DNA of 64,000 nt from Candidatus Marinacidobacterales bacterium. GTDB lineage: Bacteria > Acidobacteriota > Vicinamibacteria > Marinacidobacterales > DATDRI01. Location: assembly GCA_965219415.1 (NCBI GenBank), contig CBDCNP010000001.1:220251-284250 (forward strand), given 5' to 3'. This document shows positions 1 to 64,000 of the stretch, piece by piece. Both the position numbers and the translations under genes were made by a program. The notes under the pieces are model-generated. The model saw nothing but the letters and a program-made list of their open reading frames with translations. It made no database searches and was not told where the DNA came from. Positions within the stretch are counted from its first letter, which is position 1; each line of letters begins with the position of its first letter.

Positions 1-284
1 TCGAGAAGCACCGGTTCCAGGCGTTTGCCCGCCTCGGTGAGCTCGTAGACGGAAGCCGCGGCCGGGGGGGGAAGCTTGCTTTGGGTGATAAGCCCATCGT
101 TGGTGAGGCTCTTCAGGCGGTCGGCGAGCAGATTGGTACCGATTCCCGGCAGGGCATCGAGAAGATCGTTGTATCGCTTCGGCCCGGTCAAGAGCTCACG
201 TACGAGGAGCAGGGTCCAACGCTCCCCGAGGACGTCGAGCGCACCGGCCACCGAGCACGTTTGGTTGTAAGTGCGCTTCCTCAT
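1..284 (-). CDS. HxlR-family winged-helix transcriptional regulator (runs off window start)
   Basis: Manual translation from ATG at 284: MRKRTYNQTCSVAGALDVLGERWTLLLVRELLTGPKRYNDLLDALPGIGTNLLADRLKSL..., typical HxlR signature; absent from ORF track. Confidence 0.9.
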   Translation of the reverse strand, partial: MRKRTYNQTCSVAGALDVLGERWTLLLVRELLTGPKRYNDLLDALPGIGTNLLADRLKSLTNDGLITQSKLPPPAAASVYELTEAGKRLEPVLL

Positions 285-369
285 GACGCTCCAATCATAC
301 CACAGTTTTTTAAAGTTATTACTTGAAAAAAATATAGTATTCGATCTATATTGGCCTTGGAGGTGAAAC

Positions 370-723
370 ATGACTTGGCAGAAGGCGGTTCTCGGTTTGG
401 TTCTCATTCTCTTCCTGGCGATGACGGGTGAAGTGCTCTACGAGCACGGCTACTTGGGCTTCTTCGCCATCGCCGTCTCCAACTCCGCCACCCAGCTAAT
501 GATGTTCGACCTGGTGATCGCCTTGACGCTCGTCACCCTCTGGATGGTTGAGGACGCCAATGCGAAGGGAAAGTCCGTCGTCCCCTTCGTCCTCATCACC
601 CTATTCTTCGGAGCAGCCGGCCCGCTGCTCTACCTCATCACTCGCAGCGAAGGGAAGGTTTTTCAGCGTATCGCGGACAGTGCGGTACTGGCGCTTCTGA
701 TGGTCGCAGGGGTGGCGTTATGA
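370..723 (+). CDS. DUF2834-like integral membrane protein
   Basis: GGAGG RBS; 4 hydrophobic segments; DLVIAL..W and LITLFFGAAGPLLYL motifs. Confidence 0.75.
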   Translation: MTWQKAVLGLVLILFLAMTGEVLYEHGYLGFFAIAVSNSATQLMMFDLVIALTLVTLWMVEDANAKGKSVVPFVLITLFFGAAGPLLYLITRSEGKVFQRIADSAVLALLMVAGVAL

Positions 724-750
724 GCTGACGTCCAAGGGAGGTAGCGCCTG

Positions 751-1123
751 CTCGAGCCGTCCGTAAGCCGAGTTCTGTTCCCCCCCTTGGTTGCCCGCAG
801 GAGGGCGACGATCATTTATCTAGCCGCGACGATTGCTCGCCGCAGTCGAGCGACCTACCCGGAAGCTTCGGACGGGCCGCCCTCGAACGCTTCCCTATTT
901 GGTCTTGCTCCGTGCGGGGTTTGCCGTGCCTCGGATGTCACCACCCGAGCGGTGCGCTCTTACCGCACCATTTCACCCTTACCTTCCCCCGAAGGAAGAG
1001 GCGGTATATTTTCTGTGGCACTTTCCTTCCCGTCACCGGGACTGGGGGTTGCCCAGCGCACTGCCCTGGGGAGTTCGGACTTTCCTCCGGCCCGAAGGCC
1101 GGCGATCATCTGGTCGACTCGAA
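751..1123 (-). ncRNA. rnpB: RNase P RNA (bacterial type A)
   Basis: Minus strand has GAGGAAAGTCCGAAC, GAAAGTGCCACAGAAAA and ACAGAACTCGGCTTAC conserved segments; complementary 5'/3' ends; TATAAT at 1135-1140. Confidence 0.97.
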
Positions 1124-1175
1124 CAGGCGAGACCATTATACGGCACGCGGCAAACTGGACACGGTCCGCCGGTGC

Positions 1176-3732
1176 TTACTGAATGTAGCCGAGCGAGCGT
1201 AACTGCTGCAGCTGATCGGGAGAGAGCGCCACGTCTTCCGCGGCTTGGAACTGGGTGGCGAGCGCCTGATGCGCCTCCCACTGAACTTGGAGTCGCTTGC
1301 GGTAAGCCTCGACGAGCTCGGGGTAGCGTTCGTTGACGTTGTGGAGAGCATAGGGGTCGGAGAACAAATCGTACAGCAGCAGGCGCGGGGCCTCGGCAAA
1401 GTACGGATGCGTGGCACCCCAGCGACCCCCCGACGGGATCGCATGACGGCCGAGGTTGGGATCGGCGCCTTCCTTCACCGGGCTTACCTCTAGAGACGCC
1501 CCCCAGCGGCCATCGATCATTTCGATGTTCCCGTACCATTCTCCAGTCTCGGCATCGACCCGGAACTCGTCGAAGACGACGGGACGTTGCTCCCACCCGT
1601 CTTCCCCGGCAGGTCCGGCAGACCCGCGCAATAGGGGCGCTAGCGATTGCCCTTGCAAGACGTCCGGCTGCGGCAAGCCCACCAGGTCGAGCACGGTGGG
1701 CAACACGTCGATCATGGATACCGGCTCCGCAAAGCGTTGACCGCCCGCGTGGCGTCCGGGCCAAACGAAGATGAGCGGGATGCGACTATTGAAAGCTCCG
1801 AGGAGCGCCCCTTCCCAATCGGGAGGCTCTTCCTCGAGCATTCCTCTTCCGAAACGCGAGTAGCTGCCGGCGGGATGGCCATGGTCAGCGGCGATGATCA
1901 GAAGCGTCCGCTCCCATTCGTCACTTGCCTTCAGCCGGTCGACCAGACGCCCGAGCTGATAGTCCTGGTGCGCCATGGTCTCATCGTAGAGACCGCGGTG
2001 GCGCTCGTAGAATGTTTGGCGAGGAATGCTCTCTCGTTCCAGAGCGTGGCGATACGCGGCGAAGATGCTCGTAAGCTCCAATTACTTGCTGAACATCTTC
2101 CCCTCCCACCTGGGAGAGCTCGGCGCTTTGCTCCGGCGAGACGTACAGGCCGGCGAAGGGAGGCACCGGTCGATAGGGCCAGTGGACGTCGGTCGTTTGG
2201 AAGTGCGCCAGATACGGCTCGGCACCGTACCGTTCGCGAATCCGCCAGAAATCTTCCTGAAGATCCTTGGAGGATTCTGAATGATGACCGCCTAGGTGCT
2301 CGACAAGAACGTCCATCCCGCGTTCCATGCCGATCAGCCGGCCGGCGTTAGGGTTGGTGGTAAAAGAAGACGTCAAGTATCCGGCGTCGTGCAAATGCTC
2401 CGCCATGGTCGTAGCACTCGGCGGCAACGGGGAAGAGTAGACGCCTCGGCTCAGCCCGCCCAGGACGCTGTGCTGGAGCGAGGTCATGAACGATGCGGTC
2501 GACGGCTGAGTCCAAGTCGAGTTGCTGAAGGCGCGTTCGAAGACCGCCCCTTCCGCAGACAGGCGTTCTATGTTGGGCGTGGTGCGGCGGTTGTATCCAT
2601 AAACGCTCATGAAGTCCGCCCCCGCACCGTCGATCACATAGAAGATGACGTTCGGATGGTCGGATCCGTGATCGCCGCCCAGTGTCGGGGCACCCCAAAG
2701 AGCCACCGTCCCTTCGCGGGCCGCGTCGGCTTCGAGGAAGAGCGTTACCGGGCTTCCTTGGTGGGCCTCATAGCTCGAGAGATCCACACTGATGGGTTTC
2801 CAACTAGCGGGGTCGGCGTAGGAGTCTTCGAAAACGACCCCGGCCTCTTCTCCATCGGCCTGTACAGTGATCTTGAAATCGACCGGAATGTCGGAGCGCA
2901 CGACTCCCAGTTCGAGATCCAATCGACCCCCTGGCGGCACGTTCACGCGATAGCTCAGGCTCGCCGGTGTGTGTGCAAAGAGAGTCCGGCGCACCGAGTT
3001 CGCCCGCGCCACGCTCTTGACCCCGTAGGGGTCTCGGAAGGTGCCGCCCGACGGGACGGCGCTTATCGAAACGATTTCGAAGCTCGCTTCTTCGAGCGCG
3101 CCAACCGCAATGCCCAGATGCTTTCAGGGCTTGTCTTCGCTCACGGATTCGGGGCCCACGGATTCGGGGCCCATCGATCCGGGACGGGTCACCGGGAAGA
3201 CGTAAGTCTGCAGCTCACCGTCGCTGAATACCGGCGTCGCCTCGACCATGCCTGCCAAGTGGCCAAGCATGTCGGAGGGCATGACGCCACCTTCGAACTC
3301 GAAACCGATCAGCATGCCCCAAACCGGATCCGACGTGCGGGCGCGCAGCACGATCGCTTCCCAATCATCGAAATCCCAATCGTCGAGCTCGGTGTAGAGT
3401 CCCCCGATGACCAGCATGCCGGCTCGACCCACCTCGAGGAGGGATAGGCGCAAGGCGCCGTCTATACTCGCGAGCTCCGTGGAGTGGCGGTTTCCCGATC
3501 GGCCCGGAATCGCCAAGGGCTTCCATTCCGGTCGCGGCTCGTCGAACTTCCACTCGATTTCTCGAAGAGCCTCGGTGGAAGGCCCGGCACTCTCGATCTC
3601 CGCCGACTCGAGATGCTGCTCGAGGTGGAGTGCAGTATCCGAATCGAGAGGGCCAGGCGAGCTTCCGCATCCCCCGCCGAAGACTGGCAATACGAACGCG
3701 GCAACGTAGGGAAGGTAGCGCTTCGGCTTCAT
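1176..3732 (-). CDS. Sulfatase-like (alkaline phosphatase superfamily) putative lipoprotein, frameshifted near 3125 and 2090
   Basis: Three consecutive ORF pieces (3732-3124, 3012-1981, 2081-1176): lipobox-like GGC, PNVIFYVIDG, ADHG, C-terminal LRSLGYI. Confidence 0.8.
3142..3171 (+). repeat. 15-bp tandem repeat (cacggattcggggcc)x2 encoding GPESV-GPESV
   Basis: Seen directly in sequence. Confidence 0.85.
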
Positions 3733-3744
3733 CAGCGGCGGGAA

Positions 3745-5109
3745 CTAACCGTCGGTCTCTTGTGCGATCTTGTACTGTTCGAGCTTCTTATAGAGATTGC
3801 TGCGAGGGGTTCCGATGATTTGGGCGGTTTGGGAGATGTTCCAGTCGTTTTCCCTGAGCTTCGCAACGAGAAACGCCCTCTCGCTCACCTCCTTGAACTC
3901 CTTCAGGGTTCCAACGCCGAGGTGGTCAGCCTGAACGAGCTCGCCGGGGTAGCGGATGCTCTCGGGAAGATCCTCGACCCCGATCACATCGCTGTTGGAC
4001 ATGATGAGTAGATGCTCCACGGTGTTACGCAGCTCGCGGATGTTTCCTCTAAAAGAATACTTTTGGAGTCTCTCCAACGCCTCGGGGGAGAATTTCTTCT
4101 TCCGCAAGTGATCTTCGGTCGAGAACGCCTCCATGAAATGCGCTACCAGGGCAGGAATGTCCTCGTTGCGGTCTCGCAGAGGAGTCATCTCGATGGGAAT
4201 GACCGAAAGGCGGAAATAGAGATCCTCGCGGAAGTTTCCGGCGGCGATCTCATCATCCAGCTTCTTGTTGGTGGCGGCGATCACTCGCACATCGACCTTG
4301 TTCGTCGCCGCCGAGCCCACCCGCTCGACTTCGCCTTCCTGCAACACTCGAAGCACTTTGGCCTGCGTGCGTGCACTCATGTCCCCGATTTCGTCGAGAA
4401 AGATGGTGCCGCGATGGGCTTGCTCGAACTTCCCAACTTGCTTATTGGTGGCTCCGGTGAAGGATCCCTTCTCGTGTCCAAAGAGCTCGCTTTCGATGAG
4501 GTCCTCGGGAATAGCGGCGCAATTGACTTGGACGAAGGGAGCGCGGGCTCGATTGCTGTTGCCATGGATGGCGCGTGCCACCAACTCTTTTCCGGTTCCC
4601 GACTCCCCGGTGATGAGAACGGTCGCGTTGGTGGGTGCGGAGCGGCGAATGGCTTCACCGACTTTGTCCATGGCCTTGCTGGAACCGACCATCCGATACT
4701 GGCGCTCAAAACGAAGCCGCAGCCGGCCGACTTCTTCCTCCAACTCCTTCCGCTCGGCGGCATTCCGGACCGCGAGCAAGACCCGCTCGGTCTCCAAGGG
4801 CTTTTCGATGAAATCGAACGCCCCGAGTCGGGTGGCCTGGACTGCGGTCTCGACGGTTCCGTGCCCACTGATGATGATCACCTGGGTGGAAGGTGATTTC
4901 TCTTTCAGCTGCTCCAGGACTTCCAGACCGTCGATGCCAGGCATCTTGATATCGAGGAAGATCAGATCGGGAGGATCTTGCGCGACGGCCTTGATCGCCT
5001 CGACCCCGGACGGAGCCTCGGTGACTTCGAAGCCCTCGTACTCGAGGGTCATGCGCATCGTTTTTCGGATGGACTCCTCGTCGTCTACAACGAGTATTCG
5101 GGGTCTCAC
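3745..5109 (-). CDS. Sigma-54-dependent response regulator (NtrC/NtrX family)
   Basis: Receiver (VVDDE, LDIKMP), GESGTGKE, GSFTGA, Fis-type HTH. Confidence 0.95.
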   Translation of the reverse strand: MRPRILVVDDEESIRKTMRMTLEYEGFEVTEAPSGVEAIKAVAQDPPDLIFLDIKMPGIDGLEVLEQLKEKSPSTQVIIISGHGTVETAVQATRLGAFDFIEKPLETERVLLAVRNAAERKELEEEVGRLRLRFERQYRMVGSSKAMDKVGEAIRRSAPTNATVLITGESGTGKELVARAIHGNSNRARAPFVQVNCAAIPEDLIESELFGHEKGSFTGATNKQVGKFEQAHRGTIFLDEIGDMSARTQAKVLRVLQEGEVERVGSAATNKVDVRVIAATNKKLDDEIAAGNFREDLYFRLSVIPIEMTPLRDRNEDIPALVAHFMEAFSTEDHLRKKKFSPEALERLQKYSFRGNIRELRNTVEHLLIMSNSDVIGVEDLPESIRYPGELVQADHLGVGTLKEFKEVSERAFLVAKLRENDWNISQTAQIIGTPRSNLYKKLEQYKIAQETDG

Positions 5110-5222
5110 AACTTTTCGCCTCGATGCGCGCCCTGCCCTGTAGGGGATGCCGGGATGACGGGACGTCGGGACGTCGGGACACCTGGCGCGGGCTCAAACG
5201 GGGCCCACTTCTCTCCAAACTT

Positions 5223-6761
5223 TCAACGCCTGTCAGGTCCAGGCGCGCCATCCCCTTCAGCCCGGACCTTCGCAATAAAAGCGAAGTTTGCGCTCCGCAC
5301 AACGTACAGCAGCAGCAGCTCCCCCGGACCGGCCTGCCCGATCGCTTCCCGATAGCCACTCGGGTCTGAAACGGCTCGGCGGTTGACCTCAGTGATGACG
5401 TCCCCGCGCTGCACGCCCTCGTCCGCAGCCGGGCTCAGCGGTTTGACCCGCGCCACCATCACTCCCTGGATGTCTTCCGGCAAACCGTATCGCTGTACAG
5501 CAGCGGGAGACAGCGGTTGCACAGCGAGGCCCAAGTCATCGACGGTGTCTGGTTCCTCCGTCGAGGGTTCCGCCTCTCGTGTCGCTCCTGCCACGGCCCG
5601 TTCGTCCAGAGTGGCCCGGAGCTCCAATCGTTTGCCGTCGCGGTAGACGGTAACCTCGACGGGGGTCTCCGGAGCAGAGGAGCTGATCGCCCTCACTAGA
5701 TCCGCTCCGGTTGATACCGGCTCCCCATTCACGGCCACGATCACGTCGTAGCGCTTGAAGCCCGCCTTGTGCGCCGGGGAGTCAACGGTGACACTCGTGA
5801 CTACCGTGCCGCGGGGCTCGGGAAGCCCGAGCTGTTCCTGAAAGTCCTCATCCGCGTCGTCGAGACTGACTCCTAGATAGCCACGCGACACCGCGCCGCG
5901 CTCTCTCAGTTGACTCAAAATGTCCTTTGCGGTGTTGATCGGGATGGCGAAACCGATACCCTGCCCTTGCTGGCTTACCGCGGTGTTGATCCCTACCACC
6001 TCGCCTTGGGAGTTGAGCAGCGGCCCACCCGAGTTTCCAAAATTGATGGCGGCATCGGTCTGAATGAAGTTGTCGAAACTCGGATTCCAGAGCACCCGGC
6101 CTTTGTAACTCACCACGCCAACGGTCACCGTGTGGTCGTACATGCGCAGCGGGTTGCCAATGGCAACCACCCACTCGCCCACCCGTAGAGCATCGGAGTC
6201 ACCGAGAACGATGGCAGGATACTCTCCTGGCTCGTCCACTTTGAGAAGCGCCAAGTCGGTCTCCCGATCACTGCCGATCACCTTCGCGCGCAGGGTCCGT
6301 GAGTCGAAGAGCGACACATCGACGCGGTCGGCACCCTCGATGACATGATGATTGGTCAGGAGATAGCCTTCCTTGTCGATGAAAAAACCCGAGCCGGAAC
6401 CTCGCCTCGGCAACTCCAACCCTTCATGGGGATCGGACTCACCGAAGAAATCGAAGGGATTCTTCGATGAGCCACCGCTTCTGAGTCCCATGGTGTCAGT
6501 ACCGGTAGCGACGATGTTCAAGACCGCGGGATTCACCTTCTCCACGATGTTGGCGAAGTCAACTAGCCCGGCCGTTCCGGCCATTCCAGAACGTCCGCTG
6601 TTTCCGGTTGCCGGGGATGGGCCGGGATCGGGAAACGAGGGTTTGTTATCGGAAGAGGATCGGGCGGCGTTCGGAGCGATCGCCCCTGCCAAAATCAGGC
6701 CAAGCATGAAAGCGAATGCGGCTGCAACGGCCGCAGCGATCAGGAGTTCCTGCTTTTTCAT
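5223..6761 (-). CDS. HtrA/DegQ serine protease with two PDZ domains
   Basis: TNHHV, DLALL and GNSGG triad motifs; start set at MKKQELL (N-terminal TM). Confidence 0.95.
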   Translation of the reverse strand: MKKQELLIAAAVAAAFAFMLGLILAGAIAPNAARSSSDNKPSFPDPGPSPATGNSGRSGMAGTAGLVDFANIVEKVNPAVLNIVATGTDTMGLRSGGSSKNPFDFFGESDPHEGLELPRRGSGSGFFIDKEGYLLTNHHVIEGADRVDVSLFDSRTLRAKVIGSDRETDLALLKVDEPGEYPAIVLGDSDALRVGEWVVAIGNPLRMYDHTVTVGVVSYKGRVLWNPSFDNFIQTDAAINFGNSGGPLLNSQGEVVGINTAVSQQGQGIGFAIPINTAKDILSQLRERGAVSRGYLGVSLDDADEDFQEQLGLPEPRGTVVTSVTVDSPAHKAGFKRYDVIVAVNGEPVSTGADLVRAISSSAPETPVEVTVYRDGKRLELRATLDERAVAGATREAEPSTEEPDTVDDLGLAVQPLSPAAVQRYGLPEDIQGVMVARVKPLSPAADEGVQRGDVITEVNRRAVSDPSGYREAIGQAGPGELLLLYVVRSANFAFIAKVRAEGDGAPGPDRR

Positions 6762-6851
6762 GAACAAGCGGAGTATAGCACAGGGATGCCGGGGCACCTT
6801 TTTCCGTGGCAACGCCGTATCTTGGCGTCCGCCATGCAAAAAAGCCTTTGG

Positions 6852-7349
6852 TTATTGTTTCTCCTGATTGATCGCGAGCTCGATGACGGGGGGGGGTCCG
6901 GTTTCAAGGAACGACTCCACGGCATCGGTGAACGCGACGACATCCAGCCCCATGAAGCGCCCGTCGATACGGCGCAGTTTGGCGATGCCCTTTGTTGCGA
7001 GTTTCCGAGCCCCTTCGGCTCGGCCGGCGCGATGTTGGACGAGTGCCGCGGCGACTTGGATCAGACCTTGAAGAAACGAAGCAGCGGTTGCGCTGCGGTC
7101 GGTGACTTGCCAGAGCATCTCCCACTCGGCGTGGGCTTCCCACCAATAACTTTGATTGAACAAGTCTACTCCGTAGAGATAGGGCTCGTTCTCCTGCCAA
7201 CGGTCGGCATCGAAGAGTTTCGGTGGAGATTCTGTTCTTCCATACATGTGACCGGCCGGATCACGCTCCGGATGTGGCGTTTCACCTGGTTGGTGTTGGT
7301 ACGGAGGGAACGCTCGCCGGGAATAGCGCCGAACAGCGCGAGGGGGCAA
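6852..7349 (-). CDS. DUF309 family protein
   Basis: GVDLFN..YWWEAHAEWE and LQGLIQ motifs. Confidence 0.9.
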   Translation of the reverse strand: MPPRAVRRYSRRAFPPYQHQPGETPHPERDPAGHMYGRTESPPKLFDADRWQENEPYLYGVDLFNQSYWWEAHAEWEMLWQVTDRSATAASFLQGLIQVAAALVQHRAGRAEGARKLATKGIAKLRRIDGRFMGLDVVAFTDAVESFLETGPPPVIELAINQEKQ

Positions 7350-8360
7350 TTACAGATTTCGCTCGATGACGTAATCGGCCAAAGCGATGAGCGAATCCTT
7401 GTGCGGCGAATCGGGTAGAGGAGCGAGGGTCTGCTTTGCTTGGTTAGAATAATTCTCCGCCACGCTTCGGGCCTTGTCGAGCGCACGATGCCGGCGGACC
7501 AATTCCAAGATCTCTTTACCACTCACCTCGTCGACCTCTTTGTGGTCGATGACGGCTTGCACGGTCGGCGTCGCTCGGGGCTCAGCCTGCAAAGCATAGA
7601 GGATCGGTAAGGTGACGTGCCCCTCTTTGAGATCTGCCAGGACAGGTTTCCCTAGCACTTTTTCGTCGGCCATGAAGTCCAACATGTCGTCGACCACTTG
7701 GAACGCCATGCCCAAATTCAGCCCATACTCTGTGAGGATGTGCACCTCCTCTTCTCCCGCCTCGGCGAGCACGGCACCGATCCGGGAACAACCGCTAAAC
7801 AAGTAGGCCGTCTTCAGCCTCAAGATCTCCAGATGCTCGTCCTCGGTGATCTTCAAGTCGCCGCCCCGATTCAATTCCAAGATCATGCCTTCGATCATGC
7901 GGAGCGTGACATCGCAGATCACCTCCAGGATCTTCAGGTTCCCGAGCTCGATGGCTAAGCCCATCGAGCGTATGTAGAGGTAGTCACCTAGCAGTACCGT
8001 CACATCGTTGCCAAGCAACGAGTTCACAGAAGTCTTCCCGCGCCGCAGCGTCGCCTCGTCGATGATGTCGTCGTGGATCAAAGTCGCGGTATGGATGAAC
8101 TCCATAACGGCCGCGTAGTAGTGAGCCTTCCCACCACGGTAGCCGCAGAGCTTGCCGGCGAGCAGTAAGAGCGCAGGGCGGATCCGCTTGCCTCCGCTCT
8201 CATAGACGTAGCGGCTGCTCTGCTGGATCAGCTCGACGTTGCTGTTGATCTTTTCTTCGATGAACTTGTCTACCTGCGTAAGCTCCTCATGCACCTCGGC
8301 GAAGATGTCGTCGAGGCCAATCGAAGGCCAGGCGGGGCGCGTGGATTCGGGAACCTGCAT
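7350..8360 (-). CDS. Polyprenyl diphosphate synthase (IspB-like)
   Basis: GGKRIRP, DDIID (FARM), FQVVDD (SARM). Confidence 0.95.
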   Translation of the reverse strand: MQVPESTRPAWPSIGLDDIFAEVHEELTQVDKFIEEKINSNVELIQQSSRYVYESGGKRIRPALLLLAGKLCGYRGGKAHYYAAVMEFIHTATLIHDDIIDEATLRRGKTSVNSLLGNDVTVLLGDYLYIRSMGLAIELGNLKILEVICDVTLRMIEGMILELNRGGDLKITEDEHLEILRLKTAYLFSGCSRIGAVLAEAGEEEVHILTEYGLNLGMAFQVVDDMLDFMADEKVLGKPVLADLKEGHVTLPILYALQAEPRATPTVQAVIDHKEVDEVSGKEILELVRRHRALDKARSVAENYSNQAKQTLAPLPDSPHKDSLIALADYVIERNL

Positions 8361-8368
8361 GGGTCGTC

Positions 8369-8860
8369 CTAGCGGTAGTTCGTGAACTCCATGTGAATGT
8401 CCATGTCGGTGTCACGTAGTAACTGCATGATTTTCTGCAGATCGTCTTTGCTTTTGCCAGTCACCCTCAACTGATCGCCCTGAATCGCAGTCTGCACCTT
8501 GAGCTTGGTGCCCTTGACCATCTTCACGATCTCCCGTGCCTTCTCGATCGGGATACCACTTTGGAGATCGACGCGCTGTTTGACCGTACCTCCGAGGGCG
8601 GTTTCGATTTCTCCGGGTTGGAGCGCCTTGAGGGAAACCTTCCGCTTGATCAATTTCCCCTTCAAGACCTCCATGGCACTCTTCAATTTGTACTCATCGA
8701 CGGAGGTCAACTCGAGATGGTCCTCCCCGAGCTGGATCGCCGTCTTGGAACCCTTGAAATCGAAGCGGTTTTGGATCTCCTTGCCTGCCTGCTGGACGGC
8801 GTTTTTCACCTCCTGCAGATCTACCTCGGAAACTACATCAAAGGAATGGCCTGGTGGCAT
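8369..8860 (-). CDS. yajQ: YajQ family nucleotide/c-di-GMP-binding protein
   Basis: SFDVVSEVD, RFDFKG, IQGDQLRVTGK, FTNYR. Confidence 0.96.
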   Translation of the reverse strand: MPPGHSFDVVSEVDLQEVKNAVQQAGKEIQNRFDFKGSKTAIQLGEDHLELTSVDEYKLKSAMEVLKGKLIKRKVSLKALQPGEIETALGGTVKQRVDLQSGIPIEKAREIVKMVKGTKLKVQTAIQGDQLRVTGKSKDDLQKIMQLLRDTDMDIHMEFTNYR

Positions 8861-8960
8861 AGGGCCCTCATTATCGCGGAAATCGCCCTGTCAATCAATT
8901 CAGCGGGCGATTCCGGGGCGGCGGGCAGGCAGGGCGCAAGCGATTGAAAGGAAAGGGGAT

Positions 8961-9728
8961 TTAGCGACGGAAGAAACGGCGGAAGTTGGCGTCGGTCGCG
9001 TCCTCGACTTCATCGAGGCTGATCCCCTTGAGCTTCGCCAACGCGGCGGCGGTATCCCTTACGAACGCGGGCTCGTTCCGTTTTCCTCGATGCGGCACCG
9101 GTGCCAAATAGGGCGAATCCGTCTCCACCAGGAGCTTGTCCATCGGGAGATCCTTGGCGACCTCCCGTAGGGACTCGGCGTTCTTGAAGGTCAGGATGCC
9201 GGAGAAGGAGATGAGGAAACCGAGCTCGATCGCCGCCTTGGCGGTCGCGAGATCGGCCGTGAAAGAGTGCAAGATCCCGCCGACTTCACGCGCGCGCTCC
9301 TCCCTCAGGATGGTGACCAGGTCCGCCTCCGACTCCCGCTGATGGATGATGATTGGGAGACCCAGTTTTTTTGCCACCCGTATCTGCCGCCGAAAGACGT
9401 CTCGCTGGATCTCGGGTGGGGACAAATTATAGTGATAGTCCAACCCGATCTCCCCGATGGCCACTAACCGAGGACGCTGACTCAACCTCTCGAGCGTCGT
9501 CTCACCATCGGCTCCGAACGCTTTGGCGTCGTGGGGGTGGCAACCTATCGCGGTCAGAAGCGCCGGATGCTCGTCTACGAGCTCGAAGGCTTTGGTGTAG
9601 GTGGCCCCTTCATCCATGAGGCCCAAGGAGAGAATGGTGTCGATCCCGGCCGCCTTGGCTCGTCGTAGAACGCCGGCTCGATCGTGATCGAATGCGTCCA
9701 TCTCCAGGTGGGCATGTGAGTCAATCAT
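8961..9728 (-). CDS. TatD family metal-dependent nuclease
   Basis: MIDSHAH, GEIGLDY, ETDSPYL. Confidence 0.95.
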   Translation of the reverse strand: MIDSHAHLEMDAFDHDRAGVLRRAKAAGIDTILSLGLMDEGATYTKAFELVDEHPALLTAIGCHPHDAKAFGADGETTLERLSQRPRLVAIGEIGLDYHYNLSPPEIQRDVFRRQIRVAKKLGLPIIIHQRESEADLVTILREERAREVGGILHSFTADLATAKAAIELGFLISFSGILTFKNAESLREVAKDLPMDKLLVETDSPYLAPVPHRGKRNEPAFVRDTAAALAKLKGISLDEVEDATDANFRRFFRR

Positions 9729-12012
9729 TCTTTTTCTTCTTACCTTCCATGTACTGCAGATAGCCCACGCCGCCGAGATAGCGCCCCAAGTCTTCGGGGA
9801 CCAGCGCACCTTCCGGCTGCGGTGCTCCGGCTCGAAGGTGCTCTTGTTCTCGGAGCCAATGAAATATCCTTTGACGCCAGAATCCAGATGAGACTCTTCG
9901 TTCGGCGGCTATATTGACCTGCTCTCCCGGATCGCTCGAGCGATCGTAGAGCTCCTCGGCCCCGGTTCGACTGTCCCAGATAAACTTGTCGCGGCGATCT
10001 TGAACCGAATAGCGCGGCTTGTTCCACAAGGTCCGCGAGAAGGCGGAGCGTGGAGGAAGACTCTCTCCATACAGAAGCGGCGCAATACTCCGACCCTGCA
10101 TTTCCTCCACCGCAGGCCCCTCACCCAACCCGACCAGCGCCAAGATCGTGGGGGCCAAGTCGATGAGCTCCACGACTTGCGACACCCTTTGCGCTGCAAC
10201 TCCCGGCACCCGCATCGTTAGCGGAACCCTGACGCTTTCATCGTAGAGCTGCGTGTTATGACCGATGAAGCGGTGCTCGAACAAGGCCTCGCCATGGTCG
10301 GCGGTCAGAATGACGATGGTGCGCTCGGAAAGCCCGAGTGAATCCAACTCTGCGAGAATCTTTCCGACGAGATGATCCGCGAAAGCCATGTTTCCATCGT
10401 AGAGGGCGCGTATGCGTGAGAGCACTTGGGCCGGGACTTCCTCGTCGCGGGCCGCGGCGTCGTTGAAGACGTTTACCTGTTCCCACTCGCTGATCCCTTC
10501 TGGAAAAAGGTCGCCAGGACCGAAGCGTGTATCGAACGGCGGCGGCGGATCATAAGGAAAGTGGGGCTCGCGAAAATGCACGTAGGCGAAAAAACGTCGC
10601 TCCGCGTTCTCCTGCAACCAGCTTGAAAAAGATTGCAGCACGGAGTCCCCGTGTCCGGTGTAATCTTCGCGCTCCCGCGCCAGCTGGAACTCCTGGTATC
10701 CCCGATCCAACCCGAAGGTCGACGATACGACGGCGTTGCCCGAGAAACCGGCGGAGGCGAAACCCTCGAGAGTCAGAAGACCGGGCAACGTCACGGCGGA
10801 CGCCGGAAGCCGATCGGCGAAGGAGACGCTCTGGTGTCTTTCGGGATATTGACCGGTTAACAGCGAGCCAATCGACGCGATGGTGTAAACCGCTTGGCTC
10901 ACGGCGTTGTCGAAAACCACGCTCTCGGCGGCGAGCCTCTCGATCTCGGGCGTGGTTGGCTTTTCGTAACCATAGGCACTCATGCGGACGGCGCTCGCGC
11001 CGTCGAGGACGATGAGAAGGACATTGAGCTCTTCGGGGAGCTCGTCGGGGATTTGCGCGTGAGACGGGGCGGGAGGCTCGGCGCGCGCATAAGTGAGGAC
11101 GGGCCTCGCAAAGAGATCGGCCGACTCCGCGCGCAGTGAAATCTCCACCCGTTCACCGCTCAAAGAATCGAGCGCCAGCTCACGGCTAATGACTTCGCCA
11201 CTGGGGGCCGTCGCTTCCGCAAGATCTTCGATTTCGCTCTCGCTATCCGTGGACCGCACGTGAATGCGAAGCCTCGCACCCGCGGGAGCCAAGAGACGCT
11301 GAGGCTCGTGAGCCCCTACATCGACCGCGAGGCGCGCCTCCTCGGGAACTCGCAAGAAGTAAGAGAGTCGCCCTCCTGCAGGCAAGTACACTCCGGGAGA
11401 TTCCGAGTGAGGCTCGACCAAGGCGAAAGGCCCCGGCTTGCCCTCGACCGGCGGCGTCCCAGGTGGAGGCACATCGAAACGATAGAAGGCTACAGCAAGC
11501 TCGCGCCGATCTTGACTATCCTCACCCGTATCCCTGGGAGAGCGTGCGTAGCGGAATCGAATCTCCATCGTGTTCTCGCCCTCGACCAGAGCGAGCTCGA
11601 GGGGATAGCGGCTTCTTCCCTCGCGTAGGTGGAGGGTGGGTAGCACCCGACCGTTGTGGGCGATCTCGAGAATCTGCGCCGGTGCTCCCGGGAAGCGGTG
11701 CGGCTGACATTCGACCCACGCCAGGCGCTCCCCCGAAGTGTCGCTCTCGAAACGAAAGGATGCCTGGTCGCCGACCGCCCAGCGAAACGCGTTGCCGTCC
11801 GGCGCCGTCTCCCCGAAGGACCACCCGTCACCGAGAAGTGGAATCGCGGAGGGGGCGCCGAACTCGACGAGGATGCCTTTCCAGTCCTTCGAAGCCACCG
11901 GCGTCTCCCTGACGAGAGCAAGGGTGGCGCAGGTCACATCATCGGAACTCTGACATCCGACGAAAGCCAACAACACCGCGACCCAGACCGCGTGGCGTCC
12001 GGGTTGGTTCAC
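9721..12012 (-). CDS. Sulfatase-like putative lipoprotein
   Basis: Lipobox FVGC; NVLLIVLDG, EPHFPY, TADHGE. Confidence 0.85.
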   Translation of the reverse strand: MNQPGRHAVWVAVLLAFVGCQSSDDVTCATLALVRETPVASKDWKGILVEFGAPSAIPLLGDGWSFGETAPDGNAFRWAVGDQASFRFESDTSGERLAWVECQPHRFPGAPAQILEIAHNGRVLPTLHLREGRSRYPLELALVEGENTMEIRFRYARSPRDTGEDSQDRRELAVAFYRFDVPPPGTPPVEGKPGPFALVEPHSESPGVYLPAGGRLSYFLRVPEEARLAVDVGAHEPQRLLAPAGARLRIHVRSTDSESEIEDLAEATAPSGEVISRELALDSLSGERVEISLRAESADLFARPVLTYARAEPPAPSHAQIPDELPEELNVLLIVLDGASAVRMSAYGYEKPTTPEIERLAAESVVFDNAVSQAVYTIASIGSLLTGQYPERHQSVSFADRLPASAVTLPGLLTLEGFASAGFSGNAVVSSTFGLDRGYQEFQLAREREDYTGHGDSVLQSFSSWLQENAERRFFAYVHFREPHFPYDPPPPFDTRFGPGDLFPEGISEWEQVNVFNDAAARDEEVPAQVLSRIRALYDGNMAFADHLVGKILAELDSLGLSERTIVILTADHGEALFEHRFIGHNTQLYDESVRVPLTMRVPGVAAQRVSQVVELIDLAPTILALVGLGEGPAVEEMQGRSIAPLLYGESLPPRSAFSRTLWNKPRYSVQDRRDKFIWDSRTGAEELYDRSSDPGEQVNIAAERRVSSGFWRQRIFHWLREQEHLRAGAPQPEGALVPEDLGRYLGGVGYLQYMEGKKKKND

Positions 12013-12014
12013 GC

Positions 12015-12410
12015 TTATCGGACCTTGCTTCCAGGAGGAACGCTTTCGTCGAAGGTCGCGAGGATAGGTTTTCCGTCCGGCGGTTGCGCCGCCAGGAGCA
12101 TGCCGTCGGATTCGACCCCCCGAAGGCGGGCCGGCTTGAGGTTGGCCACCACGATAATCGTGCGTCCCACGAGCGATTCCGGTTGGTAGACCTCGGCGAT
12201 ACCGGCAACGAGCTGCCGCTTCTCGCCACCCAGATCCACGATGAATTTCAAAAGCCGCGTGGTCCCGGGGACCGCTTCCGCTTCGAGAACCTTCGCCACC
12301 CGAAGGTCTAAGCGGCCGAACTCGTCAATAGAGATCTTCTCCGGGGAGCTTTTCTGCGGCGAGGCCGGGCTAGCCGCCGCGGGTTTCGAGTCGTTATTAG
12401 TTTCGCTCAT
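12015..12410 (-). CDS. Stand-alone MetG C-terminal/Trbp tRNA-binding OB-fold protein
   Basis: DLRVAKV, RQLVAGI, NLKPARLRGVESDGMLLAA. Confidence 0.9.
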   Translation of the reverse strand: MSETNNDSKPAAASPASPQKSSPEKISIDEFGRLDLRVAKVLEAEAVPGTTRLLKFIVDLGGEKRQLVAGIAEVYQPESLVGRTIIVVANLKPARLRGVESDGMLLAAQPPDGKPILATFDESVPPGSKVR

Positions 12411-12428
12411 GCCTTTTCCTCTGCCTTG

Positions 12429-13619
12429 TTACTTCTTCGAGCGTCCCTCCTGCCAGGCTGATAGGGCGGCGTGCTGCACTTCCTTGAGCGAAACACGCTT
12501 TCGAGATGCGATGCGCCGGCAGTCTTCGAACTCGGGGGCCACGTTCAAAACACGGCCACCCCTCAACCCCAGCTTGACCGCTACTTTCCCAAACCGGGTC
12601 GACACTTGCACTACCTTGCGCTCGAGCACTTGCCTCTCGACCTCATGACACCGCAGACCCAGAGTCGTGCTCTCAGAGAACAGAATCCCCGCCATCTCTT
12701 CCCGGAGGTTCGTCGGCGCGATGACCGTGACGTTCACCCCAGGGCGACTCTTCTTCATGGTCGCCGGGGTGAAAAAGACGTCGAGCGCCCCGGCTCCGAG
12801 CAATCTCTCGAGCAGATAGCCGGCAAGCTCAGGGCTCATGTCGTCGATAGTGGCCTCCATGACCAGCACCGTCTGGTCGGGACCCCTCCTCCCAGCGGTC
12901 TCGCCCAAGACCAGCCTTAGTGCATTGGGCCGTCCATCTCGCGGATCCTTCGTCCCCAGTCCGTAGCCGATTTGTTTCAAGGTCATCGCCGGCCAGGGAC
13001 CGTATCGCCCCGCTAGCGACGTGACCAGAAGGGCTCCGGTGGGAGTGGTTCGCTCGAAGCTCGAGTCATCCGAAAAAACCGGCGCGCCGCGGAGCAGCAA
13101 AGCGGTCGCAGGCGCAGGGACCGACATCCGCCCGTGCTCGATGACCAACTCTCCTCCCCCGACGTTGACCGGTGAGCTCTCTACGGTCTTGATATCGAGG
13201 AGCTCCAGACCGATGAGCGTCCCGACCACGTCGATGAGAGTATCGAGCGAACCGAGCTCGTGAAGGTGGAGCTTGTCGATCCTCTTCCCATGAACCCGCG
13301 CCTCGGCGGCGTAGATGCGACGGATGAGATCGATTCCACGCTCCTTGAGCTCCGACGAGAGTCGGCTCGCCTCTAGGATCTCGGAGAATTCGGAGAAATG
13401 ACGGTGCCCTTTGTCTCCTGGCGTCAGGACTTGGACACGAGTCCCCCGGATCCCTTGCCGCGTCGCCTTAGATGCCTTGAGCTGAAATCGCCCCGTGCGA
13501 AGCTTCTTGAGCTCCGCGGTCAACTTCGCGAGCGGCAAACCGAGATCGACCAGCGCACCGAGAGTCATGTCGCCGCTCACTCCCGCCGAGCAATCGAAGT
13601 AGAGGATTCGCTCCGCCAC
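12429..13619 (-). CDS. larC: Nickel-pincer cofactor nickel insertase LarC
   Basis: YFDCSAGVSGDM, HLHELG, PAPAT, TTPTGA, MKKSRPG, PEFEDC. Confidence 0.93.
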   Translation of the reverse strand: MAERILYFDCSAGVSGDMTLGALVDLGLPLAKLTAELKKLRTGRFQLKASKATRQGIRGTRVQVLTPGDKGHRHFSEFSEILEASRLSSELKERGIDLIRRIYAAEARVHGKRIDKLHLHELGSLDTLIDVVGTLIGLELLDIKTVESSPVNVGGGELVIEHGRMSVPAPATALLLRGAPVFSDDSSFERTTPTGALLVTSLAGRYGPWPAMTLKQIGYGLGTKDPRDGRPNALRLVLGETAGRRGPDQTVLVMEATIDDMSPELAGYLLERLLGAGALDVFFTPATMKKSRPGVNVTVIAPTNLREEMAGILFSESTTLGLRCHEVERQVLERKVVQVSTRFGKVAVKLGLRGGRVLNVAPEFEDCRRIASRKRVSLKEVQHAALSAWQEGRSKK

Positions 13620-13622
13620 CGG

Positions 13623-14296
13623 TTAGAGATTTCCCTTCTCTTTGAGACTCGTGAAGCGCCCTTGTCCAAGAATCACGTGGTCGAGAACCTCGATACCCAT
13701 GATGCTGCCCGCCTTCTTGAGCCTTCGGGTCAGGTCAGCGCGAGATCTTCATTCGATGGCGTGGGATCACCCGACGGATGGTTATGAAACAAAATCAAAC
13801 CCGCGGCCTGAAGTGCCACCGCCTCCCTGAAGACCTCGCGGGGGTGGACCAGGCTGCCGTTGAGGCTTCCCCGAGAGATGACTTCGAGACGCTTCAAGCG
13901 GTTCCGCGTATCGAGTACCAGCACGCCGAACTCTTCCACCGGCTTGGCCCCGAATCGAGGCAAGAGATATCTCCCCGCGTCGTCCGGAGTACAGAAGATA
14001 GGACGGCGCTCGGGCGGTTCGGCGATTGTGCGCCTTCCCAACTCGAGCGCCGCCACTAGTCGAGCCGTGCGCGCCGATTTGAGTCCTCTTAATCTCGTCA
14101 AGCTGTCCGGGGTCGACCGGGCAAGCCCCTCTAGTCCGCCGGTAGAAGACAAGATCTGGTTGGCAAGCTCGAGCGCGAAAAGATTTCGGGTGCCGGTTCC
14201 TAGAACCACGGCCACGAGCTCGTTGGTCCCTAGTACTTCGGCGCCTCGCGCGAGGAGCTTTTCCCGCGGGCGATCTTCCGGTGCTAGCCCGTTCAT
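13623..14296 (-). CDS. radC: RadC/JAB-domain protein, frameshift near 13730
   Basis: [20 protein letters not shown]; C-terminus ([11 protein letters not shown]...KGNL*) continues in another frame after a GGTCA duplication. Confidence 0.9.
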
Positions 14297-14308
14297 AGCA
14301 AACTCGGC

Positions 14309-15055
14309 TTAGCCGATCCCCGCCGCTTGCATGAGCTCTGGAAGACGAACCGCCGAGGGACCGAGCAGGGTCACATCAGCCATCGAGCTCAAGGGCGTTT
14401 CCTCCATATTCACTTCGATCACCATAGCGCCCGCTTGCTTCGCCACCACCGGTAGGGAAGCCGCGGGATGTACCAAGGCCGAGGTCCCAACGACCAGTAC
14501 CGCGTCGCTGCTGGACATCGCGCTCACCGAACGACTGAGAGGCTCTTGGGGCAACATCTCCCCAAACCAAACGACGTCGGGCCGGAGCAAGCTGCCACAA
14601 GTACATCGCGGAGGGAGCTCGGGCAAGGGCACCCGGAAATCCTCGGCGTTGTGCGAGCAGCTCGTGCAACGAAGCCGCCAAACGTTGCCGTGAAGCTCCT
14701 GCACGTTACGGCTTCCCGCGGCACGGTGCAGCCCGTCGACGTTCTGGGTCACGAGCGTGAACTCGTTCACGCTTTGCTCGAGTCTCACCAAGGCGTCGTG
14801 CCCGGTGTTCGGTTTGCAGGCCGCCAACTTTTGTCGCCTCCAGTCATACCACTCCCAACTCATCTTGGGATCGCGCGCGAAGGCCTCCGGCGTGGCCAGT
14901 TCCTCCGGCCGGTGCTTTTTCCAAAGACCCTGAGGGCCTCGGAACGTCGGCACCCCGCTCTCCGCCGAGACGCCGGCACCGGTCAATACGCTGACCCGCT
15001 CGGCGGCGGCGAGCCTCTTCGCCGATTCCCGGACCGCTTGCTCATCATGTTGCAC
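14309..15055 (-). CDS. cobB: NAD-dependent protein deacylase (sirtuin)
   Basis: GAGVSAESGVPTFRG, TQNVDGLH, CxxC...CxC, RPDVVWFGE. Confidence 0.95.
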   Translation of the reverse strand: MQHDEQAVRESAKRLAAAERVSVLTGAGVSAESGVPTFRGPQGLWKKHRPEELATPEAFARDPKMSWEWYDWRRQKLAACKPNTGHDALVRLEQSVNEFTLVTQNVDGLHRAAGSRNVQELHGNVWRLRCTSCSHNAEDFRVPLPELPPRCTCGSLLRPDVVWFGEMLPQEPLSRSVSAMSSSDAVLVVGTSALVHPAASLPVVAKQAGAMVIEVNMEETPLSSMADVTLLGPSAVRLPELMQAAGIG

Positions 15056-15560
15056 CGTCAGAGTTTATTCCAGCCCCTCCATCGAGGCAACGAAGCCTCT
15101 TAGTATGGACGAAAAACAAGCCTCACCTCCGCCGTCGAGCGGCCACTTTGTCCCGAAAGCAGTGGATTCGACCCGTGGCCCGAGAAGGGAGAAATGTCTC
15201 CAAAAGAAGCCGTCATGTCCTTCATAGGATTGGGAGAAAGCGGCCGCACCGACACTTCCGAGCGGCACGACGACGCGCTCGACGAAGCCTTCCACTGACG
15301 AGGAAGCTGACAATCCTGCCCCGGCTGAGAAGCGTCCAAGTCGGCGAGATGCCATAGGGAGAGCCTGCCCCGAAACTACGTCGCGGAAGCATAGGGAGTG
15401 GGCGTATATACCAGAGCTTCGGCTGTAGCCGATTAGTGACGCAAAGCCCGTAGAGCAAGTATCTTTTTATCAATAAGTTAAGGGGGCGTACCCGGTTCCG
15501 AGGGATCCGTTTTTTTGTCTAAACCATTTGTTTTCAATCAGTTAAAGTACACACTCGGAC

Positions 15561-15589
15561 TTGACTTTCACCTAATCTACTCCTATATT
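15561..15589 (+). promoter_or_regulatory. Sigma70-like promoter
   Basis: TTGACT-17 nt-TATATT upstream of AAGGAG RBS and ATG 15638. Confidence 0.65.
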
Positions 15590-15637
15590 GAGACTGAGGT
15601 TCTTGCAATAAGCCATTCATTCTAAAAGGAGTTTGCC

Positions 15638-15910
15638 ATGTCCTTGCCTGCCGAAGCCGCTCTCGAAATGAAGAAAGGTCTTCCCGCGAACGAAGTCGAT
15701 CGACGTCTCGTCGCCGCCGCCCGTGTGCACCGCCGCGTGGAATCGGTCCTCTGCTTCTATCTCCAGGAGGTCGGGAACCGCGTTCTTTACCGGAAGTACG
15801 GGTTCGCGTCAACGGTGGACTACGCGCGCGAGCGGTTAGGATTCGAGGACCGCAAGACCCGCTCCCTGGTGAAGATGGCGGAACGTTTCGAAGAGCTGCC
15901 AAAGTTGAAA
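15638..15910 (+). pseudogene. N-terminal fragment of DUF222/HNH endonuclease-type protein
   Basis: LYRKYGFASTVDYARERLG..L.ELPKL resembles N-termini of HNH proteins; sequence after 15910 is antisense cpdB. Confidence 0.6.
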
Positions 15911-17242
15911 CATGTCGAAGTTGTATGCGCGCACCAGAGGATCGACTTCGATCAGGAGCCGGCCGGTCTCGGCGTCGAGCACGGCGTGCTTGTAGTAACG
16001 GGCCGAGTGCTCGAGAACCTCTTTCACGTCCCGTCCCGTCACTTTCAGAACCACCAGCGTGTTGTCGTACGGATAAAAGGACAAGAGCTGCTGCACGGTT
16101 ACCGGCCCCGCCGGGATTCCTTCGAAACGATAGGGTAATAGTGCGGCTAGAGATAATTGTGCTCCGCTTTCCTCGAGCATGACTTGCTGGAGGAGATCCA
16201 TCAGCGCGGTATCTCGAAAACGTGCGCGCTCCGCGCTGAACGGGTCGACCGCCTCGCCGATGACGCCACTGATATAAGCCATCGTCCTTTCGTGATAGGG
16301 CCGACCGAGCTCTAGCACTTTCTCGTCGGACTCGAACTCCGATGCCGAGAGGAGCTCCCCCTCCCAGCGGCTTACCCGCAGCTTTCCAGAAGAGTCTTTC
16401 TCGAAGTGCAGATCGACACGGCACAGTGAATCTCCCCAGCGGCCCGGCTCACAGAGGATCACTCCGTTCAGCTCTTGCGGTGGGACCTTCCGGTGGGCAT
16501 GGCCCATGAGGATCACGTCGATACCCGGGACTTCCTTCGTCAACCGATAGACTTGGTTCTCATACTCCGACTTGTTGGACTCGCCGTTTACGAGGTCGCG
16601 TTCGAGCGCTTGATGGGTCACGACCACGACGACATCGACGTTCTCCTTTTCTCGCAAGATCGGGACATAGCGCTTGCTTGTTTCCACAGTGTCCAAGAAT
16701 TTTATGCCGGCATAGTGCTCAGGCGTCTCCCAAGTTGGGACGGCGCGCGTCGTCAGCCCCAGGATTCCTACTTTGACGCCGTTCAACTCCTTAACGAGAT
16801 AGGGCTCGAAGAACGGCTCTCCCTCTTCGGTCACAACATTGGCCGAGACCCAAGGGAAAGAGGCGTCGTGCCTTGCGCGCTCGATAGCCTCGAGACCAAA
16901 ATTGAACTCATGGTTGCCAACCGTCATCGCGTCGAAACCGACCCGGTTCATGGCCAGCATGGTCGGCTCGGATGGACCCGGGTGCTTCCGTTGATGAACG
17001 TAGGCAAGGGTCGATCCTTGGATGGTGTCGCCGGCATCGAGCAAGATTACCGGTCGTCCTTCCGCGCGAACGGAGGCGACCATCGTCGCAACTCTGGCCA
17101 CTCCGATGCCCGCAGGTCGATTTCGGAAGTAATCGAAGGGGTAGATGTACCCATGCAGGTCGGACGTCTGAAGCAAGGTGATTTGCTGGGCGTATAGGGG
17201 AGCGGTGAGGAAAACTAGGGCCACGGTAGCCGTTCGCATCAT
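15905..17242 (-). pseudogene. CpdB-like 2',3'-cyclic phosphodiesterase/5'-nucleotidase, C-terminally truncated
   Basis: Signal peptide; TSDLHG, DAGD, GNHEFN, GHAH; homology stops after YNFDMFQ. Confidence 0.85.
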
Positions 17243-17299
17243 CGTCCTTAAGTAATACCCCTCTTCCGGCCACCATGCTAGCATCTGCTCGATTCAATC

Positions 17300-18265
17300 A
17301 TGAAGTACCGACGCCTTGGAAGGACCAACCTCCGGGTCTCCGAAATCGGTTTCGGGGCCTGGGCCATCGGCGGTCCGGTCGACGTGGCGGGGAAACCCTT
17401 CGGCTGGGGTCCGGCGGACGAAACGCAATCGACCACTGCCATCCGGCGGGCGCTCGATCTGGGAGTCAATTTTTTCGACACCGCCGACGTCTACGGTCTC
17501 GGCCGCAGCGAAGAAATCCTGGGACGCGTCCTCAAAAGCCGAGACGTCATCATCGCCACCAAAGCCGGCAACATCCGAAACGAGTCGGGGCAAGCGGGCA
17601 AAGATTTCAGCCAGGACTATCTGCTCGCGGCGGTGGAGGGAAGCTTGAAGCGGCTGCGGCGGGAGACCCTCGACCTCTTCCAGCTCCACAACCCTTCCGC
17701 GGAGGAGCTGCGGCGGGGAGATTGTCTCGAAACCTTGGAACAGATTCGGCAAACCGGCAAAGTTCGCCATACCGGCGTCTCCATCAATAACCCGGAAGAA
17801 GGGCTAGCGGTGCTCAACGGTCCCCTTCCGGTGGATAGCCTTCAGCTTGTCTACAACTTGCTCAAGACCCAGATGGCGGAACGCGTGCTTCCGCTGGCTC
17901 TCGAGGAAGATGTGGGGGTCATCGCGCGAGTGCCGTTTCAGTACGGTCTGCTAACCGGGAAATTCGATCGTGACGTTCGCTTTCGAAAAGACGACCATCG
18001 AAGCTGGACCCTTGCCCCAGAGCTCATCCAGAAAGGCGTCGGCTTGCTCGAAGCGCTTTCCCCCCACCTCGAGCAGCACAACGTAACGGCAGCCCAGCAC
18101 GCTCTGAAATTCGTCCTCGCCCATCCGGCCGTGTCGCTCACCATTCCCGGCGCACGCACACCGGACCAGGTCGAGGTGAACGCCTCGGCCTCCGATGGAA
18201 CTCCCCTGGCACCGTCACTGCTGCGCGCGACCGCAGAAGCGCAGCAGCCCAAAACACCTAGCTAG
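17300..18265 (+). CDS. Aldo/keto reductase
   Basis: GFGAW, FDTADVYG, IATK, LFQLHNP, IPGART. Confidence 0.95.
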   Translation: MKYRRLGRTNLRVSEIGFGAWAIGGPVDVAGKPFGWGPADETQSTTAIRRALDLGVNFFDTADVYGLGRSEEILGRVLKSRDVIIATKAGNIRNESGQAGKDFSQDYLLAAVEGSLKRLRRETLDLFQLHNPSAEELRRGDCLETLEQIRQTGKVRHTGVSINNPEEGLAVLNGPLPVDSLQLVYNLLKTQMAERVLPLALEEDVGVIARVPFQYGLLTGKFDRDVRFRKDDHRSWTLAPELIQKGVGLLEALSPHLEQHNVTAAQHALKFVLAHPAVSLTIPGARTPDQVEVNASASDGTPLAPSLLRATAEAQQPKTPS

Positions 18266-18348
18266 AGCCCGGTTTGCACCCGCAGTCTGAATTGGGCTAG
18301 ATTCATCCCAGCTTCCTTGCCCTAGACTTCCTAAGACTCGGTAGCCAT

Positions 18349-18618
18349 ATGTCCGAAAACGACGCCCCTAAGGAGTTGGCCGCCGGGGAAACCCTCGCTC
18401 TAACGTTGCTGGTGATCGTAGTGGGAGGCCTCCTCTTCGCCGCGTTTTCATTCGTTACCTTTGGAGTGCCCCTGCTGGTCGTTGCCATCGCGGGCATCAT
18501 TTGGATGTACGTCGGCATCATGAAGTGGGTCGATCGCGCTCTGACGAAGCGGACCGCTTCTCGGGCGTCTCCTCCCGAGGGAGCCGGCGGGGCAGGAGGG
18601 GGCGGCGACTCTCCGTGA
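18349..18618 (+). CDS. Small two-TM membrane protein
   Basis: Two hydrophobic helices; GTGA overlap with next gene. Confidence 0.55.
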   Translation: MSENDAPKELAAGETLALTLLVIVVGGLLFAAFSFVTFGVPLLVVAIAGIIWMYVGIMKWVDRALTKRTASRASPPEGAGGAGGGGDSP

Positions 18619-19049
18619 GCCTCAAGGAAATTCTTTCGGGACGGCCCAAGATCATCGCCCGGTCCCGAACCGGCAAGTGCTTCAAGGGCTACCTCCGGGA
18701 CGGCCGATTCCTATCCCGAGGCCGGCTGCGCATGACCATTCTCGAAGGCGAAGAGCTGCCGGTGGATCTCAGTCAGCTGAAGGGTGTGTTCTTCGTGCGT
18801 GATTTCAAGGGCAACGAGAACTACCTGGAGACCAAGATCTTGACCACCGATCCCGATGAACCAGGCTTGAGGGTAAGGCTACGGTTCGAAGACAACGAGA
18901 CGATGGAAGGTATCGTCGAGAACGGTCTCGATCTAATCCAGGCGTCCGGCTTCTTCTTTTGGCCCGCCGATCCCGAGGCCAACAACAGCTTGATCTTCGT
19001 GGTTTCGTCGGCCTTGTTGGGTTTCCGAGTCATCGGCGTCAAGGGTTGA
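18615..19049 (+). CDS. Hypothetical protein (DUF6982-like)
   Basis: LKGVFFVRDF.G, RLRFEDNETMEG, GFFFWPADP..NN; GTG start overlapping the upstream stop. Confidence 0.75.
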   Translation: MSLKEILSGRPKIIARSRTGKCFKGYLRDGRFLSRGRLRMTILEGEELPVDLSQLKGVFFVRDFKGNENYLETKILTTDPDEPGLRVRLRFEDNETMEGIVENGLDLIQASGFFFWPADPEANNSLIFVVSSALLGFRVIGVKG

Positions 19050-19822
19050 GAATCCGAATCTACCTCCTTGTCTTCCTTGGGGGGCTTATCGGGCCCTTCT
19101 GGCTCTTTGCCATAAGTTGTTCCAAGGCTGCTCACATGGAAGACCTTCGGGTACCGGAAACCGTTCCACCGGCGGCATGCGTTGTGGTGGGGTTCTTGGG
19201 TGGTCACGATGCCCGGGACGACGCCACCAAAGGGGTCCGTCAGTTGGCCCTCCGACTGCGAGAGCCGGGGCACATTTACACCGAAACGTTCTCCAACCAA
19301 AGCCGGAAGCTGGCGGAAGCGTATCTCTTCGCGATACTGGACCGGAACGGCGACGGGACCATTGGCATCGACGAGCGCCGGACCCTCGTCGTTTACGGGC
19401 AAAGTTATGGCGGGGCGGCGGTCGTCAAGTTCGCGTGGCGCCTCGCGCACCTCCAGGTGCCCATCCACCTGACCGTCCAGATCGATAGCGTGGGGACGGA
19501 CGATGCTCGCATCCCTCCCAACGTGACGTTCGCCGCCAATCTGTACCAGAAAAACGGTTGGATCATCGCCGGTGAGAACCCAATCCGTCCCGTTGACCCC
19601 TCTCGAACCGGGATCCTCGGCAATTGGTTGTTCGATTACGATTCTCCTCCCGGCTCCGAGATCAACATCGACGATTTGTCCTTTTGGAAGAAGCTCATGA
19701 GGGTTGCCCACGCCAAAATGGATCGCGACCCGAGGGTCTGGAAGCTCACCGAAGGCGTGATTCGCGAAGCCTGCAGGATGGGGCGGTTGGAGACTATAGG
19801 ATTCGGGCTGACCGAGCCATAA
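19046..19822 (+). CDS. Exported alpha/beta-hydrolase-like protein
   Basis: GQSYGG nucleophile elbow, QIDSVG; TTG start overlapping the upstream stop. Confidence 0.7.
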   Translation: MRIRIYLLVFLGGLIGPFWLFAISCSKAAHMEDLRVPETVPPAACVVVGFLGGHDARDDATKGVRQLALRLREPGHIYTETFSNQSRKLAEAYLFAILDRNGDGTIGIDERRTLVVYGQSYGGAAVVKFAWRLAHLQVPIHLTVQIDSVGTDDARIPPNVTFAANLYQKNGWIIAGENPIRPVDPSRTGILGNWLFDYDSPPGSEINIDDLSFWKKLMRVAHAKMDRDPRVWKLTEGVIREACRMGRLETIGFGLTEP

Positions 19823-19880
19823 CCACGCCCCCCTTTATTAAAAGGACCCTACTTAAATGGGGAAGCGGGAGGAAAAGAGC

Positions 19881-20243
19881 ATGAAAAAGCCCAAGGTGTT
19901 ACGACTTCGACCCGACGGTCCCATGAAGGAAGTGCTCGAGGGCTCGGCGTCGATGAAACACGCCTTGCTCGACAAGATGAGCATTGCTCTCTTCAAGGTC
20001 CCCAAAGGCAAAGGCAGCCAGATTCCCGAGCATTTCCACCGACACGCGGAAGAGATCGGAATCCAGTTGAAGGGGACGGCGAAGGTCTTCGCGGGCGGCG
20101 AGGAGTACGTGGTCAAGGAGGGGGAGGCCATCATCATTCCAGCGGGAGTCGAGCACACGGGGATTTTCAGTGACGATGAGGAGTGCTGGCTCCTCGCGAT
20201 CGCGAGCCCGCCGCGCACCGATTATGGCCCGCCCAACTGGTAA
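19881..20243 (+). CDS. Cupin domain protein
   Basis: PEHFHRHAEE and IIPAGVEH cupin motifs. Confidence 0.9.
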   Translation: MKKPKVLRLRPDGPMKEVLEGSASMKHALLDKMSIALFKVPKGKGSQIPEHFHRHAEEIGIQLKGTAKVFAGGEEYVVKEGEAIIIPAGVEHTGIFSDDEECWLLAIASPPRTDYGPPNW

Positions 20244-20250
20244 GTCGGAC

Positions 20251-21699
20251 TCAGTTCAGCAGGGATCGAAACTCTTCTCGCTTGGAATCGAGACCCTTGC
20301 CGTTGGTCGAGAGAGCGACGACAACGAAAACGATCAAAGAGACCCCGAACGCCCATGACGCCGCGCCGAGCGGCGTCGGAAAGAGCTCGCCCCATGGAGA
20401 GAACTCCTTGAGCAGGAGAACGAGGAGTCCGAGGAATAGAGACCAAAAGGCCGCCACTGCGCTCGACCGCTTCCAGTAGAACATCCCCAAAACGCTGGGG
20501 ACGAAGATGACATTGACACCGATACCCAACATTATTAGTGACAAGACCGACCGCCACTCCAACAGGAGGCTCCAGGAGTAGATACCCAGAAGGAGCGCCA
20601 GCGTTGCCAGTCGCGCGAAACGGAAGTCCGAGCTCGCTTTTGTTTTTCGGGGAAAGAGCGGTCTTAGGTCCTCGGAAATAATGGAGCCGGCGGTCAACAT
20701 CTGGCTGTCCACGGTCGACATACCGCCCGCAAAGGCGGCTACTAGAACGAACGCGCCGAAGACCGGGGCGTGTCGGTTGAAGATGGCACCGAGCACGCTA
20801 TCTCCGTCGGCCAATCCCGCGGGGAACATCGTGATGCCCGCCGTGCCAATGACCCAGGCCACGAAGAAGAGGGCAAGGTAGATGATAGGAAGCACTACCA
20901 CGATTCTCGCTACCGATAGCGCCGAACGCGCCATGTACATGCGCTGCCAGACGTAGGGGAGAAAGGGAAGGCCGAGGGCGATGATGAGGTACTCGTAGTA
21001 ACCGATGCCGATGCTCTGGAAACTCGCCTTCTCCGGAGCGCGCACCACGAGATTCTCCATGAGCACACCCCAACCCCCGGCCCAGTGAACCACGAGGAAT
21101 CCGGACACCAAGAGGAACGTCCCGAGAATCGTGCCCTGCACCACGTCGGTCCATATGACGGCACGGGCGCCACCGAAGTAAACGTAGAGTCCAATCGCGA
21201 AACAGGCCAAGGACACGCCAACCGAGTACGGTATGGCTCCACCGGTTAGGGCCTCGAACGTCTTTCCCACCGCCACCATCTGGGCGGCGGCGTGGGGGAT
21301 CATGCTGAGCAAGCCCGCCACCGCGGTGACGATCATCACCCTCTTGCTCCCATAGAAATCTTCGAGCAGTTGAGCCGGCGTGACGAACCGCTTGACCCTC
21401 CCCACCTTCCAGAATTTGTCGACGACCAGCATCATCATTACTGGAACCAGGATGAAGAAAAATACCCAGAAATAACCGCTGCCCTTGGTGAAGAACTCCG
21501 ACGGCGAGGAAACGATAGTCCCCGTCGAGAACAGGCTCGCCATCGTGGTGACCACGAGCGCCAGCATCGGCACCTCGCGCTTCGATAGAAAGTAATCCTC
21601 GGTATCGGTCCCCGAGCGTCGGTAGGCGAAGAGCCCCACGAGCTTCAAGAAGACCAGATAAACGACGAGAACCAGGAGGGTGAAGGAGGTGATGCTCAT
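20251..21699 (-). CDS. Sodium:solute symporter family protein
   Basis: About 13 TM; EDYFL, GGARAVIWTDVVQG, AGGMSTVDS. Confidence 0.93.
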   Translation of the reverse strand: MSITSFTLLVLVVYLVFLKLVGLFAYRRSGTDTEDYFLSKREVPMLALVVTTMASLFSTGTIVSSPSEFFTKGSGYFWVFFFILVPVMMMLVVDKFWKVGRVKRFVTPAQLLEDFYGSKRVMIVTAVAGLLSMIPHAAAQMVAVGKTFEALTGGAIPYSVGVSLACFAIGLYVYFGGARAVIWTDVVQGTILGTFLLVSGFLVVHWAGGWGVLMENLVVRAPEKASFQSIGIGYYEYLIIALGLPFLPYVWQRMYMARSALSVARIVVVLPIIYLALFFVAWVIGTAGITMFPAGLADGDSVLGAIFNRHAPVFGAFVLVAAFAGGMSTVDSQMLTAGSIISEDLRPLFPRKTKASSDFRFARLATLALLLGIYSWSLLLEWRSVLSLIMLGIGVNVIFVPSVLGMFYWKRSSAVAAFWSLFLGLLVLLLKEFSPWGELFPTPLGAASWAFGVSLIVFVVVALSTNGKGLDSKREEFRSLLN

Positions 21700-21920
21700 G
21701 GGGAACGATCCAAACTCAGAGCGCGTTGCTTGTACCAAAAAGCGTAGACGAGGAGGATCCCGACGACCATCGCGACGGAAGCGAACAGGATCCCGAGCAG
21801 GGGGCCAGGGATCCCCCAGAGCGCCCACCCGTCAAGCCCGCCAAGATCAACGACGTCGAGGGGTATTAGGAGCTGGAGCAGGAAACCAACCCCTACGAGA
21901 GTCCATCCCAGTCTGGTCAT
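21696..21920 (-). CDS. Small membrane subunit coupled to SSS transporter
   Basis: Two TMs; ATGA overlap with SSS gene. Confidence 0.7.
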   Translation of the reverse strand: MTRLGWTLVGVGFLLQLLIPLDVVDLGGLDGWALWGIPGPLLGILFASVAMVVGILLVYAFWYKQRALSLDRSP

Positions 21921-21956
21921 TCCGGAGAGTCTAGTGTGAAATGAGAAGCTTGGGCA

Positions 21957-23864
21957 TCAAAGGATCACGCGCTCGCTGCCCACTCTCCGCGTCACGTGCT
22001 CTCGGTCCAACCACTCCAAGAGTGGAATGGCGTGCTTTCGAGTGACGCCCGCCAGATCCTTGAAGAAGGCGACGTCGATCTTGGGCCTTTTTTCCTTCTG
22101 CTGCTGCACGGATTGCTTCAACTCTTCGAGGGCGTCGCGATGAAAAACCATGCCTTCGGCTACCTTGACCAGAGTCCCTTCTTGGGTGAGGAGGCGTGCG
22201 ATCCGCTGGAGAAGTTTCAGATCGCGGCGGTTCTTGGAAGCGATTTCCGCCAACGCGGGCGGTTGATAGCGGGCCTTGAGGAACGTATCTCCGAGGAACG
22301 ACCAAGCCTCCGCTTCCTCCGAAGACAGCTCGATACGATGGTCACTCGTTGCCACCCAATCCTTGACGGCTCGAAGCTTTCCGTTCTCGACCATACGACC
22401 GAGCGACCATTCGAAAACCTCCAAGCGTGCACGCGCCGTCGCCTTTTCTCGGAGCTCGCCCCGGGGCATTCCCTCACGCAACGGGTTGGCCTTCTGAAAC
22501 GACTTCAGCTCCATTAGTATTTGCGCCGAGATTTGCTCGGCCGTCTCCGGTGCTAGAAACAACAGCGGTTTTTCCGAGACCCGAAAGACTCGTTCGTTCG
22601 AAAGCAGAACTTCGACGAGCTTCGCCAGGGAGGCGTCGTCGATACCGAGTCGTCGCGCCAAAGCGGCACCATCGAGACCGCGCGGACCCGATGTGGCTAT
22701 GAACAGCGCGCACGCTTCGACTCGATCGCCCGACCGGAGCGCAGCGAGCCGCTCCACCACATCACGGCTAGTCACCGAGTGCTTCGGGGGGGATGGATCG
22801 AGGACTCGACCTCCTCCCAACGTCTCTAGAGGTGAGTAGCGTCGAATGATGAATCGATCCAAAGCGGCGGCGACCACCGGCGTCTCGAGACGAAATTGAA
22901 CGAGTGCGTGCGTCCCTGGAGCAACCGTGCCTTGGTTCCCTAAGACCCTGACCCGGGCCACGGCGACGGCGGTCCCGATGTGGAGATGCACCCTCGCCAG
23001 ATCTTTGACAGGGGTCGGAGACGATGCCAGGACCTCGAGCTCCGCATCCAGCATCAGACTGGGGAGCAGAGTACCGGGGCGCGCCAGAGTGTCTCCCCGC
23101 ACCACTTCGCTCATCTCGATGCCCTGCAGATTGACGGCAGTTCGTTGACCGGCGAGCGCGCGATCTTCGGCGGCACCGTGTACTTGCAACCCGCGCACGC
23201 GGGCCTTCGTACCACGGGGCAGAATTTCCACCTCCTCATCCACCGCGAGGCTGCCCGAGGTCAACGTGCCGGTAACGACTGCCCCGAAGCCCTTCATCGT
23301 GAAGACTCGATCCACCGGTAGACGAAAGAGACCGTCGGCCGGACGGCTGTCGACTCCGGCGGCGATATCGAACAAGACACGTTTCAGCTCATCGATGCCC
23401 GCACCGGTTTTCGAAGAGACGTAAATCGTTTGGGCTTCTTCGAGGAAGCTACCTTTGGCCAGCTCACTCATTTCCATGGCCGCGATCTCCCGGAGCTCCG
23501 GTTCAACCAAGTCCACCTTGGTAATCACCACCACGCCCTTTTTCACCCGAAGGAGACGGCAAATCTCGAAGTGCTCGCGAGTCTGAGGCATCACCGATTC
23601 GTCGGCCGCCACGACGAGCATCACCATGTCGATGCCGCCGGCACCCGCCAGCATGTTTTTTACGAAACGCTCATGCCCCGGAACATCGACGAACCCGAGG
23701 GTAATTCGTTCGGGGTCTGTTAAGAACGCGAACCCCAAGTCGACAGTGATTCCCCTCTCTTTTTCCTCCTTCAACCGGTCGGGGTCGGTGCCGGTGAGGG
23801 CGCGCACCAACGCACTCTTGCCGTGATCGATATGTCCTGCGGTACCCACGATGACATGTTTCAT
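21957..23864 (-). CDS. selB: Selenocysteine-specific elongation factor
   Basis: [29 protein letters not shown]; C-terminal winged helix ([13 protein letters not shown]). Confidence 0.97.
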
Positions 23865-23941
23865 GGCGTCTCCACGACATGATAGCCGACCGGCAAGGGC
23901 GGTTAAACCCTGTGCTATCATGGGATCACAAAGAGGTGTTC

Positions 23942-24745
23942 ATGACCCAATCGAATCTCCTGTTCTTGCTTCTGTTCGCTTTCTCCACGTCGGCGGTTGC
24001 AACGACCGGTGCGGAAACCGTTCAAAACACCAGCAGCGACAAAGAGGACTCGGACGAGAACGAGATCCTTAGGGAGCTCGGCGAGATTCGCAAGGAGATC
24101 GAAACCTTGCGCAGAGAAGTAGGAGATTTGCGGAGCAAGGTAGGCGACATCCACCGTGTTGCGGTGCGCCCCGCCCCCACCGCCCCGCCTCCACCGGACA
24201 AGGTTACTTTGGACGAGAGCCGTGCCCTCGGGAGTGCGGATGCACAGATCGCGATCGTGGAGTTCTCCGATTACCAGTGTCCGTACTGTCAGCGCTTCTT
24301 CTTACAAACGTTCCCCTCACTCAAGAAAAACTACGTCGAGACCGGCAAGGCTCGCTTTTACTTTCGAGACTTCCCTCTCGAACAGATCCACCCTCAGGCC
24401 AGATCGTCTGCCATCGCCGCCAATTGCGCGTCGCGACAAGGCGCTTATTGGGACATGCACCACGGATTGTTCGAGAATCAAAAGAGACTTGGCCCCGAGC
24501 TCTACCAGGAGTTGGCAAAGGAGATGGGGCTAGACGTAGCTGCTTTCGAAGCCTGTCTCGAAGAGCCAGACGAGGACAAGAGAGTCGATCAGGAGCTCGC
24601 CTACGGCCGAAGCCTTGCCATTCAGGGAACGCCACACTATTTCGTGGGTCGCATCGAGGACGGTCAGCTGGTCGACGTGACGCGCGTGAACGGCGCACAA
24701 CCCTTCGCGGCTTTCTCGAAGGTAATCGAGCCATATCTTCAATGA
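23942..24745 (+). CDS. DsbA-family thioredoxin protein
   Basis: Signal peptide, coiled coil, EFSDYQCPYC, GTP cis-Pro loop. Confidence 0.92.
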   Translation: MTQSNLLFLLLFAFSTSAVATTGAETVQNTSSDKEDSDENEILRELGEIRKEIETLRREVGDLRSKVGDIHRVAVRPAPTAPPPPDKVTLDESRALGSADAQIAIVEFSDYQCPYCQRFFLQTFPSLKKNYVETGKARFYFRDFPLEQIHPQARSSAIAANCASRQGAYWDMHHGLFENQKRLGPELYQELAKEMGLDVAAFEACLEEPDEDKRVDQELAYGRSLAIQGTPHYFVGRIEDGQLVDVTRVNGAQPFAAFSKVIEPYLQ

Positions 24746-24755
24746 CAACTCGGCC

Positions 24756-25736
24756 GTGACTCGCCGTACCCAATCCCTCGCGCTAAGCCGGAGAACGTTC
24801 CTTGCACTCACCGCAGGCTTCGTTCTTACCGGCGCGGAGCGTCGAGGAGAGGGTGTCGAAGTAGAAGTCCTCGGCACGGCGCAGGATGCTGGACTCCCTC
24901 ATCTGGGCTGTCGAGAGGATCGCTGCCTGCGAGCCGTAGCCGATCCTTCCTTGCGTAGGCGCGTCGCGTCGATCGGGATCCGTACTGGCGGGATCCGTGC
25001 CGGCGATTTTTTGTTCTTGGTAGACGCCACCCCGGACATCGTCTCGCAGATAACGGATTTGCAACGAGGGCCCGACCGTGGACGGAGGCCGGTGGATGGC
25101 ATTCTCCTCACGCACGCCCACATCGGGCATTACCTAGGTCTCGCCTTTCTCGGCAAAGAGTCGATCGCCGCCGATCGAACTCCTGTCTATTGCACCGAGT
25201 CCATGGCCGACTACCTGTCGAAAAATGCTCCGTGGAGCCTTCTGGTGTCTTCTGAGCAGATCGTGCTCCGGTCGCTCGGCGGCCCGACGACTGGCCCGAT
25301 GACTGGCAAGGTCCGGCTCGCCGACAATCTCGAGGTCGAGGTGCTCGATGTTCCTCACCGGGAAGAATTCACCGACACCCTCGGTTTCATCTTCACCGGC
25401 CGCGAAAAGAGTCTTCTCTACATTCCGGACATCGATCGGTGGGAAGAGCTCGAGCCATCGATCGAGGAGCTGGCGGAGCGGGTGGATATTCTGCTTCTGG
25501 ACGGTTCTTTTTGGGATCCGGGCCGGGAGTTATCGGCGCGAGATCCTTCCAAGATCCCGCACCCGCCGATGCCGGAGACGATGCGGCGATTGGGCCGCTT
25601 CACCAACAAGCGAAGGATCTACTTCACCCACCTCAACCACACCAACCCGGCCTGGGATACTGGCTCTCCCGAGCGCGCAAAGATCGAAAGGGGAGGGTTC
25701 GGCATTGTGGAGGAGGGCGACCGATTCGAACTCTAG
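24756..25736 (+). CDS. PqqB-like metallo-beta-lactamase fold hydrolase with twin-arginine motif
   Basis: LGTAQDAG.P, THAHIGH, HLNHTNP; SRRTFL near the N-terminus. Confidence 0.85.
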   Translation: MTRRTQSLALSRRTFLALTAGFVLTGAERRGEGVEVEVLGTAQDAGLPHLGCREDRCLRAVADPSLRRRVASIGIRTGGIRAGDFLFLVDATPDIVSQITDLQRGPDRGRRPVDGILLTHAHIGHYLGLAFLGKESIAADRTPVYCTESMADYLSKNAPWSLLVSSEQIVLRSLGGPTTGPMTGKVRLADNLEVEVLDVPHREEFTDTLGFIFTGREKSLLYIPDIDRWEELEPSIEELAERVDILLLDGSFWDPGRELSARDPSKIPHPPMPETMRRLGRFTNKRRIYFTHLNHTNPAWDTGSPERAKIERGGFGIVEEGDRFEL

Positions 25737-25765
25737 CCCGCTCCGACAACGATCCTGCGCTGCCG

Positions 25766-28084
25766 TTAGCGACGCCTTCTCTTCCTTCCGCGCGGTGGTT
25801 TCGAACGCTCCGACTTCACGTGGCTAGATCGGGAGCCGCCGCGTCCCTGTTTCGGCCTCAGGCCTTCGATGGCGAGGTCGATCTGGCGCTTTTCCTGATC
25901 GACGCGCACGACTTGCACTTCTAGTTGATCGCCGAGACGATACATCTTGCCGGTGGACTCGCCTCGCAGCGTGTGGGCTTTTTCGTTGAATCGGTAATAG
26001 TCATCGGCCAGCGTGCTGATATGAACCAACCCTTCGACAAAAAACTCTTCTAGCTCCACGAAAAGACCGAAGTTCATCACGCCGGTGACATAACCCACGA
26101 AAACATCGCCTAACTTGTCGGCCATGAAGCGTACCTTTTTCCATTTCACGAGCTCGCGCCCGGCATTCTCCGCCCTCCGCTCCGTACGCGAGGAGTGCTC
26201 GGCGATCTCGGGAAGACTCGCCTCTCTCTCCTCCTGAACTTTGGCAGTAGGCACGCCCCTGGTTCGTACTTCACGAAGCAGGCGATGGACCACCAGGTCG
26301 GGATAGCGTCGAATGGGCGACGTGAAGTGTGTGTAGGTCGGGGACGCCAAGGCGTAGTGACCGGTGTTCTCCATGGCGTAGCGAGCCTGCTTCATCGTTC
26401 TCAGCATCAGGAAAGAGATGAGGCGCTCCTCCGGCTTTCCATCGATTCTCTTGAGCAGTTTCTGAAAACTCTTGGGCTTCAATGCCTCGGAGCTCGCCCG
26501 CAAGCGATAACCCAATCCAGAGATGAAATCTTCGAACTCCTCGACTCTATCTTCCTCCGGCTTGTCGTGGACACGGTACAAGCTAGGCACGTCTAGCCCC
26601 GACAAGTGCACAGCCACAACGTCGTTCGCCAGCAACATGAACTCTTCAATGATGTGGTGGGCCACGTTTCGCTCTGCGGCCACGATCCCCGTGACCAACC
26701 CCTCGACGTCGAGGAGGATCATTGGCTCCGGTAAATCGAAATCGATGGAGCCTCGTTTCTCGCGACGAGCACGAAGGATCTGGTAGAGGCCAAGCATGCG
26801 TTCGAAGAGAGGAACGAGCTTTTTATTGCGCCGAATGACGTCGGGATCTCGGTCGACCAGAATCTGCCGCACTTCGGTGTAGGTCATGCGCGCGGCGCTA
26901 CAGATCACGCCGTCATAGAGCTCGTAGTTCTCGACGCGGCCCTTGGGACTCACTTCGATACGCACCGACTGCACCAGCCGGTCGACCCCGGGATTGAGAC
27001 TACAGATTCCGTTCGAGAGCCGCTCCGGGAGCATGGGGACGGCGCTCTCCGGAAAGTAGACGGACGTCCCGCGTTCGAAGGCTTCTCGATCTAGCGGGCT
27101 CTTCTCGCCGACGTAGTGAGCCACGTCGGCGATGTGGACTCCCAAGAGAAAGTTGCCGTTTTCGAGGAGCTCGACTTGCACCGCGTCGTCGAAGTCACGG
27201 GCCGTCTCTCCATCGATGGTCACGATGTCTTCGCTCCGGAAATCGGCACGGTTCGCGATCGCTTGTTGAGGCACCTCGGTTGGAATGCTCTCTGCTTCTT
27301 GGAGCACGTCCTCCGAAAACATGTTCGGAATCTGGTACTTTGCGACGATGACCCGCACGTCGACACCCGGTTCATCGACTTGCCCCAAAACCTCGGTAAC
27401 TTTTCCTAAGGGAGCGCGAAAGGGACTCGGATAACGAACGATCTCGACGACGACCATCTCACCCGGTCGAGCTCCTGCCTCTTCTCCGTGTGTCACGAAC
27501 ACTTCGTAGAGAAAGTTGGGATCGAACGGCACGACGCGCGCACCCGCGTGGTCTTTTTCGAACCGGCCCACCATTTGAGTCGACCCGCGTTCGAGCACTT
27601 CGACGATGCGACCCTCCGGCTTCCCGAAACGGCCCTGGCGCTCGATATGAACCAACACCCGATCGCCGTGGAGCGCATCGGCGAGCGCCGCACCCGCAAC
27701 ATAGATGTCGGGCTCGGGCTTTCCCTTCTTGCCGGTCTTGCCGGTCTTTCCGGTCTTTCCTGGCGGGCCCGGCGGGCGGTCCGGCCGCACGAAACCGAAG
27801 CCTCCCGGCTCGCAGGAGAGTCGGCCCGCCACCAGGTCCATCTTCTCGGGCAGGCCGATTCGATCGGAGCGCGTGCGCGCCAGCTTTCCCTCCGCGACCA
27901 TCTCGCCCAAAATCCGCTTGGCGGCGAGGCGAGCATCTCCCTTGGCGCGAAGCATCTTGAGAATGTCTTTTTCCGTGGTAGGACGCCCGAGTCGAATCAA
28001 GATCTCCTGGACCCGGGTTCGGATCTGGCTATCTGTCTTTTCTGTGAGAGGGGGCACCGGCGGCAATCTTAGCGCCGTTCCCAA
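25766..28084 (-). CDS. rnr: Ribonuclease R (start uncertain)
   Basis: TIDGETARDFDDA, HFTSPIRRYPDL, S1 domain, basic tail. Confidence 0.96.
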   Translation of the reverse strand: MGTALRLPPVPPLTEKTDSQIRTRVQEILIRLGRPTTEKDILKMLRAKGDARLAAKRILGEMVAEGKLARTRSDRIGLPEKMDLVAGRLSCEPGGFGFVRPDRPPGPPGKTGKTGKTGKKGKPEPDIYVAGAALADALHGDRVLVHIERQGRFGKPEGRIVEVLERGSTQMVGRFEKDHAGARVVPFDPNFLYEVFVTHGEEAGARPGEMVVVEIVRYPSPFRAPLGKVTEVLGQVDEPGVDVRVIVAKYQIPNMFSEDVLQEAESIPTEVPQQAIANRADFRSEDIVTIDGETARDFDDAVQVELLENGNFLLGVHIADVAHYVGEKSPLDREAFERGTSVYFPESAVPMLPERLSNGICSLNPGVDRLVQSVRIEVSPKGRVENYELYDGVICSAARMTYTEVRQILVDRDPDVIRRNKKLVPLFERMLGLYQILRARREKRGSIDFDLPEPMILLDVEGLVTGIVAAERNVAHHIIEEFMLLANDVVAVHLSGLDVPSLYRVHDKPEEDRVEEFEDFISGLGYRLRASSEALKPKSFQKLLKRIDGKPEERLISFLMLRTMKQARYAMENTGHYALASPTYTHFTSPIRRYPDLVVHRLLREVRTRGVPTAKVQEEREASLPEIAEHSSRTERRAENAGRELVKWKKVRFMADKLGDVFVGYVTGVMNFGLFVELEEFFVEGLVHISTLADDYYRFNEKAHTLRGESTGKMYRLGDQLEVQVVRVDQEKRQIDLAIEGLRPKQGRGGSRSSHVKSERSKPPRGRKRRRR

Positions 28085-28098
28085 TCGAAATCGACTCG

Positions 28099-28127
28099 TT
28101 GACAGGACCCGGCGGCGCTCCTATCAT
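28099..28127 (+). promoter_or_regulatory. Sigma70 promoter of tRNA-Leu
   Basis: TTGACA-17 nt-TATCAT. Confidence 0.8.
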
Positions 28128-28152
28128 GGCGTTCGATTGAGGCCTTCCCAGT

Positions 28153-28238
28153 GCCGAAGTGGCGGAACGGCAGACGCGCTGCGTTCAGGGCGCAGTTCTC
28201 TTCGGGGAGTGGGGGTTCGAATCCCCCCTTCGGCACCA
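28153..28238 (+). tRNA. tRNA-Leu(CAG)
   Basis: GCCGAAG/CTTCGGC acceptor stem, CTGCG-TTCAGGG-CGCAG anticodon arm, long variable arm, GTTCGAA, encoded CCA. Confidence 0.97.
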
Positions 28239-28319
28239 AAAAATAGTCCCTCCATTCCAACCGTGTTCCTCGGTCCCTGCGGGAATAGCTGACAATCCTT
28301 CGATTGCCGCCAAAACCAC

Positions 28320-28351
28320 TTGACCCTGTACCTGGGTCAAAGGTTTACAAT
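28320..28351 (+). promoter_or_regulatory. MerR-type promoter/operator
   Basis: TTGACC-20 nt-TACAAT with dyad TTGACCC...GGGTCAA over the -35 and spacer. Confidence 0.8.
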
Positions 28352-28369
28352 GCGGGTAGGAGCAATCGA

Positions 28370-28787
28370 ATGGAAAACGACTCGTTTCTCATCGGCGAAC
28401 TAGCCCAGCGGGCCAACGTCAATCGCGAGACCTTCCGTTACTATGAACGGCGGGGACTCCTCAAACCGAGCCGCCGCACCCCCTCCGGCTACCGCGTCTA
28501 CCGTCCGGAAGCCGAAGAACGGCTAGGTTTCATCAGACGTGCCCAAGCTTTCGGATTCACACTCGATGAGATCTCAGTGCTACTCGGACTGCGGCCCGAC
28601 AATCCTCGGAGCTGTCGTCGCGTCTTGGGGATCCTCGACCAGAAAGTAGAAGAGCTCGCCCAACAAGATTACCGAAATGAAGCGCTTCCATCGGCAAATG
28701 TCCAGCTATCGCGACCATTGCGCTCAGACGATTGACAAGGGTTCGAGATGCCCGGTGATTGCAGACGTATCCAACGTGAAGATCTGA
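28370..28787 (+). CDS. Metal-responsive MerR-family regulator, frameshift near 28665
   Basis: IGELA..ETFRYYERRGLL, GFTLDEI, RSC; the shifted frame gives EMKRFHRQMSSYRDHC...RCPVI. Confidence 0.88.
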
Positions 28788-28796
28788 GGAGATATC

Positions 28797-29135
28797 ATGT
28801 CCAAGTGGACCGGTTTCGGAGCCGTTGGCGCAAGCCTCGGGGTAGCTCTGAGCTGGTTGTGCTGCCTCCCTTTCGCGGCTGCATTGGGGGCGGGAGTCGC
28901 GGCGGCAGGAGCCGCGCTCACACCACTTCAGCCCTTCATGGCTCTTGCCAGCGTTTCGCTGCTCGCCATTGCTTTCGTTCAAACACTAAGGGCGCGGGGG
29001 TGCGAGGATGGCGAGACCTGCAGCGCCCTATCGAAGCCGCGTCGTTGGCTCTTTCTAGCGGCAGTCACGGTAGCGACGATCCTCCTGATCACGGTGCCGT
29101 ACTGGAGCGCCCATCTCATTTACTGGACCCTGTGA
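28797..29135 (+). CDS. MerT-like heavy-metal transporter
   Basis: 3 TMs, LCCLP in TM1, cytoplasmic CEDGETC. Confidence 0.8.
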   Translation: MSKWTGFGAVGASLGVALSWLCCLPFAAALGAGVAAAGAALTPLQPFMALASVSLLAIAFVQTLRARGCEDGETCSALSKPRRWLFLAAVTVATILLITVPYWSAHLIYWTL

Positions 29136-29154
29136 CCGCCTGGAGGTGCACGCC

Positions 29155-29760
29155 ATGAATCGACGGATTCTAGTAGGAAGCTTAGCTGTGGCAACGCTCG
29201 CGGTTCTTTCTGGCGTCGCAGTTCTTCGGAGCTCAGGCGGCAAATCCAGTTGGAAGGAGCTCGGCTCCGTTAAAGAGCTTAGAGAGCAGTTCAACCAAGA
29301 CGAGGGTTCGATTCGGATCGTTCTGCTGTTGTCTCCGACGTGACCGGTTTGTGTCGCGGGGGCCCGGTGGGTCCAATCCAATATTCTCGAGGCTAATCCG
29401 GACGCCAACGTCAAGGTCTATGCGGTCTCCTTTCGCATGCTCGCGAGCGACCGCATCGCCAAATGGATGGTCGAGCCTGACAATCTTCTCTCGGATCCGC
29501 GCACCTTGCATTACTGGGACGAGGAAAAACTCGCTGGACGATACTACGAGGAGCGCGTGACTCAACTTGGCGATCCCGGCAACGGACGCATCGAATGGGA
29601 TGCCTATTTTCTCTATTGTCCCGATGCCACATGGGGAGAGGAACCACCGGAACACATCAGCTGGGGTCGAACCATCGTAGACTCCCGCGAACGGCTGCTC
29701 CGAGACTTCACCGCTCTGCTGCACTCCCCTGGAACGACCGAGACCCGTCGCCAAGAATGA
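29155..29760 (+). CDS. Putative selenoprotein, membrane-anchored thioredoxin-like (UxxC)
   Basis: GGAGG RBS; in-frame TGA 29341-29343 in LSPT-U-PVC; open frame continues 31 codons into ORF 29437-29760; downstream hairpin. Confidence 0.8.
29344..29375 (+). promoter_or_regulatory. Candidate bacterial SECIS element
   Basis: GGGCCC-GGT-GGGTCC hairpin with apical-loop G about 23 nt after the UGA. Confidence 0.6.
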
Positions 29761-29766
29761 AGCCTG

Positions 29767-30205
29767 ATGGATTGCTGTCAGCGTGAAGGCGAATCAGTCG
29801 ACCGCACCTGCCCTCGATGCGGCTCAGTGGGGGCGATCCGTCCAGCTGGTAACGGTCAACAGCCTTCTAACGGCTCGCGCCCTGGAAAGACTCACTGTGA
29901 AGGAGCACCGGTTCTGCGCGACGCCGGACTGCGAGGTCGTCTACTTCTCCGAAGTGACACTCTTTGGGCGCGAAGACGTTCGAGTACCCGTGTTTCAGAA
30001 GGAGCCGTCTGGCCGCCGGATGGTCTGCTACTGCTTCGAGGTTTCCGAGGATGACGCCGACGCCGCAGCGGAATCGCGTATCCGCACACACGTGCGGGCT
30101 GGGCGCTGCGCTTGCGAGTTGCGAAACCCGGAGGGTAGATGCTGTTTGGGCAACCTCTGGGCCGTTACCCGTACCACGGTAGGGGAGACCTCACAGAATG
30201 GTTGA
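29767..30205 (+). CDS. CopZ-N-terminal-like Zn/[2Fe-2S] metallochaperone, frameshift near 29830
   Basis: MDCC..CPRCG / FCATPDCEVVYF, VCYCF, CACELRNPEGRCCLGN. Confidence 0.82.
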
Positions 30206-30583
30206 GACCTGCTCGGCTTCCGACAACGATCTGGCTGGCCGCTGGTCGAGCTTGATCTCGATCTGGTGGCTCCCTGTAGCGGCGATGATCGCTGCGATGT
30301 TCGTAAACTCGCCGCTGCGAACCGCGACGTGGACAATTGCCCTGGGCTGGACGGGGGGGCCTGTCTCTTGAACGCATACCGCTGTGGTCGTGTGCACTGC
30401 TACTTCACTGGTCCGGCCTACATTCTTGGAGCCCTGACGTCTTTGCTCCACGGACTGGACGTCGTGTCGCTCGGGTCCCATGGCTGGGCGTGGATCGGCT
30501 ACACACTCATTGCCGGAAGCGTGCTCTTGAACTACGTTCCGGAGTGGGTCTGGGAAAGTGTGCCAATCTTAGTTGGGAATTGA
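30198..30583 (+). CDS. Cys/His-motif membrane protein, frameshift near 30350, 3' end probably cut by IS256
   Basis: MVETC..WWLPVAAM.. / GACLLNAYRCGRVHCYFTGP; 4 TMs. Confidence 0.7.
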
Positions 30584-31400
30584 AACGGCTCCAAACCCCG
30601 TGGTTTGATGGCGTTGGACAAAACAAAATCAAGCCGCGAAGAAAGGAGCCGAGATGGGAAGTCTGCTACGTTCGGTCAAGAAACGCAAGAAGTCGCGTCG
30701 TTTGGGTGAGGTCGAGATGGTGAGGCACGAGGATTACGGGGAACTCGCGCTGGACGCCAAGGTAGAGATGATCCGTTGGTTGGTCCCCCTTGGTCTAATG
30801 CACGTTCACGAGTTGCTCGACGACGAAGTGAAGGCGTTGGCGGGAGAGCGATACTCTCGCAAGGACGAGCTGGAGCGCGGTCGCCGTCCCGGAAGCAACC
30901 CGGGCACGGTAGGGCTTGGCGGCCAGCGGGTACCGATCCGTGTGCCACGGGTTCGGAGCATCGAGGGAGGAGAGATTCCGCTTCGCTGCTACGAGGCGGT
31001 GAGCCACGGCGGTGAGGTGAATGATCTTCTGCTGAAACGAGTTCTCTACGGAATCTCTTGTCGCAACTACGAGGCGGCAGCGGAAGCGATTCCGGGCGCC
31101 ATCGGGCTGTCGAGCTCAACGGTGTCCGTCGATGATCACCAGCAGACCCTGGGAGATATCGAGTCCCCGCTCGAGCAGTGAACGCAGGAACGGCGTCAAC
31201 ACCTGCGCGTTCTCCGTGTCCGTCTCCACGAAGCCCAAGAAGCGTTTTTCCCCGCAAAGCGTGATGCCCAGAGCCACGACCATCGTTGCCTCGGCGAATG
31301 TCTTCCCATCCAGAAACAGCGCCACCACATCCTCGCCGGTCAGATCCCGTTCCTGCATCTCCCGCAGCTTCGCAGCGCTCGCTTGCACGAACCCTCGGGA
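30554..31400 (+). mobile_element. Truncated IS256-family element with internal inversion
   Basis: 30654-31126(+) encodes ...GISCRNY..LSSSTVS; the continuation RGFVQAS..LFLDGK..VALGIT..VIIDG is on the minus strand (31397-31127). Confidence 0.85.
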
Positions 31401-32110
31401 ACATGGACTGGTATTGTGGTCGCATCATTGTTCCTATTGCTAGACGTGACTGCGGGGTCGGCGGCTCCCATTGTCGCCATCGATTTGGATCGGACTACCG
31501 CCGGTATTCAGTCCTCACTGACGGTGTCGCCGGGTGCGATGATACTGGTCGACGTGGTAGCGTTCGACGACGGGAGCCCACCAACCCCTGTCGCCGTCGA
31601 CTCCGTGATCCTGGATGTGTTGAACTCCGCCCCCGGGGTGGCCTCCCTTGGCGGGTGGTCCAGCCCTGGCGGGGACATTTGCCGGTAGCCTAATCCTGCC
31701 GTTTGATGCGGCGGCCCTGGTCCTGGTGGCACCCGGAACACCGCTGTTTCCATTTTTGGCGCCTTCTCCGGGGACACTGGGTCTGGTCGGGTACTTCAGT
31801 CTTCTCGGCCCCGGTGGCGCCGGGCTGCTTCCGATCGGGCCGATGTTCGTGGACCTCATCAATCTGCCGACGATCACCGCGGGTAGCCTCGGGATGAGTA
31901 CCCTGAGCATCATGGGCTCTCCCCCGGGAAGCGAACTCGGTTTCGCGACCGCGCCGCTCTTTCCCACCTTGGCGTCTGGCACGATCACGGTCACGTCAGC
32001 GGTTCCCGATCCGGCGACCCGTATTGCTGCTCGGCGTGGGATTGATCGGCATGCGCGGTGGCCACTATCTCAGAGCGAGAGGCGATCGGTCCGGACGCTT
32101 ACGAAGCTGA
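31401..32110 (+). pseudogene. PEP-CTERM-like surface protein (5' truncated, frameshifted)
   Basis: Signal-peptide remnant; beta-rich body; C-terminal VPDPAT + VLLLGVGLIG + Arg-rich tail across a frameshift. Confidence 0.65.
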
Positions 32111-32292
32111 GTTGTTGCCGCCGAAAAATCTATGAACACATAGGCCCGAACATCATCGATCGGCCGTGGGCCATCGAGTGAGGGACAAGCTGCAGGGGCA
32201 ACAAGCTTGCGACCCGTCGGACGTCGAACACAACGCCGATAGACGAGGCGCTTTGTTAGTGCGCCGCAATGAGGAAAAACGGAGGGTTCCCC

Positions 32293-34309
32293 ATGTACAA
32301 GCCAATGTTGAAACAGGTTCACCTCGCAGTCGCGCTGCTGGTCCTCACGGGTTTGCCGCAGCCACTCCATGCTGAGTCCGCGGTGTCCGATCTCAACGAC
32401 GATGGGGTGGTGAACGTTCTCGACCTCTTCCAAATAATCGGCCGATTGGGAACACAGGCGGGTGAAGTGGGGTATCGGGAGGACCTGGACCTGGTCCCCG
32501 ACGGCGTGATCGACATCAACGACTATCGAACCTTGTTACCCGATTTTGGGCAAGCGGCGGCCATATCCCCGACGACTCTCACCGGCAGAGTGTTCGACGG
32601 CTTGGGCAATCCCCTGCCCGGCGTGACGGTACTGGTGGGGGCCGAACCTGTTGAGTGACACCACGGATCAGAATGGCGTGTACAGCCTGGGTATTCCTGT
32701 TGGTGAAACTGGCGATACCGTGATCACGTTCGATGGTTCCACCGCGATGGACCCCACGCCTGGCTTTCTCAGCGGCCAATACCCCACCATTCCCAACAAG
32801 CCGATCTTTATCAACGGTGGCACCGAAAACGTGTTTCGGGCCATGTCCCTGCCGGAGCGGGATCTGGTCGGTTCTGTGGATCTGAGCGTCGGCGGCGTGG
32901 AGACCAATACTTTGGATTCAACACATGGTTGCTTAACCAGAATGTGGAGGTGCAAAACGCGGGGGTCACGTTGGAGGTGCCCACCGGCTGTGAGGTCACC
33001 TTTCCTGCGGTAGAGGATCCGGTGCTTTCCATTACCCGGGTCGACCCCGCCAGGTTGCCGGTGCCGATGCCGCCCGGACTGTCGTCCTCCTTGTTTGTGA
33101 CCTATCAGCCGGGGGCCGCCGAGATCAACTGTCCCGCGGGTGTCGAGTTGTTCACCGAATTCGACAACGACGACGGCTTTCCCAATGGTCCGGGTAATCT
33201 CCAAGACGGCCCGTTTCTCGCCGGTATCACCAACGGCGTGTTCCAGGAACTTGCGGCTTGTGAAGTGTCGGGGGCAGTTGAAGGCCCCACCGGTTTCTTC
33301 ACCGGCGGCACGGTGCGTTGCGGTCCGATACCCTTGCCGTTCGACTTTGCCTGGTACCACAGCGACATTCGGCCGCCGACGCCCTGTCCGCGTACCACGG
33401 TCGTGGGTACCGTGCGGCTCAACGACGTCCCGATGACCCCGGTCTCCGGGGCGACGGTCTCGGTGCCGGTGCCGGGAGTAGGCCCGGTGTCGACCGCAGC
33501 CGATGGCACGTTCCGCATTCCCAATGTACCGGCCGGGCCAAATGGCACTCGATGCTTCGTCAATCCCTTTAGCATTCGCGCGTCCGCGTCCAAGGGTGCC
33601 GATCTAGGAGTCTCGAAGTTCACCCCGGCGGTATCCGGGGGCATCACCGATGTGGGGGATATCAAGTTCGGCATCTCGGGAGTCGTGCAAGGTCAGGTGA
33701 TCAAGCTGACCAGTGTCGTTCCCTTCGTGGTGACCCCGCTAGAAGGGGCGGAGATGTCTGTCGATACCGTTCCCTCCCCTGGCTGCTGCCCGGTTGCGGA
33801 CTTCACTGGTCGTTACAGCCGTCTTCGATGTACCGTCAGGGGGCTATACCGTCGAAGCTTTCTTCGTCGGCTTCCTTCCGGATCCCGGCGGGGGTTTCGC
33901 GTTCAAACAATTCAGCGGCTTTCAAGAGGGCAGCATCAATTTTGACGGGGCGATCCAGGTCCAGGATTTCCGTTTCACCGGTAACGGCACGGTCGATGTA
34001 CAAGTGCTGAACCAGGACGGCACCCCCGCACCCTTCATCGATGTCACGCTCGAAGCACTCGGCGGCGGCCTGGGCGGTGGCTTCGTGGCGCCGAACGAAT
34101 TCTTCTTTGGATTCACCAACTTCGAGGGCCGGCAGACATTCGAGGAGGTGCCGCAGGGACCGTGCGAGATCACCGTGTCGGATTTTGACTCTGAAACCGA
34201 GGACCCCATCGTAATCGCGACGTTGGGGCCCGAGGACGGCTGCTTCGTCAACCAGCACGGGGAGGTCCTGGACCTCACTGTGAACTTGCCGAATGGCAAC
34301 GGGACCTAA
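32293..34309 (+). CDS. Secreted protein with dockerin/EF-hand pair and carboxypeptidase-regulatory-like beta domains; three frameshifts
   Basis: Signal peptide; DLNDDGVVNVLD and DLVPDGVIDIND; GRVFDGLGNPLPGVTV; four ORF pieces abut. Confidence 0.7.
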
Positions 34310-34362
34310 CCCAGGTTTGCTCAGCAGATGACGCCGGTCCGATAATGGTCTGCCGAGGTCCT

Positions 34363-36069
34363 CTACACCGAGAGCTCGTGGCCCGCTCCGGCGCCTCTTG
34401 GAATCCGAATGTCTTCAACGAGCTTCTGCACCTCGGCTGGAGGAGGGGGAGTGAAGCGAGCCACGCTCCCCGCGACGACGAAGTTGATGACCATTCCCAG
34501 GGTTCCAATCCCTTCCGGCGACACGCCGAACCACCAGTGGTCCACATTGTTGAGCTCGGGGTGAAGGAACTTGAAGTAAATGATGTAGCCAAGCGTGAAT
34601 CCGATCCCGGCAATCATGCCGGATACCGCCCCGTAGTGGTTCATGCGTTTGGTGAAGATGCCGAGCAGGATCGCCGGAAAGAACGACGCGGCAGCCAACC
34701 CAAAGGCAAGAGCCACCACCTGGGCCACGAAACCGGGCGGGTTGATGCCGAAGTAGCCGGCGACGACCACCGCGAGTCCGGCTGCGATGCGGGCTGCACG
34801 GAGCTCACCTTTCTCGGTGATCGAAGGGCGAATGGTCTTTTTCAGCAAGTCGTGGGCGACCGAGCTCGAGATCACAAGCAGTAGCCCCGCTGCCGTTGAG
34901 AGCGCGGCGGCAAGCCCTCCGGCCGCCACGAGGCCAACGACCCAGTCGGGTAGCCGAGCAATTTCGGGATTGGCGAGCACCATGATGTCCCGATCGATCA
35001 CCAACTCGTTGGGAACGGGCGATTGGGGCCCGGTGTATTGAATGAGACCATCGCCGTTTTTGTCCTCGAAGCGAATGAGGCCGGTCGCTTCCCAGTTGCG
35101 AAACCACTCGGGCGCACCGGCGTAAGGTTGGTTCGACAAAGTGGTCAGTAGGTTGGTGCGGGCGAACGCCGCCACCGCTGGCGCCGTGGTATAGAGAAGC
35201 GCAATAAACAGGAGCGCCCATCCAGCCGAGCTTCGCGCCTGCCGGACCAGGGGCACTGTGTAGAAGCGTACGATCACGTGGGGCAATCCCGCGGTGCCAA
35301 CCATGAGCGCGGCGGTGATGAAGAAAACGTCGAGTGTTTCTTTGCGTCCTGCGGTATAGACTCCGAAACCCAACTCCTGGGTGAGACCGTCGAGCCTGTC
35401 GAGCAAGAAGACGCCGGAGCCGTCCGAAACCATCGAGCCGAAGCCAAGCTGAGGAATGGCGGTGCCGGTCATGAGGATGGAAATAAAGATCGCCGGAACC
35501 AGATAGGCGAAGATCAGCACGCAATACTGGGCGACCTGGGTATAGGTGATCCCTTTCATCCCGCCCAGTACCGCGTAGGAGAACACGATCATCATTCCGA
35601 TCAAGACCCCGACGTTGATGTCCACTCCGAGGAAACGGGAGAAAACGATGCCAACGCCCCGCATCTGGCCAGCCACGTAAGTAAAGGAGATGAATAGAGC
35701 GCAGACGACCGCCACGACCCTGGCCGTTTGCGAATAGTAACGATCTCCTACGAAGTCGGGTACGGTGTACTTTCCGAATTTCCTCAAGTAAGGCGCGAGC
35801 AGAAGGGCTAGTAGAACGTAGCCGCCGGTCCATCCCATGAGGTACACCGAACCGTCACGGCCCATGAACGCGATGAGGCCCGCCATGGAGATGAAGGAGG
35901 CGGCGCTCATCCAGTCAGCGGCGGTGGCCATTCCATTGAGAACCGGCGGCACCTTGGCGGCGGCCACGTAGAAGTCGCCAGTAGAACGTGCCCGCGACCA
36001 GATGGCGACCCCGATGTATACGGCGAACGACAGCGCCACCAAGATGAACGTCCAGGCTTGGACGTTCAT
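34363..36069 (-). CDS. actP: Cation/acetate symporter (ActP-like SSS)
   Basis: NGMATAADWMSAASF, GTAGLPH, AAALSTAAG. Confidence 0.85.
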   Translation of the reverse strand: MNVQAWTFILVALSFAVYIGVAIWSRARSTGDFYVAAAKVPPVLNGMATAADWMSAASFISMAGLIAFMGRDGSVYLMGWTGGYVLLALLLAPYLRKFGKYTVPDFVGDRYYSQTARVVAVVCALFISFTYVAGQMRGVGIVFSRFLGVDINVGVLIGMMIVFSYAVLGGMKGITYTQVAQYCVLIFAYLVPAIFISILMTGTAIPQLGFGSMVSDGSGVFLLDRLDGLTQELGFGVYTAGRKETLDVFFITAALMVGTAGLPHVIVRFYTVPLVRQARSSAGWALLFIALLYTTAPAVAAFARTNLLTTLSNQPYAGAPEWFRNWEATGLIRFEDKNGDGLIQYTGPQSPVPNELVIDRDIMVLANPEIARLPDWVVGLVAAGGLAAALSTAAGLLLVISSSVAHDLLKKTIRPSITEKGELRAARIAAGLAVVVAGYFGINPPGFVAQVVALAFGLAAASFFPAILLGIFTKRMNHYGAVSGMIAGIGFTLGYIIYFKFLHPELNNVDHWWFGVSPEGIGTLGMVINFVVAGSVARFTPPPPAEVQKLVEDIRIPRGAGAGHELSV

Positions 36070-36335
36070 CGGTCTTCCCGTTCATGCATGTTGAACTTGT
36101 GATCCAGGCGGTTCATGAGTTGGACGTAAACGAAGATGAGAATCACGAAGACGTAAATCGACCCCTGTTGGGCAAACCAAAAACCCAGCTGGAATCCCCC
36201 CACGCGGATTCGATTGAGCGGCTCGACGAGAAGGATCCCGAACCCGTAGGAGACCGTGAACCAGATTGCCAACAGCACGAACACGTAGCGGAGGTTGCTT
36301 CGCCAGTACTTGGTCTTGTCGCTATGTCTGGTCAT
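36066..36335 (-). CDS. DUF4212 small subunit of SSS transporter
   Basis: YWRSN..LAIWF..GFWFAQQGS; ATGA overlap. Confidence 0.9.
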   Translation of the reverse strand: MTRHSDKTKYWRSNLRYVFVLLAIWFTVSYGFGILLVEPLNRIRVGGFQLGFWFAQQGSIYVFVILIFVYVQLMNRLDHKFNMHEREDR

Positions 36336-36469
36336 CTTCTCCTTTGCTAGCTCCCGAAGCGCGCGTCGAAACATAGCAGATCCTTTGGATTGTGTCGCCC
36401 CCTTCGGCCGAGGTGTTCGCCCTTTCAACCGGGAGCAGCGGAAAGGTTGAATCAAGGACATATCATCTC

Positions 36470-36497
36470 TTGACAATGTACTTTAGTGATGTATTAT
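36470..36497 (+). promoter_or_regulatory. Sigma70-like promoter
   Basis: TTGACA-16 nt-TATTAT in an AT-rich patch, just upstream of ATG 36507. Confidence 0.6.
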
Positions 36498-36506
36498 CTC
36501 TAATAT

Positions 36507-37439
36507 ATGATTAATAAAGATGAATCGTTCCACAAATCTAGATGCCTTGCACTAATCGGCGTGCCCTCGAGCGCCGGCGCGCGTCGAACCGGGCAGGAAC
36601 GGGCGCCAGCAGCTTTTCGGAACGCCCGCCTACTCGAGCGTCTCCGGGATGCGGGGCTGGACGTCGCAGACCTAGGCGACCTACCCTCCGTCTCTTTCCA
36701 GCCGGACCTCGATCACCCCCGACAACAGAACTGTGACCTCGTCTTGGATGTGGCCCGGAATGTCGCCGATCGTGTCGACGAAGCTCTGGCGGCCCGGCGC
36801 TTGCCTCCGGTGCCGGGAGGTGACTGCAGCTTGAGCCTCGGGGTGATCGCGGGCCTGCTTCGCCATCAGGATCGTCTCGGCCTCCTGTACTTCGACGGGG
36901 ACGTGGACATCAACACGCCCGAGACGACGCGTTCGGGCGTCTTCGACGGAATGGTGATAGCTCACGTGCTCGGTAGGGGCGTGCCGCAGCTCGCCGGGAT
37001 CGGGCCACGGGGTCCGCTGCTGCGCGAGGAGGACGTCGTTCTCTTCGGGTACGACACGGAATCCGGCTGGGTCGATCCTCCGGAGCTTGAGTTACTCGAG
37101 CGCTCGCGCATGTCGAAGTACTCGCTGGCCCGGGTCCGCAACGATCCGGACGCGGCGGCGAGGGATGCGCTCCTTCACTTGGAGAGCAGGTCGGACGCAA
37201 TACTCGTCCACTTCGACATCGACGTGATGAACATCCCCGCCGTCGACGTGCCCCATCCCGGCGGGCTCGATCCCGAATCCGCCTTCGCGGCACTCAGGGT
37301 CTTCTTGAACACTCCGGCATGCGCCGGGCTCGTAGTGACGGAGCTCAACGCGGAACAGGATCCGGACGGCGAACACGCCGACCGGCTGGTGGGTGGCCTC
37401 GTGGAGGCCCTCGGTGTACGAAAAGAGTCGGCAGCATGA
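36507..37439 (+). CDS. Arginase/ureohydrolase family protein
   Basis: GGDCS, FDGDVD, HFDIDV, TELN. Confidence 0.88.
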   Translation: MINKDESFHKSRCLALIGVPSSAGARRTGQERAPAAFRNARLLERLRDAGLDVADLGDLPSVSFQPDLDHPRQQNCDLVLDVARNVADRVDEALAARRLPPVPGGDCSLSLGVIAGLLRHQDRLGLLYFDGDVDINTPETTRSGVFDGMVIAHVLGRGVPQLAGIGPRGPLLREEDVVLFGYDTESGWVDPPELELLERSRMSKYSLARVRNDPDAAARDALLHLESRSDAILVHFDIDVMNIPAVDVPHPGGLDPESAFAALRVFLNTPACAGLVVTELNAEQDPDGEHADRLVGGLVEALGVRKESAA

Positions 37440-37927
37440 TGCAGACCGCCACGCTGTCCCTGGATCCCGTCGATCTGCGGATCCTCGCTGTACTCCAAGA
37501 GGACGCCCGTACGTCGAATGCGGAAATCGGCCGACGGGTTGGGCTAGTGCCCTCGGCCATCTTCCAACGCCTGCGCAAGCTGGAGCACCTGGGTGTCATT
37601 CTCGGCCACCAAGCCCGGATCGATCCGCGCGCCGTCGGTCTGGACCTGACCGCTTTCATCTTCGTGACGGCGGACGAGCGCGTCGGGAGTCTCGAAACGG
37701 CTTCCCTCCTCGCGAAACTTCCCGAGGTGCAGGAGCTGCATCACGTCGCCGGAGAGGACTGCTACCTCGTCAAGGTTCGGGTGGCAGACGCGGCGGAGTT
37801 GGGGCGGTTCCTGAGGGACAAGGTCGGCGCGATCGAAGCTGTGCAGTCGACTCGGACCACGATCGTCCTCGAGACGATCAAAGAAACCAGCACGCTCCCA
37901 CTTCGCGACGCGCAGCAAGGGACCTGA
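37436..37927 (+). CDS. Lrp/AsnC transcriptional regulator
   Basis: LDPVDLRIL..DAR, VAGEDCYLVK; ATGA overlap. Confidence 0.95.
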   Translation: MMQTATLSLDPVDLRILAVLQEDARTSNAEIGRRVGLVPSAIFQRLRKLEHLGVILGHQARIDPRAVGLDLTAFIFVTADERVGSLETASLLAKLPEVQELHHVAGEDCYLVKVRVADAAELGRFLRDKVGAIEAVQSTRTTIVLETIKETSTLPLRDAQQGT

Positions 37928-37955
37928 CCGAGCCTGCCCGACAGAGGAGCCAAGC

Positions 37956-38582
37956 GTGGACTGGACAGTCTGGACCATGTTCGCTCTCACCGAGCTCGCC
38001 TTGAGCGCTACCCCCGGTGCTGCGGTACTGTTCGTCGTCTCGCAGGGTCTGCGGTGCGGATCCACCAATGCGCTCTGGTCGGCGGTGGGGATCCTCGCCG
38101 CTAACGCCCTGTACTTCGCGGTTTCGGGGACCGGCGTCGGGGCGTTGCTGTTCGCCTCGGGCACCCTCTTCACCGTGGTCAAGTGGGCCGGCGCAGCGTA
38201 CCTTCTTTATCTAGGCGCAATGGCCCTGCTCGGTCCGCCGCCCCTCCCCGGAATCCGCGCGACCGCGGAGCGATCCGACTCCGAACGCCGGACACTCTTT
38301 CTCCGAGGCTTCGTCGTACAGCTCTCGAATCCGAAGGCGCTACTCTTCTTCGTGGCCATCTTGCCCCAGTTCATCGATCGGGGTGAACCGATCGTCCTTC
38401 AGCTCGTCGTTCTCGGGGTCACTTCGATGGTGCTGGAGTTCGGGGTGCTCACCGCGTACGCAACCGCCGCGGCCCGAGCGTCGCGGGTCGCGATGCAGCC
38501 TCGCTTCACCACGGCAACCAGTCGGCTCAGTGGCGCCCTGCTTGTCGGTGCGGCCCTCGGCTTGGCGCGCCTCGAGCCGTAG
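37956..38582 (+). CDS. LysE/RhtB family exporter
   Basis: TPG, KWAGAAYL, NPKA motifs. Confidence 0.93.
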   Translation: MDWTVWTMFALTELALSATPGAAVLFVVSQGLRCGSTNALWSAVGILAANALYFAVSGTGVGALLFASGTLFTVVKWAGAAYLLYLGAMALLGPPPLPGIRATAERSDSERRTLFLRGFVVQLSNPKALLFFVAILPQFIDRGEPIVLQLVVLGVTSMVLEFGVLTAYATAAARASRVAMQPRFTTATSRLSGALLVGAALGLARLEP

Positions 38583-38660
38583 TGTGTCGCCCCAACAATC
38601 CCAACCGGCACCGAAAAAAAGGCGACCCCTCGCGTGCCCCCGACTTCCGGGCGAAACGTT

Positions 38661-39860
<1,200 letters not shown>

Positions 39861-39932
39861 GTTTGTGTTTGCGACCGTGCCAAGGGCTGTGGGCTTTACA
39901 ATCGTCTGGACCGAAGGAGTGAGGGTGCATCG

Positions 39933-41100
39933 ATGACACGGTTGTTCAAGATAAACGGTGTGGGGTGTCTCATAGTGTTAATCGTCAGCGCGATCCTGGT
40001 CGTGCTCAATTGGGATCGGATCACCTTCGTCGCCCGGAATCTCGGAGCGATGTTCGATGGGGTCGAAGCTGCCGAGACGCTGCGCTCGGTCGACGGGCTG
40101 CTCGACTTCATCGACGCCAATCGCTCCCACGTTTCGCTGGTTGCCTATCGTCTGGACGACCCTGATTCGGCGATCCTCCTGAATCCCGATGTCCCCCGGC
40201 CGCTGGCCTCCACGATCAAGATTCTGGTGCTCGCCGGCTATGCGCAGGCCGTGGACCAAGGTCGGTGGTCGCCTCACGAGCGGGTGCCGCTCGCCGCTGT
40301 CGAGGCCTTTTCCCTGCCTAGCACCGACGGCGGCGCGCACGATCGCGCGGTGGAGATCTATCGAGAGCGAGGATGGCTCGACATGTCCGGCACTGTCTCT
40401 CTGGGACATGTGGTATGGGCGATGATGACCGTGAGCGACAACGCTGCCACCGACTACCTGCTGGACCGGCTGGGCCCGCGAACGAGCCGAGTCGCTCGCG
40501 GCTCGGCTCGACGCTATCGACTCAGACGCGCCGCTGCCGATCAGCGGCGTCTTTCTGAGTTGGGCCAGCGCGGTCGAAGAACCGCTCGCGGACGCCGCCT
40601 GGGAACTGGCGGATCGCCTGCGCGGCGATCCCGAGTTCCGGACGGCCTCGCAGGACAATCCGGTAGCGAACCAGGTCACCCTTCGCGAGCAGGCCAGCCT
40701 TAGCGGCACGCGTTCTCCCAGGGGCACTGCGCGAGACTACGCCAGCCTGATGGAGCGGGTTCAGCGCGGCGACCTGATTTCAGGCGCCGCGTCGGCCACG
40801 ATGCGGGAGTTCCTCGAATGGCCGATGGAGAACGAGCTCATCCGACGGGAATTCACTGCATTCGGCACCAAGGGCGGCAGCCTGCCCGGTGTGTTGACCG
40901 AGGCCACCTACGCGGTGCCGCGTGATGCCGCGGTGGGCGGCGGGGTCGCAGCTCTGTTCCTCGACGAGTTGCCCCTAGCGGTCTGGTTCACGCTGGCTGA
41001 AAGCTACCTACACCAGGAGCTTCTTCGCCAACTGCTGTCGGACTTCGAGTTCTTCGAGGGCGTCCGTCAGCGTCTCGAATCGCCGCGCGCGGTCGGATAG
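39933..41100 (+). CDS. Class A beta-lactamase-like serine hydrolase, frameshift near 40475
   Basis: ASTIK (SxxK), SDN, TKGG; N-terminal TM. Confidence 0.82.
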
Positions 41101-41171
41101 CCCCGCGGATTACCACGCAGGGCTCAACACTGCCGCCGCAACCACATGGTGAGGCGTTTGTCCCTCCCCGG

Positions 41172-41223
41172 CCTGTGCCAAAACTCGGCCCTTTTGCAAT
41201 AGACCACAAATCAGCAGCTTAGA
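41172..41223 (+). repeat. 52-bp direct repeat, copy 2
   Basis: Matches 39809-39860. Confidence 0.9.
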
Positions 41224-41857
41224 CGCCCTTGGAATCCGCGCAGAATCCAGGGTATTTCGCGCCGCAGGGCGTGCTTCCGATCCCTGGGTTGCGGGTGGCG
41301 GGCGACAGGCCCACCGGAGGTGCACACTGTGGGGCGAGCTGCAGGCAGCGACCTGCGCACCCAGGAAGTCCCCATTGGACTGGACTTTACCTGGCGAAAG
41401 AGCGAACGTTCGGTGATGCCGAAGGATACAAGAGTTGGCCGGAGGGTCGTTCTGGATACTTCCGCTGAGTGCGTTTGAAAATGCTCATGGGGAACCTCGT
41501 ATCCGCGAGTACAGGACAATTGTGGACCGAGATCGCGAGAGTTGTGCACCAAGGCACCCCTTCAGCCCTTCTAGCGCGTCTCTGGTGCCACCTACCCCTG
41601 CAAAACCCCGCCAACGGCGCGGAAAATCTCATCCGTCTCTGCAGTGCCACAATTGGGCAGACTGGGTGGCGGATGGTGCAGGCTGGAGCCATCCGGTCTC
41701 TGTGAAAGGTATATTGCGAGTTTTCCAAGTCTTATGGGGCCGCGCGTGGTGGGGCAATGTAGCGAAAACTCAGAGAAGCCCTGATGCCCACGTCGTTCTA
41801 TCCTATTGTCCTGCAGTGATTTAAAGCCATCCGTCACGTGCTGGTCCCCGCACGCCT

Positions 41858-42147
41858 CATCGACGGGTGGTCGTTCGATCTTATTTTTGAATTGGCGTTA
41901 ATCCGCTTTTCTATGCGGCAATCTCAACCTTCTTGACGCCTGAAAGAGGGCCGTGTCGTAAACCCTCCGACAGAGGCTCCGCTCGTAAATCATTGTAGTG
42001 AAAAGCTCTTGCGCCTCATCGATGGTCGCGTCGTCGACGGGAACACCCCTCCGACTATCGCAGTCGTAAGGCTCAAGTGGGGGCAAGTGGAGCTATTCGG
42101 ATCTTGGCAGCAAACGAGCAGTAACAGAGCAAAACAGGTTCATCAAA
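41858..42147 (-). repeat. About 290-bp non-coding repeat, copy 1 (inverted relative to 47141-47430)
   Basis: Reverse complement aligns at high identity by eye with 47141-47430. Confidence 0.92.
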
Positions 42148-42236
42148 ATGCAATTGGAGGCCATTTCGGGGCTGAATCGAGCGCCAATCGCTCAGCTAAT
42201 GGGAAGACGCCGTCGTGTCCAAAAACACAAACGAAC

Positions 42237-43692
42237 TCAAGACCCGCACGCCGCCGATATCATCAAAGCGTTGCGATGAAGGGCGCGCTGTTTCTCCCAA
42301 TCGTCGGGGAGTGGATGATGCAAGAGGTAGCTCGAGGTCAGCCCAACGGGCTGGCGGCCGTCGACAATGGTGCGGACGATGTCGGGCGCCAGAAAGGCAT
42401 AACGGATTGCCTTGCGCACGCGGGCCTTTGGGATGGCGTCTTCGGTGGCAATCTCCTCATAGGTTTTGCCCGCTTTGATTCGGTCGAGCCAGGAGAGGGC
42501 ATTGGCGATATTGCGCAGGAGGGTGCGGTCAACGGATTTCATGGGGTTGCCCAGAACGAGCTTGGTCTCGACGCCGCGTCGACGCAAGCGGAACGGTGCG
42601 TGGATGCGGAGTGCGTCCTCGCGAATGCGATCTGGCTCCATAGACAGGCAAGCAGCGAACGCATCTCGGTCGAGCAGGATGGACACAGAGCCGGGGCTGA
42701 TATCGACCCGCCGGATGAAACGGAGCAGGCTGGCTGCCAAGGCACTATCATCATCATCATCATCATCACTATTGCTACCTGGACACAGCCCGTCTAGAAC
42801 GTGACGCACCGAGGCGAGTTCCTGTATCGTCGGAGTGTGGGTCAGCGAGGCCGAGAAGGTCGGTGCCCCCACATGCTGTTGGACGAGATGTACGACGGTC
42901 CGTTCCAGCGTGGGTGCAGGCAGACGCCAACCGGAGAGGTCCTTGTTGCCACTGTGCTGGATGAGGTGCCGGGAGACGTAGTAGCCGGAACCGTTGCCCG
43001 CTCTTCTTTTTCGTATGGCTCGGCGTCAGCCGATCCCCGTTCTCATCGAAGAGCTTGCCGGCGAGAGGGGAGGGAGCTGCAAGGCCCTTGGTCGTGCGTT
43101 TCCTCGGTTTGGTAGCCCCTGCCTGCAGCTGCGTCTGGACCGCGCTCCAGAGCTCGGGAGCGATGATCGGTGGATGCTGGCCCGGGTAGACCCGGCCGCG
43201 GTGCCGGATGCGGCCGGCGTAGAGCGGATTGGTCAGCAGGCAGTGGAGGTGCCCGCGGCGGAACGGTAGACCGCCTGTCTGCGTTCCATCAGCGGCAAGC
43301 CGTTGCTTGGTTCGCAGTCCCAGACGGTCCGCCTCGGCCTTCACCTGCCGGAGCGTTCCGTGCTTTCGGTACAGCGCATAGAGAGTCTGGGCCGTTTCGG
43401 CCTCAGCCTCGTTGATGCGCAGCGTGCGCCCGTCCTGCTCGTAGCCGAGCGGTACATGGCCGCCCATCCATAGTCCCTTGCGCTTGGAGGCAGCGACCTT
43501 ATCGCGGATCCGCTCGGCCGTGACCTCTCGCTCGAATTGCGCGAAGGACAGCAGCATATGCAGCGTCAGTCGTCCCATGCTGGTCGCGGTGTTGAAGGAC
43601 TGGGTCACCGAGACGAAAACCGCGCCAGCCGCCTCCAGCCGTTCGACGAGCTTCGCAAAGTCGGAGAGGGAACGGGTCAGCCGGTCGACCTT
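42237..43692 (-). pseudogene. Large serine recombinase, N-terminus missing, frameshifted
   Basis: KVDRLTRS, TSMGRLTL..FAQFERE..ERIRDK, LTNPLYAG; catalytic N-terminus absent. Confidence 0.88.
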
Positions 43693-43762
43693 CCCCTTCT
43701 ACCAAGTCAAGCAGAAGACGCCGTTGCACATCTTGATCGACAGCAGCGGTCTCGCTGTACCA
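43691..43762 (+). mobile_element. Short IS5-family (IS903-like) transposase fragment
   Basis: PLHILIDSSGL resembles the IS5 first-Asp motif. Confidence 0.5.
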
Positions 43763-44100
43763 AGGCACTGAAAGGGCCTCATTTTCGGTTTTGGTCTCGA
43801 ATCTCGATTTCCGAGGGACACGTTTGCGCCAAAGAGGCGAGCGGCGTCTGACCGGGCCGTGCGGCGGCGGAAAAGAGACCACCCGAGGGGGCCAGAATCG
43901 AGGCCTGGGCTAGCGCGCCGCTTAGCTGGCTAGCACGTTCTGGTCCAAGTGCGCCTAGACCTCCTTGATGTCTTTACTTGTCTCGAATTTGGCCTCAACT
44001 AGGGTCCGGACCTCGACAATACCGTTCACGGGAGAGAAGGCGAAGCGCGGCTGACGTGAACGGGTGGTACTATTCCCCAAAACATGGCTGGACGGAAAAC

Positions 44101-45135
<1,035 letters not shown>

Positions 45136-45300
45136 GGTGCTTCCTCCATTAAGTGTTGGTGCGATGACGCTAAGACCCTACGGTGCATTAAATACAGCCA
45201 AATTAGCGTTCGTGACCTTCGCTGCGCGCTAAATGGAGCGTAAGCGCCTTTTTTGCAAAGGGATGCGTACACATTACCAACAGTAAACGGCGCAAGCACC
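45136..45300. mobile_element. MITE-like element, copy A (165 bp)
   Basis: Imperfect 24-bp terminal IRs GGTGCTT...AAGCACC; similar to 46973-47139. Confidence 0.7.
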
Positions 45301-45379
45301 CAACGGACGTGAACGTAGCTTGCTGCTATACTGCCGCCCATTCGGCACGCACCTCATATCGTTTCTAGAGGAGGAGTTC

Positions 45380-46966
45380 ATGAAAAAGATCACGACGGTC
45401 TGTCGCTTCGCAGCGGTGGTGTTTCTCCTGGCCGGCTCATCCGCAGCGCAGTTCGAGAACGTGGGCTCACTCGATTTTCCGACGTCGGGATCGCCCGAAG
45501 CACAGACGCACTTCCTGCGAGGCATCGCCATTCTTCACAGCTTCGGGTGGAAGCAGGCCGTCGAGCAGTTCCACAAGGCGCAGGAGCTCGATCCCGATTT
45601 CGCGATGGCGTACTGGGGTGAGAGCCTATGCTACAACCACCCGTTGCACCAGGACCAGGACCTCGAATCTCCTCGCGCGGTGTTGAAGCGCCTCGGCGAG
45701 ACTCGAGAGGAGCGCCTGTCAAAAGCTCCTACCGATCGCGAGAAAGGGTTTCTCGAGGCCGTGGAGATCCTCTGGGGAGAGGGTGACGTCGTCGAGCGCA
45801 AAGTCGGCTATATGGAGGCCATGCGCCGCCTCTACGAAAGATACCCCGACGAAGACGAAGTGGCGAGCTTTTACGCGCTCTCGACGATTGCGGCGGTGCG
45901 GCCGTCCGGCGACACGACGTTTCGCTTGTATGTTCAGGCCGGCGCGCTGGCGATGCAGGTCTTCGCGAGGAATCCGAACCACCCCGGAGCGGCCCACTAC
46001 ATCATTCACGCGTTCGACGATCCCGTCCACGCGCCGCTGGCACTTCCCGCCGCAAGGCGTTTTGCGGAGATCGCTCCCGCCGTCTCGCACGCACGCCACA
46101 TGCCTTCACACATTTTCATCCAGCGGGGAATGTGGGAGCAGGTATCGAAGTCGAACCGTTCTGCCTACGACGCGGCGGTCGAGCTCTGGGAGCCGGGTGA
46201 CAGCGTCGGCGACACGGTTCATGCGCTCGATTGGGGGCAGTACGGTGACCTGCAGCGGGGAGATTACGAGCAGGCGGCCTCGTGGAGGAAGGCGCTCGAC
46301 GAGGTCGTCGAGAAGAGCGCGGCCGCCGAGCGGGCCGTCTCGAGCGTGCCGCTGCTCCGCGCCCGATACATCGTGGAGACGGAGAGTTGGGAGACCAAGC
46401 CCGTCGCTGTGGAATCTCCATCTCACGAGCTTTTGGCAACCGGGATCAGCGCGTTCAAGCTCGGAGAGGGGGATCTGCTCAAGAAGGCGGCGGCTCAGCT
46501 TCGGGCCACCGCCGACGGTCAGGCGAAAGACTCCTCGGTCTATAACCGGGATGCCAAGCCCACGCGCATCATGCAGCACGAGGTCGAAGCGCTCGCCGCG
46601 CTGACCAAAGGAGACGAGGACGGCGCCATCGAGCTCTTGAAGCTGGGTATCGAAGTGGCGGAGAGCATGCGCCCGCCCAACGGCGCCGCGAATCCGGTCA
46701 AGCCGGTACACGAACTCGCGGGCGAAGTGTCCCTCGAGATCGACCGGCCGTCGGACGCCGTCAAGTTTTTCGAGAAACAACTCCTTCGAACCCCCAATCG
46801 ACCGCGCTCTCTCCTCGGGCTCGCGCGAGCCTACGCCAAGCTCGGAAACCGGCCGCTCGCGAGCGAGCAGTACGAGAAGCTTCTTAATGCCTGGAGCTCG
46901 TTCGACCTTCCGGAAAAGGAAGAGGCGACTCGGTATCTGACAGCAACCGATGCCGACGATCGCTGA
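45380..46966 (+). CDS. Secreted TPR-repeat protein
   Basis: GGAG RBS, signal peptide; DPDFAMAYWG, HPGAAHYIIH, HARHMPSHIF. Confidence 0.88.
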   Translation: MKKITTVCRFAAVVFLLAGSSAAQFENVGSLDFPTSGSPEAQTHFLRGIAILHSFGWKQAVEQFHKAQELDPDFAMAYWGESLCYNHPLHQDQDLESPRAVLKRLGETREERLSKAPTDREKGFLEAVEILWGEGDVVERKVGYMEAMRRLYERYPDEDEVASFYALSTIAAVRPSGDTTFRLYVQAGALAMQVFARNPNHPGAAHYIIHAFDDPVHAPLALPAARRFAEIAPAVSHARHMPSHIFIQRGMWEQVSKSNRSAYDAAVELWEPGDSVGDTVHALDWGQYGDLQRGDYEQAASWRKALDEVVEKSAAAERAVSSVPLLRARYIVETESWETKPVAVESPSHELLATGISAFKLGEGDLLKKAAAQLRATADGQAKDSSVYNRDAKPTRIMQHEVEALAALTKGDEDGAIELLKLGIEVAESMRPPNGAANPVKPVHELAGEVSLEIDRPSDAVKFFEKQLLRTPNRPRSLLGLARAYAKLGNRPLASEQYEKLLNAWSSFDLPEKEEATRYLTATDADDR

Positions 46967-46972
46967 CGCCCC

Positions 46973-47139
46973 GGTGCTTCCGCCATTAAGTGTTGAGTGA
47001 GATGACGCTAAGACATTACGCTGCATTAAGTTACAGCCAAAATAGCGCTCACGACCTTCGCCGCACGCTAAATGGAGCGTAAGCAACTTCTTTGCAAAGG
47101 GATACGTACACATCACCAACAGCGAACAGCGCAAGCACC
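46973..47139. mobile_element. MITE-like element, copy B (167 bp)
   Basis: Same termini and orientation as copy A. Confidence 0.7.
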
Positions 47140-47140
47140 C

Positions 47141-47430
47141 TTTGGTGACCTGTTTTGCTCTGTTACTGCTCGTTTGCAGCCAAGACCCGAATAGCTCTAC
47201 TTGCCCCCACTTGAGCCTTACGACTGCGATAGTCGGAAAGGAGTTCCCGTCGACGACGCGTCCATCGATGAGGCGTAAGAGCTTTTCACTTACAATGATT
47301 TACGGGCGGAGCCTCCGTCGGAGGGTTTACGACACGGCCCTCTTTCAGGCGTCAAGGAGGTTGAGATTGCCGTATAGAAAAGCGGATTAACGCCAATTCA
47401 AAAATAAGCTCGAACGACTACCCGTCGATG
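47141..47430 (+). repeat. About 290-bp non-coding repeat, copy 2
   Basis: Inverted copy of 41858-42147; abuts MITE B. Confidence 0.92.
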
Positions 47431-47454
47431 CTTCTCTCCTAGACAGTCCGGCGC

Positions 47455-47783
47455 GTGAGCGACGCGATCGTTCTCGGCACCGATACCGACGTCGGGAAGA
47501 CGCCTTCGCCCTCCTTTGGATGGCCGCCTTCCCGAAGGACTTTGCCTATTGGAAACCGGTAGAGACCGGGCCCTCCGACACCGAAACCATCGAACGACTC
47601 GCACCCGAATCGCGAGTTCACCCTCCCCTCGCCCGCTTTCGTGACGCGGTGGCTCCAGAGGTCGCCGCGGAGCGCGAAGGACGTTCGGTACCCGATGTCG
47701 GCGAAATCTTGGACGCCGTTCCCGAAGACACGCGTTCTCTCCTCATCGAGACGTTCGGGAGTCCGCTCTCGCCCCTTGACCCG
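47455..47783 (+). pseudogene. bioD: Dethiobiotin synthetase N-terminal part of a bioD-bioA fusion (frameshift near 47502)
   Basis: GTDTDVGKT, YWKPVETG, IETFGSPLSPL. Confidence 0.85.
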
Positions 47784-49197
47784 AAACTACCCTCCGGAAG
47801 CCTGGGGAGTGAGGGTGTATCCGAGAGCTTCGGCTGCCCTTTGTAAACCGTTGATGTGGTTTTGGCGAAAACGGTCTTCGAAGGCACGTTCGCCGATATC
47901 GATGTAATCGTGGCCATATTTGAGCATGCGGAAGACGAGCTGGGCGAGCTTGCGTGCTGTAGCAAAGACGGCGGTTTTGCCATCTTTACGGCGAGCAGTG
48001 CGGCGATAGTAAGCGCCTAGGGCGGTCTTGGAGCGGGAGAGAGATACAGCGGCCATACGTAAGGCACCGGCGATGCGATTGGAGCCGGCGCCGTTGCGGC
48101 GTTTGGAGAGTTGTTTACCGCCGGAGATAGGGCGACGTGGGGCGAGATGTAGCCATGAGACGAAGAATTTTTCGAAGGGGAAATCAGAGAGGTCGAATCC
48201 GATCTCGGTGAGGACAATGGCGGCGGTGGTTGGACTGATTCCGTCGATCCTGGTGAGGTCGCATCCAGCAAAACGCCACAGCTCGTTGCGCAGTTCGCTC
48301 TCGCCCCGATGCTGCATGTCGTATCGTTTTTGCGGATTTGGATGAGCTGGCACGTTGTGGTGTCTGCGTTGTGGCGGCTGGAGTTCGATGAGCACTTCAA
48401 GGATACGCTGGTCGAACAGTTCGACTTCGGCTTGTAGCGCATCGTAGAGACGCAGAGCCGATGCGAGGTTGAAAAGATGCTCGTCACGCCAAGTGCCGGT
48501 AAGATGCTCGGCGATCTCCTCTTCGCTCTTCTTGCAGCGTTGGTCACGAAATGCAGCCAGCTTTGACGGGTCACGCTCACCATCAACGATGGCGCGCACG
48601 ATGAGCATGCCTGTGACGCCGGTAATGTCGGTCACTGCACGATGGACCTGAACGTTCATTTGGTCCAGAGATTTCTGTATCCATTGAATAGCTCGACTAC
48701 ACTGCTCGATGAGGCTGCAACGCTGTCGGTGAAGCGAGCGTAGGCGGCAGATCGACTCACCAGGACGAAACGAGCCTCGCAACAGACCACAGCTGTGTAA
48801 CAGCTGCAGCCACTGACAGTCATGCATATCGGTTTTACGCCCGGGGACGTTTTTTAACTGTCGAGCATTTACCAGCACCACTTCAAGACCCCGCGATTCA
48901 AGCAACTCATAAATCGGAATCCAATAGACGTAGGTGCTTTCCATCGCAACCGATTCGACTCCTTGCTCGATGAGCCAATCCCCCATTTGATTCAAAGACG
49001 GTGTCGTTGGGGAGTGCTTCCGTTCAAAGCCTCGCCAATGATAGGGAGCCGGCTCGGACCCAAGCTCGTCCTGGGGCATTAGTGCACCAGTGGTGCTACG
49101 GGGTTTAGCTGCCGGGGCCTTCACCGACAACCCTTTTATCAGCTCAGGTAGTTTCTCGCCTGATAGGGCCGGCCTCAGCCGGCGGCCTTGCTCGTCC
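47783..49197 (-). mobile_element. IS110-family element; transposase lacks its N-terminus; non-coding left end retained
   Basis: AMESTYVYW, RKTDMHDC, ISGG; 9-bp IRs GAAACTACC (47783-47791) and GGTAGTTTC (49147-49155). Confidence 0.88.
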
Positions 49198-50791
49198 GGA
49201 CGTTCTGCAGATCGAGCTCGTCCGCCTTTTCGAACGACCGAGTCTCCTGATCGGCTCGACGGCGGTGGGTGCGGTGGGACGAGCCCTTCAGTCCGTCGAG
49301 ACGCTTCGGGCAAACGGCATCGAGCCCCGCGCACTAGTACTCATCGGGCCCACCGACACATACGCCGAGTCCAAGATTCGCCAGCATGGGGGGCTCGACG
49401 TTTTCACGCTAGAGCCACCGGCAACGTTCGACGTGGAAGGCGTGCTTCTTTGTGTCGAGAAACAAATCGATATCCTGCGCTCCTTATACGAAAAGCTCGA
49501 GTCCGAGCCATCGATCGACACAAACTGGGTTGGGCGCGATCGACGCTCGGTGTGGCATCCCTACACCTCTCTCAGAGATCCCGATGAGCCTCTGAACGTC
49601 GTCGACTCGCGCGATGAGTTCCTCATTCTGGAAGACGGCCGGCAGATCATCGATGGCTTCTCCTCGTGGTGGACGATCCAACACGCACACCGTTACCCGC
49701 CGCTTATGAAGGCCCTCCGCGACGCCGCGCGCCGATACGACCATGTTGTCTTCGCGGGCGTCACCCACCCGCCCGCCATCGAGCTCGCGGAACGAATGCT
49801 CGCCAGCATGCCCTGGTCGGGTGGCCGCGTCTTCTACTCGGACAACGGAAGCACCGCAGTTGAAGTCGCCCTCAAGATGGTCTATCAGCATTGGTGTCAC
49901 CGCGGTGAGCCGGGACGGCGCTTGTTCGTCGGCTTCGAAGGCGGCTATCACGGCGATACGTTCGGCGCGATGGCGGTGAGTCGCGATCCACTGTTCTTTG
50001 GTACCTTCGAGCCCTTGCTCTTCGAATCGCGGATCGTCCCGCTTTCACCGAAGAGCCTGGATAGGCTACTCGTGCGAGAAGGTAGTCGGGTCGCGGACGT
50101 GATCATCGAGCCGCTGGTTCAAGGAGCCGGCGGAATGCGTATGCACTCCGGGGAAACGCTTGCCGCGCTCGCGGACGTGGCGCGCAAGCACGGCGTGCTC
50201 TTCATCGCCGACGAAGTCATGACCGGAGGTGGTCGCACCGGAACCCTTTGGGCGCACGAGGCCACCGGTATCACACCCGATCTGGTCTGCGCCGGGAAAA
50301 CCATCGCCGGGGGAATTCTTCCCATCGCCACGACCCTGGTCGCGCCTCACATCGTCCAGGCCTTCGACACCGAGGATCGGTCCCGCACGTTTTTCCACGG
50401 ACACTCCTTTACGGCGCATCCGCTTTCGTGCGCCGTGGGCGTTGCCAACTGGCGGCTTATGGAAGACGGGCTCGGCGAAGAACCGCGACAGATAGAGAGC
50501 TTTTGGCGAGAGCGAATCGAGCCAATGCGATCGCGTGAGGGCGTCAAAGACGTCCGCATCCAAGGAACGATCGCCGCCATCGAGCTCGACCTCCCGGGAG
50601 GTTATCTCGCCGACGCGGGCCGCCGCATGCGTCGCGTGTGTCTCGAGAAAGGCGTCTGGCTGCGACCCCTAGGGAACGTTCTCTATGCCTTACCCCCTTT
50701 TCGCACGTCTCGAGCCTCACTCGAACAAATAGCCGACGCCATGGAAGCGGCGCTCGCGGACGTTCTTGCCTCCGAAGGTCATTCGGACTAG
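49198..50791 (+). CDS. bioA: BioD C-terminus fused to DAPA aminotransferase BioA
   Basis: VWHPYT, SSWW, SDNGSTAVEVALK, YHGDT, DEVMTG, GKT, HGHSFT. Confidence 0.9.
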
Positions 50792-50921
50792 GTTCAGGAC
50801 CGGGCACTTCCAGACACGGCCTTGCTCGTGTAGGGATAGCTCCCGAAACTTTCTCGAGCGGTAAGTCACAAGCAGAGCAACATCTTGGCCCGACGAGGCC
50901 AAATTACGAAGGAGCCATATC

Positions 50922-52361
50922 ATGGAGTACAAGCTCTGGATCGACGGGGGATGGACCGATAGCGAAGGGACAGAACGTATGCCCCTTGAGAACCCAGCCA
51001 ATGGGCAGAAGTTCGCCGACGTCGTTGACGCCAGCACGGAAGATATAGAAAAAGCTGTGCAGGCTGCTAAAACGGCCTTTTACGACGGTCGCTGGTCGAA
51101 GAAGACGCCCGGTGAACGTTCGACGATTCTCGGGAGATTGGCCGACCTGATGGAGGCCCGCTCCGCAGAATTGGCCCGAGCCGAATCCGAGAACACCGGA
51201 AAGCCGTATCAATTCGCCAGCTTGGGTACTGACATGCCCTTTATTATTGACAACATGCGGTACTTCGCGGCCGCCGCCCGTGACACACACGGCTCGAGTG
51301 CCGGGGAGTATATGGCCGGGTACACCTCCATCCACCGTCGGGAACCAGTCGGTGTAGTGGGTCAAATCGCCCCGTGGAACTACCCTTTGATGATGGCGGT
51401 TTGGAAAATAGGGCCGCCCTTGGCGGCCGGGTGCACTGTGGTACTGAGACCGAGCTCCAGAACACCCATAACCGCATTAATGTTGGCCGAACTTTCGACA
51501 GAAGCCGGCCTGCCCCCAGGTGTGCTCAACGTCATCACCGGTGGAAGCAATACCGCGCAGGCTCTTGTGGAGCACCCGGATATTAGGATGATCAGTATTA
51601 CCGGATCCACGCAAGTTGGCCGACAGGTGATGAAAACTGCTGCCAAGACGGTCAAACGTTTGCATCTGGAGCTGGGCGGCAAAGCACCGGTGATCATTTT
51701 CGATGACGCCGATCTGGAGCTGGTGGCTTCCAAAGTCACGTTCGCTTCCACCTACAATACGGGTCAGGACTGCACCGCGGCCACACGCCTCTACGTTGAC
51801 CAACGACGTTACGAGCAGTTGAAAGACGCCATGGTCGAAGCGACGAGACGAGTCAAATTGGGCGATCCCTTCGACGACGAGACCGAGGTGGGGCCACTAA
51901 TCTCAGGGGCGCAGCGAGAGAGTGTGCATGGCTTCGTAGAGCGCGCGCGCGCGGAAGGGTCCACCATCCTCACCGGCGGAAAAGTCCCAGCCGGTTTTTC
52001 GGAAGGATACTATTACGAGCCAACGGTGATTGCAGGACCGGCCCAGGACTCTGAAATCGTTCAAACAGAAGTCTTCGGTCCGGTCTCGACGATTCAACCC
52101 TTTCGAAACGAGGAGGAGGCTCTGCGGCTAGCTAACGACGTCGCTTTCGGTCTGGCGGCGTCCGTTTTTACCAGGGACGTCGGCCGAGCTATGCGAGTTG
52201 CGGCGAACCTGGAATTCGGTGTCGTGTGGGTTAATGATCATATGGTCTTCGCCTCGGAGATGCCGCACGGTGGCTTCAAGCAATCTGGGTTCGGAAAGGA
52301 TCTTTCCATCGAGTCCATGCATGACTACCAAGTCTCGAAGCACGTGATGATCGCCCAGTGA
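50922..52361 (+). CDS. Aldehyde dehydrogenase (aminobutyraldehyde/betaine aldehyde type)
   Basis: APWNYP, ELGGK, NTGQDCTA, EVFGP, EMPHGG. Confidence 0.93.
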   Translation: MEYKLWIDGGWTDSEGTERMPLENPANGQKFADVVDASTEDIEKAVQAAKTAFYDGRWSKKTPGERSTILGRLADLMEARSAELARAESENTGKPYQFASLGTDMPFIIDNMRYFAAAARDTHGSSAGEYMAGYTSIHRREPVGVVGQIAPWNYPLMMAVWKIGPPLAAGCTVVLRPSSRTPITALMLAELSTEAGLPPGVLNVITGGSNTAQALVEHPDIRMISITGSTQVGRQVMKTAAKTVKRLHLELGGKAPVIIFDDADLELVASKVTFASTYNTGQDCTAATRLYVDQRRYEQLKDAMVEATRRVKLGDPFDDETEVGPLISGAQRESVHGFVERARAEGSTILTGGKVPAGFSEGYYYEPTVIAGPAQDSEIVQTEVFGPVSTIQPFRNEEEALRLANDVAFGLAASVFTRDVGRAMRVAANLEFGVVWVNDHMVFASEMPHGGFKQSGFGKDLSIESMHDYQVSKHVMIAQ

Positions 52362-52412
52362 TCCCGCGATAGCTCTCGATAAACGGATGAGCCTGCTTTG
52401 CTGGAGCTCGTG

Positions 52413-54824
52413 ATGAGCTCCCGGAAGAGAAAGAAACCGCCTCCGTCTGCAGCCGCTAGTGCGCAGAGACGCTGGCCGACCCGGACCCGAATTCTAAAGG
52501 CAGTAGCAGCGGCCGGCGTTTCCGGTCTGATCCTGTGGAGTGTGATGCACGATTGGAATGCCCCCAGTTGGGTGCATTCGTTGCCCCGGGATTTGTCACC
52601 AGACCAGCTAAACCTACTAATCGTAACGTTGGACACCACACGCGCGGACAGGATCGGAACTTATGGATACCGCGCCGATACGACACCCCACCTCGATCGT
52701 CTGGCATCGGAAGGCGTCGTGTTCGAGAATGCCATGGCGGTTGTGCCCCTGACGCTCCCGGCTCACTGCACCATTTTCACGGGCCAACCGCCTCCTGCCC
52801 ATGGCGTTCGGGACAATGGTGGTTTCTTCCTGGACGACAAGGCACTGACGCTGGCCGAGGTGTTGGAGGCACAGGGCTACGCTACCGGAGCCTTCGTCGC
52901 CGCCTACGTCTTGGATTCCAAGTGGGGACTCGACCAAGGATTCGGCGAGTATTACGACGAATTCAAACTCGGCGAGAACCGCGTTCGATCTCTCGGCGAT
53001 ATCGCTCGCCCCGCGGACGAGGTCATCGATCAAGCGCTGCCTTGGCTCGAGGAGCAAGCTAATTCGAAGTTCTTCGCATGGATCCATTTCTATGACCCGC
53101 ACTCTCCGTACGATCCTCCGGAACCCTTCAAAACCCGTTTCGCCAGGCGGCCCTATGCGGGCGAGGTCGCGTTTGCCGACTCGCAACTCGGGCGCGTCCT
53201 GGAGTGGCTCAATACGAAAGGCCTAGCCAACCGCACGGTAGTGATCGTCATGGGAGATCATGGAGAGAGTCTTGGCGAGCATGGCGAGGCAACCCACGCG
53301 TTCTTCATCTACGAGGGGGCGCTGAGGATTCCGCTGGTCATCAAGACCCCTTACACCGAGATGGCGGGAAGGCGGATCCGCCGTCTCGCCCGGCAGAAGG
53401 ACATATTTCCAACCGTCCTCGACCTTTTGGGGATCCAAGTCCCGGACGGGCTAAACGGCAGTTCGTTCGGGACGAGCTTAGCCGGGCTTATGGCGGGGGC
53501 CGGGGAGGAGGAGGGAAACCGGGAGGGCTACGCGGAATCTTTTTACCCGCGGTATCACTTCGGCTGGAGCGAGCTTCGGGCGTTGCGGATGGGATCTCTG
53601 AAATACATCGAAGCGCCTCGACCCGAGCTCTACGATCTTAGCCAGGATCCTCTGGAGCTAGACAATCTAGCCGCTGCCCGGCTTTCGCTCCTGACCGAGA
53701 TGGGCGACCGCCTCGCCGACATCGAAGAGTCGATGGAACGGCCGGACGCCGATTCGGCCGTTCACCAGGAAATAGACGCCGATACGAGGGCACGATTGGC
53801 GTCGCTGGGATACATCGGCACGTTTGCCGAACCGAAGAACGACCTGGAGGACTTGGCGGATCCCAAGGAGAGAATTCATCTATTCAATAAGCTCTCCGAC
53901 GCGAGGGAAAGGCTCTCTGCGGATCCACCCGATGCCGAGGCGGCGATAGCACTGCTCCACCAGATCATCGAAGAGGACCCGACGGTGATCGACGCTTGGA
54001 CAACGCTCGGACGAGCACACTTGCGACAAGAACAACCGGAACGAGCAGTAGAGGACTTCAGGCAGGCGCTGAAACTGAAACCAGACTACGACGTGGCAGT
54101 GATAGAGCTCGCCAACGCGTATTTCGCGCTCGGCCGGAGCGAGGAAGCGCTGGCTGCGTACATGGCTTACCTCGGAACGAATCCCAAGGACGCCGGTGTC
54201 CATTTTCTCGTGGGGCAGTTAAATCTAGACCTCGAAAACCTGGACCAAGCGGCCGCGGCTTTCGAAAGGGCGCTTGAATTTGGTCCCGAGCTGGCGACGG
54301 CGCAGGTCGGCCTGGGGGTCATAGCTTACGAGCGCGGTGATCTCGAGGAGGCACAGCAGGCCTTCGAAGCGGCGTTGGGCACCGAGAAAGACGTCGCCCT
54401 AGCTCATCACAATCTCGCAAAGATTTGGGAGGATCGGGGTGTCTTCCAGCGCGCCCTTGCGGAGTACCGCCGGGAGATCGAGCTCCATCCGGCGAGCCAC
54501 CTCACGCACTTTCAGTTGGGCCAACTCCTGGATAACTTGGGGCAGCGCGACGATGCCACTTTTCATTATCGGGAGGCAGTCGATGCGAGCCCGGATTTTG
54601 GCGAAGGGTATCTCTTGTTGGCCAAGGCCGCTCTCGACTCCGGCGATGTCCAGCAGACGATATCACTCGCCAAGAAGGGTCTGAGTCTTTCACCTCGCTC
54701 CGACTTTTCGGCTCTCGGCCACTTCCTCCTCGCCGATGCATACAGTCGTCTCGGACGACCCGAGGAGGCGGCTCGCGAAGCCACCCTCGGCCGCGAGCTG
54801 GAGGCGATGCTCCAGTCGCATTGA
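52413..54824 (+). CDS. Sulfatase-like protein with C-terminal TPRs
   Basis: VTLDTTRAD, TLPAH, DPHSPY, GDHGE, LGYI followed by TPRs. Confidence 0.9.
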   Translation: MSSRKRKKPPPSAAASAQRRWPTRTRILKAVAAAGVSGLILWSVMHDWNAPSWVHSLPRDLSPDQLNLLIVTLDTTRADRIGTYGYRADTTPHLDRLASEGVVFENAMAVVPLTLPAHCTIFTGQPPPAHGVRDNGGFFLDDKALTLAEVLEAQGYATGAFVAAYVLDSKWGLDQGFGEYYDEFKLGENRVRSLGDIARPADEVIDQALPWLEEQANSKFFAWIHFYDPHSPYDPPEPFKTRFARRPYAGEVAFADSQLGRVLEWLNTKGLANRTVVIVMGDHGESLGEHGEATHAFFIYEGALRIPLVIKTPYTEMAGRRIRRLARQKDIFPTVLDLLGIQVPDGLNGSSFGTSLAGLMAGAGEEEGNREGYAESFYPRYHFGWSELRALRMGSLKYIEAPRPELYDLSQDPLELDNLAAARLSLLTEMGDRLADIEESMERPDADSAVHQEIDADTRARLASLGYIGTFAEPKNDLEDLADPKERIHLFNKLSDARERLSADPPDAEAAIALLHQIIEEDPTVIDAWTTLGRAHLRQEQPERAVEDFRQALKLKPDYDVAVIELANAYFALGRSEEALAAYMAYLGTNPKDAGVHFLVGQLNLDLENLDQAAAAFERALEFGPELATAQVGLGVIAYERGDLEEAQQAFEAALGTEKDVALAHHNLAKIWEDRGVFQRALAEYRREIELHPASHLTHFQLGQLLDNLGQRDDATFHYREAVDASPDFGEGYLLLAKAALDSGDVQQTISLAKKGLSLSPRSDFSALGHFLLADAYSRLGRPEEAAREATLGRELEAMLQSH

Positions 54825-54827
54825 CTT

Positions 54828-56255
54828 CTACTGCTGATCCCTGGTCTCGTGCGGCGGCCGATTTGCTTCTGGCCGTACACCCCATCCCCAGCGAGCGGCC
54901 CGCGCCCTAGATCTCTTGAGCAACTCGGGATCCAACCGGTGCGGGAATGTTAGCGCCGAGTCGTTGGCCAGCCGCCCGGCAACCATCGCACCTAGCAGCA
55001 GGCCACCCTCCAGGCCAACCGGGGAACACCACCTCAGGTCGTCTTTCGGAGTGTGTCCGGTAGAGGGCCCTAAGCTTCGCCCTATCGACATGGCTGGCAC
55101 TTCCAACGCCGTGAAACTGTTTGCTTCGTAGCCGACCGGGGCCAGGCCCCCCTGCGCCTCCAGACCCGACTTCTCAACGACCTGTTTGAGAAATCGGATG
55201 AACTCATCCGGCCCAAGTGCTCGCCAAGTGTCCACCCCGAGAGTCGAGCCCTGGCTATGAAAACTAATGACCGCGGCTAGCCGGTCGGCCTCGGGGTTCG
55301 CACGAAGGTAAGCCTCGCTCCCCATGAGCCCCGGCTCGTGGCCGCCCCAGGAGGCGAATCGGATGGTTCGTGCCGGCGGAGGAATTTCGGAGAAGGCCCG
55401 CGCCAGCTCCATGAGCACGGCGGTCCCGCCAGCGTCGTCGATGGCGCCGGGGCTCGTGATGGCGGAATCGTGGTGCGCGAATAAGAGAACAATCTCGTCC
55501 GGCTTGGATCGGCCCCTGATGTCAGCGATGACGTTGCGGGACTGGCCCCAGGTGACGTCCGCCTCCACCGCGATCCCGACCCGCCGCGGTCGGCTCTTCA
55601 AGAGCGCCAGTGCTTCCTCATACGTAATCACCACCGATGGCGGCGTCTTCTCTTTGAGCGAACGCTTGTAATTGTAGTAAGCCGTGGTAGCCCCGCCGCC
55701 CCTCGCCGAGTAGAAAATCATCCCCGCGACCTTCTGCGGCAGCAGTCGTTCCGTGAGCCAATAGTCGGGATAGTCGATATAGACGTCCCGCTTGACGAGC
55801 ACGATCTTGCCCGTCAGGTCTTTGCCTTCGAGATGGCGCGGGCTGGCCGTCCCCACATCCACCAGTTCGCCGACGACGCCTTCGACCGGCGTGGTCCCTC
55901 CGAAGGCAACGGCATTGGCCTGGACGGACAGCGGCTCGTCCCCTTCAGTCCAGATTCGGGCTACTTTCGGGTGCCATATCGCTATAGAAAACGGCTGGAT
56001 ACGTACCTCGAGCCCCCACGACTTGAACGCGTTGTGAAGGTACTCGACGGTTCGCTCCTCGGCTGGTGAGCCGGCCGTGCGTTCTCCGATCGCTCCGGCC
56101 AAGTGCACCATGTGCACAAACGCCTTCTCTGCAGAAACCGGGGGAAGCTCCTTCCGTCCCGCGCCACCTTGACCCCCGGCCGCGGGAGCCATTGTTGCAA
56201 GTACGCTCCCGAGAATGGCGCATCGATAAAAGGGAGTACGCTGGTAGAATCCCAT
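54828..56255 (-). CDS. M28-family metallohydrolase with PA domain
   Basis: Signal peptide; HHD, GAIDD, GHE, HTP. Confidence 0.85.
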   Translation of the reverse strand: MGFYQRTPFYRCAILGSVLATMAPAAGGQGGAGRKELPPVSAEKAFVHMVHLAGAIGERTAGSPAEERTVEYLHNAFKSWGLEVRIQPFSIAIWHPKVARIWTEGDEPLSVQANAVAFGGTTPVEGVVGELVDVGTASPRHLEGKDLTGKIVLVKRDVYIDYPDYWLTERLLPQKVAGMIFYSARGGGATTAYYNYKRSLKEKTPPSVVITYEEALALLKSRPRRVGIAVEADVTWGQSRNVIADIRGRSKPDEIVLLFAHHDSAITSPGAIDDAGGTAVLMELARAFSEIPPPARTIRFASWGGHEPGLMGSEAYLRANPEADRLAAVISFHSQGSTLGVDTWRALGPDEFIRFLKQVVEKSGLEAQGGLAPVGYEANSFTALEVPAMSIGRSLGPSTGHTPKDDLRWCSPVGLEGGLLLGAMVAGRLANDSALTFPHRLDPELLKRSRARAARWGWGVRPEANRPPHETRDQQ

Positions 56256-56278
56256 CTCATCACCTCTCGACAGTATGA

Positions 56279-56318
56279 GGCCGCGAACTGGAGGCGAAGC
56301 TCCAGTCGCATTGACTTC
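56279..56318 (+). repeat. Duplicate of the 3' end of the sulfatase-TPR gene (54789-54828)
   Basis: ggccgcga(g/a)ctggaggcga(t/a)gctccagtcgcattgacttc present at both sites. Confidence 0.9.
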
Positions 56319-56326
56319 CCTTTCCG

Positions 56327-57737
56327 CTACGGCTGATCTCTAGTCTCGCGCGGCGGCCGATTCGCTTCCGGTCGTATACCCCACCCATAGCGCGCCGCGT
56401 AGTTCCTTACCCGCTCGATCAGGTCACCGGGGAATTGATGCGGGAAAGTCAGCGAGGTATCCCTCGAGATCTTCTCCAGAATCATGGCGCTCATCAGGAG
56501 CCCACCTTGCAGACCCACCGGAGAAGTCCACTTCAGATTGTCTTTCGGCGTGTGACGACCAATACGGCTCAGCCCTTTGTCGAAATTCACGGTAGGCACT
56601 TCGAGCGCCGCGAAGTTCGTGTCGTCCGAATAGTACGTGCCCACCGCCCACTCTGGCTCGAGGTCTGAGTCGTCCGTCACCGCCTTGACGAAGCGAATCC
56701 ACTCGTCGGGCCCGGCGGCTACCCAAGAATCGGTACCTAGAGTCGTTCCGTGACCGGCATCGAAATTAATGACCGCGACAATGTTCTCCACTTGCTCCCG
56801 ATGGGCGCGAAGATAGGCTTCACTTCCGTGAAGGCCGGTCTCGTGGCCGCCCAAAGCGATGAACCGAAGCGTCCGCGCCGGGGCCGAGGCTTCCGCAAAC
56901 GCCCGCGCCAACTCCATGACGAGAGCGACGCCGCCAGTATTGTCGGTGGCTCCCGGGCTGGTGTAAGCCGTGTCGTAGTGCGCTGTGATTAACATTAACT
57001 CTTCCGGCTTGGCATGACCCTTCAGGTCGGCGATGACGTTCCGTGACTGACCCCAGCCGACTTCCGCATCCACTACTATCCCCACGCGGCTCGGGTTGTT
57101 CCTCAGCAACTCCACGGCGTCTTCGTACGTGATGACAACAGAGGGGGGCGTCTTCTCTTCGAGCGCTCGCTTGTAGTTGTAATACGCCGTCGGCTTGCCG
57201 CCGGCGGGCCGTGAGAAAAAGATCAACCCCGCCACGCCTCGCGGCACCACGCAGTCGGTCAGCCAATAGTCGGGGTACTCGATGTAGACGTCTCGCTTCA
57301 CGAGCCCGATTCTTGCCGCGAGGTCTCTGTCCGCGAGTTGCGCTTCGTTCGCCGTCCCTAGATCCACCAGCTCCCCGATGACACCTTCGGGTGGGGTGGT
57401 TCCGCCAAACACGACCGATTTGGCGGACAGGTACAGGGGCTTTTCTCCCTCGGTCCAAATGTGCGCGGACCGAGCGCGACAGACGGGTTGGCGAAACGTC
57501 TGCAGCCGGGCATCGAGACCCCAGGACTCGAACTTCCCCAGGATATACAGCGCGGCACGCTCTTCTGCCTCGGAGCCCGCCGTCCTCTCCCCGATGACGC
57601 CCGATAGATAGACCACGTGCTCGTACGCAGTCTCGGCCGACGTGGCAGGGAGCTCGCCCGCGTTCGCGTTGATCCCAAGAGCAGGTATCAAACAGGGTAA
57701 CGAGGGTGCACCCTTGGAGCCTAAGGTGTCTTACCAT
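56327..57737 (-). CDS. M28-family metallohydrolase with PA domain (frameshift in signal peptide near 57690)
   Basis: HYD, GATDN, GHE, NFD, HTP. Confidence 0.85.
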
Positions 57738-57828
57738 CCGGTAGATCGACAAAATCGGATCGTCTTCGTTTTGGGAACGCCCTTGATAACTCTCCGTTCG
57801 AACCTTAGTGTTTTGTGGGATGGTCCTG

Positions 57829-60597
57829 TTATCGGTCTGTTCCCGGTGGGGGCTCATTGGCTTCGGGCCTGATTCCCCAACCCCAGCGAGCCGCAATATC
57901 CCTCACACTCTGCAGTAGATCGGCTGGAAAGGGCTGGGAAAAGGAGAGCGACGGATCGTTGGCGAGCCGGGACACCAAGAGACCACCGAGCAGGAGTGGG
58001 TCCTCGAGTCCAACCGGCGAGCACCATTTCAGATTGTCCTCGGGGGAGTGGTTGGCGCCGACGCTGTGCCGGTTCCCAAAGCTCACGCCTGGGATCTCCA
58101 GCGCAGAGAAATTGGTCGCGTCGTTCCCACCGCCGCCCCGGCGCCACTCTGGCTCCAGGCCCACGTCATCGCCGAGCTTGCGGATGAATTGGATCCACTC
58201 CTCGGGTCCCGCCGCGGACCACGCTGGCGTGCTGAGGGTTGCTCCGAGTCCGCCGTCGAAGTTGACTACCGCCACGACCTTGTCGATCTCTTCGGGATGC
58301 GCTCGCAGGTAGGCTTCGCTGCCCATCAGCCCCGGCTCGTGCCCACCCCACCCAATGAACCTGAGCGTTCGCGCCGGCTGCGGAAGCCGTGAGAACGCCC
58401 TCGCCAACTCCATAACGATGGCGACTCCGCCTCCGTCGTCGTTCGCCCCCGGGGTGTTGATGGATGTATCGTTGTGCGCGCCCACTAGGATGACCTCATC
58501 AGGATGGGAGGAGCCACGGATCTCTCCGATAATGTTTCGCGATTCCCCTTCGGCGACGTCGGCCTCCACCACCATTCCGACTTCCGCGACCCCGCTCTTA
58601 AGTAGGTGGACCGCATCTTCATAGGTCACGACGACGGCCGGTGGCGTATCTTCTTTGAGGGATCTCTTGAAGTTGTAGTAGACCATGGGGGGACCGCCGT
58701 GCCTTCCGGAGCGAGAAAAGAAGATCATGCCCGCTACTCCACGAGGAATGAGGCGCTCGGTGAGCCAATAGTCGGGATAGTCGATGTAAACGTCCCGCTT
58801 GACGAGGACGATCTTTCCGTCGAGGTCCTTTCCCTCGAGGTGACGGGGGCTCGCGGTGCCGATATCGACGAGCTCGCCGGTGATGCCTTCCGGTGGGGTG
58901 GTCCCGCCATAGCCGGCGGCCATGCTCGGGAAGTAGAGAGGCTCCGCCCCTTTGGTCCAAACGTGAGACGAGCGGGGCTTCCATATTGGCAGCGGAAAGG
59001 TTTCGATCTTCGAGTCCAAGCCCCACGCCGAAAACTGCGCGTGAATGTAATCGGCTGCACGTTTTTCGCCCTCCGAGCCAACCGGCCGTTCGCCAATTGC
59101 TCCCACCAGGTGAACGAGGTAGTCGAAGGCCCTCTCCGGCGAGGCTGGCGGCAGCCCGGTCAAGGGGGCTAGTGGCTCATCCTTCAGATCGGCTGGTGGT
59201 GGCGCGTTTGCCTCGGGACGCACGCCCCAACCCCACCGAGCAGCATAATCGCGAATATCTTGCAGCAAGTCTGGAGGGAACTCCTGTTTGAAGGCGACCG
59301 TCGGGTCCTTTGCCAAACCACCAATCAGCAGAGTAGCGAAGTGGAGCGGATCTTCGAAACCGACTGGCGCGGACCATTTCAAGTTGTCTTCCGGTGTATG
59401 ACTCGCTCCTGCACCATGAGACAGCCCCACACTGACCGCGGGCACCTTCAAGGCTGCGAAATTCACCGAGTCGAAGCCGAGAGCGGCGAGACCGCCATCC
59501 GGCTCGAGGCCCGATTCGTCGCCGACGCGACGTAGGAACTCGATCCATTCGTCAGGCCCCGCGCCGAACCAAGTCAAGGTGCCGAGCGTCGATCCGACGC
59601 CGTCAAAGTTGATCATGGCCACGACGTTTTCGTCCGCGTGCGCGCGAAGATAGGCTTCGCTGCCCATCAGACCTAGCTCGTGCCCGCCCCATCCAATGAA
59701 ACGAAGCGTCCTGGCAGGCCGGGGCGAACGGGAAAAGGCTCGTGCCAGCTCCATGATCAACGCTGTCCCACCACCATCATCCGCAGCGCCCGGGCTGTTG
59801 ATCGAGGTGTCGTTGTGCGCGGTGATGACGATCAGCTCGTCGGGATGAGAAGCTCCTCGAATGTCACCAATGACGTTCCGGGAAGTCCCTTCAGCCACCT
59901 CGGCCTCGGCGACGATGGTGACCCTCTTAGGACGGCTTTTGACCAGCCGCACCGCATCCTCGTACGTAATCACCGCGGCGGGCGGCGTGTCTTCCTTTAG
60001 AGAGCGCTTATAGTTGAAATAAGTCATGGGCGGGCCGCCGTGTCGTCCGGAGCGGGAGGAGAAGATCATCCCCGCCACTCCGCGGGGGATGAGTCGCTCG
60101 GTGAGCCAGTAGTCGGGATAGTCGATATAGACATCCCGCTTGACAAGGACGATCTTACCCGCCAGATTCTTCCCGGCAAGGTGGCGTGGGCTGGCATCGC
60201 CAACATCCACGAACTCGCCACTAACGCCTTCCGCAGCCGTCGTTCCGCTGAACCCGATCGTCATGCTCGCTAGGTATAGCGGATCCTCGCCCTCGCTCCA
60301 TACGCGGGACGACTTGGGTTCCCACTTGGGTAGCGGAAAAGACTCAATCCGGGAATCCAATCCCCACTCGGTGAACGATCGGTGGATGTACTCCGCCGCT
60401 CGTTCCTCACCGGGTGACCCCGCCGAGCGTTCTCCGATCTCACCGGAGAGGTGCAACAAATAGCTAAACGCTCGCTCGGCCGAGGGAGTCGCCTCCTCGG
60501 AGGCTCTCAAGCCGACGGAGCATAGCCAAAGCGTAAGAAGGAAGACTGCCACCACCAATACGCGATCTTGGCAGATGGTCTTCGCGCGGGCCCTCAT
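57829..60597 (-). CDS. Tandem double PA-M28 metallohydrolase
   Basis: GGAGG RBS, signal peptide; two complete modules, each with HND, GAxDD, GHE, NFD, H. Confidence 0.87.
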   Translation of the reverse strand: MRARAKTICQDRVLVVAVFLLTLWLCSVGLRASEEATPSAERAFSYLLHLSGEIGERSAGSPGEERAAEYIHRSFTEWGLDSRIESFPLPKWEPKSSRVWSEGEDPLYLASMTIGFSGTTAAEGVSGEFVDVGDASPRHLAGKNLAGKIVLVKRDVYIDYPDYWLTERLIPRGVAGMIFSSRSGRHGGPPMTYFNYKRSLKEDTPPAAVITYEDAVRLVKSRPKRVTIVAEAEVAEGTSRNVIGDIRGASHPDELIVITAHNDTSINSPGAADDGGGTALIMELARAFSRSPRPARTLRFIGWGGHELGLMGSEAYLRAHADENVVAMINFDGVGSTLGTLTWFGAGPDEWIEFLRRVGDESGLEPDGGLAALGFDSVNFAALKVPAVSVGLSHGAGASHTPEDNLKWSAPVGFEDPLHFATLLIGGLAKDPTVAFKQEFPPDLLQDIRDYAARWGWGVRPEANAPPPADLKDEPLAPLTGLPPASPERAFDYLVHLVGAIGERPVGSEGEKRAADYIHAQFSAWGLDSKIETFPLPIWKPRSSHVWTKGAEPLYFPSMAAGYGGTTPPEGITGELVDIGTASPRHLEGKDLDGKIVLVKRDVYIDYPDYWLTERLIPRGVAGMIFFSRSGRHGGPPMVYYNFKRSLKEDTPPAVVVTYEDAVHLLKSGVAEVGMVVEADVAEGESRNIIGEIRGSSHPDEVILVGAHNDTSINTPGANDDGGGVAIVMELARAFSRLPQPARTLRFIGWGGHEPGLMGSEAYLRAHPEEIDKVVAVVNFDGGLGATLSTPAWSAAGPEEWIQFIRKLGDDVGLEPEWRRGGGGNDATNFSALEIPGVSFGNRHSVGANHSPEDNLKWCSPVGLEDPLLLGGLLVSRLANDPSLSFSQPFPADLLQSVRDIAARWGWGIRPEANEPPPGTDR

Positions 60598-60690
60598 TGC
60601 GACACCTCCCGTCGGCACACCACGAAAGCGGTCGGTGCACCTCAAAAAAAGAGAATCTGTGGTATGCACCGCATAACAACGGTCGTGGCG

Positions 60691-60720
60691 TCTATACCTT
60701 TGTTTAGGCGGGGATGTCAA
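60691..60720 (-). promoter_or_regulatory. Sigma70-like promoter for the M28 cluster
   Basis: TTGACA-18 nt-TATAGA on the minus strand. Confidence 0.5.
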
Positions 60721-60968
60721 GGGAACTCCGGGTGTTCGGGGCGCGGGGGCCACTCCGCAAACCAGACCGCCGGCCTAATCCGTTAACCTAAAACACAAAA
60801 CGGTTTATAGTTTCGCGTCACTACGGAGTCGCGGGCGGACACAGGAGTCTGGACGAGCGTCGAAAAGAAAGGTCTTGACAGAATTTACCGAAGAGTGATA
60901 AACGATGGCCAAATGGCGTTCTGCCTAATAGAACACATCTCAAAGACTGAATCTTAGGGAGGTTTCCG

Positions 60969-63707
60969 ATGCCGTCCAGGTGGCTATCATTGCTGATCGC
61001 TACGTTCCTCCTCGTCTGGGGGAGCTTACCGGCCGACGCACAATCGCTCGTGGGAGCCATCACCGGTACCATAAGGGATCAGACCGGGCTCCCCTTGCCG
61101 GGTGTTATGGTCGAGGTATCGAGCGCGTCCATGATCGGCGGGGCACGTTCCGCCACGACAGACGAACGGGGTGCCTACCACTTTCTCGGCCTTCCCCCCG
61201 GTTCCTTCGTTTTGACCGCGTCTCTCACCGGGTTCAAGAGCTACCGGCAAGAGGGGATTATCGTGACGATGAGTGGAACCGCGACACAGGACCTGGCGAT
61301 GGGCCTTGCGGATGTCGCGGAAACCGTTACCGTCATCGGGGAAACGCCCCTCATAGACGTCGCGAGGGCCAGTCTGTCCAGGGCCTACACAGAAACGGAG
61401 ATAGAGAACCTCCCGTTCTCCCGCAACTCTTGGCTGGACGTCTTCGCCACGTCTCCGGGTATTGCGCTCGAGAGTCCGTTGTCGGGAGCGACTTTTGGCA
61501 TCCAGGGGGCGAGCAATATCATTGCATTCGGCTCGGATCGTTATACGAACACCTTTAGGTTCGATGGCGTGGACGCGAGCGACGTGGACACCGGGGGGGC
61601 GCGTATCCAGCCCATCCCGGGGGTCTTCCAAGAAATCCAGGTGATGTCAGTGGGTGCGTCTGCGGAGTTCGGAGGGTACCTGGGCGCTGCGGTCAACGTG
61701 GTCAGCAAATCGGGGGGGAACGAATTCAGTGGTAACGTCGACTACTTTTTCCAAACTGGCGGGCTCACCGGCGAAAATGCCGGCGAGGGAACAAGCTTCA
61801 CGAGGGACATTTACCACGACGTGAGCGGCACCGTCGGCGGACCCATCTCTAAAGACAAACTTTGGTTCTTCGTGGCCTATCAATACCTCAAGGACTCTTT
61901 CAGCGAGTTTGGTGGAGATCCTGATTTTCCGTCTGCTCTGAGAACGGATCGCGTTTTCGGCAAGATCACCTGGTCCATCAACCAGAATAACCAACTTTGG
62001 TTCTCGTTTCATAACGAGTTCAATGACTTCCCGGACACGCTGACCCCGGACCGGACCCCAGAGACGCTCTCCAAGCGCGAGCGCCACTATCCGACACCGA
62101 GCGTCCAGTGGACTTCCGTCCTGTCCAAGAACACGGTCCTCACCGCAGGGTTCGCCGGCTGGTACATGTACGACGAACAGGTACCACTCAACGGCGATTT
62201 AACCGAATCCGTACACTTCGACGCGGTGACGGGCATTTTCTCGAATGCTCCCGTGTTCTGGTACGAATGGGATCTCAGTCGAACACAAGTAAAGGGCGAC
62301 GTCAGTCACTATGCCGACGATTTCATGGGCTCCCACGATTTGAAGTTCGGTGCCCAATTCAACCGTGGTTACTCAAACGCTCGAGTAGCATTGACCGGGG
62401 GCGGCTACTATTACGACCTCGCCGGGGAAGAGTACTTAGCGTTTTTCCAAAGGCCCCATCATTACGGAGGAGTGAACCGGTCAACCGGCGTGTTCGTAGA
62501 CGACGCCTGGTCCCCCAACGAGCGACTCTCCGTCAACCTCGGCCTGCGCTTGGACCACGAGGTGGCCGACGTTCTTGGCAATCCAGAGCTCGACGATGAT
62601 GCGAACGAGATCGGGTTCATCGAGGGTATCGACCGAGCCGCGGTGTGGACCAACCTTTCTCCCAGAGTGGGTTTGGTCTATCAGCTGACAGCCGATCACA
62701 AGACGGCGCTCAAGGCGAGTTACGGCCGCTACGTGGACAATCTGAAGGTTTCCCACCTGGAGGGTTCGGCGCCGACCATTGCGCCGCTATTCATTAATGG
62801 TTTCAACCCCGACACCGGAGAATACGACATCATTTTCCAGGTTGTCGATCCCGTGTCGAACACAGCTATCAGTCCCGATCTGCGCGCTCCTCGGGCGAAT
62901 GCCTTTTCCGTCGCGTTCGAGCGGGAAATCTTGCCCAACCTGGCGGTGTCGGTGACCGGCGTCTACAAGCGCACCAGCAACATCGTCTCCTTTTGGAACG
63001 ATACAGGTGTCTACGAACCCAGACAATCCGGGACGAAGTTGGCAATACTGATATTCAGGTGTTCAACCAGATCAATCCGATCGATGAGGACCTCTACGTC
63101 GTCACGAATATCGACGAATACAAGCAGAAGTACCGCGGCGTGGTGCTGGAGGTTAAGAAACGCCCGTCAGACAACTGGTATTTGACGTCCTCGCTTACCA
63201 TCTCACGTTCCGACGGGCTCGGTGCCACAAGCCGTACCCGGCAGGGGAACACCGCGCTGCCGGCGCCGACGAGTTCCGCGATCCCAACATGCTGGTCAAC
63301 AACGAAGGACCACTTCAGGGAGACCGAACCTACCTATTCAAGCTGTTCGGCGGATATGAATTTCCTTACGGGATCCGAGCCGCAGTCAACCTCACAGCGC
63401 AAACGGGATTCCGTTTGCACGCACGCTCGTTTTGACACAGGTCAGTCAACCGTCGCTGTCCATACTCACGGCGCCGCGTGGCGGCCTGCGCATGCCGTCC
63501 CAGGCCCTCCTCGACATTCGGCTGGAAAAGGTGTTTAACCTGGGAAGCGATGCGAGGTTCGCGGTCCGAGGAGACTTCTTCAATCTCTTCAATGAGGATG
63601 CCGCATTGGATGTAATCAGTAGCGTTGGGGATTCGGAGAACTTCCTGGTGCCCAGTTCGATCTTCAGGCCGCGGCGCGTGCAGATCGGTCTTCGCCTCGA
63701 GTTCTAG
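60969..63707 (+). CDS. TonB-dependent receptor (Oar-like), frameshifted near 63020, 63260 and 63420
   Basis: Signal peptide, GTIRDQTGLPLPGV, SKSGGNEFSG, GGPISKDKLWFF, SPRVG, C-terminal GLRLEF. Confidence 0.9.
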
Positions 63708-63770
63708 CTGCCCTGCCATATAAGCGGAGCCGTCCAAGGGCCCAGGTGGGCGGCTCCCGGGTGGATATGA

Positions 63771-64000
63771 ATGAAAATCGAAACGATTAATCCAGAAGTT
63801 TTGCATGAGCCCTTCGACAATCTCTATGCGCAGATCGTGCGGTGCGAGGGGAAGCGATTTTATCGAATCTCGGGGCAGGTGGCGGTTGGGCTTGGTCGGG
63901 AAAACGTTGGCAAGGGGGACATGAAACGCCAGCTCGAGTTCGTTTACGACATGGCCAGCAAAGCCTTGGAATCGGTCGACCTCACCTGGACAACGTTATT
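63771..64000 (+). CDS. Rid (YjgF/RidA superfamily) protein, partial
   Basis: Manual translation MKIETINPEVLHEPFDNLYAQIV..ISGQV..GDMKRQ. Confidence 0.75.
   Translation, partial: MKIETINPEVLHEPFDNLYAQIVRCEGKRFYRISGQVAVGLGRENVGKGDMKRQLEFVYDMASKALESVDLTWTTL

Follow-up and report, generated by a model that had tools for sequence, protein, structure and literature searches.

How is a TGA codon read when it interrupts an otherwise continuous frame beside genes for MerR- and MerT-like proteins, and what might the product do? Both questions are raised by a window of 64,000 nucleotides (the whole stretch of DNA analyzed here) from a Candidatus Marinacidobacterales bacterium. An earlier note, made from the letters of this stretch, proposed that the open reading frames 29146-29343 and 29437-29760 are one frame broken only by TGA, with the stop at the first position of a thioredoxin-like CxxC motif behind an N-terminal membrane anchor. 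When re-read, the frame agrees with this account. The putative selenoprotein gene, called X below, occupies 29155-29760 of the forward strand, as delimited by its frame, homology across the TGA, fold, and N-terminus; it comprises 201 codons plus a stop, from ATG 29155 to TGA 29758-29760. Its sole in-frame TGA is codon 63 (29341-29343, forward strand), within the peptide ...IRIVLLLSPT-U-PVCVAGARW. Homologue alignment and the contigs of four runs support this codon, which takes the first position of U-P-V-C at the start of helix 1. ATG 29155 appears to be a likelier start than the upstream GTG of ORF 29146-29343, because a ribosome-binding site read from the sequence (GGAGG, 29141-29145, forward strand) lies 9 nt before it and the closest relative has the same MNRRIL start. 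The combination of frame, TGA, and downstream hairpin is more than chance, since both the TGA column and the hairpin reappear across dozens of homologues.

X belongs to a compact module on the forward strand. A tRNA-Leu(CAG) gene detected by tRNA search (28153-28238) lies directly upstream of the module. It is followed by a MerR-family regulator gene (28304-28735, identified by Pfam/NCBIfam and frame comparison), the gene for a MerT-like three-helix transporter (28797-29135), X, the gene for a CopZ N-terminal-domain-like (CC...CPxCG) putative Fe-S/Zn metallochaperone (29767-30205), and a fifth module gene, placed by homologue alignment, for a small membrane protein with a RCGRVHCYFTGP motif (30198-30583). 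Two Mutator/IS256-family transposase fragments in opposite orientation (30654-31388; PF00872, E 0.0083 and 5.7e-7) come directly downstream. The stop of the MerT-like gene and the start of X are 19 nt apart, and the next ATG is 6 nt after the end of X. The MerR and MerT neighbors are thus those described earlier, with a weak match for MerT: PF02411 gives 21.9 bits (E 1.9e-4), below its cut-off of 32.9, and NF033556 (E 2e-9) is also below cut-off. MerT orthologues at related loci reach the Pfam cut-off. Helix 1 of the window's MerT-like protein contains a CC pair and its loop a C-x5-C motif, and C22, C23, and C69 are invariant in six MerT-like sequences. The CopZ-N-like protein matches NF047645 with 109.6 bits against a cut-off of 100, over model positions 19-137 only. 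No MerA in the genome is above cut-off (best 377.6 versus 454.45), making Hg detoxification unlikely in this organism.

Evidence on how codon 63 is read comes from homologues. A word-indexed search with X returns 21 homologues, and an exhaustive protein search returns 971 clusters (50% identity) at E <= 0.001 and 328 at E <= 1e-10. Full-length or nearly full-length homologues with LLLSPTCPVCV include P0014, P0015, P0016, and P0018. P0012 has W at the Sec site of X, which can be read as arising from a gene call that translated TGA as Trp. Several homologues start MCVAGARW, straight after the stop; moreover, among the 150 clusters listed, many begin at X residues 65-76 and two finish at residue 62, positions that point to public pieces split at the TGA. 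Standard annotation does miss genes of this type, as had been suggested: the public homologues are called as truncated products that NCBI names 'hypothetical protein'.

A six-frame search with X gives matches in 68 of 401 genomes of the same phylum. Codons were counted at 85 related loci of this phylum, which were scored with an HMM of alignment A2 and hold 87 copies; four rows of the unpublished G024 and G152, two rows of G120:C10, and three short fragments were left out. At the Sec column, TGA occurs in 64 copies (one of these, L035, is from the unpublished genome G049), TGC in 11, TGT in 9, TCC in 1, and ACG in 1, and one copy is a fragment without the column. The 86 aligned copies therefore comprise 64 with TGA, 20 with Cys, and two with another residue. 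Alignment A1 led to 24 loci in GTDB species representatives; 21 of them contain the column, and TGA occupies it in 21 of 21. By title, these species-representative loci belong to Acidobacteriota, Ca. Binatia, Chloroflexota, Ca. Neomarinimicrobiota, and Ca. Xenobia. Homologue alignments pass through the stop, and conservation extends to both sides of the TGA. X thus has a Cys-aligned in-frame UGA with two-sided conservation, and its homologues have, as anticipated, either Cys or a conserved TGA at the site.

A candidate bSECIS-type hairpin, supported by comparative folding and covariation, follows the codon at 29360-29374 (forward strand). A G+C-rich stem of 6 bp, formed by GGGCCC (29360-29365) and GGGTCC (29369-29374), closes the G-first triloop GGT (29366-29368). 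The GGGCCC-GGT-GGGTCC hairpin is present as the earlier note had drawn it; its stem begins 16 nt and its loop 22 nt after the TGA. The bSECIS spacing rule in the bSECISearch literature is 16-37 nt. In the family, hairpins were scored by requiring a stem of at least 5 bp, a loop of 3-8 nt starting 15-23 nt after the codon, a G within the first two loop positions, and a dG of -5 kcal/mol or lower. Such a hairpin is found in 63 of 64 TGA copies versus 1 of 20 Cys copies, and the lone Cys copy that has one adjoins a Sec copy in L086.

The family displays two hairpin registers, of which the window's own is the rarer. For the commoner register (alignment A3, made without L035; 49 ungapped sequences), paired cells make up 94.1%, whereas shuffles give 79.3% and slid controls 62.2% at most, and in 7 of 8 base pairs both partners show compensatory changes. 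The covariation score, 0.428 versus 0.161, is reached by 0 of 500 shuffles, although shuffle counts overstate significance because kin are not independent; the slid controls and the Sec-versus-Cys contrast are unaffected by the kinship of the sequences. For the window's register (A4, n=8), all cells are paired in 8 of 8 sequences, and one pair is seen as CG (5), GC (2), and UA (1) at synonymous third positions. The evidence for this putative element is comparative. Single-sequence folding energies of the 52 nt after the codon do not stand out from those of shuffles (z -2.3 to +1.1), and Rfam at gathering thresholds reports RNase P, ALIL, and a tRNA in the whole window and no SECIS family. A stem-loop with an apical G and under selection thus lies 3' of the UGA, and the bSECIS-type element is both present and covarying.

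The genome (8.05 Mb in 3 contigs, completeness 96.33, contamination 8.45) encodes SelA, SelB, SelD, and tRNA-Sec. The selB gene for the selenocysteine-specific elongation factor (21957-23921, reverse strand; TIGR00475, 375.8 bits, above the cut-off of 242.25) is about 5.2 kb from X, in line with the roughly 5 kb noted earlier. The partner genes that were to be sought are all found: selA (569.7 bits), selD (328.3 bits, with one in-frame TGA of its own), and the tRNA-Sec gene selC with anticodon tca. Furthermore, codon 63 is covered by Logan contigs from four runs, each of a different study, and is unchanged in them; all have TGA and no other letter, and one of the four runs may be the source of the assembly. 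The sequencing runs listed include no RNA run. At the level of sequence, UGA-63 shows all the hallmarks of SelB-dependent Sec insertion: the hairpin loop begins 22 nt after it, homologues display a Sec/Cys column, and the genome encodes selA, selB, selC, and selD. TGA-63 almost certainly encodes selenocysteine, which would make X a real selenoprotein.

The state of the neighboring genes differs between this strain and its closest relative (L111, a Vicinamibacteria MAG, 82% identical), in which MerR, MerT, X (TGA), and CopZ-N are all intact. The in-frame part of the window's MerR gene stops matching MerR models at about position 90-95, and the Cys-bearing C-terminus sits in another frame at 28650-28787. 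A frameshift near 28665 is likely, since the intact L111 orthologue reads straight through; BLASTP with the 45-aa out-of-frame piece alone against two MerR homologues finds nothing. The CopZ-N-like gene is split by a frameshift in a G5 run at 29829-29833, with its N-terminus in the other frame. At 29829, contigs of sequencing runs X1 and X2 have the same letters as the window, and those of runs X7 and X10 have one G fewer. The fifth gene is possibly frameshifted as well, in a G7 run at 30353-30359; residues 53-113 of its homologue align from 30353 onward. Runs X7 and X10 also have a 99-nt in-frame deletion in X itself (29402-29500), with loss of about residues 83-116. The frameshifted neighbors and this deletion suggest possible decay of the module in this species. 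The frameshifts may instead be assembly errors at homopolymers, and two of the frameshift sites are homopolymers.

The product of X is predicted to be a membrane-tethered protein of about 22 kDa with a TlpA/ResA-like thioredoxin fold and the motif Sec63-Pro-Val-Cys66. Its N-terminus, MNRRILVGSLAVATLAVLSGVAVL, is hydrophobic, with a hydrophobic segment at residues 5-24 ahead of a thioredoxin-fold domain at about residues 32-193. The anchor that had been claimed is a real hydrophobic segment and a family trait: 34 of 39 scorable members have one (13 further members were unscorable), and at least seven have a lipobox-like Cys. This segment across the family suggests that the product is exported or membrane-tethered. 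An AlphaFold2 model of X made with 52 sequences has a pLDDT of 86.7 and a pTM of 0.81, with low confidence at residues 1-30. The model displays a strand at residues 53-59 and then a helix at residues 64-78, which would put U63 at the helix start, in the place of the nucleophilic Cys of thioredoxin. A confident structure model thus backs the assignment of the TGA to the first CxxC position of a thioredoxin-like fold, with C/UxxC at the N-terminus of helix 1.

Structural relatives of X are readily found. The best Foldseek hits are DsbE/DsbF, ResA, GPx, Prx, and Sco (best E 7e-5, TM 0.35-0.59), and VIA-align pairs X with DsbE, ResA, the DipZ C-domain, CcmG, DsbF, and Etrx at Z 11-13.5 and an rmsd of 2.5-3.4 A over 120-136 residues, with 8-17% identity. 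Sequence models give a different result. A Pfam search of X at E <= 0.1 matches no family, AhpC-TSA, Redoxin, and Thioredoxin_8 included, and three other single-domain family members have no Pfam match; NCBIfam returns just one spurious 14.6-bit match, to translation initiation factor IF-2 subunit beta. Profile matches to PDB thioredoxins are weak (E 0.021-1.4). The nearest Atlas clusters are named 'hypothetical protein' and have no common Pfam family, with TlpA and AhpC-like clusters next at 0.86-0.87. A cis-Pro is typical of thiol-disulfide oxidoreductases. P61 is the sole Pro among family columns conserved at 90% or more, so X appears to have no conserved counterpart of this residue. The near-invariant columns include no conserved His.

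Is the proximity to MerT a chance feature of this window? A PF02411 scan of the same 401 genomes gives 64 matches in 57 genomes, 11 of them within 5 kb of an X-family member. The phylum sample has roughly 100 X-family matches, most without an adjoining MerT match, and the MerT link is therefore a property of a subfamily. Of the 21 species-representative loci, 10 have a MerT-like gene directly upstream of X, 7 a MerR homologue, and 6 a CopZ-N-like gene. A survey of gene context (±1.5 kb) at 29 other first loci finds a MerR homologue in nine, and MerA-like, MerB, CsoR-like, CDF, and CopZ-N-like genes also occur among them. MerT, as recognized by Pfam, is directly upstream in four of the six closest loci (L017, L018, L019, and L022). 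Genes for merB, merC, MerR-type and CsoR/RicR-type regulators, and CopZ-N-like proteins occur near family members, and a CsoR/RicR-type repressor is found at two related loci.

Individual genomes illustrate how closely X can be tied to mer genes. The order in G385 is RicR-like, MerT, X(Sec), MerA (539.1 bits, cut-off 454.45), and in G149 it is MerR, MerT-X(Cys), an orf, MerA (502.6 bits). G174 has MerT, X(Sec), CopZ_Nterm_CC; G083 has MerT ... X(Cys), CopZ_Nterm_CC, RicR-like; and G084 has X(Cys), MerT, MerB (195.6 bits, cut-off 193). In G354, X is part of a large mer cluster with MerTP, MerC, and a GDCCVxC (seleno)protein. MerT and X are even joined in single ORFs of G149 and G271, as MerT-X (343 aa) and MerT-HMA-X (398 aa), both of them with Cys forms of X. 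Other fusions join the X domain to HMA or YceI domains. The HMA match is above the Pfam cut-off in P0028 and P0073 and weak in P0093 (E 0.0068, below cut-off). The N-terminal membrane domains of P0038, P0039, and P0060 visually resemble CcdA/DsbD, but they match no Pfam family even at E <= 5. Family members also occur away from MerT, beside thioredoxin or AhpC-like genes (L025, L031, and L037). The X family is thus encoded beside merT in mer operons, and the link to MerT proves stronger than the earlier note had claimed, given a conserved gene order and natural MerT fusions.

These associations suggest that X is probably a functional partner of MerT in soft-metal handling; its likely role is that of a periplasmic Sec/Cys site working with MerT. 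In classical mer operons, outer metal capture for MerT is the job of MerP. The best overall explanation, and a reasonably probable one, is that the Sec63/Cys66 protein provides the MerT pathway with its outer soft-metal site. The Sec/Cys pair would face the periplasm, where its selenolate and thiolate would capture and chelate Hg(II) or some other thiophilic ion, and the CC pair of MerT helix 1 would receive this ion through ligand exchange. The next recipient of the metal, in this organism, would be the cytosolic CopZ-N-terminal-like protein instead of MerA. MerP-like capture is favored by the presence of X in the merP slot of G385, MerT fusions that parallel MerTP, the HMA fusions, and the lack of a conserved cis-Pro candidate. 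Against capture, the nearest solved fold relatives are reductases, with no metal carriers among them. Moreover, the MerT-HMA-X fusion has a MerP-like domain besides X; X is therefore no simple substitute for MerP. The chance that X binds metal directly, as opposed to performing redox upkeep, is put at slightly under one half. The broadest version of the proposal is more tentative still and somewhat doubtful: that the X family uses selenium to capture Hg(II) and other soft metals in the periplasm, feeding MerT-type importers, and is the first selenoprotein component of canonical mer (merT/merA/merB) operons. If true, X would take the place of MerP or supplement it in Acidobacteriota, Binatia, Chloroflexota, Neomarinimicrobiota, and others, and would have been missed so far because every gene caller stops at UGA.

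The main rival to metal capture is a periplasmic TlpA/ResA/CcmG-type reductase, in which case X would keep the cysteines of MerT and MerP-like proteins reduced and act as a redox helper rather than a carrier. The structural neighbors of X fit this idea well, as the nearest (DsbE, ResA, CcmG, DipZ C-domain, DsbF, and Etrx, at the Z scores of 11-13.5 given above) are extracytoplasmic reductases and the UxxC motif sits at the canonical nucleophile position. A helper could also explain why the MerT-HMA-X fusion already has a MerP-like metal site besides X and why some family members are found apart from MerT, next to thioredoxin or AhpC-like genes. The same protein, however, has no conserved Pro besides P61 to serve as the expected cis-Pro, AhpC-TSA, Redoxin, and Thioredoxin_8 are unmatched at E <= 0.1, and no electron donor gene (DsbD/CcdA) is shown beside X. 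A reductase is considered rather unlikely.

Two further explanations give up either the metal or the selenium. X could be a general peroxide- or oxidant-detoxifying enzyme (Prx/GPx-like) whose proximity to metal genes is incidental, as might be imagined from the GPx4/5/7/8, Prx, and Bcp structures among the Foldseek and VIA-align matches and from the Atlas AhpC/TSA clusters at 0.86-0.87. This is very improbable, because PF00255 and PF00578 are without a match in X, the merT gene order recurs, MerT fusions exist, and the motif is UxxC versus the UxxT/TxxU of GPx and Prx selenoproteins (PMC13188914, Table 1). Even less probable, to the point of being nearly negligible, is a TGA that acts as a true stop between two small genes or within a pseudogene. 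Gene callers do split the homologues, many public pieces are C-terminal (113-145 aa) or N-terminal (62 aa), and genes next to X are frameshifted in this strain. A stop would not be expected to occupy a single column in 64 of 86 aligned copies, with Cys codons in 20, or to have conserved sequence on both sides. Nor would it account for a covarying hairpin that follows TGA forms but just 1 of 20 Cys forms, or for the full Sec machinery in the genome.

If the preferred reading is right, and X is a Sec/Cys outer soft-metal site for MerT, it adds an undescribed, widespread selenoprotein family (the 971 clusters at 50% identity, E <= 0.001) and supplies a new part for the textbook mer transport pathway. 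It would also tie environmental selenium use to the way in which bacteria of soils and sediments handle mercury and soft metals. The case shows concretely that 'hypothetical proteins' with 60 or 115-145 residues, present by the hundreds in public sets, are halves of one gene. Nature provides Cys forms, Sec forms, and MerT fusions alike, which makes the family a clean Sec-versus-Cys test case at a metal/redox site.

The X family is large, is covered by no Pfam or NCBIfam model, and has a close subfamily encoded straight after merT. A 2026 inventory lists 119 prokaryotic selenoprotein families, each with a domain id (PMC13188914, Table 1). Its thioredoxin-fold UxxC selenoproteins are Trx, Grx, Prx-like, thiol:disulfide interchange protein, DsbA/DsbG-like, the Redoxin family, 'thiol-disulfide isomerase-like' (cd02966), SaoT, and a HUIPC-motif protein (PMC13188914, Table 1). 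X resembles these entries in having UxxC at the thioredoxin active site, a pairing of Sec with Cys among homologues, and a bSECIS shortly after the codon. The Pfam, NCBIfam, and TIGR models of the 119 families (PMC13188914, Table 1) all fail to match X, a comparison made through these ids, with the CDD/PANTHER-only cd02966, cd02970, cd10141, cd01144, and PTHR43551 falling outside it. Of the families defined by CDD or PANTHER, cd02966 could be the sole plausible overlap. Within the open full-text literature, including PMC13188914 and the Haft preprint (10.1101/2022.07.06.499078), the X family is undescribed. The family is rated as new within the known thioredoxin-fold UxxC selenoproteins, with cd02966-type families compared by id only, and its role as a component of mer-type operons is also rated as new.

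Among known systems, X shares its fold, a tethered or lipoprotein N-terminus, and a redox motif at the start of helix 1 with TlpA, ResA, CcmG, DsbE, and DsbF. It departs from these proteins in being just 8-17% identical, in lacking an AhpC-TSA, Redoxin, Thioredoxin_8, or NCBIfam match at E <= 0.1, in the replacement of the first Cys by Sec in most members, and in having no conserved cis-Pro candidate. Its setting also differs, as X is found in mer-type operons rather than cytochrome-maturation loci. Sco1/SenC is a membrane-anchored thioredoxin-fold copper chaperone that holds metal at a CxxxC site. X likewise combines a thioredoxin fold with a membrane anchor, and BsSco and a SCO1/SenC lipoprotein are among its Foldseek matches (1xzo, 4hde); unlike Sco1/SenC, it has UxxC spacing rather than CxxxC, no conserved His, and another genomic context.

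MerP is about 70 residues long. X, in contrast, has about 170 residues, uses Sec, and co-occurs with an HMA domain in one fusion; its fold is thioredoxin-like rather than the HMA ferredoxin-like fold with GMxCxxC, and PF00403 is unmatched. On the other hand, the gene for X comes directly after merT, as for MerP, and lies between merT and merA in G385. Like MerP, X has two soft ligands spaced x-x and a probable extracytoplasmic location, and, like MerTP, it occurs as a natural C-terminal fusion to MerT.

The X family of predicted thioredoxin-fold selenoproteins occurs joined to MerT in two natural single-ORF fusions, a 343-aa MerT-X protein (homologous locus L050, 6610-7641) and a 398-aa MerT-HMA-X protein (L052, 6799-7995), both with Cys at the position aligned with the TGA codon of X. 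In the large mer cluster of genome G354 (L056), a gene located between merC and X (7208-8857) has a 549-aa product whose C-terminal domain is of the GDCCVxC (seleno)protein type (NF041374, 94.1 bits). Another locus, L086 (G336:C14:129622-131400), carries a tandem pair of X-family copies, in which the codon at this position is TGT (Cys) in one copy and TGA in the other. Among the Cys forms of the family, only this TGT copy retains the SECIS-like hairpin. The X gene itself varies among sequencing runs. Contigs from runs X7 and X10, which belong to two studies, lack 99 nt in frame (29402-29500), removing approximately residues 83-116 with a core strand among them, and also have SNPs at 29598 and 29617.

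Reading frames change, or may change, within other genes of the module. The MerR-family gene (28304-28787) probably shifts frame near 28665, placing its Cys-bearing C-terminus (KITEMKRFHRQMSSYRDHC...CPVIADV) in a different frame; the orthologue in L111, the closest relative, is a single uninterrupted frame. By itself, the short out-of-frame piece gave no BLASTP match to two MerR homologues. The CopZ_Nterm_CC gene (29767-30205), unbroken in L111, is split over two frames at a G5 run (29829-29833) that has one G fewer in the X7 and X10 contigs and is identical to the window in those of runs X1 and X2. The fifth conserved gene (30198-30583) encodes a small membrane protein with a RCGRVHCYFTGP motif and is present in L120 and L124 too. 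The alignment of a homologue to the window begins at 30353, with nothing before it, and the gene may be frameshifted at the G7 run at 30353-30359.

The five-gene module is flanked by a tRNA-Leu gene (28153-28238) on one side and on the other by Mutator/IS256 transposase remains (30654-31388), which consist of two inverted fragments; the module may have been acquired as a small islet. Elsewhere in the same genome, selD (G000:C3:3889655-3890587) contains one in-frame TGA and is therefore a selenoprotein gene too. The window also holds an RNase P RNA (749-1121; 300.9 bits) and an ALIL pseudoknot (44429-44545; 87 bits), which we take to be an IS3-type frameshift element.
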